In this document: one piece after another, positions 1 to 32,000 of the stretch
Layout of the letters: every line of letters begins with the position of its first letter
Numbering within the stretch: position 1 is the first letter of the stretch
NCBI GenBank assembly: GCA_001001185.1
Contig: LCKC01000007.1
Coordinates: 1 to 32,000, forward strand
Source of the DNA: Parcubacteria group bacterium GW2011_GWB1_45_10
Lineage (GTDB): Bacteria; Patescibacteriota; Minisyncoccia; UBA6257; Brennerbacteraceae
Direction of reading: 5' to 3'
DNA length: 32,000 nt
Notes under the pieces: generated by a model
What the model was told of the DNA's origin: nothing
What the model saw: the letters and a program-made list of their open reading frames with translations, nothing else
Databases searched by the model: none
Program-made: the position numbers and the translations under genes

Positions 1-1866
1 GAGTTCCGTTTTAATCTGATTGACACTCCCGGGCATATTGATTTTACGATTGAGGTGAAGCGTTCGCTTCGCGTGCTTGACGGCGCGGTGGTTGTTTTTG
101 ACGGCGTTTCCGGAGTTGAGCCGCAGTCAGAAACCAACTGGCGTTATGCCGATGAATACAAAGTGCCGCGGCTCTGTTTTATCAATAAACTTGACCGGTT
201 GGGTGCGAGCTTTGACAGCTCTCTGGCATCAATTCACGAACGCTTGACCCCGAATGCTTTGCCGATCCAGCTGAACATCGGGCTGGAATCAGAGTTTTCC
301 GGCGTGATTGATTTAATCAGAATGAAAGCCGTCCGTTTTGAAGGCGAACACGGTGAAATCACCAAAGAAGAAGAGATTCCTTCAAACCTTCAAGCCCGGG
401 CCAAAGAAATGAGGGCGGCCATGGTTGAAAAAGCCGCCGAGCAGGATGATAGCTTGATGGAAAAATATCTTGCCGGTCATGAACTGAGCGAAGAACAGAT
501 TCGTTTAGGCCTTCGCAAAGGCACTTTGGCTTACAAGCTGGTGCCGGTTTTGTGCGGTTCAGCGCTCCATAATAAAGGCGTTCAGCTTTTACTTGACGCC
601 GTGGTTGATTTTTTGCCGTCGCCCGAAGATGTTTCTGAAGCAAAATCAATCAAAGGCATTCATCCGCGGACCGGCGAAGAAATTATCCGTCAGCCCAAAG
701 ATTCAGAATCGTTCACGGCGTTGGCTTTCAAGGTCGCCGCTGACCCGTTTGTCGGCAGCCTGGTTTATTTTCGGGTTTACGCCGGCACATTGAAGCGCGG
801 CAGTTATGTTTACAACGTCACCAAAGACAGCCAGGAGCGCGTCGGCAGAATCTTGAGAATGCACGCCAACCAGCGCGAAGAAGTGGAAGAGGTTTACACC
901 GGCGACATTGCCGCTTTTGTCGGCATGAAAAACACCACCACCGGCGACACTTTGTGCGCGCCCGGGTCGGAGATTTTGCTTGAAAAAATCATTGTTCCGG
1001 AACCGGTTATTTCCATGAAGATTGAGCCGAAAACAAAAGTTGACCAGGAAAAAATGGGCTTTGTTTTGAAAAAGCTCCAGGAAGAAGACCCGACCTTCAG
1101 AGTCAAGACTGACGAAGAGACTTTGGAAACGATTATTGCCGGCATGGGCGAGCTTCACCTGGATGTTTTGGTTGACCGGATGAAAAGAGAGTTTAATGTT
1201 GAGGTTAATGTCGGCCGGCCGCAGGTGGCTTATCGCGAAACAATCAAAAAAGAAGTTAAAGAAGAAGGCAAATACATCAGGCAGTCAGGCGGCCGCGGCC
1301 AGTACGGTCATGTCTGGCTGGATATCAAGCCGCAGGAGCGGGGTACGGGTTTCAAGTTTAACAACAAGATTAAAGGCGGCACGATTCCGAGCGAGTTTAT
1401 CCCGGCGGTTGAAAAAGGCGTCAAAGAAGCCATGGACAGGGGCATCTTGGCCGGCTTTACTATGACAGACATTGAAATCTCTCTTTATGACGGTTCTTAT
1501 CATGACGTTGATTCGTCTGAAGCGGCTTTCAAAATCGCCGGCTCAATGGCTTTTCAGTCCGGCGCCAAAAAAGCCGACCCGGTTTTGCTTGAGCCGATCA
1601 TGAAAGTTGAGGTGATTGTGCCGGAAAAGTTTTTGGGCGACGTCACCGGCGACTTGAGCTCCAAGCGCGCCAGAATTGAAAGAATGGGCGAGCGGGTTAA
1701 CTTGAGAGTGATTGATTCCATGGTGCCGTTGGCGGAGATGTTTGGTTACGCGACTAAACTCAGGTCAATGACTGAAGGTCGGGGAACGTTTACCATGGAG
1801 TTTGACCATTATGAGGAAGTCCCGAGAAACATTGCCGAACAAATCGCCGCGGGTACGAATAAGTAA
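1..1866 (+). CDS. fusA: Elongation factor G, 5' end truncated by window edge
   Basis: Frame 1 is open from base 1 ([19 protein letters not shown] = G-domain DxxG region). The listed ORF 55..1866 is only its internal GTG-to-stop part. EF-G domain III-V sequence continues ([15 protein letters not shown]). Confidence 0.95.
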
Positions 1867-1936
1867 TTAACCCTCCTTCTCCGCCGGCTGGCGGATTCGG
1901 ATGGGTTAACCACACATAGCCTTTGGCGAAGTGCGA

Positions 1937-1965
1937 TTGACTTTCAGGTGGTTTTAAGTTAATAT
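1937..1965 (+). promoter_or_regulatory. Candidate sigma70-type promoter upstream of tuf (TTGACT-N17-TAATAT)
   Basis: TTGACT at 1937-1942, 17-nt spacer, TAATAT at 1960-1965, 45 nt before the tuf ATG. Confidence 0.5.
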
Positions 1966-2010
1966 AAATCTCACGTTATTAGTAAAAATTAAACTCATTA
2001 ATATAAGTTT

Positions 2011-3204
2011 ATGGCTACAGGAACATTTGAACGGAACAAGCCGCACGTGAACGTTGGCACTATCGGCCACGTTGACCACGGCAAAACAACCTTGACCTCG
2101 GCAATCACCAAGGTTTTGGCAATGAAAGGTCTGGCAAAAGGCCTTGATTACGCAGACATTGACAAAGCCCCGGAGGAAAAAGCCCGCGGCGTCACGATTA
2201 ACCTTCATCACACGGAGTACGAATCAGAGAAAAGGCACTACGCTCACATTGACGCGCCGGGCCACGCTGACTACATCAAAAACATGATTACGGGCGCGGC
2301 TCAGATGGACGGCGCCATTCTCGTGGTTTCCGCCCCTGACGGCCCAATGCCCCAGACTCGCGAACACATTCTTTTGGCTTACCAGGTTGGCGTGCCGAAG
2401 ATTATTGTGTTCATGAACAAAGTTGATATGGTTGACGATCCGGAACTGCTTGATTTGGTGGAAGCCGACATCAGGGAGCTTTTGAAAAAATACAACTTTC
2501 CCGGAGACGAAACGCCGATTATCCGCGGTTCAGCTTTGAAGGCCCAAGCGGCCAGCTCAATTGACGATGCGGCCGTCAAGCCGATTCTTGAATTGATTGA
2601 AAGGCTTGATGATTACATTCCCGAACCGGTCAGAGAAGTTGACAAGCCGTTTTTGATGCCGATTGAAGACATTTTCTCGATTGAAGGACGCGGCACTGTC
2701 GTTACCGGCAGAATTGAACGCGGCATGGTTAAGGTTAACGAAGAAGTTGAGATTGTCGGCATTAAGCCGACGGCGAAAACCGTGGTTACCGGCATTGAGA
2801 TGTTTAACAAATCTTTGTCTGAAGGCCGGGCTGGGGATAATGCCGGCATTCTTTTGCGCGGCACAAAGAAAGAAGACGTTCAGAGAGGCCAGGTTATTTC
2901 CAAGCCGGGTTCAGTCACGCCGCACACGGAGTTTGAGTGCGAGGTTTACGTCTTGAAAAAAGAAGAAGGCGGCCGCCACACGGCTTTCATGAACGGCTAC
3001 AAACCGCAGTTTTACATCAGAACGACTGACGTCACCGGCGATATCACTTTGCCGCAGGGCAGGGAGCTGGTCATGCCGGGTGACAACGCCACTTTCAGCG
3101 TCAAACTGATTCACCCGATTGCTTTGGAAGAAAAACAGAGATTCGCGTTCCGCGAAGGCGGCAAAACCGTCGGCGCCGGCGTGGTTACCAAGATTATCAA
3201 GTAA
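2011..3204 (+). CDS. tuf: Elongation factor Tu
   Basis: 397 aa with [15 protein letters not shown] and NKVD GTPase motifs. Full-length EF-Tu-like sequence in the conserved position after fusA. Confidence 0.97.
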
Positions 3205-3212
3205 AATCGCGA

Positions 3213-3542
3213 ATGGCCCAGTCTTCAGAACCTAAACAAAAGATGAGAATCAAGATCCGGTCTTATGACCACAGAGTCATAGACAGTTCTTGTAAATTGA
3301 TTATTGAGACGGCTTCCCGCTACGGCGCGGAAGTCATTGGTCCGATTCCTTTGCCGACAGAGATAAAAAAATACACTGTCAACCGCTCGACTTTTGTCCA
3401 CAAAGATTCAAGAGAGCAGTTTGAGATGAGGGTTCACAAAAGGCTGATAGACATTCTCAATCCGTCGGCAAAAACCATTGAGGCGTTGACTAATCTGGTT
3501 CTGCCGGCGGGCACGGAAATTGAAGTGAAGATGGTGACATGA
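3213..3542 (+). CDS. rpsJ: 30S ribosomal protein S10
   Basis: 109 aa; [15 protein letters not shown] matches the S10 N-terminal signature. First gene of the S10 cluster. Confidence 0.95.
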
Positions 3543-3596
3543 AAATTCAATCTTGGTCTGCGAGGCATCGGTTAGGGTCATAAAAAAGAGATTTTT

Positions 3597-3627
3597 TTGA
3601 AAAGCGTCCCAACCAGACGCTTTTCAA
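3597..3627 (+). other. 12-bp perfect hairpin in the unusually long rpsJ-rplC spacer
   Basis: TTGAAAAGCGTC (3597-3608), 7-nt loop, GACGCTTTTCAA (3616-3627). No downstream T-run on either strand, so not a classic intrinsic terminator. Confidence 0.6.
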
Positions 3628-3675
3628 AATGAATCGAGTAAGCTAAAAACACTTGTCATTGAATTAAATAAAGAC

Positions 3676-4281
3676 ATGAAACTGATTTTGGGGAAAAAAA
3701 TGGGCATGATGCAGGTTTTTGACAGCGAAGCTGGCAAAGCGGTTCCCGTGAGTTTAGTGGAAGCTGGTCCGGTGGTTGTCACTGCCGTTAAAACCGTTGA
3801 AAAACACGGTTATGCCGCCGTGCAGATCGGCTTTGGCAAGAAAAAATCAGTTAAAAAGCCGCAGAAAAAAATCGGCTCTTTTAGAATTTTGAGAGAGTTC
3901 AGGATTAATCAAAACCAGGAATCAGACTTCAAGATTGGCGATGAGATTAAAATTGATATCTTTAAAAAAGGCGAAAAAGTCGATGTTGCCGGAGTTTCCA
4001 AAGGCCGCGGTTTTACTGGTGTGGTCAAGCGCCATGGCTTTGCCGGCGGCCCGAAAAGCCACGGTCAAAAGCACAGATTAAGGGCTCCGGGTTCAATCGG
4101 CGCGACCACGCCGCAGAGAGTCGTCAAAGGCAAAAAAATGGCCGGCCATTTCGGCGCCCAAAGAGTTTCGGTCAGGGGTTTGGAAGTGATTGAGATAAAC
4201 CAGGACAAAAACATTGTTTTTTTGAAAGGCGCGATTCCCGGTTATAACAGTTCTTTGGTTGAGATAAGCTCCAAAAAATAA
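3676..4281 (+). CDS. rplC: 50S ribosomal protein L3
   Basis: 201 aa; ILGKKMGMMQVFD N-terminus typical of L3. Synteny. Confidence 0.95.
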   Translation: MKLILGKKMGMMQVFDSEAGKAVPVSLVEAGPVVVTAVKTVEKHGYAAVQIGFGKKKSVKKPQKKIGSFRILREFRINQNQESDFKIGDEIKIDIFKKGEKVDVAGVSKGRGFTGVVKRHGFAGGPKSHGQKHRLRAPGSIGATTPQRVVKGKKMAGHFGAQRVSVRGLEVIEINQDKNIVFLKGAIPGYNSSLVEISSKK

Positions 4282-4284
4282 TCA

Positions 4285-4929
4285 ATGAAACTCCCGGTTT
4301 ACAATTTGCAAGGAAAGATTGTTAAAGAAACAGAATTGCCTTTAGATATTTTCGGTCTTGCCCCGAACATGGATTTGATTTATCAGGTGACAAGAATCCT
4401 TCAGCTGCGGTTAAAAAAGCCGATTGCCCACGCCAAAGGCAGGGGCGAAGTTTCCGGCGGCGGCAAAAAACCGCGGCCGCAAAAAGGCACTGGCCGGTCC
4501 AGGCAAGGTTCAATTCGTTCGCCTTTATGGAAAGGCGGCGGCGTCACCCACGGCCCGTTGAATCTCAGGAACTACAACCTGAAACTGAACAAGAAAATGA
4601 AAGACCGGGCTTTGCTGGAAATTCTTTCGGCAAAAGCCGCCCAAGGTTTAATGATGGTTTTGGAAAAAGAAATCAAACTTTCCGATGCAAAAACTAAACT
4701 GGCCGACGCGATGATGAAAAAAGTTTTCGGCGAGAATAAAAAAATCAAGCGAACTTTGCTCTTGCATGATTTTAAAGACAAGGTTGAGGCGCGCGCTTTT
4801 TACAATCTGCCTTATTTGAAGCTGATTCCGGTGAGAAACGTTAACATTCTTGATTTGGTAAATTTTCCGCGGCTTTTCCTGTCGGAAAAGTCTTTGAGCG
4901 ATTTAATTAAGTTTTTGGCGAAGCAATAA
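4285..4929 (+). CDS. rplD: 50S ribosomal protein L4
   Basis: 214 aa; basic GRGEVSGGGKKPRPQKGTGRSRQGS loop typical of L4. Synteny. Confidence 0.9.
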   Translation: MKLPVYNLQGKIVKETELPLDIFGLAPNMDLIYQVTRILQLRLKKPIAHAKGRGEVSGGGKKPRPQKGTGRSRQGSIRSPLWKGGGVTHGPLNLRNYNLKLNKKMKDRALLEILSAKAAQGLMMVLEKEIKLSDAKTKLADAMMKKVFGENKKIKRTLLLHDFKDKVEARAFYNLPYLKLIPVRNVNILDLVNFPRLFLSEKSLSDLIKFLAKQ

Positions 4930-4931
4930 TC

Positions 4932-5228
4932 ATGACCATCGCGAAAAAACAACCGGAGATTCAGATTTTGAAACATCCGCACCTGAGCGAAAAAGCCAGT
5001 TTGCTTAAAGACGCCGGCAATGCTTTTGTTTTTGTCGTTTCCAAGAACGCCAACAAGAAAACCGTTAAAGATGAAATCGAGCGGCTTTATAAAGTTGAGG
5101 TGGTAAACGTCCGGATTGTTAATCTTCCGAAAAAGCCGAAAAATCTCGGGCGGACCAGAGGTTTTAAGCCGGGTTTGAAAAAAGCGATTATTTATGTCAA
5201 AAAGGGACAGACGATTAACGTTGTCTAA
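4932..5228 (+). CDS. rplW: 50S ribosomal protein L23
   Basis: 98 aa; size and position between L4 and L2; HLSEKA and KKAIIY motifs. Confidence 0.9.
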   Translation: MTIAKKQPEIQILKHPHLSEKASLLKDAGNAFVFVVSKNANKKTVKDEIERLYKVEVVNVRIVNLPKKPKNLGRTRGFKPGLKKAIIYVKKGQTINVV

Positions 5229-5234
5229 TTTTTC

Positions 5235-6077
5235 ATGGCGATAAAAACAGCAAAACCAAAGACTCCGGGAAGAAGGCACTACCAAGTGATTGATTATTCT
5301 TTTCTTTCCAAGACCGGGCCTTACAAGCCGCTTTTATCAAGCAAGAAAAAAACCGGCGGCCGGAATAACCGCGGCCGCATCACCATGAGGCATCAAGGCG
5401 GCGGCGCCAAACAGATGTACCGTCTGGTTGAGTTCGGCCAGGGGTTTTTGGGTCAGAAAGCCAGGGTGGAAACCATTGAGTACGATCCGAACCGGACGGC
5501 TTTTATCTGCCTGGTAGTTGTTGAGAATGGCAAAAGGTGTTATATCTTGGCGCCAGCCAATGTTAAAGTCGGCGACACGATTGAGATAGCTGAGAAAACC
5601 GAGTTCAAACCAGGTAATCGGATGAAGTTAAAAAACATTCCTGTTGGCACTCAAGTTCATAACATTGAGCTTCGCCCCGGACAAAAAGGCAGGCTGGCTC
5701 GTTCAGCCGGGTCTTTTGCCGTGGTTATGGCTCATGAAGGAAAGTACGCGACTTTGAAAATGCCTTCAAGCGAGATCAGGAAAGTCAGCGTTGAATCTTT
5801 TGCTTCGATTGGCCAGGTTTCAAACTTTGAACGCCGCTTAATCAGCTGGGGCAAGGCTGGCCGGTCAAGATTAAGAGGCATCCGGCCGACGGTCAGGGGC
5901 AAAGTGATGAACCCGAGAGATCATCCTTACGGCGGCGGCGAAGGCAAAACCACGAGAGGCACCAAGAGGCCGAAAGACAAGTGGGGCAATATCACCGGCG
6001 GGAAAAAGACCAGGAACAAGAAAAAATGGTCAAGCAAATTCATTATGCAGAGACGGATTAAAACTAAAAAGAGTTAA
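5235..6077 (+). CDS. rplB: 50S ribosomal protein L2
   Basis: 280 aa; [15 protein letters not shown] and [12 protein letters not shown] motifs. Confidence 0.96.
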
Positions 6078-6085
6078 ATCAAAAC

Positions 6086-6403
6086 ATGAGCCGAAGTCTT
6101 AAAAAAGGTCCGTACGTGGATCAAAAACTGCTGAAAAAAGTTTTAAACCTTCCGGATCAAGGAAGGTCAGTGAGCAAAACTTTGATAAAAACCTGGGCCC
6201 GGGACTGCACGATTGTCCCGGAGATGGTTGGTTTTACTTTTGGCGTTCACAATGGTAAAAACTTTATTGAGGTTTTTGTGACTGAAGATATGGTCGGCCA
6301 CAAGCTGGGTGAGTTTTCGCCGACGCGCAAATTCATTAGGCACGGCGGCAAAAAGCAGAAAGAAATAGAAAACAAGCAAAAACCCGCTCCGGCGGCTAAA
6401 TAA
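6086..6403 (+). CDS. rpsS: 30S ribosomal protein S19
   Basis: 105 aa; [12 protein letters not shown] and HNGK..V.V...MVGHKLGEF signatures. Confidence 0.95.
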
Positions 6404-6408
6404 AAATT

Positions 6409-6915
6409 ATGGATTCAGTTTTCGCCAAATTAAAGAATTTACGGATTTCGCCGAAAAAAATCACGCAGGTGACGCGTCTTTTGAAGGGCATGAGCTATCA
6501 AGACGCCGAAGCGCATCTCCGTTATCTGCCGCAAAAAAGCGTTCCGGCGCTGCGCAAACTTTTGCTTTCCGCGGCCGCCAACGCCGAAAACAACTTCAAT
6601 CTTTCGCGCCAGGATTTGTTTGTGGAAAAGATCTTGGTTGATTCAGGGCCGACTTTGAAACGGTTCCGGGCGAGAGCCAGGGGCGCGGCTGGGGCGATAA
6701 ACAAGAGAACTTCGCATGTCACGATTTTTCTGGCTTCTTCAACCGGCAAAAAACCGGAAAAAGCCAAATCCAGAACTGGAAAATCAAAAGAATCAATCGT
6801 CAAACTTTCCGGGCGTTCAAAAAAAGCCGGCGTCCAGGACAAAAAATTAATGAAAGAAAAAATCAGGAAAACCCAGCAGACCAAAGAAAAAGTTTTCCAA
6901 AGAAAAGCGATTTAA
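6409..6915 (+). CDS. rplV: 50S ribosomal protein L22 with ~55-aa lysine-rich C-terminal extension
   Basis: The N-terminal ~110 aa is L22-like (RISPKK, RFRARARGAAGAINKRTSHV). The remainder is a K/S/E-rich tail. Confidence 0.9.
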   Translation: MDSVFAKLKNLRISPKKITQVTRLLKGMSYQDAEAHLRYLPQKSVPALRKLLLSAAANAENNFNLSRQDLFVEKILVDSGPTLKRFRARARGAAGAINKRTSHVTIFLASSTGKKPEKAKSRTGKSKESIVKLSGRSKKAGVQDKKLMKEKIRKTQQTKEKVFQRKAI

Positions 6916-6931
6916 TTATTCCCAACCATCA

Positions 6932-7597
6932 ATGACGCACAAAACCAACCCACTTGTTTACCGCTTAGGCATTTTTGAAAACTGGAGCTCGCGCTACTTC
7001 AAGCCCCGGGAGCTTGGTTTTCTTTTGGAAGAAGACCAGCTCATCCGCGATGTTGTCAATAAAAGATTCAAGCGCTCTGGGATTGAAAAAGTTGACCTTG
7101 AAAGAAGCGGCAATCAGATAAGAATCTTCATTTTTTCCGCGAGGCCGGGTTTGATTATCGGTCGCGGCGGCACGGGCATCAACGATCTCAGGAATGAGAT
7201 TGAAAGAGCCATCAGAAAATTGAGAGCCAAGAAAAAGAAAAATCCTGACTTTTTGATTCAGGTTAATGTTGAAGAAGTCAAAAAACCGGAGATTTCGGCG
7301 CAGATTGTCGCGGAAAACGTTGCCATGAGCTTGGAAAAAAGAATTCCGTTCAGAAGAGTGATAAAAGGAACGATTGCCAAAGTCATGAGCTATAAAGAGG
7401 TTAAAGGCGTCAAGGTCAGGATTTCGGGCAGGCTGGACGGCGCTGACATTGCCAGAGACGAATGGCTGAGCGACGGCAAGATTCCTTTGATAACTTTGAG
7501 GTCAAAAATAGATTACGCCACGACTCGGGCGACAATTCCCCAGGGCGATCTTGGCGTTAAGGTCTGGATTTACAAAGGCGAGCAAATTAAAGAATAA
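6932..7597 (+). CDS. rpsC: 30S ribosomal protein S3
   Basis: 221 aa; THKTNPLVYRLG N-terminus and KH-domain GLIIGRGG motif. Confidence 0.95.
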   Translation: MTHKTNPLVYRLGIFENWSSRYFKPRELGFLLEEDQLIRDVVNKRFKRSGIEKVDLERSGNQIRIFIFSARPGLIIGRGGTGINDLRNEIERAIRKLRAKKKKNPDFLIQVNVEEVKKPEISAQIVAENVAMSLEKRIPFRRVIKGTIAKVMSYKEVKGVKVRISGRLDGADIARDEWLSDGKIPLITLRSKIDYATTRATIPQGDLGVKVWIYKGEQIKE

Positions 7598-7607
7598 ACC
7601 GATTTTC

Positions 7608-8027
7608 ATGCTGGCACCGAGAAAAATGAAGCACAAGAAGTGGAACCGAGGCCGTTCCCGAAGCCGGATAAAAGAAACCCGCGGCACCAAGCTGGTTTTC
7701 GGTTCTTTTGGTTTGCAGGCTTTGGAGGCCAAATGGCTTAAAGCGTCGCAGATTGAATCAGCCAGAAAAGTCATTTCCAAGTACGCGAAAAAAGGCGGCA
7801 AGATGTGGATCAGGGTTTTTCCGGACAAGCCGGTGACCCAGAAGCCGCCGGAAGTGACCATGGGTTCAGGCAAGGGCGCGGTTGACCACTATGTTTTTCC
7901 GGTCAAGCCGGGCCGGGTTTTGTTTGAAGTGGACGGCGTCGCCAAAGAAATCGCCAAAGCCGCTTTGAAACAAGCCGGGCACAAAATGCCGTTTAAGACC
8001 AGAATCATTGAAAAAGAACAATCATGA
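7608..8027 (+). CDS. rplP: 50S ribosomal protein L16
   Basis: The listed ORF starts at 7551 inside rpsC. The ATG at 7608 gives MLAPRKMKHKKWNRGR, matching the L16 N-terminus (MLxPKRxKxRKxxKGR), and lies 10 nt after the rpsC stop. Confidence 0.92.
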   Translation: MLAPRKMKHKKWNRGRSRSRIKETRGTKLVFGSFGLQALEAKWLKASQIESARKVISKYAKKGGKMWIRVFPDKPVTQKPPEVTMGSGKGAVDHYVFPVKPGRVLFEVDGVAKEIAKAALKQAGHKMPFKTRIIEKEQS

Positions 8028-8224
8028 AAAAATCTCTTGACCTGGAAAATAAAACTATTGTCGAACTGGCCGCTTTGATTACCGACCAGAAAAAAAAGCT
8101 CCAAGACTTGAGTTTTGACTTAAAATTGGGTAAATTACAAAATACCAGCCAGATCGGCAAGCTCAAAAAAGAGATTGCCAGAATCAAGCTGGTTTTAAAA
8201 TTGAAACATGGAAAAAAAGTCTAA
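8024..8224 (+). CDS. rpmC: 50S ribosomal protein L29
   Basis: 66 aa helical, K/L-rich. ATGA overlap with the rplP stop. Conserved position. Confidence 0.85.
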   Translation: MKKSLDLENKTIVELAALITDQKKKLQDLSFDLKLGKLQNTSQIGKLKKEIARIKLVLKLKHGKKV

Positions 8225-8465
8225 AAAAAGAAAATTATCCGGCGAGGTGGTTTCCGCCAAGATGCAGAAAACCGCGGTTGTTGTTGTCAAACGGGTGAAG
8301 ACCCATCCGCTTTACCATAAGCGAATGGTTCTTTCTTCAAGGTTCAAAGCGGAAAACCCGGACAATAAATTCCGCGAAGGCGATTATGTTGTGATTGAAG
8401 AAACCCGGCCGATGTCAAAAGGCAAGCGCTGGCTGATTATTGGGAAAACTAAACAGTTAATTTAA
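8208..8465 (+). CDS. rpsQ: 30S ribosomal protein S17
   Basis: 85 aa; KLSGEVVSAKMQKTAVVVV matches the S17 signature. Overlaps rpmC by 17 nt. Confidence 0.9.
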   Translation: MEKKSKKRKLSGEVVSAKMQKTAVVVVKRVKTHPLYHKRMVLSSRFKAENPDNKFREGDYVVIEETRPMSKGKRWLIIGKTKQLI

Positions 8466-8467
8466 AT

Positions 8468-8836
8468 ATGATTCAACTGAGGTCAATGTTAAGAGTGGCT
8501 GATAACAGCGGCGCCAAAATCGTCCAGTGCTTCAGGGTTTACGGCGGTTCAAACAGGAAGTACGGTGAAATCGGCGACGTGATTATGGCGGCGGTTAAAG
8601 AAGCCGAACCGAGAAAAATCGTCAAAAAGCACGACAAAGTCAAAGCCGTGATTGTCAGGCAGAGAAAGCCCTTGAGAAGGAAAGACGGTTCATATGTCCG
8701 TTTCGACGACAACGCCGTAGTTATCCTTGAAAAAGGTTTTGAGATGAAAGGCGGCCGGATTTTCGGCCCGATTGCCAGAGAAGTAAAAGAAAGGGGCTAC
8801 GACAAAATCGCTTCTTTGGCCGAAGAAGTCATTTAA
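8468..8836 (+). CDS. rplN: 50S ribosomal protein L14
   Basis: 122 aa; MIQLRSMLRVADNSGAK is a canonical L14 N-terminus. Confidence 0.96.
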   Translation: MIQLRSMLRVADNSGAKIVQCFRVYGGSNRKYGEIGDVIMAAVKEAEPRKIVKKHDKVKAVIVRQRKPLRRKDGSYVRFDDNAVVILEKGFEMKGGRIFGPIAREVKERGYDKIASLAEEVI

Positions 8837-8844
8837 ACTCAAAT

Positions 8845-9165
8845 ATGGCGGAGATAAACTTAAAATTGAAAAAAGGCGACTTGGTCAAAGTGGTTTCCGG
8901 AAAAGAAAAAGGCAAGCAAGCCAAAATTTTAAAGACCTTTCCCAAGCGGAGGAAATTGATATTGGAGAATCTTTTTCTGGTCAAAAAAATCCGGCGGCCG
9001 AGAAAAGCCGGCGAAAAAGGCGAAATCATCAATCTGGCGATGCCGGTTTCCGTTTCAAAAGTCATGCTTGTTTGTCCGTCTTGCAACAAAGCCGTCAGGG
9101 TCGGATATTCCTTTAAAAGCAAAGAAAAAACCAGAGTCTGCAAAAGCTGCGGCAACAAAGTTTAA
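8845..9165 (+). CDS. rplX: 50S ribosomal protein L24 with C-terminal CxxC...CxxC zinc ribbon
   Basis: 106 aa; KKGDLVKVVSGKEKGK KOW motif; CPSC...CKSC near the C-terminus. Confidence 0.9.
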   Translation: MAEINLKLKKGDLVKVVSGKEKGKQAKILKTFPKRRKLILENLFLVKKIRRPRKAGEKGEIINLAMPVSVSKVMLVCPSCNKAVRVGYSFKSKEKTRVCKSCGNKV

Positions 9166-9174
9166 GCTTATTTT

Positions 9175-9735
9175 ATGGCAAAGTTAAAACAAAAATTTGA
9201 GACAAAAATTGCGCCCTTATTGAAAAAAGAGCTTGGTTTGGATAATATGTATCAAGTTCCGAAGCCGGTAAAGGTCGTCGTCAACTGCGGTTTTGGCAGG
9301 TTAGTCGCCGGAGACGACAAAAAAGACCAGCGCGCCGCGGTTTTACAAGAGGTTTCCAAAATCCTTTCTTTGATTACCGGCCAGAAGCCGAAAGCGAACC
9401 ACGCCAAAAAATCAATCGCCGGATTCAAGCTCAGGGAAAACGAGCTCATTGGTTTATCCGTCACCTTGAGGGGCGAACGGATGTTTGATTTTTTGGAAAG
9501 GTTCATCAACCTGAGCTTGGCGCGCGTCAGGGATTTTCGCGGCATCCCGGAAAGTTCAGTTTCGCCGGACGGGATTTTAAACGTCGGCGTCAAAGAACAC
9601 CTTGTTTTTCCGGAGTTGATTGGCGAAGATTTCAAAAGAATTTACGGGCTTCAGGTGACGGTCGTGCCGAAAGTGCAAAATCGGGAGCAGGCGCTGAAGC
9701 TTTATCGGGCGTTAAACGTTCCGTTGCAGAAATAA
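9175..9735 (+). CDS. rplE: 50S ribosomal protein L5
   Basis: 186 aa; L5-like throughout (VVVNCGFG, GLSVTLRGERMFDFLERF, RDFRG). Confidence 0.95.
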   Translation: MAKLKQKFETKIAPLLKKELGLDNMYQVPKPVKVVVNCGFGRLVAGDDKKDQRAAVLQEVSKILSLITGQKPKANHAKKSIAGFKLRENELIGLSVTLRGERMFDFLERFINLSLARVRDFRGIPESSVSPDGILNVGVKEHLVFPELIGEDFKRIYGLQVTVVPKVQNREQALKLYRALNVPLQK

Positions 9736-9747
9736 TTTTTATTTAAA

Positions 9748-9933
9748 ATGGCAAAAAAATCAGTCATCGCCAGAGCGTTAAAAAAACCAAAATACGAAAC
9801 CCGGTCGTCCAGGCGGTGTTTTAATTGCGGCAGAAAAAGAGCTTATATGAGAAAGTTCAATCTTTGCCGGATCTGTTTCCGCGAAATGGCTTCCAAAGGC
9901 TTGATTCCCGGAGTCAGAAAATCAAGCTGGTAG
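9748..9933 (+). CDS. rpsN: 30S ribosomal protein S14, zinc-binding type Z
   Basis: 61 aa; CFNCGR...CRIC cysteine pairs and terminal KSSW, as in short type-Z S14. Confidence 0.93.
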
Positions 9934-9961
9934 TTCGACAAGCTCACTATAAATAATATCT

Positions 9962-10345
9962 ATGGATACAGTCGCAAACATGCTGACAATCATCAGAAAC
10001 GGGCAGATGGCCGAGAAAGAAACGGTTAAAGTTCCGTATTCCAACTTCAAATTTGAACTGGCTAAGTTTCTTGAAGGGCTCGGTTTTATTTCTGGCGTGG
10101 AAAAAATCGGCAAAAAAGAAAAACGCGTCATTGAGATTTCTCTGAAGTACGACGAAAACAAGCAGGGAGCCATTAGTCTGATTAAAAAAGTTTCCAAGCC
10201 CGGTCGGAGAAGCTACTCTTCTTACGAAGAATTGAGGTGGCCGAAAGGGTCGGTTTTGGTGGTTTCAACCTCAAAAGGCCTGATGACTGCTGAAAAATCC
10301 AGGAAAGCCAAGCTCGGCGGAGAATTAATCTGCTTAGTTTCTTGA
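9962..10345 (+). CDS. rpsH: 30S ribosomal protein S8
   Basis: 127 aa; DTVANMLTIIRNG N-terminus typical of S8. Confidence 0.93.
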   Translation: MDTVANMLTIIRNGQMAEKETVKVPYSNFKFELAKFLEGLGFISGVEKIGKKEKRVIEISLKYDENKQGAISLIKKVSKPGRRSYSSYEELRWPKGSVLVVSTSKGLMTAEKSRKAKLGGELICLVS

Positions 10346-10377
10346 ATTGAAAATTGAAAATTGAGAACTGAAAATTA
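10346..10377 (+). repeat. Heptamer tandem repeat ATTGAAA/ATTGAAA/ATTGAGA/ACTGAAA in the rpsH-rplF spacer
   Basis: Read directly: four 7-nt units at 10347-10374 fill most of the spacer. Confidence 0.9.
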
Positions 10378-10383
10378 TTTTAT

Positions 10384-10932
10384 ATGTCAAAAGTCGGAAA
10401 AAAATTAACCTTAATCCCGGCTGGCACCACAGTTGAGTGGGATAGCCAGTCAGTGACAGTCAAGGGACCCTCGGGCGAGCTGACGAAAAAACTGGCTCTT
10501 TGGGGGTTTGACCTGTCTTTGGAAAACGGTTTTTTGAAAGTTTCGCCGCCGCCGTCTTTGAATAAGAAAAACAGATCTTTGTGGGGGACTTTGTCGTCGG
10601 TTGTCGCCAACATGGTTTTGGGCGTCAACAAGCCGTTTGAAAAAACTCTTGAATTTGAGGGCGTCGGCTATCGCGCCGAAGTTTCCGGTACAGACCTGGT
10701 TTTGAACGTCGGTTTTTCCCACCCGGTCAAACTGGCGATTCCGCCGGGATTGAGCGTCACCGCCGGCAAGAATAACATTGTCATTGTCGGCATTGATAAA
10801 GAGCTGGTGGGTATGTTTGCGGCGAAAATCAGGAAAGTCAGAAAAGTCGAGCCCTACAAGGGTTCGGGCATCAGATATAAAGGCGAAGTCGTCAAGAAGA
10901 AAGCCGGCAAGAAACTGGCTGGTTCAACTTAA
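10384..10932 (+). CDS. rplF: 50S ribosomal protein L6
   Basis: 182 aa; SKVGKK N-terminus; two-domain L6-like sequence (GVGYRA, EPYKGSGIRYKGE). Confidence 0.93.
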   Translation: MSKVGKKLTLIPAGTTVEWDSQSVTVKGPSGELTKKLALWGFDLSLENGFLKVSPPPSLNKKNRSLWGTLSSVVANMVLGVNKPFEKTLEFEGVGYRAEVSGTDLVLNVGFSHPVKLAIPPGLSVTAGKNNIVIVGIDKELVGMFAAKIRKVRKVEPYKGSGIRYKGEVVKKKAGKKLAGST

Positions 10933-10940
10933 AATAAATC

Positions 10941-11288
10941 ATGCAGATAAAAAAAGACAATCAACTCAGACGCCGTCGGAGAATCAGGGCAAAAGTTTTC
11001 GGGACACACGAAAGACCGAGGCTTTCGGTTTTCCGTTCAGACAAGCATATTCTAGCCCAGTTAATTGACGACGAGTCGGGCAAAACTTTGGTTGCGGTCA
11101 CAGACAAACAGGTTGCCAAAACCGCCAAAACCAAAAAAGAAAAATCTTTTTTGGTTGGCAAGCTTTTGGCGGAAAAAGCCGTCGCCAAAAAAATCAAGCA
11201 AGCGGTTTTTGACCGCGGCGGTTATATTTATCACGGCCGGGTTAAAGAATTAGCCGAAGGCGCCAGACAAGGCGGTCTGGAGTTTTAA
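10941..11288 (+). CDS. rplR: 50S ribosomal protein L18
   Basis: 115 aa; [22 protein letters not shown] and [26 protein letters not shown] motifs. Confidence 0.92.
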
Positions 11289-11290
11289 GC

Positions 11291-11329
11291 ATTGAAAATC
11301 GAGAATTGATAATTGAAAATTTTTAATTT
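11291..11329 (+). repeat. Heptamer tandem repeat ATTGAAA/ATCGAGA/ATTGATA/ATTGAAA/ATTTTTA in the rplR-rpsE spacer
   Basis: Five 7-nt units at 11291-11325, running up to the rpsE ATG at 11330. Confidence 0.9.
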
Positions 11330-11833
11330 ATGGCAAGAGTAACAATTTCAAGAGCAAAAGATTCAGAGTGGAAGCAAAAACTTCTTGAGCTTCGCCGGGT
11401 GACCCGCGTGGTCGCCGGAGGCAAGCGCATGAGCTTTCGGGTGGTCATGGTGATTGGCGACTTAAAAGGCCGGGTCGGCGTTGGCGTGGCTAAAGGCAAA
11501 GACGTGGCCTTGGCCACTGAAAAAGCCATTTTTCAGGCCAAAAAAGCCATTTTTCAGGTTCCGATTGAAAACGGCACGGTTCCTCATCAGGTTGAAGCCA
11601 AACATTCAAGCGCCAGGATTATTATTAAACCAGCCAAAAAAGGCAGAGGTTTGATTGCCGGCGGCGCCGCCAGAGTGGTTTTGGCGTTTGCCGGATACAA
11701 AGACGTGACGACTAAAAACCTTGGCCGGACAACGAATCAGCTGACCAACGCGGTCGCGACAATTAACGCTTTAAAAAAATTGAAACATGGTGTTAATCAA
11801 CCAGATAAAACCAAAGCATCAGCCAAGAGCTAA
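11330..11833 (+). CDS. rpsE: 30S ribosomal protein S5
   Basis: 167 aa; RVTRVVAGGKRMSFRVVMVIGD and GRGLIAGGAARVVL motifs. The 3' end overlaps rplO by 47 nt. Confidence 0.93.
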   Translation: MARVTISRAKDSEWKQKLLELRRVTRVVAGGKRMSFRVVMVIGDLKGRVGVGVAKGKDVALATEKAIFQAKKAIFQVPIENGTVPHQVEAKHSSARIIIKPAKKGRGLIAGGAARVVLAFAGYKDVTTKNLGRTTNQLTNAVATINALKKLKHGVNQPDKTKASAKS

Positions 11834-12236
11834 AAGAAGAATCGGCCGCGGTGGCAAGCGGGGCACTTATTCGGGCAAAGGACAGAAAGGCCAGAAATCA
11901 AGAGCCGGCGCGAAGTTTTATTCCGAGCAAAGGGCGGCGATTTTGAAAATTCCGAAAAGGCGCGGCGTGGGGTTTAAAAACAGCCCGCAAAAGTTCAAAC
12001 ATTTTTCCGTTTCGGTTAACCTTGATTCGCTTGAAAAGATTTTCAAATCCGGCGAAACGGTTTCCTTGAAGTCGCTTTTGAGCCGCAAGCTGGTGAATAA
12101 ACTGTCAGGCAAACTGCCTTTGGTTAAAGTTCTGGCGGGTTCAAAAAAATTCGGCAAAAAACTTTATTTTGTCGGGATTGAACTTTCCGCCAAAGCCAAA
12201 GAAGCGATTATCGCGGCCGGCGGCGCCGTCCGTTAA
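11787..12236 (+). CDS. rplO: 50S ribosomal protein L15
   Basis: 149 aa; MVLINQIKPKHQPRAKRRIGRGGKRG..GKGQKGQKSR matches the L15 N-terminal consensus. It follows S5 directly, with no L30 gene between. Confidence 0.9.
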   Translation: MVLINQIKPKHQPRAKRRIGRGGKRGTYSGKGQKGQKSRAGAKFYSEQRAAILKIPKRRGVGFKNSPQKFKHFSVSVNLDSLEKIFKSGETVSLKSLLSRKLVNKLSGKLPLVKVLAGSKKFGKKLYFVGIELSAKAKEAIIAAGGAVR

Positions 12237-12242
12237 AGATTT

Positions 12243-12251
12243 TGGTAAAAT
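12243..12251 (+). promoter_or_regulatory. Extended -10 element TGgTAAAAT 14 nt before the secY ATG
   Basis: TG at 12243-12244, TAAAAT at 12246-12251. The same 9-mer recurs before the 17614 gene. Confidence 0.35.
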
Positions 12252-12265
12252 AAATTTCAAGAACA

Positions 12266-13537
12266 ATGTTCCAGACAATCCTTGCGGTTTTCAAAGACAA
12301 AGACTTGGGCAAAAAGATTTTAATCGTTGCCGGACTTTTGGTTGTCAGCCGGTTTTTCGCCGCGCTGCCGATTCCCGGAACCGATCCTTCGGCTTTAAAA
12401 TCTTTTTTCATGCAAAACCAGTACCTTGGTTTGGTGAATATTTTTTCCGGCGGCGCTTTGGCCAATTTTTCCATTGCCATGCTCGGCATCGGACCCTACA
12501 TCACGGCTTCAATCATTCTTCAGCTTTTGACGATGATTTTTCCGGCAATGAAAGCGATGTATTACGAAGAAGGCGAGATTGGCCGGGCAAAGTTCGTCAA
12601 ATACACCAGATACGCGACGGTTTTTTTGGCTTTTTTCCAGGGCTTTGCTTTTTTGAACCTTTTGAAAAAGCAGGGCGTGATCGGCAGTCTTGAACCGTTT
12701 GAGCTTTTCCGGAACATCATTCTGGTCACCGCCGGCTCAATCATTTTCATGTGGCTCGGCGAACTGATTTCCGAGCAGAAAATCGGTTCGGGCAGCTCGC
12801 TGATTATTTTTGCCGGCATCATCACGGGTATGCCGACGGCTTTGCGGAACAATATTCTGACTTTTGATTACGCCAAGATTCCTTCTTACATGATTTTCAT
12901 TGCTTTGGGCCTGGTAACAATTCTTGGCGTGATTTTGATTAACGAATCGGAAAGAAGAATTCCGATAAGCTACGCCAAAAGAGTCAGGGGGATGAAAGTT
13001 TTCGGCGGCCAGAATACTTATCTGCCCTTGAAGGTTAATCAGGCCGGCGTCATTCCGATTATTTTCGCCATCTCGATTCTTCTTTTTCCGGGATTGGTTG
13101 CCCAGCTTTTGAGCCTGAGCAACAATGATTTTTTGGTTAAAGCCGGCGCTTCAATCCAGGGTTTTTTCAATAATCAGCTGGCTTACGGCTTGAGCTACTT
13201 TATCCTGGTTTTCGCTTTCACCTATTTTTACACTTTAATCACTTTTGACCCGAAGGAGATTTCAAAAAATATCCAACAGCAGGGCGGATTTGTGCCGGGC
13301 ATCCGGCCGGGACAGAACACGGCAGAGTTTTTGGGCAAGATTTTGTTCAGAATCACTTTTCTGGGCGCGATTTTCCTTGGCTTGATTGCAGTCCTGCCTT
13401 TAATGGTTCAGGGCTTGACCGGCATCACCAGCCTGACTCTTGGCGGCACCTCGCTTTTAATCGTTGTTTCCGTGGCTTTGGACACCATCAGGCAGCTGAA
13501 AGCGCAGATGCTGATGAGGGATTACGATACTTTTTAG
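12266..13537 (+). CDS. secY: Preprotein translocase subunit SecY
   Basis: 423 aa, about 10 hydrophobic segments. GIGPYITASIILQLL and VIPIIFA motifs. Conserved position after rplO. Confidence 0.95.
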   Translation: MFQTILAVFKDKDLGKKILIVAGLLVVSRFFAALPIPGTDPSALKSFFMQNQYLGLVNIFSGGALANFSIAMLGIGPYITASIILQLLTMIFPAMKAMYYEEGEIGRAKFVKYTRYATVFLAFFQGFAFLNLLKKQGVIGSLEPFELFRNIILVTAGSIIFMWLGELISEQKIGSGSSLIIFAGIITGMPTALRNNILTFDYAKIPSYMIFIALGLVTILGVILINESERRIPISYAKRVRGMKVFGGQNTYLPLKVNQAGVIPIIFAISILLFPGLVAQLLSLSNNDFLVKAGASIQGFFNNQLAYGLSYFILVFAFTYFYTLITFDPKEISKNIQQQGGFVPGIRPGQNTAEFLGKILFRITFLGAIFLGLIAVLPLMVQGLTGITSLTLGGTSLLIVVSVALDTIRQLKAQMLMRDYDTF

Positions 13538-13538
13538 G

Positions 13539-13722
13539 AGAATAAAAAACATTTGTTCTTCGCATAGTTTGGGTTGAATAAAATCTTGCTTCACTCACAA
13601 CGATAAAACGTCGTCCTGCTCGCCAAGCAAAGCTTGGCTCACGGACGCCTGACGTTTTATCGGTTCGCTTCAGAGATTTTTCGTTCAGCCTCAAAATGCT
13701 CATAACCAATGTTTTTTATTCT
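13539..13722. repeat. 184-nt long imperfect palindrome (MITE-like or structured-RNA element) directly after the secY stop
   Basis: Nested complementary arms. Outer AGAATAAAAAACATT (13539-13553) / AATGTTTTTTATTCT (13708-13722), 15/15. CGATAAAACGTC (13601-13612) / GACGTTTTATCG (13651-13662), 12/12. Centre GCCAAGC-AAA-GCTTGGC (13622-13638). Two additional 7-bp segments also pair. Confidence 0.85.
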
Positions 13723-13732
13723 TTGGCGGGAC

Positions 13733-13816
13733 AACACAAAAATACGGCTTGGAGCCGTGTTTTTGTGTTATTGATCCCACGCATAAGTTATGTGTGGGAT
13801 TGATTTTGCGGTTTTT
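13733..13816 (+). terminator. Two tandem strong hairpins, the second followed by a T-rich tract (probable secY-unit terminator)
   Basis: A 17-bp stem (13733-13749 / 13753-13769, one G-U, 3-nt loop). A 12-bp stem (13774-13785 / 13789-13800, one G-U), then TGATTTTGCGGTTTTT. Confidence 0.5.
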
Positions 13817-13828
13817 CTGTGTTGTAAT
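13800..13828 (+). promoter_or_regulatory. Candidate promoter TTGATT-N17-TGTAAT for the small membrane-protein gene
   Basis: TTGATT at 13800-13805, TGTAAT at 13823-13828, followed by GGAGG at 13836-13840. Confidence 0.4.
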
Positions 13829-13845
13829 TCTGGTCGGAGGATAAA

Positions 13846-14016
13846 ATGAACCCGAAAATTGCTTTCATAATGTTGGCGGTTCTTTTCTGGATTGGCAGTT
13901 TACTCGCGGTTATTGGCGCGTTTCAGGCGCGTCAGCTTCTTGGGCTGATTCCGGCAGTGGTTGCTGCTGGCATTGGCTGCGGGATTTTAAATCTCAACCG
14001 TTACGTCCAGAAATAG
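13846..14016 (+). CDS. Small hydrophobic protein, 56 aa, two predicted TM helices (below the 60-aa ORF-track cutoff)
   Basis: ATG at 13846, preceded by GGAGG 5 nt upstream. Translation: MNPKIAFIMLAVLFWIGSLLAVIGAFQARQLLGLIPAVVAAGIGCGILNLNRYVQK. Has its own candidate promoter and a strong terminator. Confidence 0.6.
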   Translation: MNPKIAFIMLAVLFWIGSLLAVIGAFQARQLLGLIPAVVAAGIGCGILNLNRYVQK

Positions 14017-14026
14017 ATCTGTCGTT

Positions 14027-14058
14027 AAACTCAGCGTTAAAACGCTGAGTTTTGTTTT
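14027..14058 (+). terminator. Rho-independent terminator
   Basis: AAACTCAGCG (14027-14036), 6-nt loop, CGCTGAGTTT (14043-14052), then TGTTTT. Confidence 0.8.
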
Positions 14059-14074
14059 CCAAAACCAGCGGATT

Positions 14075-14083
14075 TGCTATAAT
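14075..14083 (+). promoter_or_regulatory. Extended -10 promoter TGcTATAAT, 10 nt before the adk ATG
   Basis: TG at 14075-14076, TATAAT at 14078-14083, adk ATG at 14094. Implies a leaderless or near-leaderless transcript. Confidence 0.5.
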
Positions 14084-14093
14084 TTATTGAGAT

Positions 14094-14774
14094 ATGAAAA
14101 AGAAAAACAAATTCCAGGTTTTTTGCGTTATCGGCAAATCCGGTTCCGGCAAAGGCACCCAGGTGGAGCTTTTAAAGAAAAAGTTTAAGGATGTTTTCCA
14201 TATTGTTTTGGGCGATCTTTTGCGGGCGTTCATCAAACAAGACAACCGGATTGCCAGAACAGTTGGCGCCAAAATGAACAAAGGCGAGCTCGCGCCTGAC
14301 TGGCTGGCAGACTACCTTTGGCAAAAAGAGTTTATGAAGCGAGCTGGCAAAGTCAGGTTCGTAATCTTTGAAGGCAATCCCAGGACCATCAAGCAGGCTG
14401 AAGAGCTTGAAGATTTTTGCAAGACTGTTTTTAACAGCCTGCCCTTGGCGGTTTATCTTAATATTTCTGACAGCGAAGCTAAGCGCCGGCTTTTAATCCG
14501 GCTGATTTGCAAAAAGTGTAAAAAGCCAGTGCCTTATAAAATGCTGGCGCAAAATCCCAAGAAATGCCCTTTTTGCGGCGGTCCGCTTGAAAAAAGAAAA
14601 GACGACGGTGCCAAAGCCATTTTGAAAAGGCTTGTTTGGTTCAGGACAGAAGTTCTGCCGACACTAAAATATTTTAAAAAACAAGGGCGTCTGGTTCAGG
14701 TTAACGGCGAACAAGACGTGCCAGAAGTTTTTAATGAGCTGTGGGCCAAGCTCTCTAAAAAACTCAGGTTTTAA
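14094..14774 (+). CDS. adk: Adenylate kinase with zinc-type LID (CxxC...CxxC)
   Basis: 226 aa; GKSGSGKGTQ P-loop; CKKC..(16)..CPFC lid. Conserved position after secY. Confidence 0.88.
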   Translation: MKKKNKFQVFCVIGKSGSGKGTQVELLKKKFKDVFHIVLGDLLRAFIKQDNRIARTVGAKMNKGELAPDWLADYLWQKEFMKRAGKVRFVIFEGNPRTIKQAEELEDFCKTVFNSLPLAVYLNISDSEAKRRLLIRLICKKCKKPVPYKMLAQNPKKCPFCGGPLEKRKDDGAKAILKRLVWFRTEVLPTLKYFKKQGRLVQVNGEQDVPEVFNELWAKLSKKLRF

Positions 14775-14807
14775 ATTCGTATATTCGTACAAATTCGTTA
14801 TTCGCTG

Positions 14808-15590
14808 ATGATTACCATCAAAACTGAAAAAGAGATAGAGCTTTTAAAAGCCGGCGGCAAACGTCTGGCTTTAATTCTTTCAGATTTGGCAAAAATGTGC
14901 ATTCCCGGTGTTTCCGGTGATGAGCTGGACAAAAAAGCCGGTTATTTAATGGAAAAATACAGTTCTGAACCGTCTTTTTTTAAGTACCGTCCGGGGCCGC
15001 ATTCAAAACCTTTTCCGGCGAATATCTGTCTTTCCGTCAATCACGTCACGGTTCACGGAATTCCGTCAAAAAAAATTGTTTTGAAAGAAGGCGATGTCGT
15101 CAAAGTTGACGCCGGCTTGGTTTATTCGGGCATGTTCGTTGATTCAGCCGTGACAGTTGCCGTTGGCAAAGTTTCTTCAAAAGCCAGTAAGCTTATCAGT
15201 GTTACGAAAAAAGCCCTGGATCTGGCGATTAAACAATGCCTGCCGGGAAAAAGAATCGGCGACATCGGCTTTGTTGTTGAACAGCTTGCCAGAAAAAACA
15301 AATTTTTCGTGGTTAAAGACCTGACTGGTCATGGTGTTGGCTATGGGGTTCACGAAGATCCGTTTGTGCCGAACTATGGCAAAAAAGGTGTTGGTACACA
15401 GTTAAAACCTGGTATGGTTCTGGCTTTGGAGCCGATTTTGGCTCTGGGAACCGGAGAGTCTTTGGAGATCGAAGACGGCAGTATTGCCACAGCTGACGGT
15501 TCTGTTTCAGCTCAGTTTGAACACACCGTGGTGATAACCAAAACCAAGCCATTGGTAGTTACAGAATTAAGAATTAGGAATAATGAATAA
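14808..15590 (+). CDS. map: Methionine aminopeptidase type I
   Basis: 260 aa; VKVDAG, GHGVG, LEPIL and EHTVVIT metal-ligand motif series. Confidence 0.95.
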   Translation: MITIKTEKEIELLKAGGKRLALILSDLAKMCIPGVSGDELDKKAGYLMEKYSSEPSFFKYRPGPHSKPFPANICLSVNHVTVHGIPSKKIVLKEGDVVKVDAGLVYSGMFVDSAVTVAVGKVSSKASKLISVTKKALDLAIKQCLPGKRIGDIGFVVEQLARKNKFFVVKDLTGHGVGYGVHEDPFVPNYGKKGVGTQLKPGMVLALEPILALGTGESLEIEDGSIATADGSVSAQFEHTVVITKTKPLVVTELRIRNNE

Positions 15591-15607
15591 GGTAAAAGGA
15601 TGTTTTC

Positions 15608-15642
15608 ATTCATAATTCATAATTCGTCATTCATTATTCATG
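15608..15642 (+). repeat. Heptamer tandem repeat ATTCATA/ATTCATA/ATTCGTC/ATTCATT/ATTCATG running into the ruvX start codon
   Basis: Five 7-nt units read directly. The last unit contains the ruvX ATG (15640). Confidence 0.9.
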
Positions 15643-16038
15643 AATCTTTTGGCGGTTGATTTTGGCGAAAAAAATATTGGTCTGGCTTTTTACAGCCCGG
15701 CGGCGAAGATTCCTTTGACGCTTGAACCTTTGCGTGTCGGTTCAAAAGCCGAAGCTTTGGCCAAACTCGGCGAGCTTGTCAAAGAAAAAGAGGTTGGCAA
15801 AGTGGTTTTTGGTTTACCGCTGAATTTTGAGTTTGCCGAAACTGAACAGTCTCAAAAAACCAGGCAGTTCGCCAAAGAGCTTTTTGAAACACACGGAGTT
15901 GAGGTTGACTTTGTCAACGAAGTCTTAAGCTCGGTTTTGGCGTCGCAGCTTAGAGGCTCAAGCAAAGACTCACACTCTTCAAGCGCCTTGCTTATCCTTG
16001 AAGATTATCTGGATAAACTGGAAGAACTCGGTTCTTGA
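15640..16038 (+). CDS. ruvX: YqgF/RuvX-family putative pre-16S rRNA nuclease / Holliday junction resolvase-like protein
   Basis: 132 aa; LLAVDFGEKNIGLAF N-terminus and VVFGLPLN motif typical of YqgF. Confidence 0.85.
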   Translation: MNLLAVDFGEKNIGLAFYSPAAKIPLTLEPLRVGSKAEALAKLGELVKEKEVGKVVFGLPLNFEFAETEQSQKTRQFAKELFETHGVEVDFVNEVLSSVLASQLRGSSKDSHSSSALLILEDYLDKLEELGS

Positions 16039-16076
16039 GTTGATTATTGATCTTTCTATTTTATGCTTTACGTTTC

Positions 16077-16805
16077 ATGAGCAAGGTTTTTCTTTCGGTG
16101 GTCATCCCGGCTTTTAATGAAGAAAGCAATCTGGTTCCAACTTTGAATTCTGTTTTTGATTATCTTAAAAAACAAGATTATTCCTGGGAAGTGATTGTCG
16201 TTAATGACGGCTCAAAAGACCATACCAAAGATCTGGTTTTAGCGTTTCAAAAATCGTCACTGAAACTGGTTTTGCTTGATTTTCCGGAGAACCACGGCAA
16301 AGGCTTTGCCGTCAATCAGGGGGTTTTGCGCTCAAGGGGCGAACTGGTTTTGTTTATGGATGCGGACAACTCAACGAAAATAAATGAAATAGAAAAAGCC
16401 ATTCCTTTGCTTCAGGGTAATATTGCGTCAGCCACGTTTGACGTGGTCATCGGTTCTCGCCGGTTGCCCGGCTCAAAAATTTTAAAGCCGCAGCCGATGA
16501 TTCGCCGTTTGCTCGGCGAGGTTTTCCGGTTTTATGCAAAGTTCTTGTTTGGTTTTTCTTTTGACGACACTCAGGCGGGGTTTAAAGTTTTCAATCAAAA
16601 AGCGAAGAAAATTTTCAGTTTTCAGACCATCTGGCGCTGGGGTTTTGACGTGGAGCTTTTGTGGCTGGCGAAAAAAATGAAGTTTAAACTCAAAGAAATC
16701 CCGATTGACTGGGAAAACAGCCCCAAAACCCATGTCAGCTTGTTCGGCGCGGCGAATATGCTTTTAGAGTTATTAAAGATAAGATTAACGAGGTATAATT
16801 TATAA
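16077..16805 (+). CDS. Family 2 glycosyltransferase (polyprenol-phosphate sugar synthase-like)
   Basis: The ATG at 16077 gives MSKVFLSVVIPAFNEE.. followed by VVNDGSKD and FMDADNS (DxD), as in GT2. The listed TTG start at 16047 is less likely. Confidence 0.85.
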   Translation: MSKVFLSVVIPAFNEESNLVPTLNSVFDYLKKQDYSWEVIVVNDGSKDHTKDLVLAFQKSSLKLVLLDFPENHGKGFAVNQGVLRSRGELVLFMDADNSTKINEIEKAIPLLQGNIASATFDVVIGSRRLPGSKILKPQPMIRRLLGEVFRFYAKFLFGFSFDDTQAGFKVFNQKAKKIFSFQTIWRWGFDVELLWLAKKMKFKLKEIPIDWENSPKTHVSLFGAANMLLELLKIRLTRYNL

Positions 16806-16807
16806 AT

Positions 16808-17581
16808 ATGGCAAAAACACTGATTTTTAACTGGAAGCTCAACCCGGCGACGCAAAAGCAAGCTGAAGCTTTGCTCGGTGTTTACCAGAAAACAGTTTCA
16901 AAAAACTGTGAAATCGTTATTTCGCCGCCGTTTGAGCACCTTTGGTTTTTAAACGCAAAAAAACCGGTTTTGGGATTGGGATTTTGCGCCCAAGATTGTT
17001 TTTGGGAAAATCTTGGTCCTTATACCGGCGCGGTTTCGGCGTTGAACCTGAAGCTTTCCGGGATTGATTACGTTATTTTGGGTCATTCGGAAAAGCGGAT
17101 TCATCTTGGCGAAACTGACGCCATGGTGAATAAAAAAATCCTGAACGCCATTGGTTCCGGGCTGAAGCCCGTGGTTTGTTTTGGAGAAGATTTAAAAACT
17201 CATGCCAAAGGCGAAGACGTAGTGAAAAAATTCATTAAAAAACAGCTAACCGGCGCTTTGAAAGGCCTGAATTCTTATTCTTTGTCGCAGAAAAACAGCA
17301 TTATTGTCGCTTACGAGCCGGTCTGGGCAATCAGCAATAACTCCGGCAATGTCGCTGACTCTCCGGCGGATGCCGCTAAAATTATTGAGTTTATCAAAGA
17401 CCTGCTTGTTTCAAACTTCGGTTTTCAGGTGCCGCGAGTTTTGTACGGCGGCTCGGTCAACCGGAAAAACATCAAAAGTTTTCTTAGTTTTGATCAGATT
17501 AACGGTTTTTTGGTCGGTCGGGCGTCTTTGGACCGCGAAGAAATCCAGACGATTGTCCGGGAGTGCGGCGCCAAACCATAG
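16808..17581 (+). CDS. tpiA: Triosephosphate isomerase
   Basis: 257 aa; FNWKLN, VILGHSEKR, AYEPVWAI and YGGSV motifs. Confidence 0.9.
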   Translation: MAKTLIFNWKLNPATQKQAEALLGVYQKTVSKNCEIVISPPFEHLWFLNAKKPVLGLGFCAQDCFWENLGPYTGAVSALNLKLSGIDYVILGHSEKRIHLGETDAMVNKKILNAIGSGLKPVVCFGEDLKTHAKGEDVVKKFIKKQLTGALKGLNSYSLSQKNSIIVAYEPVWAISNNSGNVADSPADAAKIIEFIKDLLVSNFGFQVPRVLYGGSVNRKNIKSFLSFDQINGFLVGRASLDREEIQTIVRECGAKP

Positions 17582-17613
17582 CTATAGGCGCAGGTTGATG
17601 GTAAAATACAATT

Positions 17614-17880
17614 ATGGCAGTCATCAAGAAAAAAGCCTGGCCAGAGCTTTTTGAGGCGGTGGTTTCGGGAAAGAAAAAATATGACCTTCGTTTAAACGAG
17701 TTTGAAATTAACGAAGGCGACACCCTACTCCTTGAAGAGTGGGACCCGAAAACAAAGACCTACACTGGCAGAAGTGTTGAGAAAAAAGCCGGTCATGTCT
17801 GGAAGTTCAAATTAGACAAGCTGTTTTGGCCGGAAGAAGAGATGAAACAAAAAGGGCTCCAGATTATTTCCCTGGAGTAA
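17614..17880 (+). CDS. DUF3850/ASCH-like small protein
   Basis: 88 aa; WPELFEAVVSGKKKYDLRLN..EGDTLLLEEWD resembles DUF3850 (ASCH superfamily). Assigned from memory of that family. Confidence 0.65.
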   Translation: MAVIKKKAWPELFEAVVSGKKKYDLRLNEFEINEGDTLLLEEWDPKTKTYTGRSVEKKAGHVWKFKLDKLFWPEEEMKQKGLQIISLE

Positions 17881-17919
17881 TCAACAAACAATTAAAAATT
17901 ATTAATTAAAAAAACAATT

Positions 17920-18672
17920 ATGATGGACTTAGAAAAAGCGAAAAAAATTCTTTTCTTGGTTCTTTCCGTATTTCTCGGGGCAATGACTTTGTTTGGTTCT
18001 GTGATTTCTTGGAATTACATAGGTTCTTTCCGCCCGGTGACTGCCAGCATCCTTGGCACTGGCAAGATGATTTACAAACCCGACCAGGCCGAAGTTTCCC
18101 TTTCTGTGGTTTCCAAAGGCCTGAACCCGGAATCAGTTCAGTCTGACAATGATGAAAAGATGTCCGAGATTGTCAATTATTTGAAAGACTCCGGCGTCAA
18201 AGAAGAAGAGATTAAAACTGTTTCTTACAATCTTTATCCCGAATACGAGCAGGGGGAAAACTACCTAAACACTTTCAGGATTATCGGCTACACCTTGGAG
18301 CAGGGGTTGAGTTTTAAAGTCAAAGATATTTCAAGCGTCGGCAAGCTTGTTGGCGGTCTGTCGGGCAAAGGAGTCAATCGGATTAACGGCATCAGCTTTT
18401 CTCTGTCTGATGAAAAAACCGAGGAGCTTAAGGTTCAGGCAAAAGAAAAAGCGGTTGCCAAAGCCAAGTTTGAGCTGGAAAAAACAAAATCTCTTTACGG
18501 TTTGAAAAGAGCCAGATTAATCAGCATCAGCGACTACCAAAACTATCCGTCTCCGATCTACCGCGACGCGAAAGCTTATGGCTTGGGCGGCGAAGCTTCA
18601 AGCATTTCGCCGATTCAGATTGGCACCGGAGAGCTCGAAGTGAACGTCTCTCTGCTTTACGAATTAAAATAA
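17920..18672 (+). CDS. SIMPL/DUF541-family protein with N-terminal TM anchor
   Basis: 250 aa; an N-terminal hydrophobic helix, then GTGKMIYKPDQAEVSLSV, typical of DUF541. Confidence 0.7.
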   Translation: MMDLEKAKKILFLVLSVFLGAMTLFGSVISWNYIGSFRPVTASILGTGKMIYKPDQAEVSLSVVSKGLNPESVQSDNDEKMSEIVNYLKDSGVKEEEIKTVSYNLYPEYEQGENYLNTFRIIGYTLEQGLSFKVKDISSVGKLVGGLSGKGVNRINGISFSLSDEKTEELKVQAKEKAVAKAKFELEKTKSLYGLKRARLISISDYQNYPSPIYRDAKAYGLGGEASSISPIQIGTGELEVNVSLLYELK

Positions 18673-18720
18673 TGATTTTAAAATCATTATTTTAATGAAG
18701 CCGCGTTTGACGCGGCGAGC
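18663..18720. repeat. 34-bp perfect AT-rich palindrome plus GC hairpin GCCGCG-TTTGA-CGCGGC
   Basis: 18663-18696 is perfectly self-complementary (17-bp arms) and spans the stop codon of the preceding gene. 18684-18720 recurs (~40 nt, imperfect) at 24904-24943. Confidence 0.9.
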
Positions 18721-18731
18721 TAAAGTATTTT

Positions 18732-19904
18732 ATGCTGATGAGGTTTCTGCCAAAACAAAGTTTTTTCAAAAACAAGCAGGTTTTGCTTCGGGTTGATTTT
18801 AACGTTGAGCTGCGGAAAAACAGAGTGCTTGACGATTTTCGGATTCGTCAGACTTTGCCAACAATCAAATATCTTCAGAAAAACGCGGCCAGGCTGGTTT
18901 TAATTAGCCACCTTTCTAATGAAACAGAATCTTTGGCGCCGGTTGCCAAACATCTGGCAAAGCTTTCGCGCCGGAAAGTTTTTTTTGTGCCCGGTAAAAT
19001 TTCTTCCGCGGCAAAACTTGTCAACGCTTTGCCGAAAAAAAGCGTTGTTTTACTGGAAAACCTGAGGTTTGACAAAGGCGAAAAAGCCAACCAGCCGGCG
19101 TTTGCCAGAAAACTTGCGGGCCTGGCAGATGTTTTTGTTTTTGACGCTTTTGGCGTCAGTCACAGAAAAGACGCTTCGGTTGTTGGCGTGCCAAAGCTTT
19201 TGCCGAGCTTTGCCGGGCTTTTAATGGAAAACGAATTAAAGAGCCTGGAAAAGCTGAAAAAACAGGCAAAAAAACCGTTTGTCGCGATTTTCGGCGGCGC
19301 GAAAATGGAAACCAAACTGCCGTTGATTAAAAACTTTGCCAAAAGAGCCCGCGCTACGCCGGAGGCTTTGGTGAGGCGAGCGGATTATGTTCTGCTTGGC
19401 GGCGCGCTGGCAAACACGTTTTTAAAAGCCAAAGGCGTGAATGTCGGAAAGTCTTTATATGAAAAAAAGTTTGTTTCCCGGGCAAAAAAGCTTTTAAAGA
19501 ACAAAAAAATCATTTTACCAGATGATTATTTAGTTGCTCAATCATTGGGCAGTAGAACGTCCCATCTTTTTTCTGTTGTTAGTCATAAGTTGTCAGTTGG
19601 CGGTTATATAGGGGACATTGGCCCCACCTCGACAAAAGAGTTCAGTAAAATCATCAGTCGCGCCAAAACAATCATCTGGAACGGCCCAATGGGTTATTAC
19701 GAAAACCCGGTTTTTGCCAGAGCCACGTTTGAGGTGGCCAAAGCCGTTTTAGCCAACAAAAAAGCTTTTAAAATCATCGGCGGCGGCGATACGACCGCGT
19801 TTTTGAAAAACGCTAAATTACCAATTACCAATTACCAATTACCAAATCTGTTTATCAGCACCGGCGGGGTCCGGCAAAGAACTGCCGGGGGTTGCTGTTC
19901 TTGA
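18732..19904 (+). CDS. pgk: Phosphoglycerate kinase; 3' end frame-disrupted (the conserved C-terminus continues in the +1 frame to 19923)
   Basis: LLRVDFNV, GGAKMETK, IIWNGPMG, GGGDT and ISTGG motifs. After ISTGG the listed frame reads VRQRTAGGCCS*. The +1 frame (19873-19923) reads GKELPGVAVLEKSWKR*, which is the conserved PGK C-terminus. Confidence 0.85.
   Translation: MLMRFLPKQSFFKNKQVLLRVDFNVELRKNRVLDDFRIRQTLPTIKYLQKNAARLVLISHLSNETESLAPVAKHLAKLSRRKVFFVPGKISSAAKLVNALPKKSVVLLENLRFDKGEKANQPAFARKLAGLADVFVFDAFGVSHRKDASVVGVPKLLPSFAGLLMENELKSLEKLKKQAKKPFVAIFGGAKMETKLPLIKNFAKRARATPEALVRRADYVLLGGALANTFLKAKGVNVGKSLYEKKFVSRAKKLLKNKKIILPDDYLVAQSLGSRTSHLFSVVSHKLSVGGYIGDIGPTSTKEFSKIISRAKTIIWNGPMGYYENPVFARATFEVAKAVLANKKAFKIIGGGDTTAFLKNAKLPITNYQLPNLFISTGGVRQRTAGGCCS
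19817..19844 (+). repeat. Four perfect tandem copies of heptamer ATTACCA inside the pgk coding sequence
   Basis: Copies at 19817-19823, 19824-19830, 19831-19837 and 19838-19844. They encode the LPITNYQLP segment in the loop between GGGDT and ISTGG. Confidence 0.95.
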
Positions 19905-19936
19905 AAAGAGCTGGAAGCGTTGAAATAAAACTTTTG

Positions 19937-19942
19937 TATAAT
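19937..19942 (+). promoter_or_regulatory. Perfect TATAAT 8 nt before the RNase H gene ATG
   Basis: TATAAT at 19937-19942; ATG at 19951. Confidence 0.4.
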
Positions 19943-19950
19943 TTTTATTT

Positions 19951-20376
19951 ATGAATCAAATTATTATTCATACTGACGGCGCGTCAAAAGGCAATCCTGG
20001 CCAGGCTTCAATCGGCGTGGCGATTGAGCTTCTTGACGGTAGCAAAAAACAGTACGCGGAAAAAATCGGCATGGCGACAAACAACGAAGCCGAGTACCGG
20101 GCCATGATTTTCGGTTTGAGAAAGCTCAAAGCATTGCTCGGTTCAAAAAAAGCCGAAAAAACAAAGGTTTTGTTAAAAAGCGACAGTCAGTTGATAACTT
20201 CACAGCTTCGTGGCGAGTTTAAAGTCAAAGAGCCGGAGTTTTTCCCGTTTTTCATTGAGCTCTGGAATCTGCGCCAGGAGTTCAAAACCGTGGAGTTTGA
20301 GACAGTCCCGCGGGAGAAAAACCGTCTGGCAGACAAGCTGGCAAACAGCGTTTTCTCTCAAAGAGGTTTGTGGTGA
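19951..20376 (+). CDS. rnhA: RNase HI-like ribonuclease H
   Basis: 141 aa; IHTDGASKGNPG, TNNEAEY, SDSQL and NRLADKLAN supply the DEDD-type RNase H residues. Confidence 0.8.
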   Translation: MNQIIIHTDGASKGNPGQASIGVAIELLDGSKKQYAEKIGMATNNEAEYRAMIFGLRKLKALLGSKKAEKTKVLLKSDSQLITSQLRGEFKVKEPEFFPFFIELWNLRQEFKTVEFETVPREKNRLADKLANSVFSQRGLW

Positions 20377-20401
20377 ACCTGCCGAACCACTTTAGCCTTC
20401 C

Positions 20402-20430
20402 TTGATTTTTGGGCTCGTTTAGCTTATACT
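20402..20430 (+). promoter_or_regulatory. Candidate promoter TTGATT-N17-TATACT upstream of rpsB
   Basis: TTGATT at 20402-20407; TATACT at 20425-20430; 62-nt structured leader follows. Confidence 0.55.
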
Positions 20431-20492
20431 CAATAACACTGCGTAAGCAGTATTTTTTAAGCTGAAACTGTTTGTATTGAGCTTGCCGAAAT

Positions 20493-21269
20493 ATGGAAGA
20501 TAACGAACAATTAATAAGCCAATTCTCGGAAAAAGGCCTCCACTGGGGCAGCCGGCGTTCTTTTATTCACCCGAAAATGAAGAAGTTCATCTTCACTTAC
20601 AAGGGTGATTTGGCAGTGATTAATCTGCAAAAAAGCGCTGAACTCTGGGAAAAGACATTCGCGGCTTTGGCGGAGCTGTTTTCGCAGAACAAAACCGTTT
20701 TGTTTGTGGCGACCCAGCCGGTTGCGGAAACAGTGGTCAGAAAATACGGCCAGGAACTTGGTTTTCCTTATATCACCACCCGCTGGCTTGGCGGCACCAT
20801 CACTAATTTTGACACTTTCAAGAAAAGACTTGATTATTTGAAAGAGCTTGAAGCCAAAGTTGCTTCGCCGGATTTTGAAAAATACACGAAAAAAGAAAGG
20901 GGCCTGATTCAGAAAGAAGCCGCTGAAATAAAAGAAAAATTCGACGGCATGGTCAAAATGACGGCTATGCCTGATGCGGTCTTTGTTTTCTGCGGCAAAA
21001 AACACCGGACAGCTTTGAAAGAAGCCAAGCGGAAAGGCATCAAGGTTTTCGGCATTTTCGGGCTTGAAGACAATCCCGACGAAGCCCATCTTTTTGTGCC
21101 TTTGAACGACAACGTGAAAATCGGCGTTGAGTTTGTCATGGAAAAAGTCGCCGAAGTTTACGCCAAGTTTCATCCGAAAAAAGATTCCGCGAATGAAGCG
21201 GGAAACGGAGTCAAGAAAGAAACCAAGAAGCCGGATGGCAAAAAAGAAGATTCTGTTAAAATTGATTAA
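20493..21269 (+). CDS. rpsB: 30S ribosomal protein S2 with K/E-rich C-terminal tail
   Basis: 258 aa; HWGSRRSFIHPKM (S2 signature region) and RWLGGTITNF motifs. Confidence 0.93.
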   Translation: MEDNEQLISQFSEKGLHWGSRRSFIHPKMKKFIFTYKGDLAVINLQKSAELWEKTFAALAELFSQNKTVLFVATQPVAETVVRKYGQELGFPYITTRWLGGTITNFDTFKKRLDYLKELEAKVASPDFEKYTKKERGLIQKEAAEIKEKFDGMVKMTAMPDAVFVFCGKKHRTALKEAKRKGIKVFGIFGLEDNPDEAHLFVPLNDNVKIGVEFVMEKVAEVYAKFHPKKDSANEAGNGVKKETKKPDGKKEDSVKID

Positions 21270-21329
21270 GGCTCCGCCACTGGCTGTTTTTGTCGAGTTG
21301 TTGTTAGTTATTTGTTTCTTCGTTCCGAG

Positions 21330-21362
21330 TTTTGATATTTGATTTTTGAATTTTGATTTTAA
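21330..21362 (+). repeat. Heptamer-periodic T-rich repeat (GA every 7 nt: TTTTGAT-type units) before tsf
   Basis: GA dinucleotides at 21334, 21341, 21348 and 21355, each embedded in T runs. Confidence 0.85.
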
Positions 21363-21366
21363 AACT

Positions 21367-21963
21367 ATGTATACTCCTTCAGCTGAAGAAATAAAAAAAC
21401 TCCGCGAAGCGACTTTTGCGCCGATGATTCAGTGTAAAGAAGCGCTGGTTCAAAGCGAAGGCGATTTCAAAAAAGCGGTTTCCTGGCTTAATGAAAAAGG
21501 CCTGACCAAAGCCGCGAGCAAGTCTGAAAGAATCACCGGCGCCGGCGTGATTGATTCTTACATTCACAACGGCAGCCAGATCGGCGTCCTTTTGGACATT
21601 CGTTGCGAAACTGATTTTGTCGCCAAAACCGATGAGTTCAAAAAACTTTCGCATGACCTTTGCCTCCAGATTGCTTCAATGAACCCTTCCTGGGTGTCAA
21701 AAGAAGACGTTCCCGAAGAAACCATCAGCGTTCAAAAAGCCGGGTGGGAAAAAGAGCTGGTTGAGGCGAAAAAACCGAAAGAAATGTTTGATAAAATAAT
21801 TCAGGGAAAGCTTGAAGCTTTTTACAAAGAAAACTGCCTTTTGAATCAGGTTTTCATTAAAGACGAAGCCGGAACTTTGACTGTCGGCGAGCTGATTGCG
21901 CAAACCATCGCCAAAACCGGCGAAAACGTGAAAGTAGGGAAATTTGTGCGCTTTGCAATATGA
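21367..21963 (+). CDS. tsf: Elongation factor Ts
   Basis: The ATG at 21367 gives MYTPSAEEIKKLREATFAPMIQCKEAL, matching the EF-Ts UBA-like N-terminus. The listed TTG start at 21346 lies inside the heptamer repeat. Confidence 0.9.
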   Translation: MYTPSAEEIKKLREATFAPMIQCKEALVQSEGDFKKAVSWLNEKGLTKAASKSERITGAGVIDSYIHNGSQIGVLLDIRCETDFVAKTDEFKKLSHDLCLQIASMNPSWVSKEDVPEETISVQKAGWEKELVEAKKPKEMFDKIIQGKLEAFYKENCLLNQVFIKDEAGTLTVGELIAQTIAKTGENVKVGKFVRFAI

Positions 21964-22598
21964 TTTGGGAAATTCTCCCGTTGGTTTTAATCTTTATCGG
22001 CTTCGGCGGCGCGCTGCTTTTTTTGGTTAAAAAATCCGAAACCATCACTGACGACAAAGTAAACAAAACTTTTGAAAGAATCAGGCTCGTCAGGTTTTTG
22101 AAGTATTTTTACCGCGAAAGAGTCAAGCCGAAGTTTCAGTCAAAAGAGGTTGAGGAAAAATCTCTTTTGTTCCTTGAAAAAGCTTTGCGCTGGCTGAGGG
22201 TTGTGACTTTGAAAACCGACAACTGGCTGACGAAAAAAATCGAACAGACAAAAGAGCTGAGGGCGCGTCCGGAAACCGACCCGCTTTACTGGATTTCCGT
22301 TAGAATTGACGCGCTGGAAAAAAGAATTGAAGAAGTGCTGGCGAAAAACAAAAGCCCGAAATTTGATCCTTTGAAAGAAGAACTGAAGCTGATAAAAAAT
22401 AACAATGATTCTCTGGATGAGTGGCTGAAAATCGCCAAGTTTTATCTTGACAGCGGCAATTTGGCAGAGGCCAGAAGACTGATTGTCCGTTCCTGGACTG
22501 CCAGGCCGGGCGACGAAAAAACCCGGCTTTTGGTTGAAAGGTTTCATTTGAAAACCGAAGAAGATAAGCTAAAATCAGAGAGCCAGAAACAGAAGTGA
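21960..22598 (+). CDS. Hypothetical membrane-anchored protein (N-terminal TM helix, helical K/E-rich remainder)
   Basis: 212 aa; ATGA overlap with the tsf stop suggests translational coupling. No recognisable catalytic motif. Confidence 0.6.
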   Translation: MIWEILPLVLIFIGFGGALLFLVKKSETITDDKVNKTFERIRLVRFLKYFYRERVKPKFQSKEVEEKSLLFLEKALRWLRVVTLKTDNWLTKKIEQTKELRARPETDPLYWISVRIDALEKRIEEVLAKNKSPKFDPLKEELKLIKNNNDSLDEWLKIAKFYLDSGNLAEARRLIVRSWTARPGDEKTRLLVERFHLKTEEDKLKSESQKQK

Positions 22599-22603
22599 TT
22601 TTT

Positions 22604-22687
22604 GCTGGGATGGCGGAGCGGTCAATCGCAAGAGACTGTAAATCTCTCGCCCTTTGGGCTACGCAGGTTCGAATCCTGCTCCCAGCA
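22604..22687 (+). tRNA. tRNA-Tyr (GUA), type II long variable arm, no encoded CCA
   Basis: Acceptor GCTGGGA/TCCCAGC, anticodon loop CTGTAAA, variable arm CGCCCTTTGGGCTAC, T-loop GGTTCGAATCC, discriminator A. Confidence 0.9.
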
Positions 22688-22734
22688 CTTTGACTCGTAG
22701 CTGGCGCGTTGCCAGTTTAACGTGAGCACCAGAC

Positions 22735-22809
22735 GGCCCTATCGTCTAGCCCGGTCTAGGACATCGCCCTCTCACGGCGAAAACACGGGTTCGAATCCCG
22801 TTGGGGCTA
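22735..22809 (+). tRNA. tRNA-Glu (CUC), no encoded CCA
   Basis: Closely parallels E. coli tRNA-Glu (CGTCTAG...GGACA.CGCCCT.TCACGGCG...GGGTTCGAATCCC). Anticodon loop CTCTCAC. Discriminator A. Confidence 0.85.
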
Positions 22810-22853
22810 CAAAAGAGGTTTTAAGGAAGATTATTTCCAGAACGAAATTTCTG

Positions 22854-22881
22854 TTGACAATAGAAGAATAGGTGGTATAAT
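22854..22881 (+). promoter_or_regulatory. Near-consensus sigma70 promoter TTGACA-N16-TGgTATAAT
   Basis: TTGACA at 22854-22859; TG at 22873-22874; TATAAT at 22876-22881. Confidence 0.75.
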
Positions 22882-22887
22882 ATGATA

Positions 22888-23250
22888 TACAACTGATATA
22901 AAACATTACCCCCTGCTCCGTCAGCTGACGGATATGGACTGGTAAAAGTGGAGTCACGATCCATGACGTTGAGGGCCAAAATGCCCTACGGAAGCTGAAC
23001 CGTAAAACACAGCAAGCGGTGTCGTCCTTCGGCAAGCTCAGGATAAATTATCCTTCGATGAACCCAGGATAAATTAAGTTTGTACGAAGACACGCGGAGC
23101 CGACCAGAGAGCCATAATCTTTAATAGGATTGTGGAATGAGGATGGGACCGCGGGAGGTCTCTTTTTTCTTGTGGTGAACGTAGTTGAACCATAACCTCT
23201 CGTTCCTTGCTTGCTACTTTTGTAGTAATTGAGGAACGGGAGGTTTTTTT
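22888..23250 (+). ncRNA. Candidate T-box-type riboswitch leader (T-box sequence, antiterminator, terminator); 5' half unassigned
   Basis: AGGATGGGACCGCG (23140-23153) against the T-box consensus AGGGUGGNACCGCG. Antiterminator A1 is 23140-23143/23204-23207, the bulge is TGGGACC, and A2 is 23151-23158/23196-23203. The competing terminator is 23196-23206/23233-23243 plus T7. See the first finding. Confidence 0.65.
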
Positions 23251-23322
23251 ATTTACCCCGAGCGTAGTCGAAGGGTTTCCCGTAAAGGAGGAGCGATGCT
23301 TAAGATTCATCGCGCTTTCGGA

Positions 23323-23348
23323 GGGTCTGGTCCTCACAGACCAGACCC
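23323..23348 (+). other. 10-bp perfect hairpin in the 5' leader of tRNA-His
   Basis: GGGTCTGGTC (23323-23332), loop CTCACA, GACCAGACCC (23339-23348), 6 nt before tRNA-His. Confidence 0.7.
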
Positions 23349-23354
23349 AGAAAT

Positions 23355-23427
23355 GGTCCCTGTAGCTCAATGGCAGAGCGATCGCCTGTGAAGCGATTGG
23401 TTGCGGGTTCAAATCCCGTCAGGGACC
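23355..23427 (+). tRNA. tRNA-His (GUG) with genome-encoded G-1 and C73 discriminator, no encoded CCA
   Basis: G-1 at 23355. Acceptor GTCCCTG/CAGGGAC, D-arm GCTCAATGGCAGAGC, anticodon loop CTGTGAA, T-loop GGTTCAAATCC, C at 23427. Confidence 0.9.
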
Positions 23428-23433
23428 CAAGGC

Positions 23434-23567
23434 GAATGCAAAGGTCATTTTTTGCCGCCAAACTTCCCAGCGAGAAGTTCGGCTGATATTGCTCCTTGCT
23501 CGCCCTCGGCAAGCTCGGGCACCATGCCCGCTCGTCGCAAAATCGCCCAAAAACGATCTTTGCATTC
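23434..23567. repeat. 134-nt long imperfect palindrome element, same architecture as the 13539-13722 element
   Basis: Basal arms GAATGCAAAGGTC (23434-23446) / GATCTTTGCATTC (23555-23567), 13 bp with one G-U, extended by a T5/A5 segment. Internal GC-rich hairpins. Shares the core CCT(T)GCTCGCC with the secY-adk element. Confidence 0.8.
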
Positions 23568-23764
23568 TTGCCGATAATACTTATTAAGAAGGTATGAGCT
23601 ACAAAAACAAAAAACTGAAAAAGAGCAGATTTAATCAACTCAAAAGGTCGATTGGGTTGATTAAGATTGCTCTTTTGAAAAAAGTCAAAATTCTTTTGAG
23701 AATTCAAAAGATAATTCTCCCTGTCTTTCTCCAACTAAGATTTATGCCAAGAAAGGAGGCACCA

Positions 23765-24553
23765 ATGTTAATTACAGAAAGGGTCACGGAATTGATTTTG
23801 AGGGTTGATCGTTTAGAGGGCAACCCCGACAGAAACAAGATTGGTGAAATAGTGGAAAGCCTGATAAGCCAAGAAGGCTTGGTGCGTTTTCTGGTTTTTG
23901 TCTGTCCCAAGTTTGATACCGCGGCTTTGCTTTCCGGGAAGCCTGAATACTATATGCCAATTAAGGCCGCGGCAGGAGATCTGTTTGAACCAAGAATCGC
24001 GAAACTCCTGGAGCTTAAAGATAAATTGATGAGGCTCGGGTTGCCAGCTGAGATTAATCTGGTCATTGGAGATAATGATGCAGAAGAGTATATTTTTCCG
24101 TTTCTGAAGGACCGGAATGTTGATTTGGAAAAACTAAAAAGCAGGCAAACGCTTTATCGTTTAAGCTTTGAGCGTCGAACCGAAAATGTCTCACTGGGTA
24201 AAGTGTGTGCTTGGAGTTTGGCAGAGGAGGGAATTGGTCTGGATCAAGCAGAGCCGAAAATCCCAGCTGATGCTTTTGACAAAGAGTTGTGTTTCTTCAG
24301 GCGGTTGTTTTCAAAGGCCGGACCCTACAGAGGAAAGTTGGAATTTACGGAAGAAGAGTTGAGAGAAATGGTGGTTCTGAAATACAGGCTTTATGGCGCT
24401 CAGGGAAAATTCTTGAAAGAGCTTAATGGGATTCTGTTGCAGACAGAAGGGCCTGGAGTTTGGTTGGAAAGGACACAAATGTTGAGGTGCACTGGTTCTG
24501 AAGCAGTTCCCGCCGTCTACCCATGGATTCGAAAAGAAGAGAAGATGGGTTGA
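23765..24553 (+). CDS. Hypothetical protein, 263 aa, no recognisable family
   Basis: The in-frame ATG at 23765 is preceded by AAAGGAGG (GGAGG at 23755-23759). The listed start at 23594 adds a low-complexity K/L/I-rich extension across AT-rich palindromic DNA. A strong terminator follows the stop. Confidence 0.7.
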   Translation: MLITERVTELILRVDRLEGNPDRNKIGEIVESLISQEGLVRFLVFVCPKFDTAALLSGKPEYYMPIKAAAGDLFEPRIAKLLELKDKLMRLGLPAEINLVIGDNDAEEYIFPFLKDRNVDLEKLKSRQTLYRLSFERRTENVSLGKVCAWSLAEEGIGLDQAEPKIPADAFDKELCFFRRLFSKAGPYRGKLEFTEEELREMVVLKYRLYGAQGKFLKELNGILLQTEGPGVWLERTQMLRCTGSEAVPAVYPWIRKEEKMG

Positions 24554-24557
24554 AAAT

Positions 24558-24592
24558 AAAAACTCCCGCTTTTTCGCGGGAGTTTTTATTTT
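24558..24592 (+). terminator. Strong, potentially bidirectional rho-independent terminator
   Basis: AAAAACTCCCGC / GCGGGAGTTTTT 12-bp stem, flanked by an A-run and a T-run. Confidence 0.85.
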
Positions 24593-24597
24593 TACTT

Positions 24598-24678
24598 CCG
24601 TGCCTTGTATTAATCAGTCTGGGACCTTGATTCTCACAAGGCACGGCGGTAAGGAGGATAATCCGCCGTGCTTTTTTT
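24598..24678 (+). promoter_or_regulatory. Pair of mutually exclusive hairpins (attenuator-like), the second being a terminator with T7
   Basis: The first hairpin is CCGTGCCTTGT (24598-24608) / ACAAGGCACGG (24636-24646). The second is GCACGGCGG (24641-24649) / CCGCCGTGC (24663-24671), followed by T7. They share GCACGG. The second hairpin's loop contains AAGGAGG. Confidence 0.5.
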
Positions 24679-25000
24679 GAAAGAACTGATTTTGATTATA
24701 GCAAATTTCTCGGTTTTTTTCAGGCGCGAACCGGTTTTTGATGATATAATTTTTTAATCATGAATCCCGTTAGAAATTCAGCCATGAACCCCGTTAGAAA
24801 TATTCACGGTGAAAGAGTGTCAAATAGTTCTACCATGAAATTTTTAAACAATAACAAAATAAGCCATTTTTACAGAATTTCTAAGGGGGTGAACAAACGA
24901 ATCATTATTACTGAAGGCAAAGCCGCGTTTGACGCGGCGGAGCCGACTGTCGTCTTTGCGCTTGTGGATAAAGAATTAACTTTCTCAAATTTTTAACGGG

Positions 25001-25318
25001 ATGAAATATTTAATCGCGTTTCCTTTTTTGCTTAATTTTGCCGCCTGGGTTTTGATTTTGTTTTTTGTCCCGGCGGCGAATTTTCCCTTTATCGTCAAAT
25101 ACAATATTTTTGTCGGTAAAGATATTTTTGACACCAAGCTTTCGCTTTTGAGCCTGCCGGCGCTGGGGTTGATTATCGCGCTAATCAATGGTATATTGGC
25201 TTTATCCTTGAAAAAAACCAGCAAAGAGTTTTCTTTAATGATTTCCGGAATCACCTGTTTTTTTGAAGCGTTGATTGTTTTGTACGCTTGGATAGCGATT
25301 TTCATCAACACTTACTAA
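25001..25318 (+). CDS. Hypothetical small membrane protein (about 3 TM helices)
   Basis: 105 aa, three hydrophobic stretches. Directly upstream of rplU on the same strand. Confidence 0.55.
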   Translation: MKYLIAFPFLLNFAAWVLILFFVPAANFPFIVKYNIFVGKDIFDTKLSLLSLPALGLIIALINGILALSLKKTSKEFSLMISGITCFFEALIVLYAWIAIFINTY

Positions 25319-25341
25319 TAAACTGATCGCTAATTACTAAT

Positions 25342-25653
25342 ATGCAAGCTGTCGTAAAAATCAAAGGCCACCAGTATTTGGTTGGCGAAAAAAAGATTAT
25401 CAAGGTTTCAAAGCTTAAAGCCGAGCCCGGCGCCAAGTTTGATTTCCAAGATGTTTTGGCGGTTTTCAATGACAAAGAGTTCAAGCTCGGCGATCCGGTT
25501 CTGGCGAAAGCTTCGGTTGAAGCAAAAGTTTTGCGTCAGATCCGGGCAAGAAAACTTACGGTTTTTAAATACGGTCCAAAAACCAGACGGCGAGTCAAGC
25601 GCGGGTTCAGGCCGGAATACACACAGCTGGAGATTGAGAAAATCATTTCCTGA
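25342..25653 (+). CDS. rplU: 50S ribosomal protein L21
   Basis: 103 aa; MQAVVKIKGHQYLV...VFKYGPKTRRRVKRGFRPEYTQLEIEKI matches the L21 pattern. No rpmA follows. Confidence 0.9.
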   Translation: MQAVVKIKGHQYLVGEKKIIKVSKLKAEPGAKFDFQDVLAVFNDKEFKLGDPVLAKASVEAKVLRQIRARKLTVFKYGPKTRRRVKRGFRPEYTQLEIEKIIS

Positions 25654-25682
25654 AAAACCTCTGAAAAGAGGTTTTTCTTTTT
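25653..25682 (+). terminator. Rho-independent terminator after rplU
   Basis: AAAAACCTCT-GAAA-AGAGGTTTTT, then CTTTTT. Confidence 0.8.
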
Positions 25683-25694
25683 ATTGATGCCTGT

Positions 25695-25723
25695 TTGACG
25701 GGCAATTTTTTTCGTGGTTATAT
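25695..25723 (+). promoter_or_regulatory. Candidate promoter TTGACG-N17-TTATAT (TG-extended)
   Basis: TTGACG at 25695-25700; TGg at 25715-25717; TTATAT at 25718-25723; SD GGAGG at 25745-25749. Confidence 0.5.
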
Positions 25724-25754
25724 TTCTTTATCAAACAAAGAAAAGGAGGAAGAA

Positions 25755-26099
25755 ATGGCTGATTTTTCATTCAGCGTCATTGACAGGGTGATGGTGCCGC
25801 AGGAAAAAACTCTCGGTTTCAGGATTACTGACGTCCAAGAAAACAAAAACGTCAGCGGTCCGATAATCAGGTCTTGGACAGTTATCTGGGACAAACCTTT
25901 GATTTCTGATGGTGGAGGGGCGCTTAGTATTTACGCGAAAGCTGAAGAATTCTCCGCGGCATATGTCGCGCAGGAGTTTGGGGTGGATATTTCAAGACTT
26001 TGCGCTTCGGTTGTTCTCAGAACCAACGAGGTTAATGTTTTCATCCAGTCCATGGACTGGAAAGTTGATCCTGATGACGATTATCTGATGAAGGTTTAA
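25755..26099 (+). CDS. Hypothetical protein, 114 aa, no recognisable family
   Basis: The ATG at 25755 is preceded by AAAGGAGG. The listed ORF start at 25695 coincides with the candidate -35 box. Own promoter and terminator. Confidence 0.65.
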   Translation: MADFSFSVIDRVMVPQEKTLGFRITDVQENKNVSGPIIRSWTVIWDKPLISDGGGALSIYAKAEEFSAAYVAQEFGVDISRLCASVVLRTNEVNVFIQSMDWKVDPDDDYLMKV

Positions 26100-26116
26100 G
26101 GGGGTTAATAAACCAG

Positions 26117-26150
26117 AAAACGGACGGTAAAATACCGCCGTTTTTTGTTT
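26117..26150 (+). terminator. Rho-independent terminator
   Basis: AAAACGG(A)CGG / CCGCCGTTTT stem with one bulged A, then a T6 run. Confidence 0.7.
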
Positions 26151-26276
26151 GGAGTTTTGGATCTTGGATTTATTTAGCCTTCAACTTTGTTCAGGCTAAC
26201 CCCGAGCCTGTCGAAGAGTTAGAAATTATCTCGCTACGCGAGATCTGGCACAGCCAGAGATATTAGCAATCAGGAA

Positions 26277-26885
26277 TTACCGACGCGATTGAATCGCGTT
26301 GGCCAAGGTGTCTTCGTCGGCAAACTCAACTTCCGCGCCTCTTGGCAAACCCAGGCCCAAGCGGGTGATTTTCAAATGCTTGAACTGGTTGAAGATTTTT
26401 TCCAGCTCCATGGCAGTCAAGTCGCCTTCGGCCGTGTGGCTCAGGGCCAAAATGACTTCCCCCAGGTTTTTGTCGTTTTGAATCCGTTGACTCAGTTCTT
26501 TCAGTCTGATTTCGTGGCCGTTTCTGCCTGTCGATGAAAACAAGCCGCCAAGAACAAAATAAAGACCCGGATATTTTTTGGTTTTTTCGATTGAGATTAA
26601 GTCTGTTTCTTTTTCAACAACCGCCAGGGTTGTTTTGTCCCGGTTCGGATTCCGGCAAATTGAGCAGGTTGTTGGTTGTTCTTGTCCTGAGCTTGCCGAA
26701 GGATCAAAAACAAAAAAACACTGTTTGCAGACGGAAACCTTGTCAGCCAGATCTTTCAAAGCCATGGAAAAAGCGTAAACGTCTCTTTTCAAAAACCAAA
26801 ACGCCAGCCGGTGCGCTTGGCGCGGCCCGATTCCCGGCACTTTGGAAAACAGCTCAATGAATTTTGTCAGCGGTCTTGGAAGCAC
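26277..26885 (-). CDS. recR: Recombination protein RecR
   Basis: 202 aa with GTG start. HhH VPGIGPRQAHRLAF, a C4 zinc finger CKQC...CSIC, and a Toprim region VVEKETDLISIE. Confidence 0.9.
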   Translation of the reverse strand: MLPRPLTKFIELFSKVPGIGPRQAHRLAFWFLKRDVYAFSMALKDLADKVSVCKQCFFVFDPSASSGQEQPTTCSICRNPNRDKTTLAVVEKETDLISIEKTKKYPGLYFVLGGLFSSTGRNGHEIRLKELSQRIQNDKNLGEVILALSHTAEGDLTAMELEKIFNQFKHLKITRLGLGLPRGAEVEFADEDTLANAIQSRR

Positions 26886-26892
26886 GTGATTA

Positions 26893-26920
26893 AATTCTCA
26901 ATTCTAAATTTTGCAATTTT
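26893..26920 (-). repeat. Heptamer repeat (AATTCTC/AATTCTA/AATTTTG/CAATTTT; GAGAATT-type on the - strand) upstream of recR
   Basis: Read directly. AATTCTCAATT (26893-26903) is the reverse complement of AATTGAGAATT (27015-27025). Confidence 0.85.
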
Positions 26921-27008
26921 TGCCCCTTCGGGACATCTCTTATAGGGAGACAATCAATTCACAATTATTTAATTCTCAAACATTTGAACATTGTTTCATT
27001 GAAAATTC

Positions 27009-27040
27009 AATGAAAATTGAGAATTGGAAATTGAAAATTG
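27009..27040 (+). repeat. Heptamer tandem repeat GAAAATT/GAGAATT/GGAAATT/GAAAATT downstream of dnaB
   Basis: ATTG at 27016, 27023, 27030 and 27037 (period 7). Confidence 0.9.
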
Positions 27041-27042
27041 TC

Positions 27043-28446
27043 TTAAAACTCTTCGTTTTCAACCATGCCCAAACCCTGGCCTTCTTCCCTGGTCAGCTCC
27101 CTGAAGCTGGCGAACTGCTCGGAGAAATGGAAAGTCACTTTTCCGACTGGACCGTTTCTGTGTTTGGCAATAATCACGTCGGCAAGATTTTGCCGATCAG
27201 TTTCTTCTTTAATCTTGTCTTCACGGTAAATAAACATCACCACGTCAGCGTCTTGTTCAATTGAACCGGAATCCCTGAGATCGGAAAGGCGGGGGATTTG
27301 GTGGGTTCTTTGCTCAACCGCGCGGCTCAGCTGGGAAATCGCCAGAATCGGAATATTAAGCTCTCTGGCCAAGCCTTTTAAGCCGCGCGAGATTTCGGTC
27401 ATTTGCTGGACAAGGTTGTCGCTTTTGGTCGTTGGGTGAATCAGCTGCAGGTAATCAACCACCAAAAGACCGAGGTTTGATTCTGCCTGCAAACGCCTGG
27501 CCATGGCGCGGATCTGGATGACGGTCGGCATGGCAATGTCAACAATATAAATCGGCGCTTCGTCAAGCTTGGCCATGGCTTCTTGTAAAAGGTCAAAATC
27601 GCTTGGTTCGCCTTTTTCAGACAGGTTGCCGGTTCTGATTTTCCAGAGGTCAACATTGGCTTCGGCGGCGACCAGCCGGTCAATAATCTGGTCTTTGGAC
27701 ATCTCAACGCTGAAAATGCCGACAGGGATTTTTTCTCTGGTGGCGGCGTTTCTGGCAATGTCTAAAGCCAGCGAGCTTTTGCCGATTGACGGCCGGGCCG
27801 CCAGGATTATCAAATCAGATTTTTGCAGTCCGGAAAGAATGTTGTCCAAAGACTTGAAGCCGGTGGTGACGCCGCGGAGTTTGCCCCGGTGGTGGTGGAG
27901 CTCTTCAATCCTTTCAAAAGCTTTTTTCAGGTCTTCGGAAATGTGCTGGAATCCCGGTCCGGCGGTTCTCTGGGAGATGCGGAAAATTTCCTGTTCCGCT
28001 TCGTCCAGAACTTCTTCAACATCTCTTTTTTCTTCCTGGGCGAGTTCGGAGATGCTGTAAGACGCGTTAATCAAATCGCGCAAAATTCTTTTTTTGTTGA
28101 CGATTTTTCCGTAATGGTCAATGTGGCTTGAGGTCGGCACCAGGTTGACCAGCTCCGAAAGGTAACTGACGCCGCCGACTTCTTCAAGCTCATTTTTTTC
28201 TTTCAGGCGGCTTGAAACCGTTAAGATGTCAATCGGTTCGTTTCGGGAAAAAAGCTCAATCATCGCCCGGTAGATTTTTTGATGGCCCGGGCGGTAAAAA
28301 TCTTCCGGAATCAAAACATCGGCCACTTTGGCGAGCGAGTTTTTGTCAATCATCACCGCGCCGAGAACTGACTGTTCGGCCTCAAGGTCTTGCGGCGGCA
28401 GTCTGCCGGCAAGGTTTTGCGGGTCTTTGTGTTTGTCTTTTGGCAT
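27043..28446 (-). CDS. dnaB: Replicative DNA helicase DnaB
   Basis: 467 aa; LPPQDLEAEQSVLGA N-terminus, Walker A ARPSIGKSSLAL, VVDYLQL and RNGPVG motifs. Normal length, so no intein. Confidence 0.95.
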   Translation of the reverse strand: MPKDKHKDPQNLAGRLPPQDLEAEQSVLGAVMIDKNSLAKVADVLIPEDFYRPGHQKIYRAMIELFSRNEPIDILTVSSRLKEKNELEEVGGVSYLSELVNLVPTSSHIDHYGKIVNKKRILRDLINASYSISELAQEEKRDVEEVLDEAEQEIFRISQRTAGPGFQHISEDLKKAFERIEELHHHRGKLRGVTTGFKSLDNILSGLQKSDLIILAARPSIGKSSLALDIARNAATREKIPVGIFSVEMSKDQIIDRLVAAEANVDLWKIRTGNLSEKGEPSDFDLLQEAMAKLDEAPIYIVDIAMPTVIQIRAMARRLQAESNLGLLVVDYLQLIHPTTKSDNLVQQMTEISRGLKGLARELNIPILAISQLSRAVEQRTHQIPRLSDLRDSGSIEQDADVVMFIYREDKIKEETDRQNLADVIIAKHRNGPVGKVTFHFSEQFASFRELTREEGQGLGMVENEEF

Positions 28447-28540
28447 CCGGGTTTGTTTAAAGCAATCGGGATAATCTTAATTTAGCAGCACCGGGGGATG
28501 TTTTTCAATCAAAACTGTGAGTTACTTGTGAATAACTCAT

Positions 28541-28636
28541 CTCGCCGTAGCCAAATTTATTTGGACGAAGGCGGATTGATTTTCTGTTCATAACCTCGCC
28601 GTATCCGTCAGCTGACGGAAAAGGCGGGTGGTTTTT
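28541..28636 (+). repeat. Two tandem ~34-nt structured units CTCGCCGTA-[inner hairpin]-AAGGCGG
   Basis: Unit 1 is 28541-28574 (inner CCAAA/TTTGG). Unit 2 is 28595-28628 (inner CCGTC-AGCT-GACGG), followed by TGGTTTTT. 28602-28619 is an 18-nt exact reverse-complement copy of 22917-22934. Confidence 0.8.
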
Positions 28637-28752
28637 ACGCACAACCAATTATAATCTTGTTATAACTTTTTTGTTCACGGGTGTGTTGTTGTACTTGATT
28701 GTTGTTGATTTCTGTGGCACAATATCAATAATGGTAAGAGAAAGGAGGCACC

Positions 28753-28869
28753 ATGCGGCCGTCAACAGAATTTTGGCGGGAGGTAACTTGGGCTATTGTT
28801 TTTTTAGCCCTGATTGTGATCCTAGATCGCGCCGGTGATTTCCTGATAAGGATTTATCTCGGCGTTTGA
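28753..28869 (+). CDS. Small hydrophobic peptide, 38 aa, single TM helix (below the ORF-track cutoff)
   Basis: The ATG at 28753 is preceded by GAAAGGAGGCACC, the same 14-mer context as the 23765 start. Translation: MRPSTEFWREVTWAIVFLALIVILDRAGDFLIRIYLGV. A terminator hairpin follows. Confidence 0.5.
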   Translation: MRPSTEFWREVTWAIVFLALIVILDRAGDFLIRIYLGV

Positions 28870-28874
28870 TCACA

Positions 28875-28907
28875 AAAGGATTTTGCTTATTGCAAAGTCC
28901 TTTTTTT
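28875..28907. terminator. Hairpin terminator between convergent genes, overlapping the last codons of cysS
   Basis: AAAGGATTTTGC (28875-28886) / GCAAAGTCCTTT (28892-28903), 12 bp with one G-U. The T-run continues to 28907 on the + strand. Confidence 0.65.
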
Positions 28908-30347
28908 ATATACTTTTTGGCCTTGGCTTGAGTCCTGAATCTCAAATCCCAAAGACTCGATTTTTTTCCTGAACTCGTCTGATTTAGCGAAGTTTTTTTC
29001 TTTCCTGGCTTTTTCTCTTTGTTCAAGCAGGAGCTTGATGTTTTCAGGAACGTTTTTCAGCTCTTGTTTTGGCGCGATTTCGTCAAGTTTCAAGCCGAGC
29101 ACCCGGTCAAAATCAAGAAGCAAAGATTTTTTTTCGTCGTCTGAAAACCGGTTGTCTTTAAGGACTTTCCAGGCGATTGCCAAAGCTTTTGGCAGGTTGA
29201 AGTCTTCGGCAAGGGCTTTGCCAAACTCTGTTTTTTCTTTTTCACTGCCTTCGGATTTGGTTTTTTGGGGCTTTGTCGGGGCTTTCAGGTTGGCGATTTT
29301 TTCTCTCATTTCTTGCAAGCCCGCTTGTGCGTTTTTTAAAGCTTCCCAGGTGAAGTTTTGTTTTGAACGGTAATGCGCCGTCAGAAAAAAATAGCGCAAA
29401 GACATTGGCTCAAAGCCTTTGTCAACAACCTCCTGAAGGCTGTAGGCGGTGCCTTCGGACTTTGCCATTTTTTTGTTCTCAACTAAAAGATGTTCGTTGT
29501 GCAGCCAGTAGTTGACGAATTTTTTGCCGTTGGTTGCTTCTGACTGGGTAATCTCATTGGTGTGGTGGATTGGAATATGCTCAATGCCGCCCATATGAAG
29601 GTCAAGCGTTTCGCCGAGCAAAGCTTTTGACATGGCCGAGCATTCAATATGCCAGCCGGGAAAGCCGATGCCTGATTCAACCTGCTTTGAATGAAAAGGC
29701 GAAGGCCAGGTCTGCAAAGCGTTTTTGTGAACGCCGGTTTTGAAAAACCAAAGGGCAAAGTCTGCCGGGTTTTTCTTTTGCGGGTCGGAGATCTCGCCTT
29801 TGCCGGCGTCTTTGATGATTTTTTCCAGTTTTTGCTTTGAGAGTTTTGTGTAGTCCGGAAACTTTTCCACCTCAAAATAAACCGCCAGGTCAGTTTCATA
29901 AGCAAAACCTTTGTCAATCAGGGTTTTGACCATGGCTATCATCTGTTTGACGTACTGCGTTGCCCTTGGCTTAAAATCAGGCTCAAGCAGGTTGATGGCT
30001 TTGGTGTCAGCCTCAAACTGGTCAATGTATTTTTGAGCAATGGCGTCTGGAGACAAACCTTCTCTTTTGGCGCCTTTTTCCATTCTGTCTTCACCCTGAT
30101 CTGCCAGACCAATCGTGTCTCCAGTTAAGTGACCGACGTCAGTGTAGTTTCTGACGTGGTTTGTTTCAAATCCGAAATACTTGAAAGTTCGCACAATCAA
30201 ATCCCCCATGGTCAGTCCGCGGAGATTGCCAATATGCTGGGTCCAATAGACAGTCGGGCCGCAATGATAAAAACGCAGCTTGTTCGGTTCAAGCGGAGCA
30301 AACTCTTCAACTTTTTTTGAAAGCGTGTTGTAAAGCCTAATATTCAT
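28887..30347 (-). CDS. cysS: Cysteinyl-tRNA synthetase
   Basis: 486 aa; FYHCGPTVYWTQHIGN (HIGH-type motif) and KMAKS (KMSKS) class I signatures typical of CysRS. Confidence 0.92.
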   Translation of the reverse strand: MNIRLYNTLSKKVEEFAPLEPNKLRFYHCGPTVYWTQHIGNLRGLTMGDLIVRTFKYFGFETNHVRNYTDVGHLTGDTIGLADQGEDRMEKGAKREGLSPDAIAQKYIDQFEADTKAINLLEPDFKPRATQYVKQMIAMVKTLIDKGFAYETDLAVYFEVEKFPDYTKLSKQKLEKIIKDAGKGEISDPQKKNPADFALWFFKTGVHKNALQTWPSPFHSKQVESGIGFPGWHIECSAMSKALLGETLDLHMGGIEHIPIHHTNEITQSEATNGKKFVNYWLHNEHLLVENKKMAKSEGTAYSLQEVVDKGFEPMSLRYFFLTAHYRSKQNFTWEALKNAQAGLQEMREKIANLKAPTKPQKTKSEGSEKEKTEFGKALAEDFNLPKALAIAWKVLKDNRFSDDEKKSLLLDFDRVLGLKLDEIAPKQELKNVPENIKLLLEQREKARKEKNFAKSDEFRKKIESLGFEIQDSSQGQKVYKKRTLQ

Positions 30348-30363
30348 TTTTACGGAAAACTGA

Positions 30364-31278
30364 TTAAATCCACCTTTTTCTTTTCAAAAACCAGTAAAGC
30401 AGTCCGCAGGCTAAACCCATGAATCCCAGAACTATCCACCAGTCGCCTGGCTGGCCGATGACCGGCGTGAACTGGGTGTTGATTTGGAATAAAGTGCCGA
30501 TGATGGTGACCGGCGCCAGAAAAAACGCCAGCCAGGAAAGAATCTTTGTCACTTCGTCAAGCTTGGTTGAAAGCATTGAGCTGTTGGTCGTTTCCAGGCT
30601 TTCCAGAGTGTCTTTCTGGTTTTCCACCCAGTCAATCGCGTCCATGTAGTTTTCCAGAATTCTTTTGAAATGGAAAGATTTGTTGCCGGAATAAACAGCG
30701 CCTTGCTCTTCAGCCAGGTCTTTCAGGGCGCCGTGGACCGGCTTCATGATTCTTCTGAAATCAAGCACGTCCCGTTTGGTCTGCGAGATCTGCCTGATCA
30801 TTTCTTTTTCCTTGTTTTTGAAGATGCCCTCAGAGATTTGGTTGATTTTTTTGTCGATATGCGCCAGCTCGCGATTGGCGTAATTGAAAAGCTCTTCAAA
30901 AATAATTTCCAAAGCTTCAGCCGAGGTTTTACCCAAAACTTTGCTCCGGAAGCCTTCCAGGTTTTCGGTTTTCTTAAAAAGGTCGTCAAGCGGCTCGCAG
31001 CTGGAGTATCTGATGGTCGCCAGGGCGTTTTCTTTGATTAAAAAATCAATCTCAATCGGCATTGAGGTTTTTTTGGACTGGTTGTAAACCGGGAAGCGGA
31101 TGACCAGAAAAATAAAATCATTGAATTTTTCCAGTTTTTGCCTTGAAAGCTGGATTTTAATCTCTTCTTCAAGGGCGGGCGAAACGTCAAAGAACTGTTT
31201 CAGCTCTTTTAAGTCCGGTTCTTTCGGATGGTTAATGTCAAGCCAGGTGGTCTTGTCTTTTATTGTGCGCATAGCCAA
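30364..31278 (-). CDS. CorA-like divalent-cation transporter family protein with a non-canonical pore motif
   Basis: 304 aa; soluble N-domain plus two C-terminal TM helices. The loop motif reads LFQINTQF where CorA proteins have (Y/F)GMNF. Confidence 0.7.
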   Translation of the reverse strand: MAMRTIKDKTTWLDINHPKEPDLKELKQFFDVSPALEEEIKIQLSRQKLEKFNDFIFLVIRFPVYNQSKKTSMPIEIDFLIKENALATIRYSSCEPLDDLFKKTENLEGFRSKVLGKTSAEALEIIFEELFNYANRELAHIDKKINQISEGIFKNKEKEMIRQISQTKRDVLDFRRIMKPVHGALKDLAEEQGAVYSGNKSFHFKRILENYMDAIDWVENQKDTLESLETTNSSMLSTKLDEVTKILSWLAFFLAPVTIIGTLFQINTQFTPVIGQPGDWWIVLGFMGLACGLLYWFLKRKRWI

Positions 31279-31329
31279 ATTTAGCTAATAACTAATATTA
31301 TAGTACGGCGGGGTTGTTTAGGGAATACG

Positions 31330-31356
31330 TTAGCAGTCTTGCCTTGACACTGCTAA
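31330..31356 (+). promoter_or_regulatory. CIRCE-like HrcA operator overlapping a TTGACA -35 box
   Basis: TTAGCAGTC-N9-CACTGCTAA against the CIRCE consensus TTAGCACTC-N9-GAGTGCTAA, with perfect 8-bp inverted arms TTAGCAGT/ACTGCTAA. TTGACA at 31344-31349. Lies 49 nt before hrcA. Confidence 0.8.
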
Positions 31357-31404
31357 TTTTTTTGATAAGATAATTTAATTACTTGTGGTGAGCGAAATCG
31401 AACC

Positions 31405-32000
31405 ATGCAACAACGGCAAAAAGAAATTCTTTCCATTTTAATCGAGGATTACGTCAAAGAAGCAAAGCCAATTTCTTCCGGTTTTTTGGTCAGGCGGCAC
31501 CAGCTTGATTACAGCCCGGCGACTGTCCGGAATGAGCTCGCCGAGCTTCTGGACAACGGCTATCTGAAAAAGATTTATTTTTCTTCGGGCAATGTTCCGA
31601 CAAACAAAGCCTATCGCTTGGTGGTTGAAGAGGCCTTGAACGAGCCGGACAAGCAGCCACAGAAAAAGCACCAGGAACTTTCATCTTTGCCGGAAGCCGT
31701 TTCTTTTTTGGCGAAAGAGTTCGGGTCTTTGACGGCGGGCGTGGACAGCGAATTCAATTTTTTTCTTGACGGCGTTGACGAGCTTTTCGGCCAGCCTGAT
31801 TTTTTCACCCGCGACCATTATTTGCTTTTGGGCGGATTGGTTGAATGCCTGCAAGAGCTGAAAAAAGATTTTTTCCGAAAAAGAGGCAATGCCATTTTTG
31901 TCGGCAAAGAAAATCCGTTTTGGAACGGGTCTGACGAATTGAGTTGGTTTTTCGGTTCAGCCAGGAAAGCGTCGTTTTCGATTGTCGCCATCGGTCCGAC
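31405..32000 (+). CDS. hrcA: Heat-inducible transcription repressor HrcA, 3' end truncated by window edge (not in the ORF track)
   Basis: Open frame from the ATG at 31405 to the window end: MQQRQKEILSILIEDYVKEAKPISSGFLVRRHQLDYSPATVRNELAELLDNGYLKK. This matches the HrcA winged-helix N-terminus (SSATIRNEM..LE..G). Confidence 0.85.
   Translation, partial: MQQRQKEILSILIEDYVKEAKPISSGFLVRRHQLDYSPATVRNELAELLDNGYLKKIYFSSGNVPTNKAYRLVVEEALNEPDKQPQKKHQELSSLPEAVSFLAKEFGSLTAGVDSEFNFFLDGVDELFGQPDFFTRDHYLLLGGLVECLQELKKDFFRKRGNAIFVGKENPFWNGSDELSWFFGSARKASFSIVAIGP

Follow-up and report, generated by a model that had tools for sequence, protein, structure and literature searches.

A putative histidine-specific T-box riboswitch of the terminator type directly upstream of a tRNA-His gene in a Patescibacterial genome

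Introduction

Textbooks present T-boxes as Gram-positive riboswitches that act on aminoacyl-tRNA synthetase, biosynthesis and transport genes. The window analyzed here, a stretch of 32,000 nt from Parcubacteria group bacterium GW2011_GWB1_45_10, contains a leader with T-box-like motifs that is surrounded by the genes for tRNA-Tyr (22604-22688), tRNA-Glu (22735-22810) and tRNA-His (23355-23428). This locus raises the question of whether the leader is a genuine T-box, and if so, which tRNA it would sense and what it would control. A preliminary description had read it as a tRNA-sensing T-box leader matched to the downstream tRNA-His, and all of the motifs named there were found in the sequence at the coordinates given. 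That overall reading is upheld by the present analysis, while the position given for the specifier codon proved to be wrong. It is considered highly probable that the RNA transcribed from 22888-23250 is a T-box riboswitch which is specific for histidine and attenuates transcription, with tRNA binding, the sensing of charging and read-through being inferred. No expression or biochemical data stand behind this call.

Promoter and extent of the leader

The elements of the leader and of the operon that follows it are all on the plus strand. A sigma-70-type promoter, TTGACA-N16-TG-TATAAT, was identified at 22854-22881 with a 12/12 match to the consensus and an extended -10, placing the transcription start at about 22888. 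Homologous leaders have a promoter at the equivalent relative position. The ~360 nt between promoter and terminator were found to be structured (z = -4.6), and no plus-strand ORF of at least 30 amino acids was detected within 22880-23206.

Discriminator and expression platform

The T-box 14-mer AGGATGGGACCGCG (AGGAUGGGACCGCG) is located at 23140-23153 and has a bulge of the UGGN-ACC type. It is the sole match to AGGGTGGNACCGCG with no more than one mismatch on both strands of the window, where 0.02 such matches are expected by chance, and the motif was found in every homologous leader examined. The antiterminator built on it (23140-23207) consists of helix A1 (AGGA 23140-23143 with TCCT 23204-23207), the bulge TGGGACC (23144-23150) and helix A2 (GCGGGAGG 23151-23158 with CCTCTCGT 23196-23203), the last of which encloses a 37-nt loop with its own hairpin. 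Across 13 leaders A1 is 100% paired, with compensatory changes in three of its four pairs. A2, like Stem I, is not among the helices for which covariation is observed; its terminal wobble, G23151-U23203 in the window, is a G-U pair in 12 of the 13 leaders.

This G-U pair and the RRRxG-Stem III-AA element have been defined as the discriminator core (PMC7583486). The 5' part of the discriminator (23107-23137) comprises GAGAG (RRRxG) at 23107-23111, Stem III (23112-23119 with 23128-23135) and AA at 23136-23137. The RRRxG...AA motif is kept in 13/13 leaders and all five outer pairs of Stem III covary. The arms of Stem III were, however, chosen by eye for pairing, so that its paired fraction is inflated. 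Taken together, antiterminator and Stem III are 97.4% paired in the 13 leaders compared with 47-57% in slid controls, and double changes occur at 9 of 15 pairs; none of 500 shuffles came as high.

The intrinsic terminator (23194-23250) has arms of 24 nt (23194-23217 and 23222-23245), a loop of 4 nt and a U7 run at 23244-23250, with a hairpin energy of -32.9 kcal/mol. In the 13 leaders it aligns as 13 bp that are 97.6% paired, with five covarying pairs. Its 5' arm is common to A2 and A1, the strand 23196-23207 being shared between the two structures, and CGGGAGG is present in duplicate, at 23152 and 23237. The computed fold with the terminator (-62.1 kcal/mol) is 19 kcal/mol more stable than that with the antiterminator forced (-43.2 kcal/mol), which is as expected for a tRNA-dependent switch.

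A small hairpin, GGGACC/GGUCUC followed by U6 (23145-23168), was the first among the terminator-like sites found, and its stem and loop (23145-23162) fold at -8.4 kcal/mol. This hairpin sequesters the bulge and possibly serves as a pause site or early terminator, a role which is inferred only. Of 14 leaders listed, 8 were seen by inspection to have a similar hairpin with U5-U9; covariation is impossible here because the 5' arm is invariant.

Homologous leaders

The preliminary description had proposed a search with Rfam RF00230 as a check, and this check fails on the window alone, for which 12-13 bits (E about 1.4) were obtained where the gathering score is 93. The case for a T-box depends on comparative evidence. 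The gathering score is reached by no relative either, and homologous leaders that precede genes of the downstream protein's family give 31.7-67.8 bits (E 1e-5 to 1e-14). Among these are L001 (67.8 bits, E 1e-14, with a specifier loop GAA-CAC-A), L013 (46.6 bits), L017 (35 bits) and L041 (31.7 bits). When a profile of six other leaders was compared with the window, it matched 23092-23250 (E 1.3e-21) and 22967-23032 (E 3.3e-11); the leader is thus homologous to bona fide T-boxes. The T-box motif is in the equivalent position at no fewer than 15 distinct loci. A test of covariation in homologues, also proposed earlier, gave support to A1, Stem III and the terminator across 13 leaders.

An independent gene for a small RNA, or a riboswitch of a different class in which the T-box-like 14-mer arose by chance, would also account for a strong promoter and a strong terminator flanking some 360 nt of structured RNA, on which every Rfam family stays below its gathering score. 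The region is nevertheless collinear with leaders having significant T-box matches, and the covariation agrees with the alternative structures of a T-box. Searches for other RNA genes were negative: within the 32 kb of the window, the three tRNAs alone reach an Rfam gathering score (no RNase P, tmRNA, 6S or SRP RNA), no tmRNA was predicted by ARAGORN, and a permissive Rfam scan returned noise and the weak T-box match, with no other family scoring meaningfully. This explanation is therefore considered hardly credible, and the T-box reading is retained.

Stem I, Stem II and the specifier

Downstream of Stem I, the window has the Stem II elements of a T-box. The Stem II hairpin (22972-22987; AGGGC/GCCCU with loop CAAAAU) has covariation at 5/5 pairs and 100% of its cells paired in nine leaders. 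The Stem IIA/B pseudoknot (22988-23013), which also covaries in nine leaders, is formed by IIA (ACGG 22988-22991 with CCGU 23000-23003) and IIB (GCUG 22994-22997 with CAGC 23010-23013). The variable pair of IIB, G-C in the window, takes four pair types in seven sequences, and Stem II, IIA and IIB together have 13 pairs, which are 100% paired with seven covarying.

In the window, Stem I is a hairpin of merely 5 bp and not the long stem that bears an elbow-binding platform at its distal end and a K-turn at its base; cmscan places 9 nt in the part of RF00230 in which Stem I takes up 69. The Stem I region spans 22927-22970. Its proposed base helix (GACG 22927-22930 with CGUU 22967-22970) was drawn by eye, with counterparts in L017 (AGCGU/ACGUU) and L041 (GCGC/GCGC). 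The ultrashort hairpin itself pairs GUGGA (22948-22952) with UCCAU (22960-22964) around a 7-nt loop, GUCACGA (22953-22959). Counterparts are present in L041 (GUGGA-GUCACGA-UCCAC), L017 (GGGA-GUCACGA-UCCC) and L038 (GUACC-AGUCACGC-GGUAC), and compensatory stem changes are seen among the four. Support for this short Stem I is limited to these four sequences, of which L038 is the most divergent and was compared by eye, and both base helix and K-turn were assessed by eye. That no convincing Stem I could be folded by eye in the preliminary description is explained by this ultrashort form of the element, with 5 bp.

The specifier was identified as the His codon CAC at 22955-22957, in the loop of this hairpin. 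It is the only single-stranded CAC kept in all four leaders with a short Stem I, and UCACG (22954-22958) is complementary to positions 33-37 of tRNA-His (UGUGA). The codon matches the anticodon of the tRNA-His GTG encoded by the same genome (23356-23428). L001, L013 and other full-length relatives have a long Stem I in which GAA-CAC-A/G lies within the canonical specifier loop. No leader lacks the conserved CAC, which occupies a terminal loop in 4 and a GAA-CAC-R internal loop in 11.

The preliminary description had instead named CACA at 23008-23011. Were this the specifier, it would belong to a larger unrecognized Stem I and the GUCACGA hairpin would be unrelated. The sequence is present, it consists of CAC followed by a purine, and it lies at a conventional distance of ~130 nt upstream of the T-box. 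Part of it, however, lies in the 3' strand of the pseudoknot, where C23010-C23013 pairs with G22994-G22997 as Stem IIB, and it was rejected because that strand covaries: the relatives read AAGC, GAGC or UAGC at this place, covarying with the IIA loop, and have AAA, UCG or AUA, not CA, just before it. The specifier of full-length relatives, moreover, precedes Stem II and IIA, and the CACA site follows them. That CACA is the specifier is accordingly very unlikely, and CAC 22955-22957 is preferred.

The identity of the tRNA had also been deduced earlier from the bulge, UGGG being taken to predict C73. This holds in the window, but two relatives have UGGA and a tRNA-His with C73, showing that there is no strict rule.

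Insertions and integrity of the leader

The linker carries an insertion of 67 nt (23025-23091), made up of two 26-nt tandem units with the dispersed repeat CTTCGGCAAGCTCAGG. None of the other leaders has it, and nhmmer matches to the window break exactly at it. It is conceivable that the leader is a decaying relic of a functional His T-box, reduced by two repeat insertions and the loss of upper Stem I to a constitutive terminator or a leaky leader with no remaining ability to sense tRNA. The 67-nt insertion and the 37-nt A2 loop could both impair function, the RF00230 score of the window is merely 12-13 bits, and the platform that is missing from Stem I has been reported as generally needed in transcriptional T-boxes, as part of a long Stem I (PMC7583486). 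All of the functionally defined elements are nonetheless intact, namely the CAC loop, the IIA/B pseudoknot, RRRxG-Stem III-AA, the bulge, the G-U wobble, A1, A2 and the terminator, and the consensus promoter has been kept. The insertions sit in two regions that are freely variable among other members. Furthermore, L017, L041 and L038, from three other lineages, have the short Stem I but not the linker insertion, which argues that it is a maintained architecture. Decay is thus regarded as unlikely, although less firmly excluded than the other two explanations, and a functional switch remains the favored reading.

The proposed regulated operon

A T-box of the terminator type with predicted specificity for tRNA-His, adjoining the tRNA-His gene directly upstream, is supported by these sequence comparisons. 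The tRNA-His (23355-23428; body 23356-23428, anticodon GTG, 72 bits) has an encoded G-1 (23355) and C73. No promoter-like site was found between the terminator and tRNA-His in the window. In L041 and L017 no more than about 25 nt separate the U-run of the terminator from the start of tRNA-His, which is there most simply made by read-through. The tRNA-His is predicted to be both the product of the switch and its ligand. In some relatives the tRNA-His has an unusual G55 in the T-loop; there is no evidence that the tRNA-His of the window is non-proteinogenic.

Between terminator and tRNA, a Shine-Dalgarno sequence AAAGGAGG precedes a mini-ORF (ATG 23296) starting MLKIHRAFGGSGPH..., which runs into the tRNA gene (23284-23391 in all) and overlaps a hairpin at 23323-23348. 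Its motif HR(S/A)FGGxG(P/S)H was found at 12 loci with synonymous codon differences, and at a 13th (L021) by eye. On the far side of the tRNA, a MITE-like insertion (23429-23593; arms 23434-23457 and 23544-23567, repeat core 23504-23519) separates it from a gene for a conserved Patescibacterial protein of 319 aa (23594-24553). In most relatives the ATG of the protein ORF is 1-4 nt past C73 of tRNA-His. Described earlier as an orphan, this protein in fact belongs to a conserved family with 83 homologues that travels with tRNA-His; in varied neighborhoods, a long non-coding leader and tRNA-His(GTG) are still directly upstream of it. The operon rather than the tRNA alone is for this reason taken to be the regulated unit, which would comprise the conserved mini-ORF, tRNA-His and the protein.

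The following mechanism is proposed. From the consensus promoter, transcription would proceed into the leader, where the ultrashort Stem I would display the His codon CAC (22955-22957) in its 7-nt terminal loop. This loop, together with the Stem II hairpin and the IIA/B pseudoknot, may capture the GUG anticodon of tRNA-His, with the discriminator ~180 nt downstream (RRRxG, Stem III, AA, A1, the bulge UGGGACC and A2) probing the 3' end of the tRNA. Pairing of an uncharged ...CCCA-3' end with UGGG would stabilize the antiterminator and allow RNA polymerase to read through, leading to expression of the mini-ORF, the tRNA-His gene and the tRNA-His-linked protein. A charged tRNA could not pair, in which case the strand 23196-23207 would enter the terminator and transcription would stop at U7 (23244-23250). 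Induction of the gene of a tRNA by its own uncharged form is not an obviously useful response, and this was counted against the interpretation.

Comparison with known T-boxes

The window shares with canonical T-boxes (RF00230; Bacillus tyrS, glyQS and hisS) the 14-nt T-box, the UGGN-ACC bulge, A1/A2 opposed to an intrinsic terminator, RRRxG-Stem III-AA, the terminal G-U wobble, Stem II with the IIA/B pseudoknot and a specifier read by codon-anticodon pairing. It differs from them, as do L017, L041 and L038, in lacking upper Stem I and the elbow-binding platform. It also scores under the Rfam gathering threshold, is hosted by a Patescibacterium (CPR), and would control a cognate tRNA gene and an uncharacterized protein rather than an aminoacyl-tRNA synthetase, biosynthesis or transport gene.

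A closer likeness in Stem I is offered by the ultrashort-Stem-I (US) T-boxes of actinobacterial ileS, which have a short Stem I with the specifier in the terminal loop and no elbow platform, yet keep Stem II and IIA/B; these are translational, acting through an SD sequestrator, and all are ileS/tRNA-Ile (bioRxiv 10.1101/2023.02.28.530422). Possession of the platform is thus no universal trait of T-boxes. The window has in common with them the terminal-loop specifier on a short Stem I, the missing platform and the retained Stem II and IIA/B. In contrast, it has a strong intrinsic terminator with U7 and CAC for tRNA-His, and belongs to a different phylum and a different set of genes. The ultrashort Stem I, so far described only for translational ileS switches, thus appears combinable with a terminator and another amino-acid specificity.

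In the literature searched, no T-boxes were found in CPR/Patescibacteria and none upstream of tRNA genes, although such absence is no proof of novelty. This leader family would extend T-boxes to the ultrasmall CPR/Patescibacteria. A riboswitch on the gene of its own tRNA ligand would form a feedback loop on the tRNA pool, for which no description was found in that literature.

The downstream protein and its possible role

The protein has a Lys-rich N-terminal helix, and a second SD and Met at 23766 would give a 262-aa form. Among the 83 homologues, C104-P105, G159-D160-N161, LLQTE and YPWIR are invariant; a second search seeded with the L017 protein returned only three proteins. No Pfam or NCBIfam match at E <= 0.1 and no PDB sequence match was obtained, and Pfam searches with ten remote homologues found nothing. 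Two independent high-confidence structure models (pLDDT 88.5 and 92.8) both had TyrRS, PvcA and CDPS as best Foldseek matches, with E from 5e-6 to 1e-3 and probability about 1.0, but with TM-scores of only 0.35-0.50 and rmsd of 6-10 A. On the basis of these models, a fold distantly like that of TyrRS/CDPS/PvcA is predicted. Class Ic aminoacyl-tRNA synthetases (TyrRS), CDPS and PvcA have a common TyrRS-like Rossmann fold, and the synthetases and CDPSs bind tRNA acceptor ends. Unlike CDPSs and class Ic synthetases, the protein is without sequence-family membership (Pfam CDPS, tRNA-synt_1b). It further differs from the synthetases in having C-P after strand 1, GDND, LLQTE and YPWIR, with HIGH and KMSKS motifs absent on inspection of the alignment.

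Eight loci (L004, L009, L010, L011, L012, L018, L021 and L046) have no T-box. The same operon is preceded there by a promoter, by a short ORF in which His codons stand in tandem or alternate, and by hairpins that resemble attenuators. Although their function is inferred, these leaders may be taken as independent support for control by His charging. They resemble the leader-peptide attenuation of hisL in the enterobacterial his operon, with a short His-codon ORF, alternative hairpins and a terminator, and would share its input, the availability of charged tRNA-His. They have only 2-3 His codons, not seven, and their function is inferred from sequence only; the window itself relies on no such leader peptide.

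Tentatively, and with clearly less than even confidence, it may be suggested that one operon is guarded in different Patescibacteria by two sensors of tRNA-His charging that are unrelated to each other, namely a T-box and a leader peptide with His codons. They would mark the 260-320-aa protein of TyrRS/CDPS fold as an unrecognized enzyme dedicated to tRNA-His, and the riboswitch would place the tRNA-His gene in a closed loop, controlled by the gene's own product in its uncharged form. Such an enzyme might provide a non-canonical route for making or repairing His-tRNA-His, or be a transferase drawing on it, and the loop is possibly refined by translation of the mini-ORF (HRSFGGxGPH) just 5' of the tRNA. 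The inferred induction under uncharged tRNA-His is a strong hint on this uncharacterized, widely conserved family and, with the leader-peptide control of sister loci, makes its role in tRNA-His metabolism directly testable. A precedent, should the enzyme use tRNA-His off the ribosome, is the glyS T-box of Staphylococcus aureus, which responds to proteinogenic and non-proteinogenic tRNA-Gly (PMC4574755). The tRNA pool to which that T-box is linked has a further use besides translation, but it controls a synthetase gene and not a tRNA gene.

Promoter, antiterminator and terminator of the leader

The preliminary description had proposed a T-box leader here with CACA as its specifier (the Stem I codon read by the tRNA anticodon), and a sequence check found all of its sequence statements to be right. 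The region is flanked by tRNA-Tyr, tRNA-Glu and tRNA-His genes, the last with C73 and an encoded G-1 (23355). Its promoter (22854-22881; this and all leader features lie on the plus strand) agrees with the consensus at 12/12 positions and has a TG-extended -10. The T-box sequence AGGATGGGACCGCG (23140-23153) is the only place on either strand of the 32-kb window that fits the T-box consensus with no more than one mismatch, compared with 0.02 matches in shuffled sequence. Helix A1 (23140-23143 with 23204-23207), the bulge UGGGACC (23144-23150) and helix A2 (23151-23158 with 23196-23203) can be drawn as originally described. The published discriminator signature of RRRxG, Stem III, AA and a terminal G-U wobble on A2 (PMC7583486) was also identified, namely GAGAG at 23107-23111, Stem III at 23112-23135, AA at 23136-23137 and G23151-U23203. 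A U7 run follows the two 24-nt arms of the terminator (23194-23217 and 23222-23245), whose folding energy is -32.9 kcal/mol. In whole-conformation folding the terminator form was ~19 kcal/mol more stable than the forced antiterminator, as is expected if the antiterminator needs tRNA to hold.

A small hairpin (23145-23162) followed by U6 sequesters the T-box bulge, and 8 of 14 listed leaders have a similar hairpin with U5-U9. It may be a pause site or early terminator which is pre-empted by a bound tRNA 3' end. Such a role cannot be proven by covariation or conservation, as the 5' arm is invariant and the 3' arm overlaps A2.

Homology to known T-boxes

A significant match to RF00230, the Rfam T-box model, had been expected to support the assignment. 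The gathering-threshold scan of the window returned three tRNAs only, and a permissive scan of the window alone gave 12-13 bits (E about 1.4) versus a gathering score of 93, with the antiterminator placed on the small local hairpin and not on the real A2. Judged by the first description's own Rfam criterion, this outcome would have counted as a refutation, and recourse was therefore made to comparative evidence. For the protein encoded by ORF 23594-24553, 83 homologues were found, none of them annotated; those with named sources all belong to Patescibacteria (Parcubacteria, WWE3, Yanofskybacteria, Woesebacteria and others); 48 loci were fetched through these proteins. Gene neighbourhoods vary between them. 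In about 20 loci whose upstream sequence is long enough, the protein gene is directly preceded by a tRNA-His(GTG) gene, a linkage kept even for homologues at 31-37% identity. Upstream of the linked tRNA-His is a non-coding leader of 250-700 nt, and TGGNACCRCG occurs at the matching relative position in at least 15 distinct loci. The homologues from WWE3-type genomes at L015 2481-3061, L016 308-888 and L035 1481-2061 have neither T-box nor tRNA-His, with a short 5' UTR and a divergent gene upstream; the linkage is thus widespread, not universal.

RF00230 scores on the relatives' leaders were significant, with none above 93 bits: 67.8 bits for L001 (E 1e-14), which has a textbook GAA-CAC-A specifier loop, 46.6 bits for L013, 35 bits for L017 and 31.7 bits for L041 (E 1.4e-5). 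A sequence profile of six leaders, from which the window was left out, matched window 23092-23250 (E 1.3e-21) and 22967-23032 (E 3.3e-11). The window leader is therefore homologous to genuine His T-boxes. Its low score is explained by the missing upper Stem I, a 67-nt linker insertion (23025-23091, two 26-nt units carrying the 16-mer CYTCGGCAAGCTCRGG) and a 37-nt A2 loop. The insertion and long loop fall where length varies among other members, and none of the defined functional elements is interrupted.

Base pairing was counted in 13 non-redundant leaders, using fixed-length segments cut at sequence-motif anchors. For Stem III, A1 and A2 combined, 97.4% of cells were paired versus 47-57% with slid partners, and 9 of the 15 pairs were changed on both sides, values reached by 0 of 500 shuffles. 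A1 is paired in all 13 leaders through AGGA/UCCU, AGAA/UUCU, GAGA/UCUC or AAGA/UCUU. The 13-bp terminator core was 97.6% paired with five covarying pairs, and the discriminator signature is conserved family-wide. The Stem III arms were picked by eye, which favours pairing; the A1, A2 and terminator anchors came from sequence only.

Stem I and the specifier

Two 5' architectures were observed among the His T-box leaders. In eleven (L001, L003, L013, L014, L019/L034, L023, L027, L037, L042 and L044), Stem I is long, its specifier loop reads GAA-CAC-A/G and its distal region is of the GGUGAAAG type. A short Stem I, consisting of a small hairpin with CAC in the loop, is found in the window (GUGGA-GUCACGA-UCCAU, 22948-22964), L041 (stem GUGGA/UCCAC), L017 (GGGA/UCCC) and L038 (GUACC-AGUCACGC-GGUAC). 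UCACG is complementary to tRNA-His anticodon-loop positions 33-37 (UGUGA). Downstream are the Stem II hairpin (22972-22987) and a pseudoknot of IIA (22988-22991 with 23000-23003) and IIB (22994-22997 with 23010-23013). All 13 pairs of Stem II and IIA/B are 100% paired across nine leaders, and the one IIB pair that varies has four different Watson-Crick versions among seven sequences. The originally proposed specifier, CACA at 23008-23011, was rejected because it overlaps the IIB 3' strand and is replaced in relatives by AAAAGC, CGAGC or AUAGC; the specifier is assigned instead to CAC at 22955-22957.

The T-box finding is real and its first interpretation largely right, in that the T-box reading was retained while the specifier was reassigned and the regulated unit redefined. 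The 3' half of the element corresponds to the canonical discriminator; it differs from a canonical T-box in scoring below the Rfam gathering score and in lacking the long Stem I. Despite both shortfalls it is filed here as a T-box. It shares the terminal-loop specifier with the ultrashort class, which has been described as translational and exclusively ileS/tRNA-Ile (bioRxiv 10.1101/2023.02.28.530422). According to reviews, transcriptional T-boxes generally require a long Stem I (PMC7583486). An ultrashort T-box that is specific for His and coupled to a terminator is thus a novel type of a known riboswitch. The literature that was searched contained no paper on T-boxes of CPR/Patescibacteria or on a T-box before its cognate tRNA gene, although absence is not proven in either case.

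In the proposed mechanism, the leader promoter would fire, the tRNA-His anticodon would be bound by the ultrashort Stem I, Stem II and the IIA/B pseudoknot, and the tRNA 3' end would be tested by the discriminator. Uncharged tRNA-His would stabilise A1 and A2 and keep the terminator from forming, and RNA polymerase would then read on into the mini-ORF, tRNA-His and protein gene. Every tRNA-dependent step is inferred.

The operon under predicted T-box control

The T-box does precede its cognate tRNA-His gene, as first claimed, with the regulated unit now redefined as an operon of mini-ORF, tRNA-His and protein gene. A promoter scan found no promoter-like site between terminator and tRNA-His in the window, and in L041 and L017 the terminator U-run lies within about 25 nt of the tRNA-His start, so the tRNA gene is most simply expressed by read-through. 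The mini-ORF (23284-23391) is led by a Shine-Dalgarno (SD) sequence and overlaps a hairpin (23323-23348). Its motif HR(S/A)FGGxG(P/S)H is shared by 13 loci, the window among them, in which the mini-ORF sits between terminator and tRNA; the codons used differ synonymously from one locus to another. Elsewhere it starts at L001 3875, L003 3714, L004 3710, L010 2752, L012 1855, L023 1694, L027 1683, L044 1415 and L046 1325, lying 3' of the T-box terminator or His attenuator and often reading into the tRNA gene. The mini-ORF might serve as a second His sensor, one that relies on the ribosome, or might modulate tRNA processing. Another partial T-box leader with tRNA-His (L047 86-200 and 290-370) has a different His/Trp-rich mini-ORF (MADWLQSWLKMHGHWLHGVWG) between tRNA-His and the protein gene.

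In most loci the protein ATG lies 1-4 nt past tRNA-His C73, which suggests that tRNA 3' processing creates an almost leaderless protein mRNA. In the window, a 165-nt MITE-like insertion with 24-nt inverted arms (23434-23567) separates the two genes. The long protein form begins MSYKxKKLKKS (window 23594-23765; from L001 4001, L004 3869, L044 1580 and L046 1502). A second SD with Met at 23766 would give a short form, upstream of which is a weak promoter-like site (23675-23703, 9/12).

Loci with putative His leader peptides

Eight loci keep the mini-ORF/tRNA-His/protein order with the T-box absent, and RF00230 gave no match in them at E <= 1. Each carries, besides a promoter, a short ORF in which His codons are tandem or alternating, together with hairpins of the leader-peptide-attenuator type. 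These leader elements lie at L004 3551-3631 and from L012 1672, L046 1133, L010 2598, L011 2320, L018 2650, L021 1418 and L009 282; examples of the ORFs are MNKFGKKFNHHEGNL, ...QNHSHHMPQFAVGYFVM... and ...VHHINLF. The His patterns include HH, HSHH, HGHH and NHNHN, and the attenuator-like hairpins end in a terminator. What looks like a leader-peptide attenuator, a reading drawn from sequence alone, substitutes for the riboswitch here. Two unrelated sensors of tRNA-His charging would then precede one operon, giving independent support to the His assignment and to a response of the operon to tRNA-His charging.

The downstream protein

The ORF 23594-24553 protein had no sequence match in Pfam, NCBIfam or PDB. 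A profile search of 1.8 billion representatives found 122 relatives, many with extra N-terminal regions; ten remote relatives tested against Pfam had no match. Two AlphaFold models (pLDDT 88.5 and 92.8) both matched the TyrRS catalytic domain, PvcA and cyclodipeptide synthases in the PDB (Foldseek, E 5e-6 to 1e-3), but the TM-scores were low, at 0.35-0.50. The residues conserved without exception are C104-P105, which follow the first strand, G159-D160-N161, LLQTE and YPWIR; no HIGH or KMSKS motif was seen. The long isoform has an additional Lys-rich helix (residues 12-49). We tentatively regard the fold as class-I-aaRS-like, the reaction catalysed being unknown. The link to tRNA-His, through genomic linkage plus regulation, is solid, and the T-box finding gives a testable starting point for work on an uncharacterised enzyme family associated with this tRNA.

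Gene context, repeats and tRNA-His variants

Gene content elsewhere in the window (1-22600 and 24980-31300) is typical of a streamlined CPR genome, with fusA, tuf, ribosomal-protein operons, secY, pgk, rpsB and tsf, then rplU, recR, dnaB, cysS and corA; no T-box motif was found ahead of cysS. The 16-mer CYTCGGCAAGCTCRGG has four window copies versus 0.07 expected (23027-23042 and 23504-23519, plus strand; 26201-26216 and 26686-26701, minus strand), one in the T-box linker insertion and another in the MITE-like element.

Position 55 of tRNA is near-universally U. In one lineage, tRNA-His carries the unusual T-loop UGCAAGU, with G at position 55, and its D-loop lacks the GG pair; this may represent a co-varied elbow (L001 3928-4000, L003 3788-3860, L023 1788-1860, L027 1737-1809, L044 1504-1577, L046 1426-1498, L022 and L025); the window tRNA-His, unlike these, is canonical. 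An insert of 120-180 nt follows tRNA-His at L003 3861-3999, L023 from 1861, L042 1319-1500 and L037 1800-1920. It contains GGGGTCGCGA...TGTGACC and terminates in a second copy of the 3' end of the tRNA, resembling the scar that a tRNA-targeting integrative element would leave, and in L037 it disrupts the tRNA-His gene itself.

Follow-up and report, generated by a model that had tools for sequence, protein, structure and literature searches.

T-box riboswitches of the RF00230 family present a codon for pairing with the anticodon of a tRNA and exchange a two-helix antiterminator, which contains the 14-nt T-box sequence and a 7-nt UGGN bulge pairing with the NCCA end of the tRNA, for an intrinsic terminator. 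Their full Stem I comprises a K-turn, an AG bulge and a distal platform; T-boxes with an ultrashort Stem I were reportedly described by Sherwood et al. in 2015 for actinobacterial ileS leaders. Herein, we analyzed a window, i.e. the whole stretch of DNA under study, of 32,000 nt from an ultra-small Parcubacteria bacterium (Patescibacteria, CPR), in which a promoter, a T-box(His) leader, its terminator, a micro-ORF, a hairpin, a tRNA-His gene, a 134-nt palindrome, the ORF of a protein here called X(His) and a final terminator follow one another on the plus strand. Unlike known T-box units, this one holds the gene for the ligand tRNA itself and is hosted by a member of the Patescibacteria (CPR); a literature search revealed no precedent for T-boxes in this group and none for a T-box upstream of a tRNA gene or controlling the tRNA gene of its own ligand. 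Both the regulation of the unit and its tie to histidine and tRNA-His have good support. As a whole, we regard it as probable, if well short of certain, that the locus is a histidine-starvation-induced transcription unit and that X(His) is a CPR enzyme acting on tRNA-His via a histidyl-Cys47 beside HisRS.

The regulatory part consists of the following elements, of which the antiterminator bulge and both antiterminator helices were read from the sequence.

22854-22881, plus strand: sigma-70-type promoter (TTGACA, 16-nt spacer, TG, TATAAT; 12/12 matches)
22888-23252, plus strand: reduced T-box(His) leader
22949-22963, plus strand: ultrashort Stem I hairpin UGGA-GUCACGA-UCCA with the putative specifier CAC (His) at 22955-22957 in the 7-nt loop
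23025-23076, plus strand: two tandem 26-nt copies of TCCTTCGGCAAGCTCAGGATAAATTA, an insertion in the leader
23140-23153, plus strand: T-box sequence AGGAUGGGACCGCG, 13/14 matches to what we take to be the consensus, AGGGUGGNACCGCG
23144-23150, plus strand: putative 7-nt antiterminator bulge UGGGACC
23140-23143 with 23204-23207, plus strand: putative antiterminator helix A1, 4 bp
23151-23158 with 23196-23203, plus strand: putative antiterminator helix A2, 8 bp
23194-23252, plus strand: T-box intrinsic terminator, long stem 23194-23245 (dG -33.4 kcal/mol) followed by U7

As judged from its alignment with the leaders of the homologous loci L040, L041, L042, L043 and L046, the leader is a reduced yet genuine histidine T-box with a predicted response to tRNA. 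Its RF00230 score of 13.2 bits falls far short of the gathering threshold of 93, at which the Rfam scan of the window matched tRNAs alone. For comparison, the T-boxes at homologous loci reach 46.6-92.7 bits (E 1e-7 to 2e-19) and all carry GAA-CAC-R specifiers together with UGGG or UGGA bulges, full-length Stem I being found in related loci with up to 92.7 bits. In common with RF00230 and the ultrashort-Stem-I ileS type, the window leader shows the 14-mer, the 7-nt UGGN bulge and a two-helix antiterminator opposed to an intrinsic terminator, and it is predicted to present a codon for anticodon pairing; unlike RF00230, it has a Stem I reduced to a 4-bp hairpin, whose 7-nt loop holds the specifier, and lacks the distal part with its platform. 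The loop GUCACGA reads the same in the window and in L040, L041, L043 and L046, and the stem shows covariation between loci (GUGGA/UCCAC, CUAGA/UCUAG, GGU/ACC). Antiterminator and terminator are mutually exclusive; both structures make use of the terminator's 5' arm. A small hairpin at 23145-23162 was rejected as the terminator because it sits within the antiterminator; the true terminator stem is the one at 23194-23245. The tandem insertion has no counterpart in the other reduced T-boxes compared, and a related copy of its 26-nt unit was found at 23502-23527.

Behind the terminator the unit continues as follows.

23260-23274, plus strand: box GAGCGTAGTCGAAGG, one copy in the window
23284-23391, plus strand: Shine-Dalgarno site AAAGGAGG (23284-23291) and micro-ORF MLKIHRAFGGSGPH... 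with ATG at 23296
23323-23348, plus strand: perfect 10-bp hairpin, arms 23323-23332 and 23339-23348, dG -20.4
23355-23428, plus strand: tRNA-His(GUG), with G-1 at 23355, tRNA body 23356-23428 and discriminator C73 at 23427
23434-23567, plus strand: 134-nt palindrome inserted behind the tRNA and ahead of the ATGAGCTAC start, 24-nt arms, 83% complementary
23594-23764, plus strand: in-frame Lys/Arg-rich N-terminal extension MSYKNKKLKKSRF..., 57 aa, pI 11.9
23750-23757, plus strand: internal Shine-Dalgarno site AAAGGAGG before the ORF at 23765
23765-24553, plus strand: X(His) core, 262 aa plus stop, with a predicted class-Ic aaRS/CDPS/PvcA-like Rossmann fold
24563-24594, plus strand: operon-ending intrinsic terminator, CTCCCGC-N6-GCGGGAG plus T-run

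Several of these elements had been noticed in the initial annotation and were recovered here: a 31-codon ORF with its Shine-Dalgarno site that runs into the tRNA and ends inside it at 23391, the perfect 10-bp hairpin, which folding reproduces, the tRNA-His with an encoded G-1, which pairs with C73, and the palindromic element (fold z = -3.4). The GC-rich sequence ACCCCGAGCGTAGTCGAAGGG, which it had listed as a repeat at 23264-23284, is present, but it lies at 23255-23275 and is single-copy in the window. The 263-codon ORF (23765-24553) with Shine-Dalgarno site and terminator stood as described, except that its frame is open from the ATG at 23594 and yields 319 aa, the length given in the GenBank annotation. 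Likewise, TTTTGA/TCAAAA inverted repeats do exist (TCTTTTGA/TCAAAAGA at 23692-23711, with related repeats at 23664-23718), but their reading as an operator was rejected because they lie within the conserved coding extension and, among the loci compared, recur only in the 91%-identical L013. In the same region an RNA hairpin at 23619-23676 shows one synonymous compensatory pair relative to L013 and is not clearly kept in other loci.

The N-terminal extension is conserved and stop-free in 18 main-clade loci (window included), and the internal Shine-Dalgarno site is kept 5-8 nt ahead of an ATG or GTG in the homologues, which suggests a second, internal translation start of X. The tRNA-His gene encodes its CCA end only in part. 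G-1 is encoded in each tRNA-His gene whose 5' flank was read, and a Thg1-like G-1 addition was consequently rejected; a Thg1 domain also gave no Pfam match in X. The palindromic insertion is missing in L003 and L007, where the tRNA abuts the ATG.

A near-identical copy of the box GAGCGTAGTCGAAGG was found at the same position after the T-box terminator in the distant homologous locus L040. The conserved part of the micro-ORF comprises 14 residues with the motif HRxFGGxGPH and closes at His14 (23335-23337), the remainder entering the tRNA gene. The codon of His14 lies in the loop of the 10-bp hairpin immediately 5' of the tRNA, and a hairpin occurs at the equivalent position in most loci read. 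Among 17 distinct nucleotide versions of the micropeptide, Arg is encoded by all six codons and Gly by all four; the conservation of the 10-residue motif despite saturated synonymous change makes it a candidate for a functional micropeptide. The micro-ORF is always found on the operon strand, in two gene orders (5' of the tRNA or 3' of X).

A comparison of loci showed how the unit recurs. The gene for tRNA-His stands directly upstream of X in about 20 related loci, 12 of which have a His T-box. In the remainder, a terminator follows a leader ORF whose His codons stand in tandem or close together, and five unrelated leader sequences of this kind were found. These T-box-less loci resemble the leader peptide of the enterobacterial his operon in having a short His-codon ORF with a terminator; in contrast to the enterobacterial attenuator they contain two or three His codons only and control a unit of tRNA, micropeptide and X, not biosynthetic genes. 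The window itself has no such His-codon leader. Canonical hisS is adjacent or nearby in six loci: in L043, L046 and L009 it belongs to the gene string of X, whereas in L037 and in L035/L036, which represent one locus obtained from two sources, it lies at a short distance. The window itself contains no hisS. In L009, L047, L012 and L045 the tRNA begins 4-21 nt past the U-run of the terminator, which leaves no space for a separate promoter, and in the window no strong promoter was found between the T-box terminator and the genes. Leader, tRNA-His and X would accordingly be read as one transcript. On the level of sequence, the module of His sensor, tRNA-His and X appears as a recurrent one across related bacteria, often beside a normal hisS.

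The initial annotation had called the protein an orphan, which was not borne out: it counts at least 82 close relatives and about 120 more distant ones, every named record stems from Patescibacteria (CPR) and all are annotated as hypothetical. The further claims, that the unit responds to tRNA-His charging and that the protein has a histidine- or tRNA-related role, gained support from the His T-boxes and His-codon leaders and from the linkage of the homologues to tRNA-His and hisS. Across homologues with identities as low as 21%, X is nearly always preceded by a His T-box or a His-codon leader peptide, in most cases comes straight after tRNA-His and recurrently neighbours hisS. The protein did not fall into a housekeeping family, an outcome named in advance as an argument against these claims, since Pfam, NCBIfam, PADLOC and PHROGs gave no matches for the X(His) family; sequence and profile searches of X against the PDB returned noise only. 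The family is confined to a subset of CPR genomes and is therefore not essential for tRNA-His function.

The AlphaFold model of X(His) (pLDDT 94, pTM 0.90) finds its fold neighbours in the catalytic domain of TyrRS, in isonitrile synthases and in cyclodipeptide synthases (CDPS), the structural likeness being modest (TM 0.43-0.48). Cys47 (codon 23903-23905) is the sole invariant residue among 24 superfamily sequences down to 21% identity, and the invariant Cys47-Pro48 follows the first strand of the model (residues 40-46). Further conserved motifs are GDNDAE and LLQTEGP...YPWIR. HIGH and KMSKS are missing from the X alignments and no tRNA-synt Pfam domain was matched, so that the absence of aaRS motifs noted at the outset holds for the sequence; the predicted fold is nonetheless class-Ic aaRS-like. 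From the model we propose that X(His) represents a new family of CPR enzymes that arose from the class-Ic aaRS fold, lost the ATP motifs HIGH and KMSKS and kept a GDxD motif similar to the GxDQ of TyrRS and TrpRS.

In the mechanism that we consider, the strong promoter would drive the reduced T-box riboswitch, whose CAC specifier and UGGG bulge are predicted to bind uncharged tRNA-His. Binding would stabilise the antiterminator and allow the polymerase to read through the terminator at 23194-23252, and readthrough would yield the translated conserved micropeptide, tRNA-His, to be freed from the transcript by RNase P and 3' processing, and the protein X(His). As the T-box would sense the ratio of charged to uncharged tRNA, additional tRNA-His made at a low ratio would lift the absolute amount of His-tRNA, so that the loop would compensate rather than run away. 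X(His) would most likely bind the histidyl moiety or the 3' end of tRNA-His, work through a covalent histidyl-Cys47 intermediate in analogy to CDPS and act alongside HisRS in His-tRNA-His homeostasis. The extension of pI 11.9 and the parallel Trp system described below speak for this explanation. Against it stand the low Rfam score of the window leader, the modest structural likeness, the non-significant profile comparison with CDPS and the restriction of the family to a subset of CPR genomes; moreover, a consumer of His-tRNA would be oddly regulated if starvation induced it.

Other explanations have to be weighed against it. X(His) might act off the tRNA, as a hydrolase or salvage enzyme specific for histidine that uses a Cys nucleophile to release this amino acid from an imported conjugate (peptide, N-acyl-histidine or ester) during starvation, the linkage then reflecting a common regulon with tRNA-His and hisS. 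Such a role would agree with T-box logic, in which starvation induces supply genes, and with an EamA-family transporter that shares the operon with X in L043 and L046; moreover, PvcA and PIsnA, its relatives by fold, bind amino acids in free form. The distant clade of X, which lacks linkage to T-box, tRNA or micropeptide, has hutH, hutU, a GNAT gene and an M20 deacylase of the ArgE/DapE type as neighbours, a context that points to free-histidine metabolism rather than tRNA and thus counts against our preferred explanation. We nevertheless consider hydrolysis or salvage rather unlikely, because the Lys/Arg-rich extension is typical of RNA-binding appendages, in about 20 loci X comes immediately after the tRNA gene, the parallel Trp family has tRNA-Trp on one side and trpS on the other, and no hydrolase fold was present among the structure matches. 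Still more doubtful is a RiPP- or CDPS-like system of X(His) and the micropeptide, in which His-tRNA-His would modify or extend the peptide or yield a histidine-containing starvation signal. In the main clade micro-ORF and X are indeed tightly co-conserved in both gene orders, fold and putative nucleophile motif of X are reminiscent of CDPS, and the peptide of L031 stops exactly at ...GPH; however, X occurs without the micropeptide in several subfamilies (L040, L041, L043, L046, L047), many micro-ORFs have no stop codon before the tRNA, and the induction of a His-tRNA consumer by His-tRNA shortage is counter-intuitive. CPR genomes are, in addition, tiny and poor in secondary-metabolism genes, which fits badly with a peptide system.

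The class-Ic aaRS-like fold, together with a controlling T-box and the cognate tRNA gene as neighbour, both of which are typical of aaRS genes, could also indicate an alternative or backup ATP-dependent histidyl-tRNA synthetase of class-I type. With HIGH, KMSKS and an anticodon-binding domain all lacking in X and a canonical class-II hisS in the same operon or neighbourhood, this is highly improbable; as the sole HisRS, X was rejected, since canonical hisS coexists. An equally slight chance is given to a non-catalytic tRNA-His-binding cofactor or regulator, for instance in tRNA delivery to HisRS or as a charging sensor. The apparent co-expression of X with hisS and tRNA-His, as judged from gene order, and the basic extension would suit such a protein, as would the tandem paralogues X1-X2, class-Ic enzymes being dimers, but the retention of pocket-like motifs (Cys-Pro, GDxD, QTE.P, YPW) down to 21% identity argues for catalysis. 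The reading of X(His) as an enzyme on tRNA-His thus remains the one we prefer.

In two genomes a parallel system was found, in which a T-box(Trp) is followed by tRNA-Trp, X(Trp) and trpS. X(Trp) is remotely related to X(His) (hhalign E 2e-4, Cys47 aligned with Ser-Pro) and has the same fold neighbours, with the isonitrile synthases PvcA/IsnA as top matches. Tentatively, and with considerable reserve, both proteins may be assigned to an unrecognised superfamily of amino-acid-specific, aaRS-derived enzymes with a Cys or Ser nucleophile, hard-wired in CPR operons of the order T-box, tRNA, X and aaRS and catalysing a new tRNA-linked starvation reaction. One possibility for this reaction is that histidine passes between tRNA-His and a scavenged donor (peptide or ester) via a thioester and without need of ATP; another is a starvation signal made from His-tRNA with the micropeptide HRxFGGxGPH as partner.

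The layout of a T-box over the tRNA gene of its own ligand is seen here with both His and Trp, and the reduced T-box, in which a 7-nt hairpin loop holds the specifier, offers a natural minimal variant for structural work. According to the models, X(His) and probably X(Trp) would form a family of unannotated enzymes whose fold resembles tRNA synthetases and whose mechanism is probably covalent. That X is likely expressed along with its cognate tRNA and synthetase suggests an as yet undescribed step in aminoacyl-tRNA homeostasis, which would concern organisms forced to scavenge amino acids from their hosts. Every part of the operon is short and accessible in vitro.

With regard to known enzymes, Foldseek related X(His) to TyrRS with E 2e-5 to 1e-3, probability 1.0 and TM 0.36-0.46 (best match 6bqy, E 2e-5). 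In a reading of the sequence rather than a superposition, GDNDAE stands in place of the GxDQ motif of TyrRS/TrpRS and LLQTEGPGVWLERT in place of the strand plus KMSKS loop; unlike these synthetases, X is devoid of HIGH, KMSKS and the anticodon-binding domain. The highest TM-scores (0.46-0.48) were obtained for the isonitrile synthases PvcA/IsnA (3e59, 9dh4), which bind aromatic amino acids without tRNA; X differs from them by an identity of 11-13% and by the lack of isonitrile-pathway partner genes nearby, and Pfam gave no DIT1_PvcA match. For CDPS, Foldseek yielded E 5e-3 in the PDB (TM ~0.35) and E 1.3e-3 in a viral library, Pfam detected no CDPS domain, and hhalign against three solved CDPS sequences was not significant (E 0.36). 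X resembles CDPS (YvmC 3oqh, AlbC 3oqv) in its size, in a predicted class-Ic aaRS-derived Rossmann fold without HIGH and KMSKS, in its link to a specific tRNA and in a Tyr-containing C-terminal motif (AYHRPW in CDPS, IYPWIR in X). A putative counterpart of the nucleophile-Pro pair that closes strand 1 in solved CDPS (Ser37-Pro in GIS-PFNS) is VC-PKFNT in X. In contrast to CDPS, the candidate nucleophile of X is Cys instead of Ser, and its gene resides in a housekeeping, T-box-regulated operon with hisS instead of a biosynthetic cluster.

All elements listed in the initial annotation of the locus around protein X were found in the window, with coordinates exact or off by a few bases. The locus, including its promoter, is laid out as follows:

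22854-22881: perfect sigma-70-type promoter, upstream of the leader
23284-23291: Shine-Dalgarno sequence AAAGGAGG, followed by a 31-codon ORF (23296-23391)
23323-23348: 10-bp hairpin
23356-23428: tRNA-His(GTG), with G-1 encoded at 23355
23434-23567: 134-nt palindrome
near 23692-23711: TTTTGA/TCAAAA repeats
23765-24553: ORF of X, preceded by AAAGGAGG at 23750-23757
24563-24594: terminator after the ORF of X

The GC-rich stretch described there as a repeat occupies 23255-23275 and has just one copy in the window, and the T-box terminator is the large hairpin 23194-23245, not the small hairpin 23145-23162. The 263-aa ORF was confirmed, with its reading frame already open from an ATG at 23594. Other gene products of the window are ribosomal proteins, S2, EF-Ts, L21, RecR, DnaB, CysRS and CorA; hisS is absent from it. 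A 212-aa ORF at 21960-22598, flanked by EF-Ts and tRNA-Tyr, gave no Pfam match. Furthermore, a box GAGCG(T/A)AGTCGAAGG directly follows the T-box terminator in the window (23260-23274) and in the homologous locus L040 (1347-1361), the X proteins of these two loci sharing just 29% identity. A dispersed repeat, CTTCGGCAAGCTCAGG, matches the window eight times at ≤3 mismatches (0.55 expected), with positions at 23025-23076, 23502-23527 and, on the minus strand, 26686-26701 and 26201-26216; it is duplicated in tandem in the T-box leader, recurs in the 134-nt palindrome and has an exact minus-strand copy inside recR.

As read from its sequence, the window leader is a histidine T-box, with an Rfam score of only 13.2 bits. 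The T-box sequence AGGAUGGGACCGCG is located at 23140-23153, and the predicted antiterminator consists of helices A1 (23140-23143 with 23204-23207) and A2 (23151-23158 with 23196-23203), between which lies the 7-nt bulge UGGGACC (23144-23150). Terminator (-33.4 kcal/mol, followed by U7) and antiterminator use a common 3' strand. The homologous loci (L001 and so on) have the T-box 3' domain in common, with Stem I being either full or reduced. The full T-boxes score 92.7 (L009), 73.2 (L020), 67.4 (L001), 56.3 (L012/L027), 52.7 (L031), 47.6 (L016) and 46.6 bits (L008), with E-values from 2e-19 to about 2e-7, all carrying GAA-CAC-A/G specifiers and UGGG or UGGA bulges; the T-box of L047 is also of the full type. 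The reduced class comprises the window, L040, L041, L042, L043 and L046. Here Stem I is a 3-5-bp hairpin presenting CAC in an invariant 7-nt loop, GUCACGA, and the stem covaries (UGGA/UCCA in the window, GUGGA/UCCAC in L043, CUAGA/UCUAG in L046, GGU/ACC in L041). The window leader carries a ~52-nt insertion of two 26-nt repeats (23025-23076), which the other reduced leaders do not have.

In loci devoid of a T-box, a terminator is preceded by a short leader ORF in which His codons stand in tandem or close together; these leaders are candidate ribosome-mediated histidine attenuators:

L003, 3682-3762: MENIFSQNHSHHMPQF..., with NHSHH
L007, 1671-1760: ...QNHNHNN..., with NHNHN
L004, 282-362: ...ATNSHHY..., with NSHH
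L005 (3598-3645), L006, L019 and L023: MNKFG(R/K)KFNHH..., with NHH
L014, 1418-1468: ...SQVHHINLF, with VHH

The L005 sequence can apparently be read as forming the 1:2, 2:3 and 3:4 pairs that characterise ribosome-mediated attenuation. That two independent sensors of His-tRNA charging precede the same genes argues strongly for a unit responding to histidine limitation. In the window, no strong promoter was found between 23252 and the ORF of X, the best candidate being a 9/12 match at 23675-23703 within coding sequence. In L047, L009, L012/L027 (tRNA-Trp) and L045 (tRNA-Trp) the tRNA begins 4-21 nt past the terminator U-run, leaving no space for a separate promoter. We infer that leader, tRNA-His and X are co-transcribed.

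Linkage of the homologues to a T-box, tRNA-His or hisS was checked and found repeatedly. In about 20 loci X directly follows a same-strand tRNA-His, 12 non-redundant loci have a His T-box, and in three loci hisS follows downstream within the same gene string:

L043: T-box, tRNA-His, X, hisS, EamA
L046: T-box, X1, X2, hisS, EamA
L009: T-box, tRNA-His, X, small ORF, micropeptide, hisS

In a distant clade (L037, L038 and L035/L036, the latter being one locus in copies from two sources) no T-box, adjacent tRNA-His or micropeptide was found. X stands there beside GNAT and an ArgE/DapE-type M20 deacylase, joined by hisS and hutH at L035/L036 and L037 and by hutU at L035/L036. In L031, the space between the T-box(His) terminator and X holds a sequence resembling tRNA-His (2797-2918). 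Its 5' and 3' ends are normal, but ~60 nt replace its middle; it received no ARAGORN call and may represent a tRNA that is disrupted, degenerate or intron-containing.

More than 20 loci carry the motif [H]R.FGG.G[P/S]H of the 31-codon micro-ORF on the operon strand, either 5' of tRNA-His (window, L001, L003-L007, L014, L016, L019-L021, L023, L039) or just 3' of X (L008, L009, L012/L027, L022, L029, L031). The amino acids are maintained across its 17 distinct nucleotide versions despite saturated third codon positions, with arginine using 6/6 codons, each glycine 4/4 and serine exchanging TCN and AGY. Residues past the final histidine are not conserved, and in L031 the stop immediately follows ...GPH. 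The micro-ORF is evidently a genuine and conserved gene for a peptide; the subfamilies of L040, L041, L043, L046 and L047 are without it. In the window (23296-23391), L001, L004, L005, L014 and L019 it enters the tRNA without a prior stop, and RNase P cleavage would there give a non-stop message. tmRNA genes were noted near L003 and L007. In L042, from a distant subfamily, the micro-ORF between tRNA-His and X (305-370) is of another kind, MADWLQSWLKMHGHWLHGVWG, rich in His and Trp and provided with a strong Shine-Dalgarno sequence.

An upstream ATG (MSY(K/Q/A)..., typically MSYKKKKLKKS...) opens an in-frame extension of X of 50-70 codons, which is stop-free and Lys/Arg-rich in all 18 main-clade loci with the complete region, the window among them (pI 11.9 for the window copy). 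Since the core start with its Shine-Dalgarno sequence and ATG or GTG is also conserved, two isoforms of X are plausible. The MSYK ATG adjoins the tRNA-His 3' end in L003 (4000/4001) and L007 (2020/2022), where tRNA 3' processing would yield an mRNA with hardly any leader; in the window the spacer between tRNA and ATG (23594) is 164 nt, including the 134-nt palindrome. In L001 (3861-4000), L006 (3666-4000) and L020 (about 2684-2823) an insertion of ~140-330 nt separates tRNA-His from the extension and ends in an att-like duplicate of the tRNA 3' end. The inserts of L001 and L020 have sequence in common (translated GGVAKSASDGELI.VTKSR.GP), and the inserts suggest a small mobile element targeting tRNA-His. 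Within the coding extension of the window, an inverted repeat with 25-nt arms (23619-23676) shows one synonymous compensatory change relative to L013 (CAAC/GTTG to CAGC/GCTG); an RNA structure may thus be superimposed on the coding sequence here, although more distant loci do not clearly retain it.

Protein X gave zero matches to Pfam, NCBIfam, PADLOC, PHROG and PDB sequences. It is not an orphan, contrary to the initial annotation, having at least 82 relatives at 43-100% identity, all unnamed or hypothetical; where named, they come from Parcubacteria, WWE3 or Patescibacteria. Its 90%-identity cluster includes KKT85967.1, a 319-aa hypothetical protein of Parcubacteria group bacterium GW2011_GWC1_45_9, which places the source of the window among the Patescibacteria (CPR). 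An exhaustive profile search returned 120 cluster representatives, many of them 360-645 aa long with a C-terminal X domain. Foldseek analysis of the AlphaFold2 model (74 sequences; pLDDT 94, pTM 0.90) unveiled TyrRS catalytic domains (E 2e-5 and weaker, TM 0.36-0.46), the isonitrile synthases PvcA/PIsnA (TM 0.46-0.48) and cyclodipeptide synthases (CDPS; E 5e-3, PDB), with a cyclodileucine synthase as the top match in the viral library (E 1.3e-3), another CDPS at rank 4 and a TrpRS at rank 5. HIGH and KMSKS motifs are not present in X. When 24 sequences with identities as low as 21% are aligned, Cys47 alone is invariant, standing where strand 1 ends and just before a Pro; G102, D103, D105, Y109, R127, K206, Y210, Q213, G214, E228, P230 and Y252 are near-invariant. 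The catalytic serine of CDPS lies in GIS-PFNS (solved sequences), the cysteine of X in VC-PKFNT, which is a resemblance only, as the profile comparison was not significant. L040 (1451-3686), L041 (460-2009) and L046 (5001-6703) encode tandem paralogues in overlapping genes, X1 with FTCP and X2 with FTCS, the cysteine being present in both; this arrangement suggests a heterodimer. The ~450-aa X1 proteins bear an uncharacterised N-terminal domain of ~180 aa.

A parallel tryptophan system was found in L012 (4937-7264), L027 (2145-2893) and L045 (4560-6941), with the order T-box(Trp; bulge UGGC), tRNA-Trp, an uncharacterised 275-277-aa protein named X(Trp) here, and TrpRS, the tRNA beginning 7-9 nt past the terminator U-run. 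The nine-member X(Trp) family aligns with X(His) in hhalign (E 2e-4, probability 46%), pairing Cys47 with the Ser of an ASP motif (Ser-Pro instead of Cys-Pro), GDxD with DIDxE and YAxQG...ILLQ with YAALG...ILLD. Foldseek with the X(Trp) AlphaFold model (pLDDT 88) leads to neighbours already seen for X(His), namely PIsnA, PvcA and TyrRS. X(Trp) is probably a remote paralogue of X(His).

The initial proposal of a tRNA-His-responsive unit has held, with His T-boxes or His-codon leaders before the same genes across loci. There is good support for the window locus being a conserved unit that responds to the charging of tRNA-His, and for its predicted co-expression of tRNA-His, micropeptide, X and often HisRS. 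The T-box would sense the charged:uncharged tRNA ratio, and extra tRNA-His would be made as this ratio drops, raising the absolute amount of His-tRNA. For X itself, we favour an enzyme that would act on the histidyl or 3' end of tRNA-His via an acyl-enzyme intermediate. Several features point this way: its fold, lost ATP motifs, an invariant Cys-Pro, a basic appendage and a gene position adjacent to tRNA and aaRS genes. The main rival is a salvage hydrolase releasing histidine. In its favour are the logic of the regulation, the neighbouring genes (M20, GNAT, hut, EamA) and the relatives PvcA and IsnA, which bind amino acids. As hisS is found with X at several loci, canonical HisRS coexists with X, and X is unlikely to be an alternative HisRS.

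The literature searched yielded nothing on T-boxes in CPR bacteria or upstream of tRNA genes; tRNA genes as T-box targets go unmentioned in the parts consulted of TBDB (PMC7778990) and of Wels et al. (PMC2494555). Riboswitch and fold both belong to known kinds; the novelty lies in the reduced T-box class, the architecture of T-box, tRNA, X and aaRS, the X families and the micropeptide.
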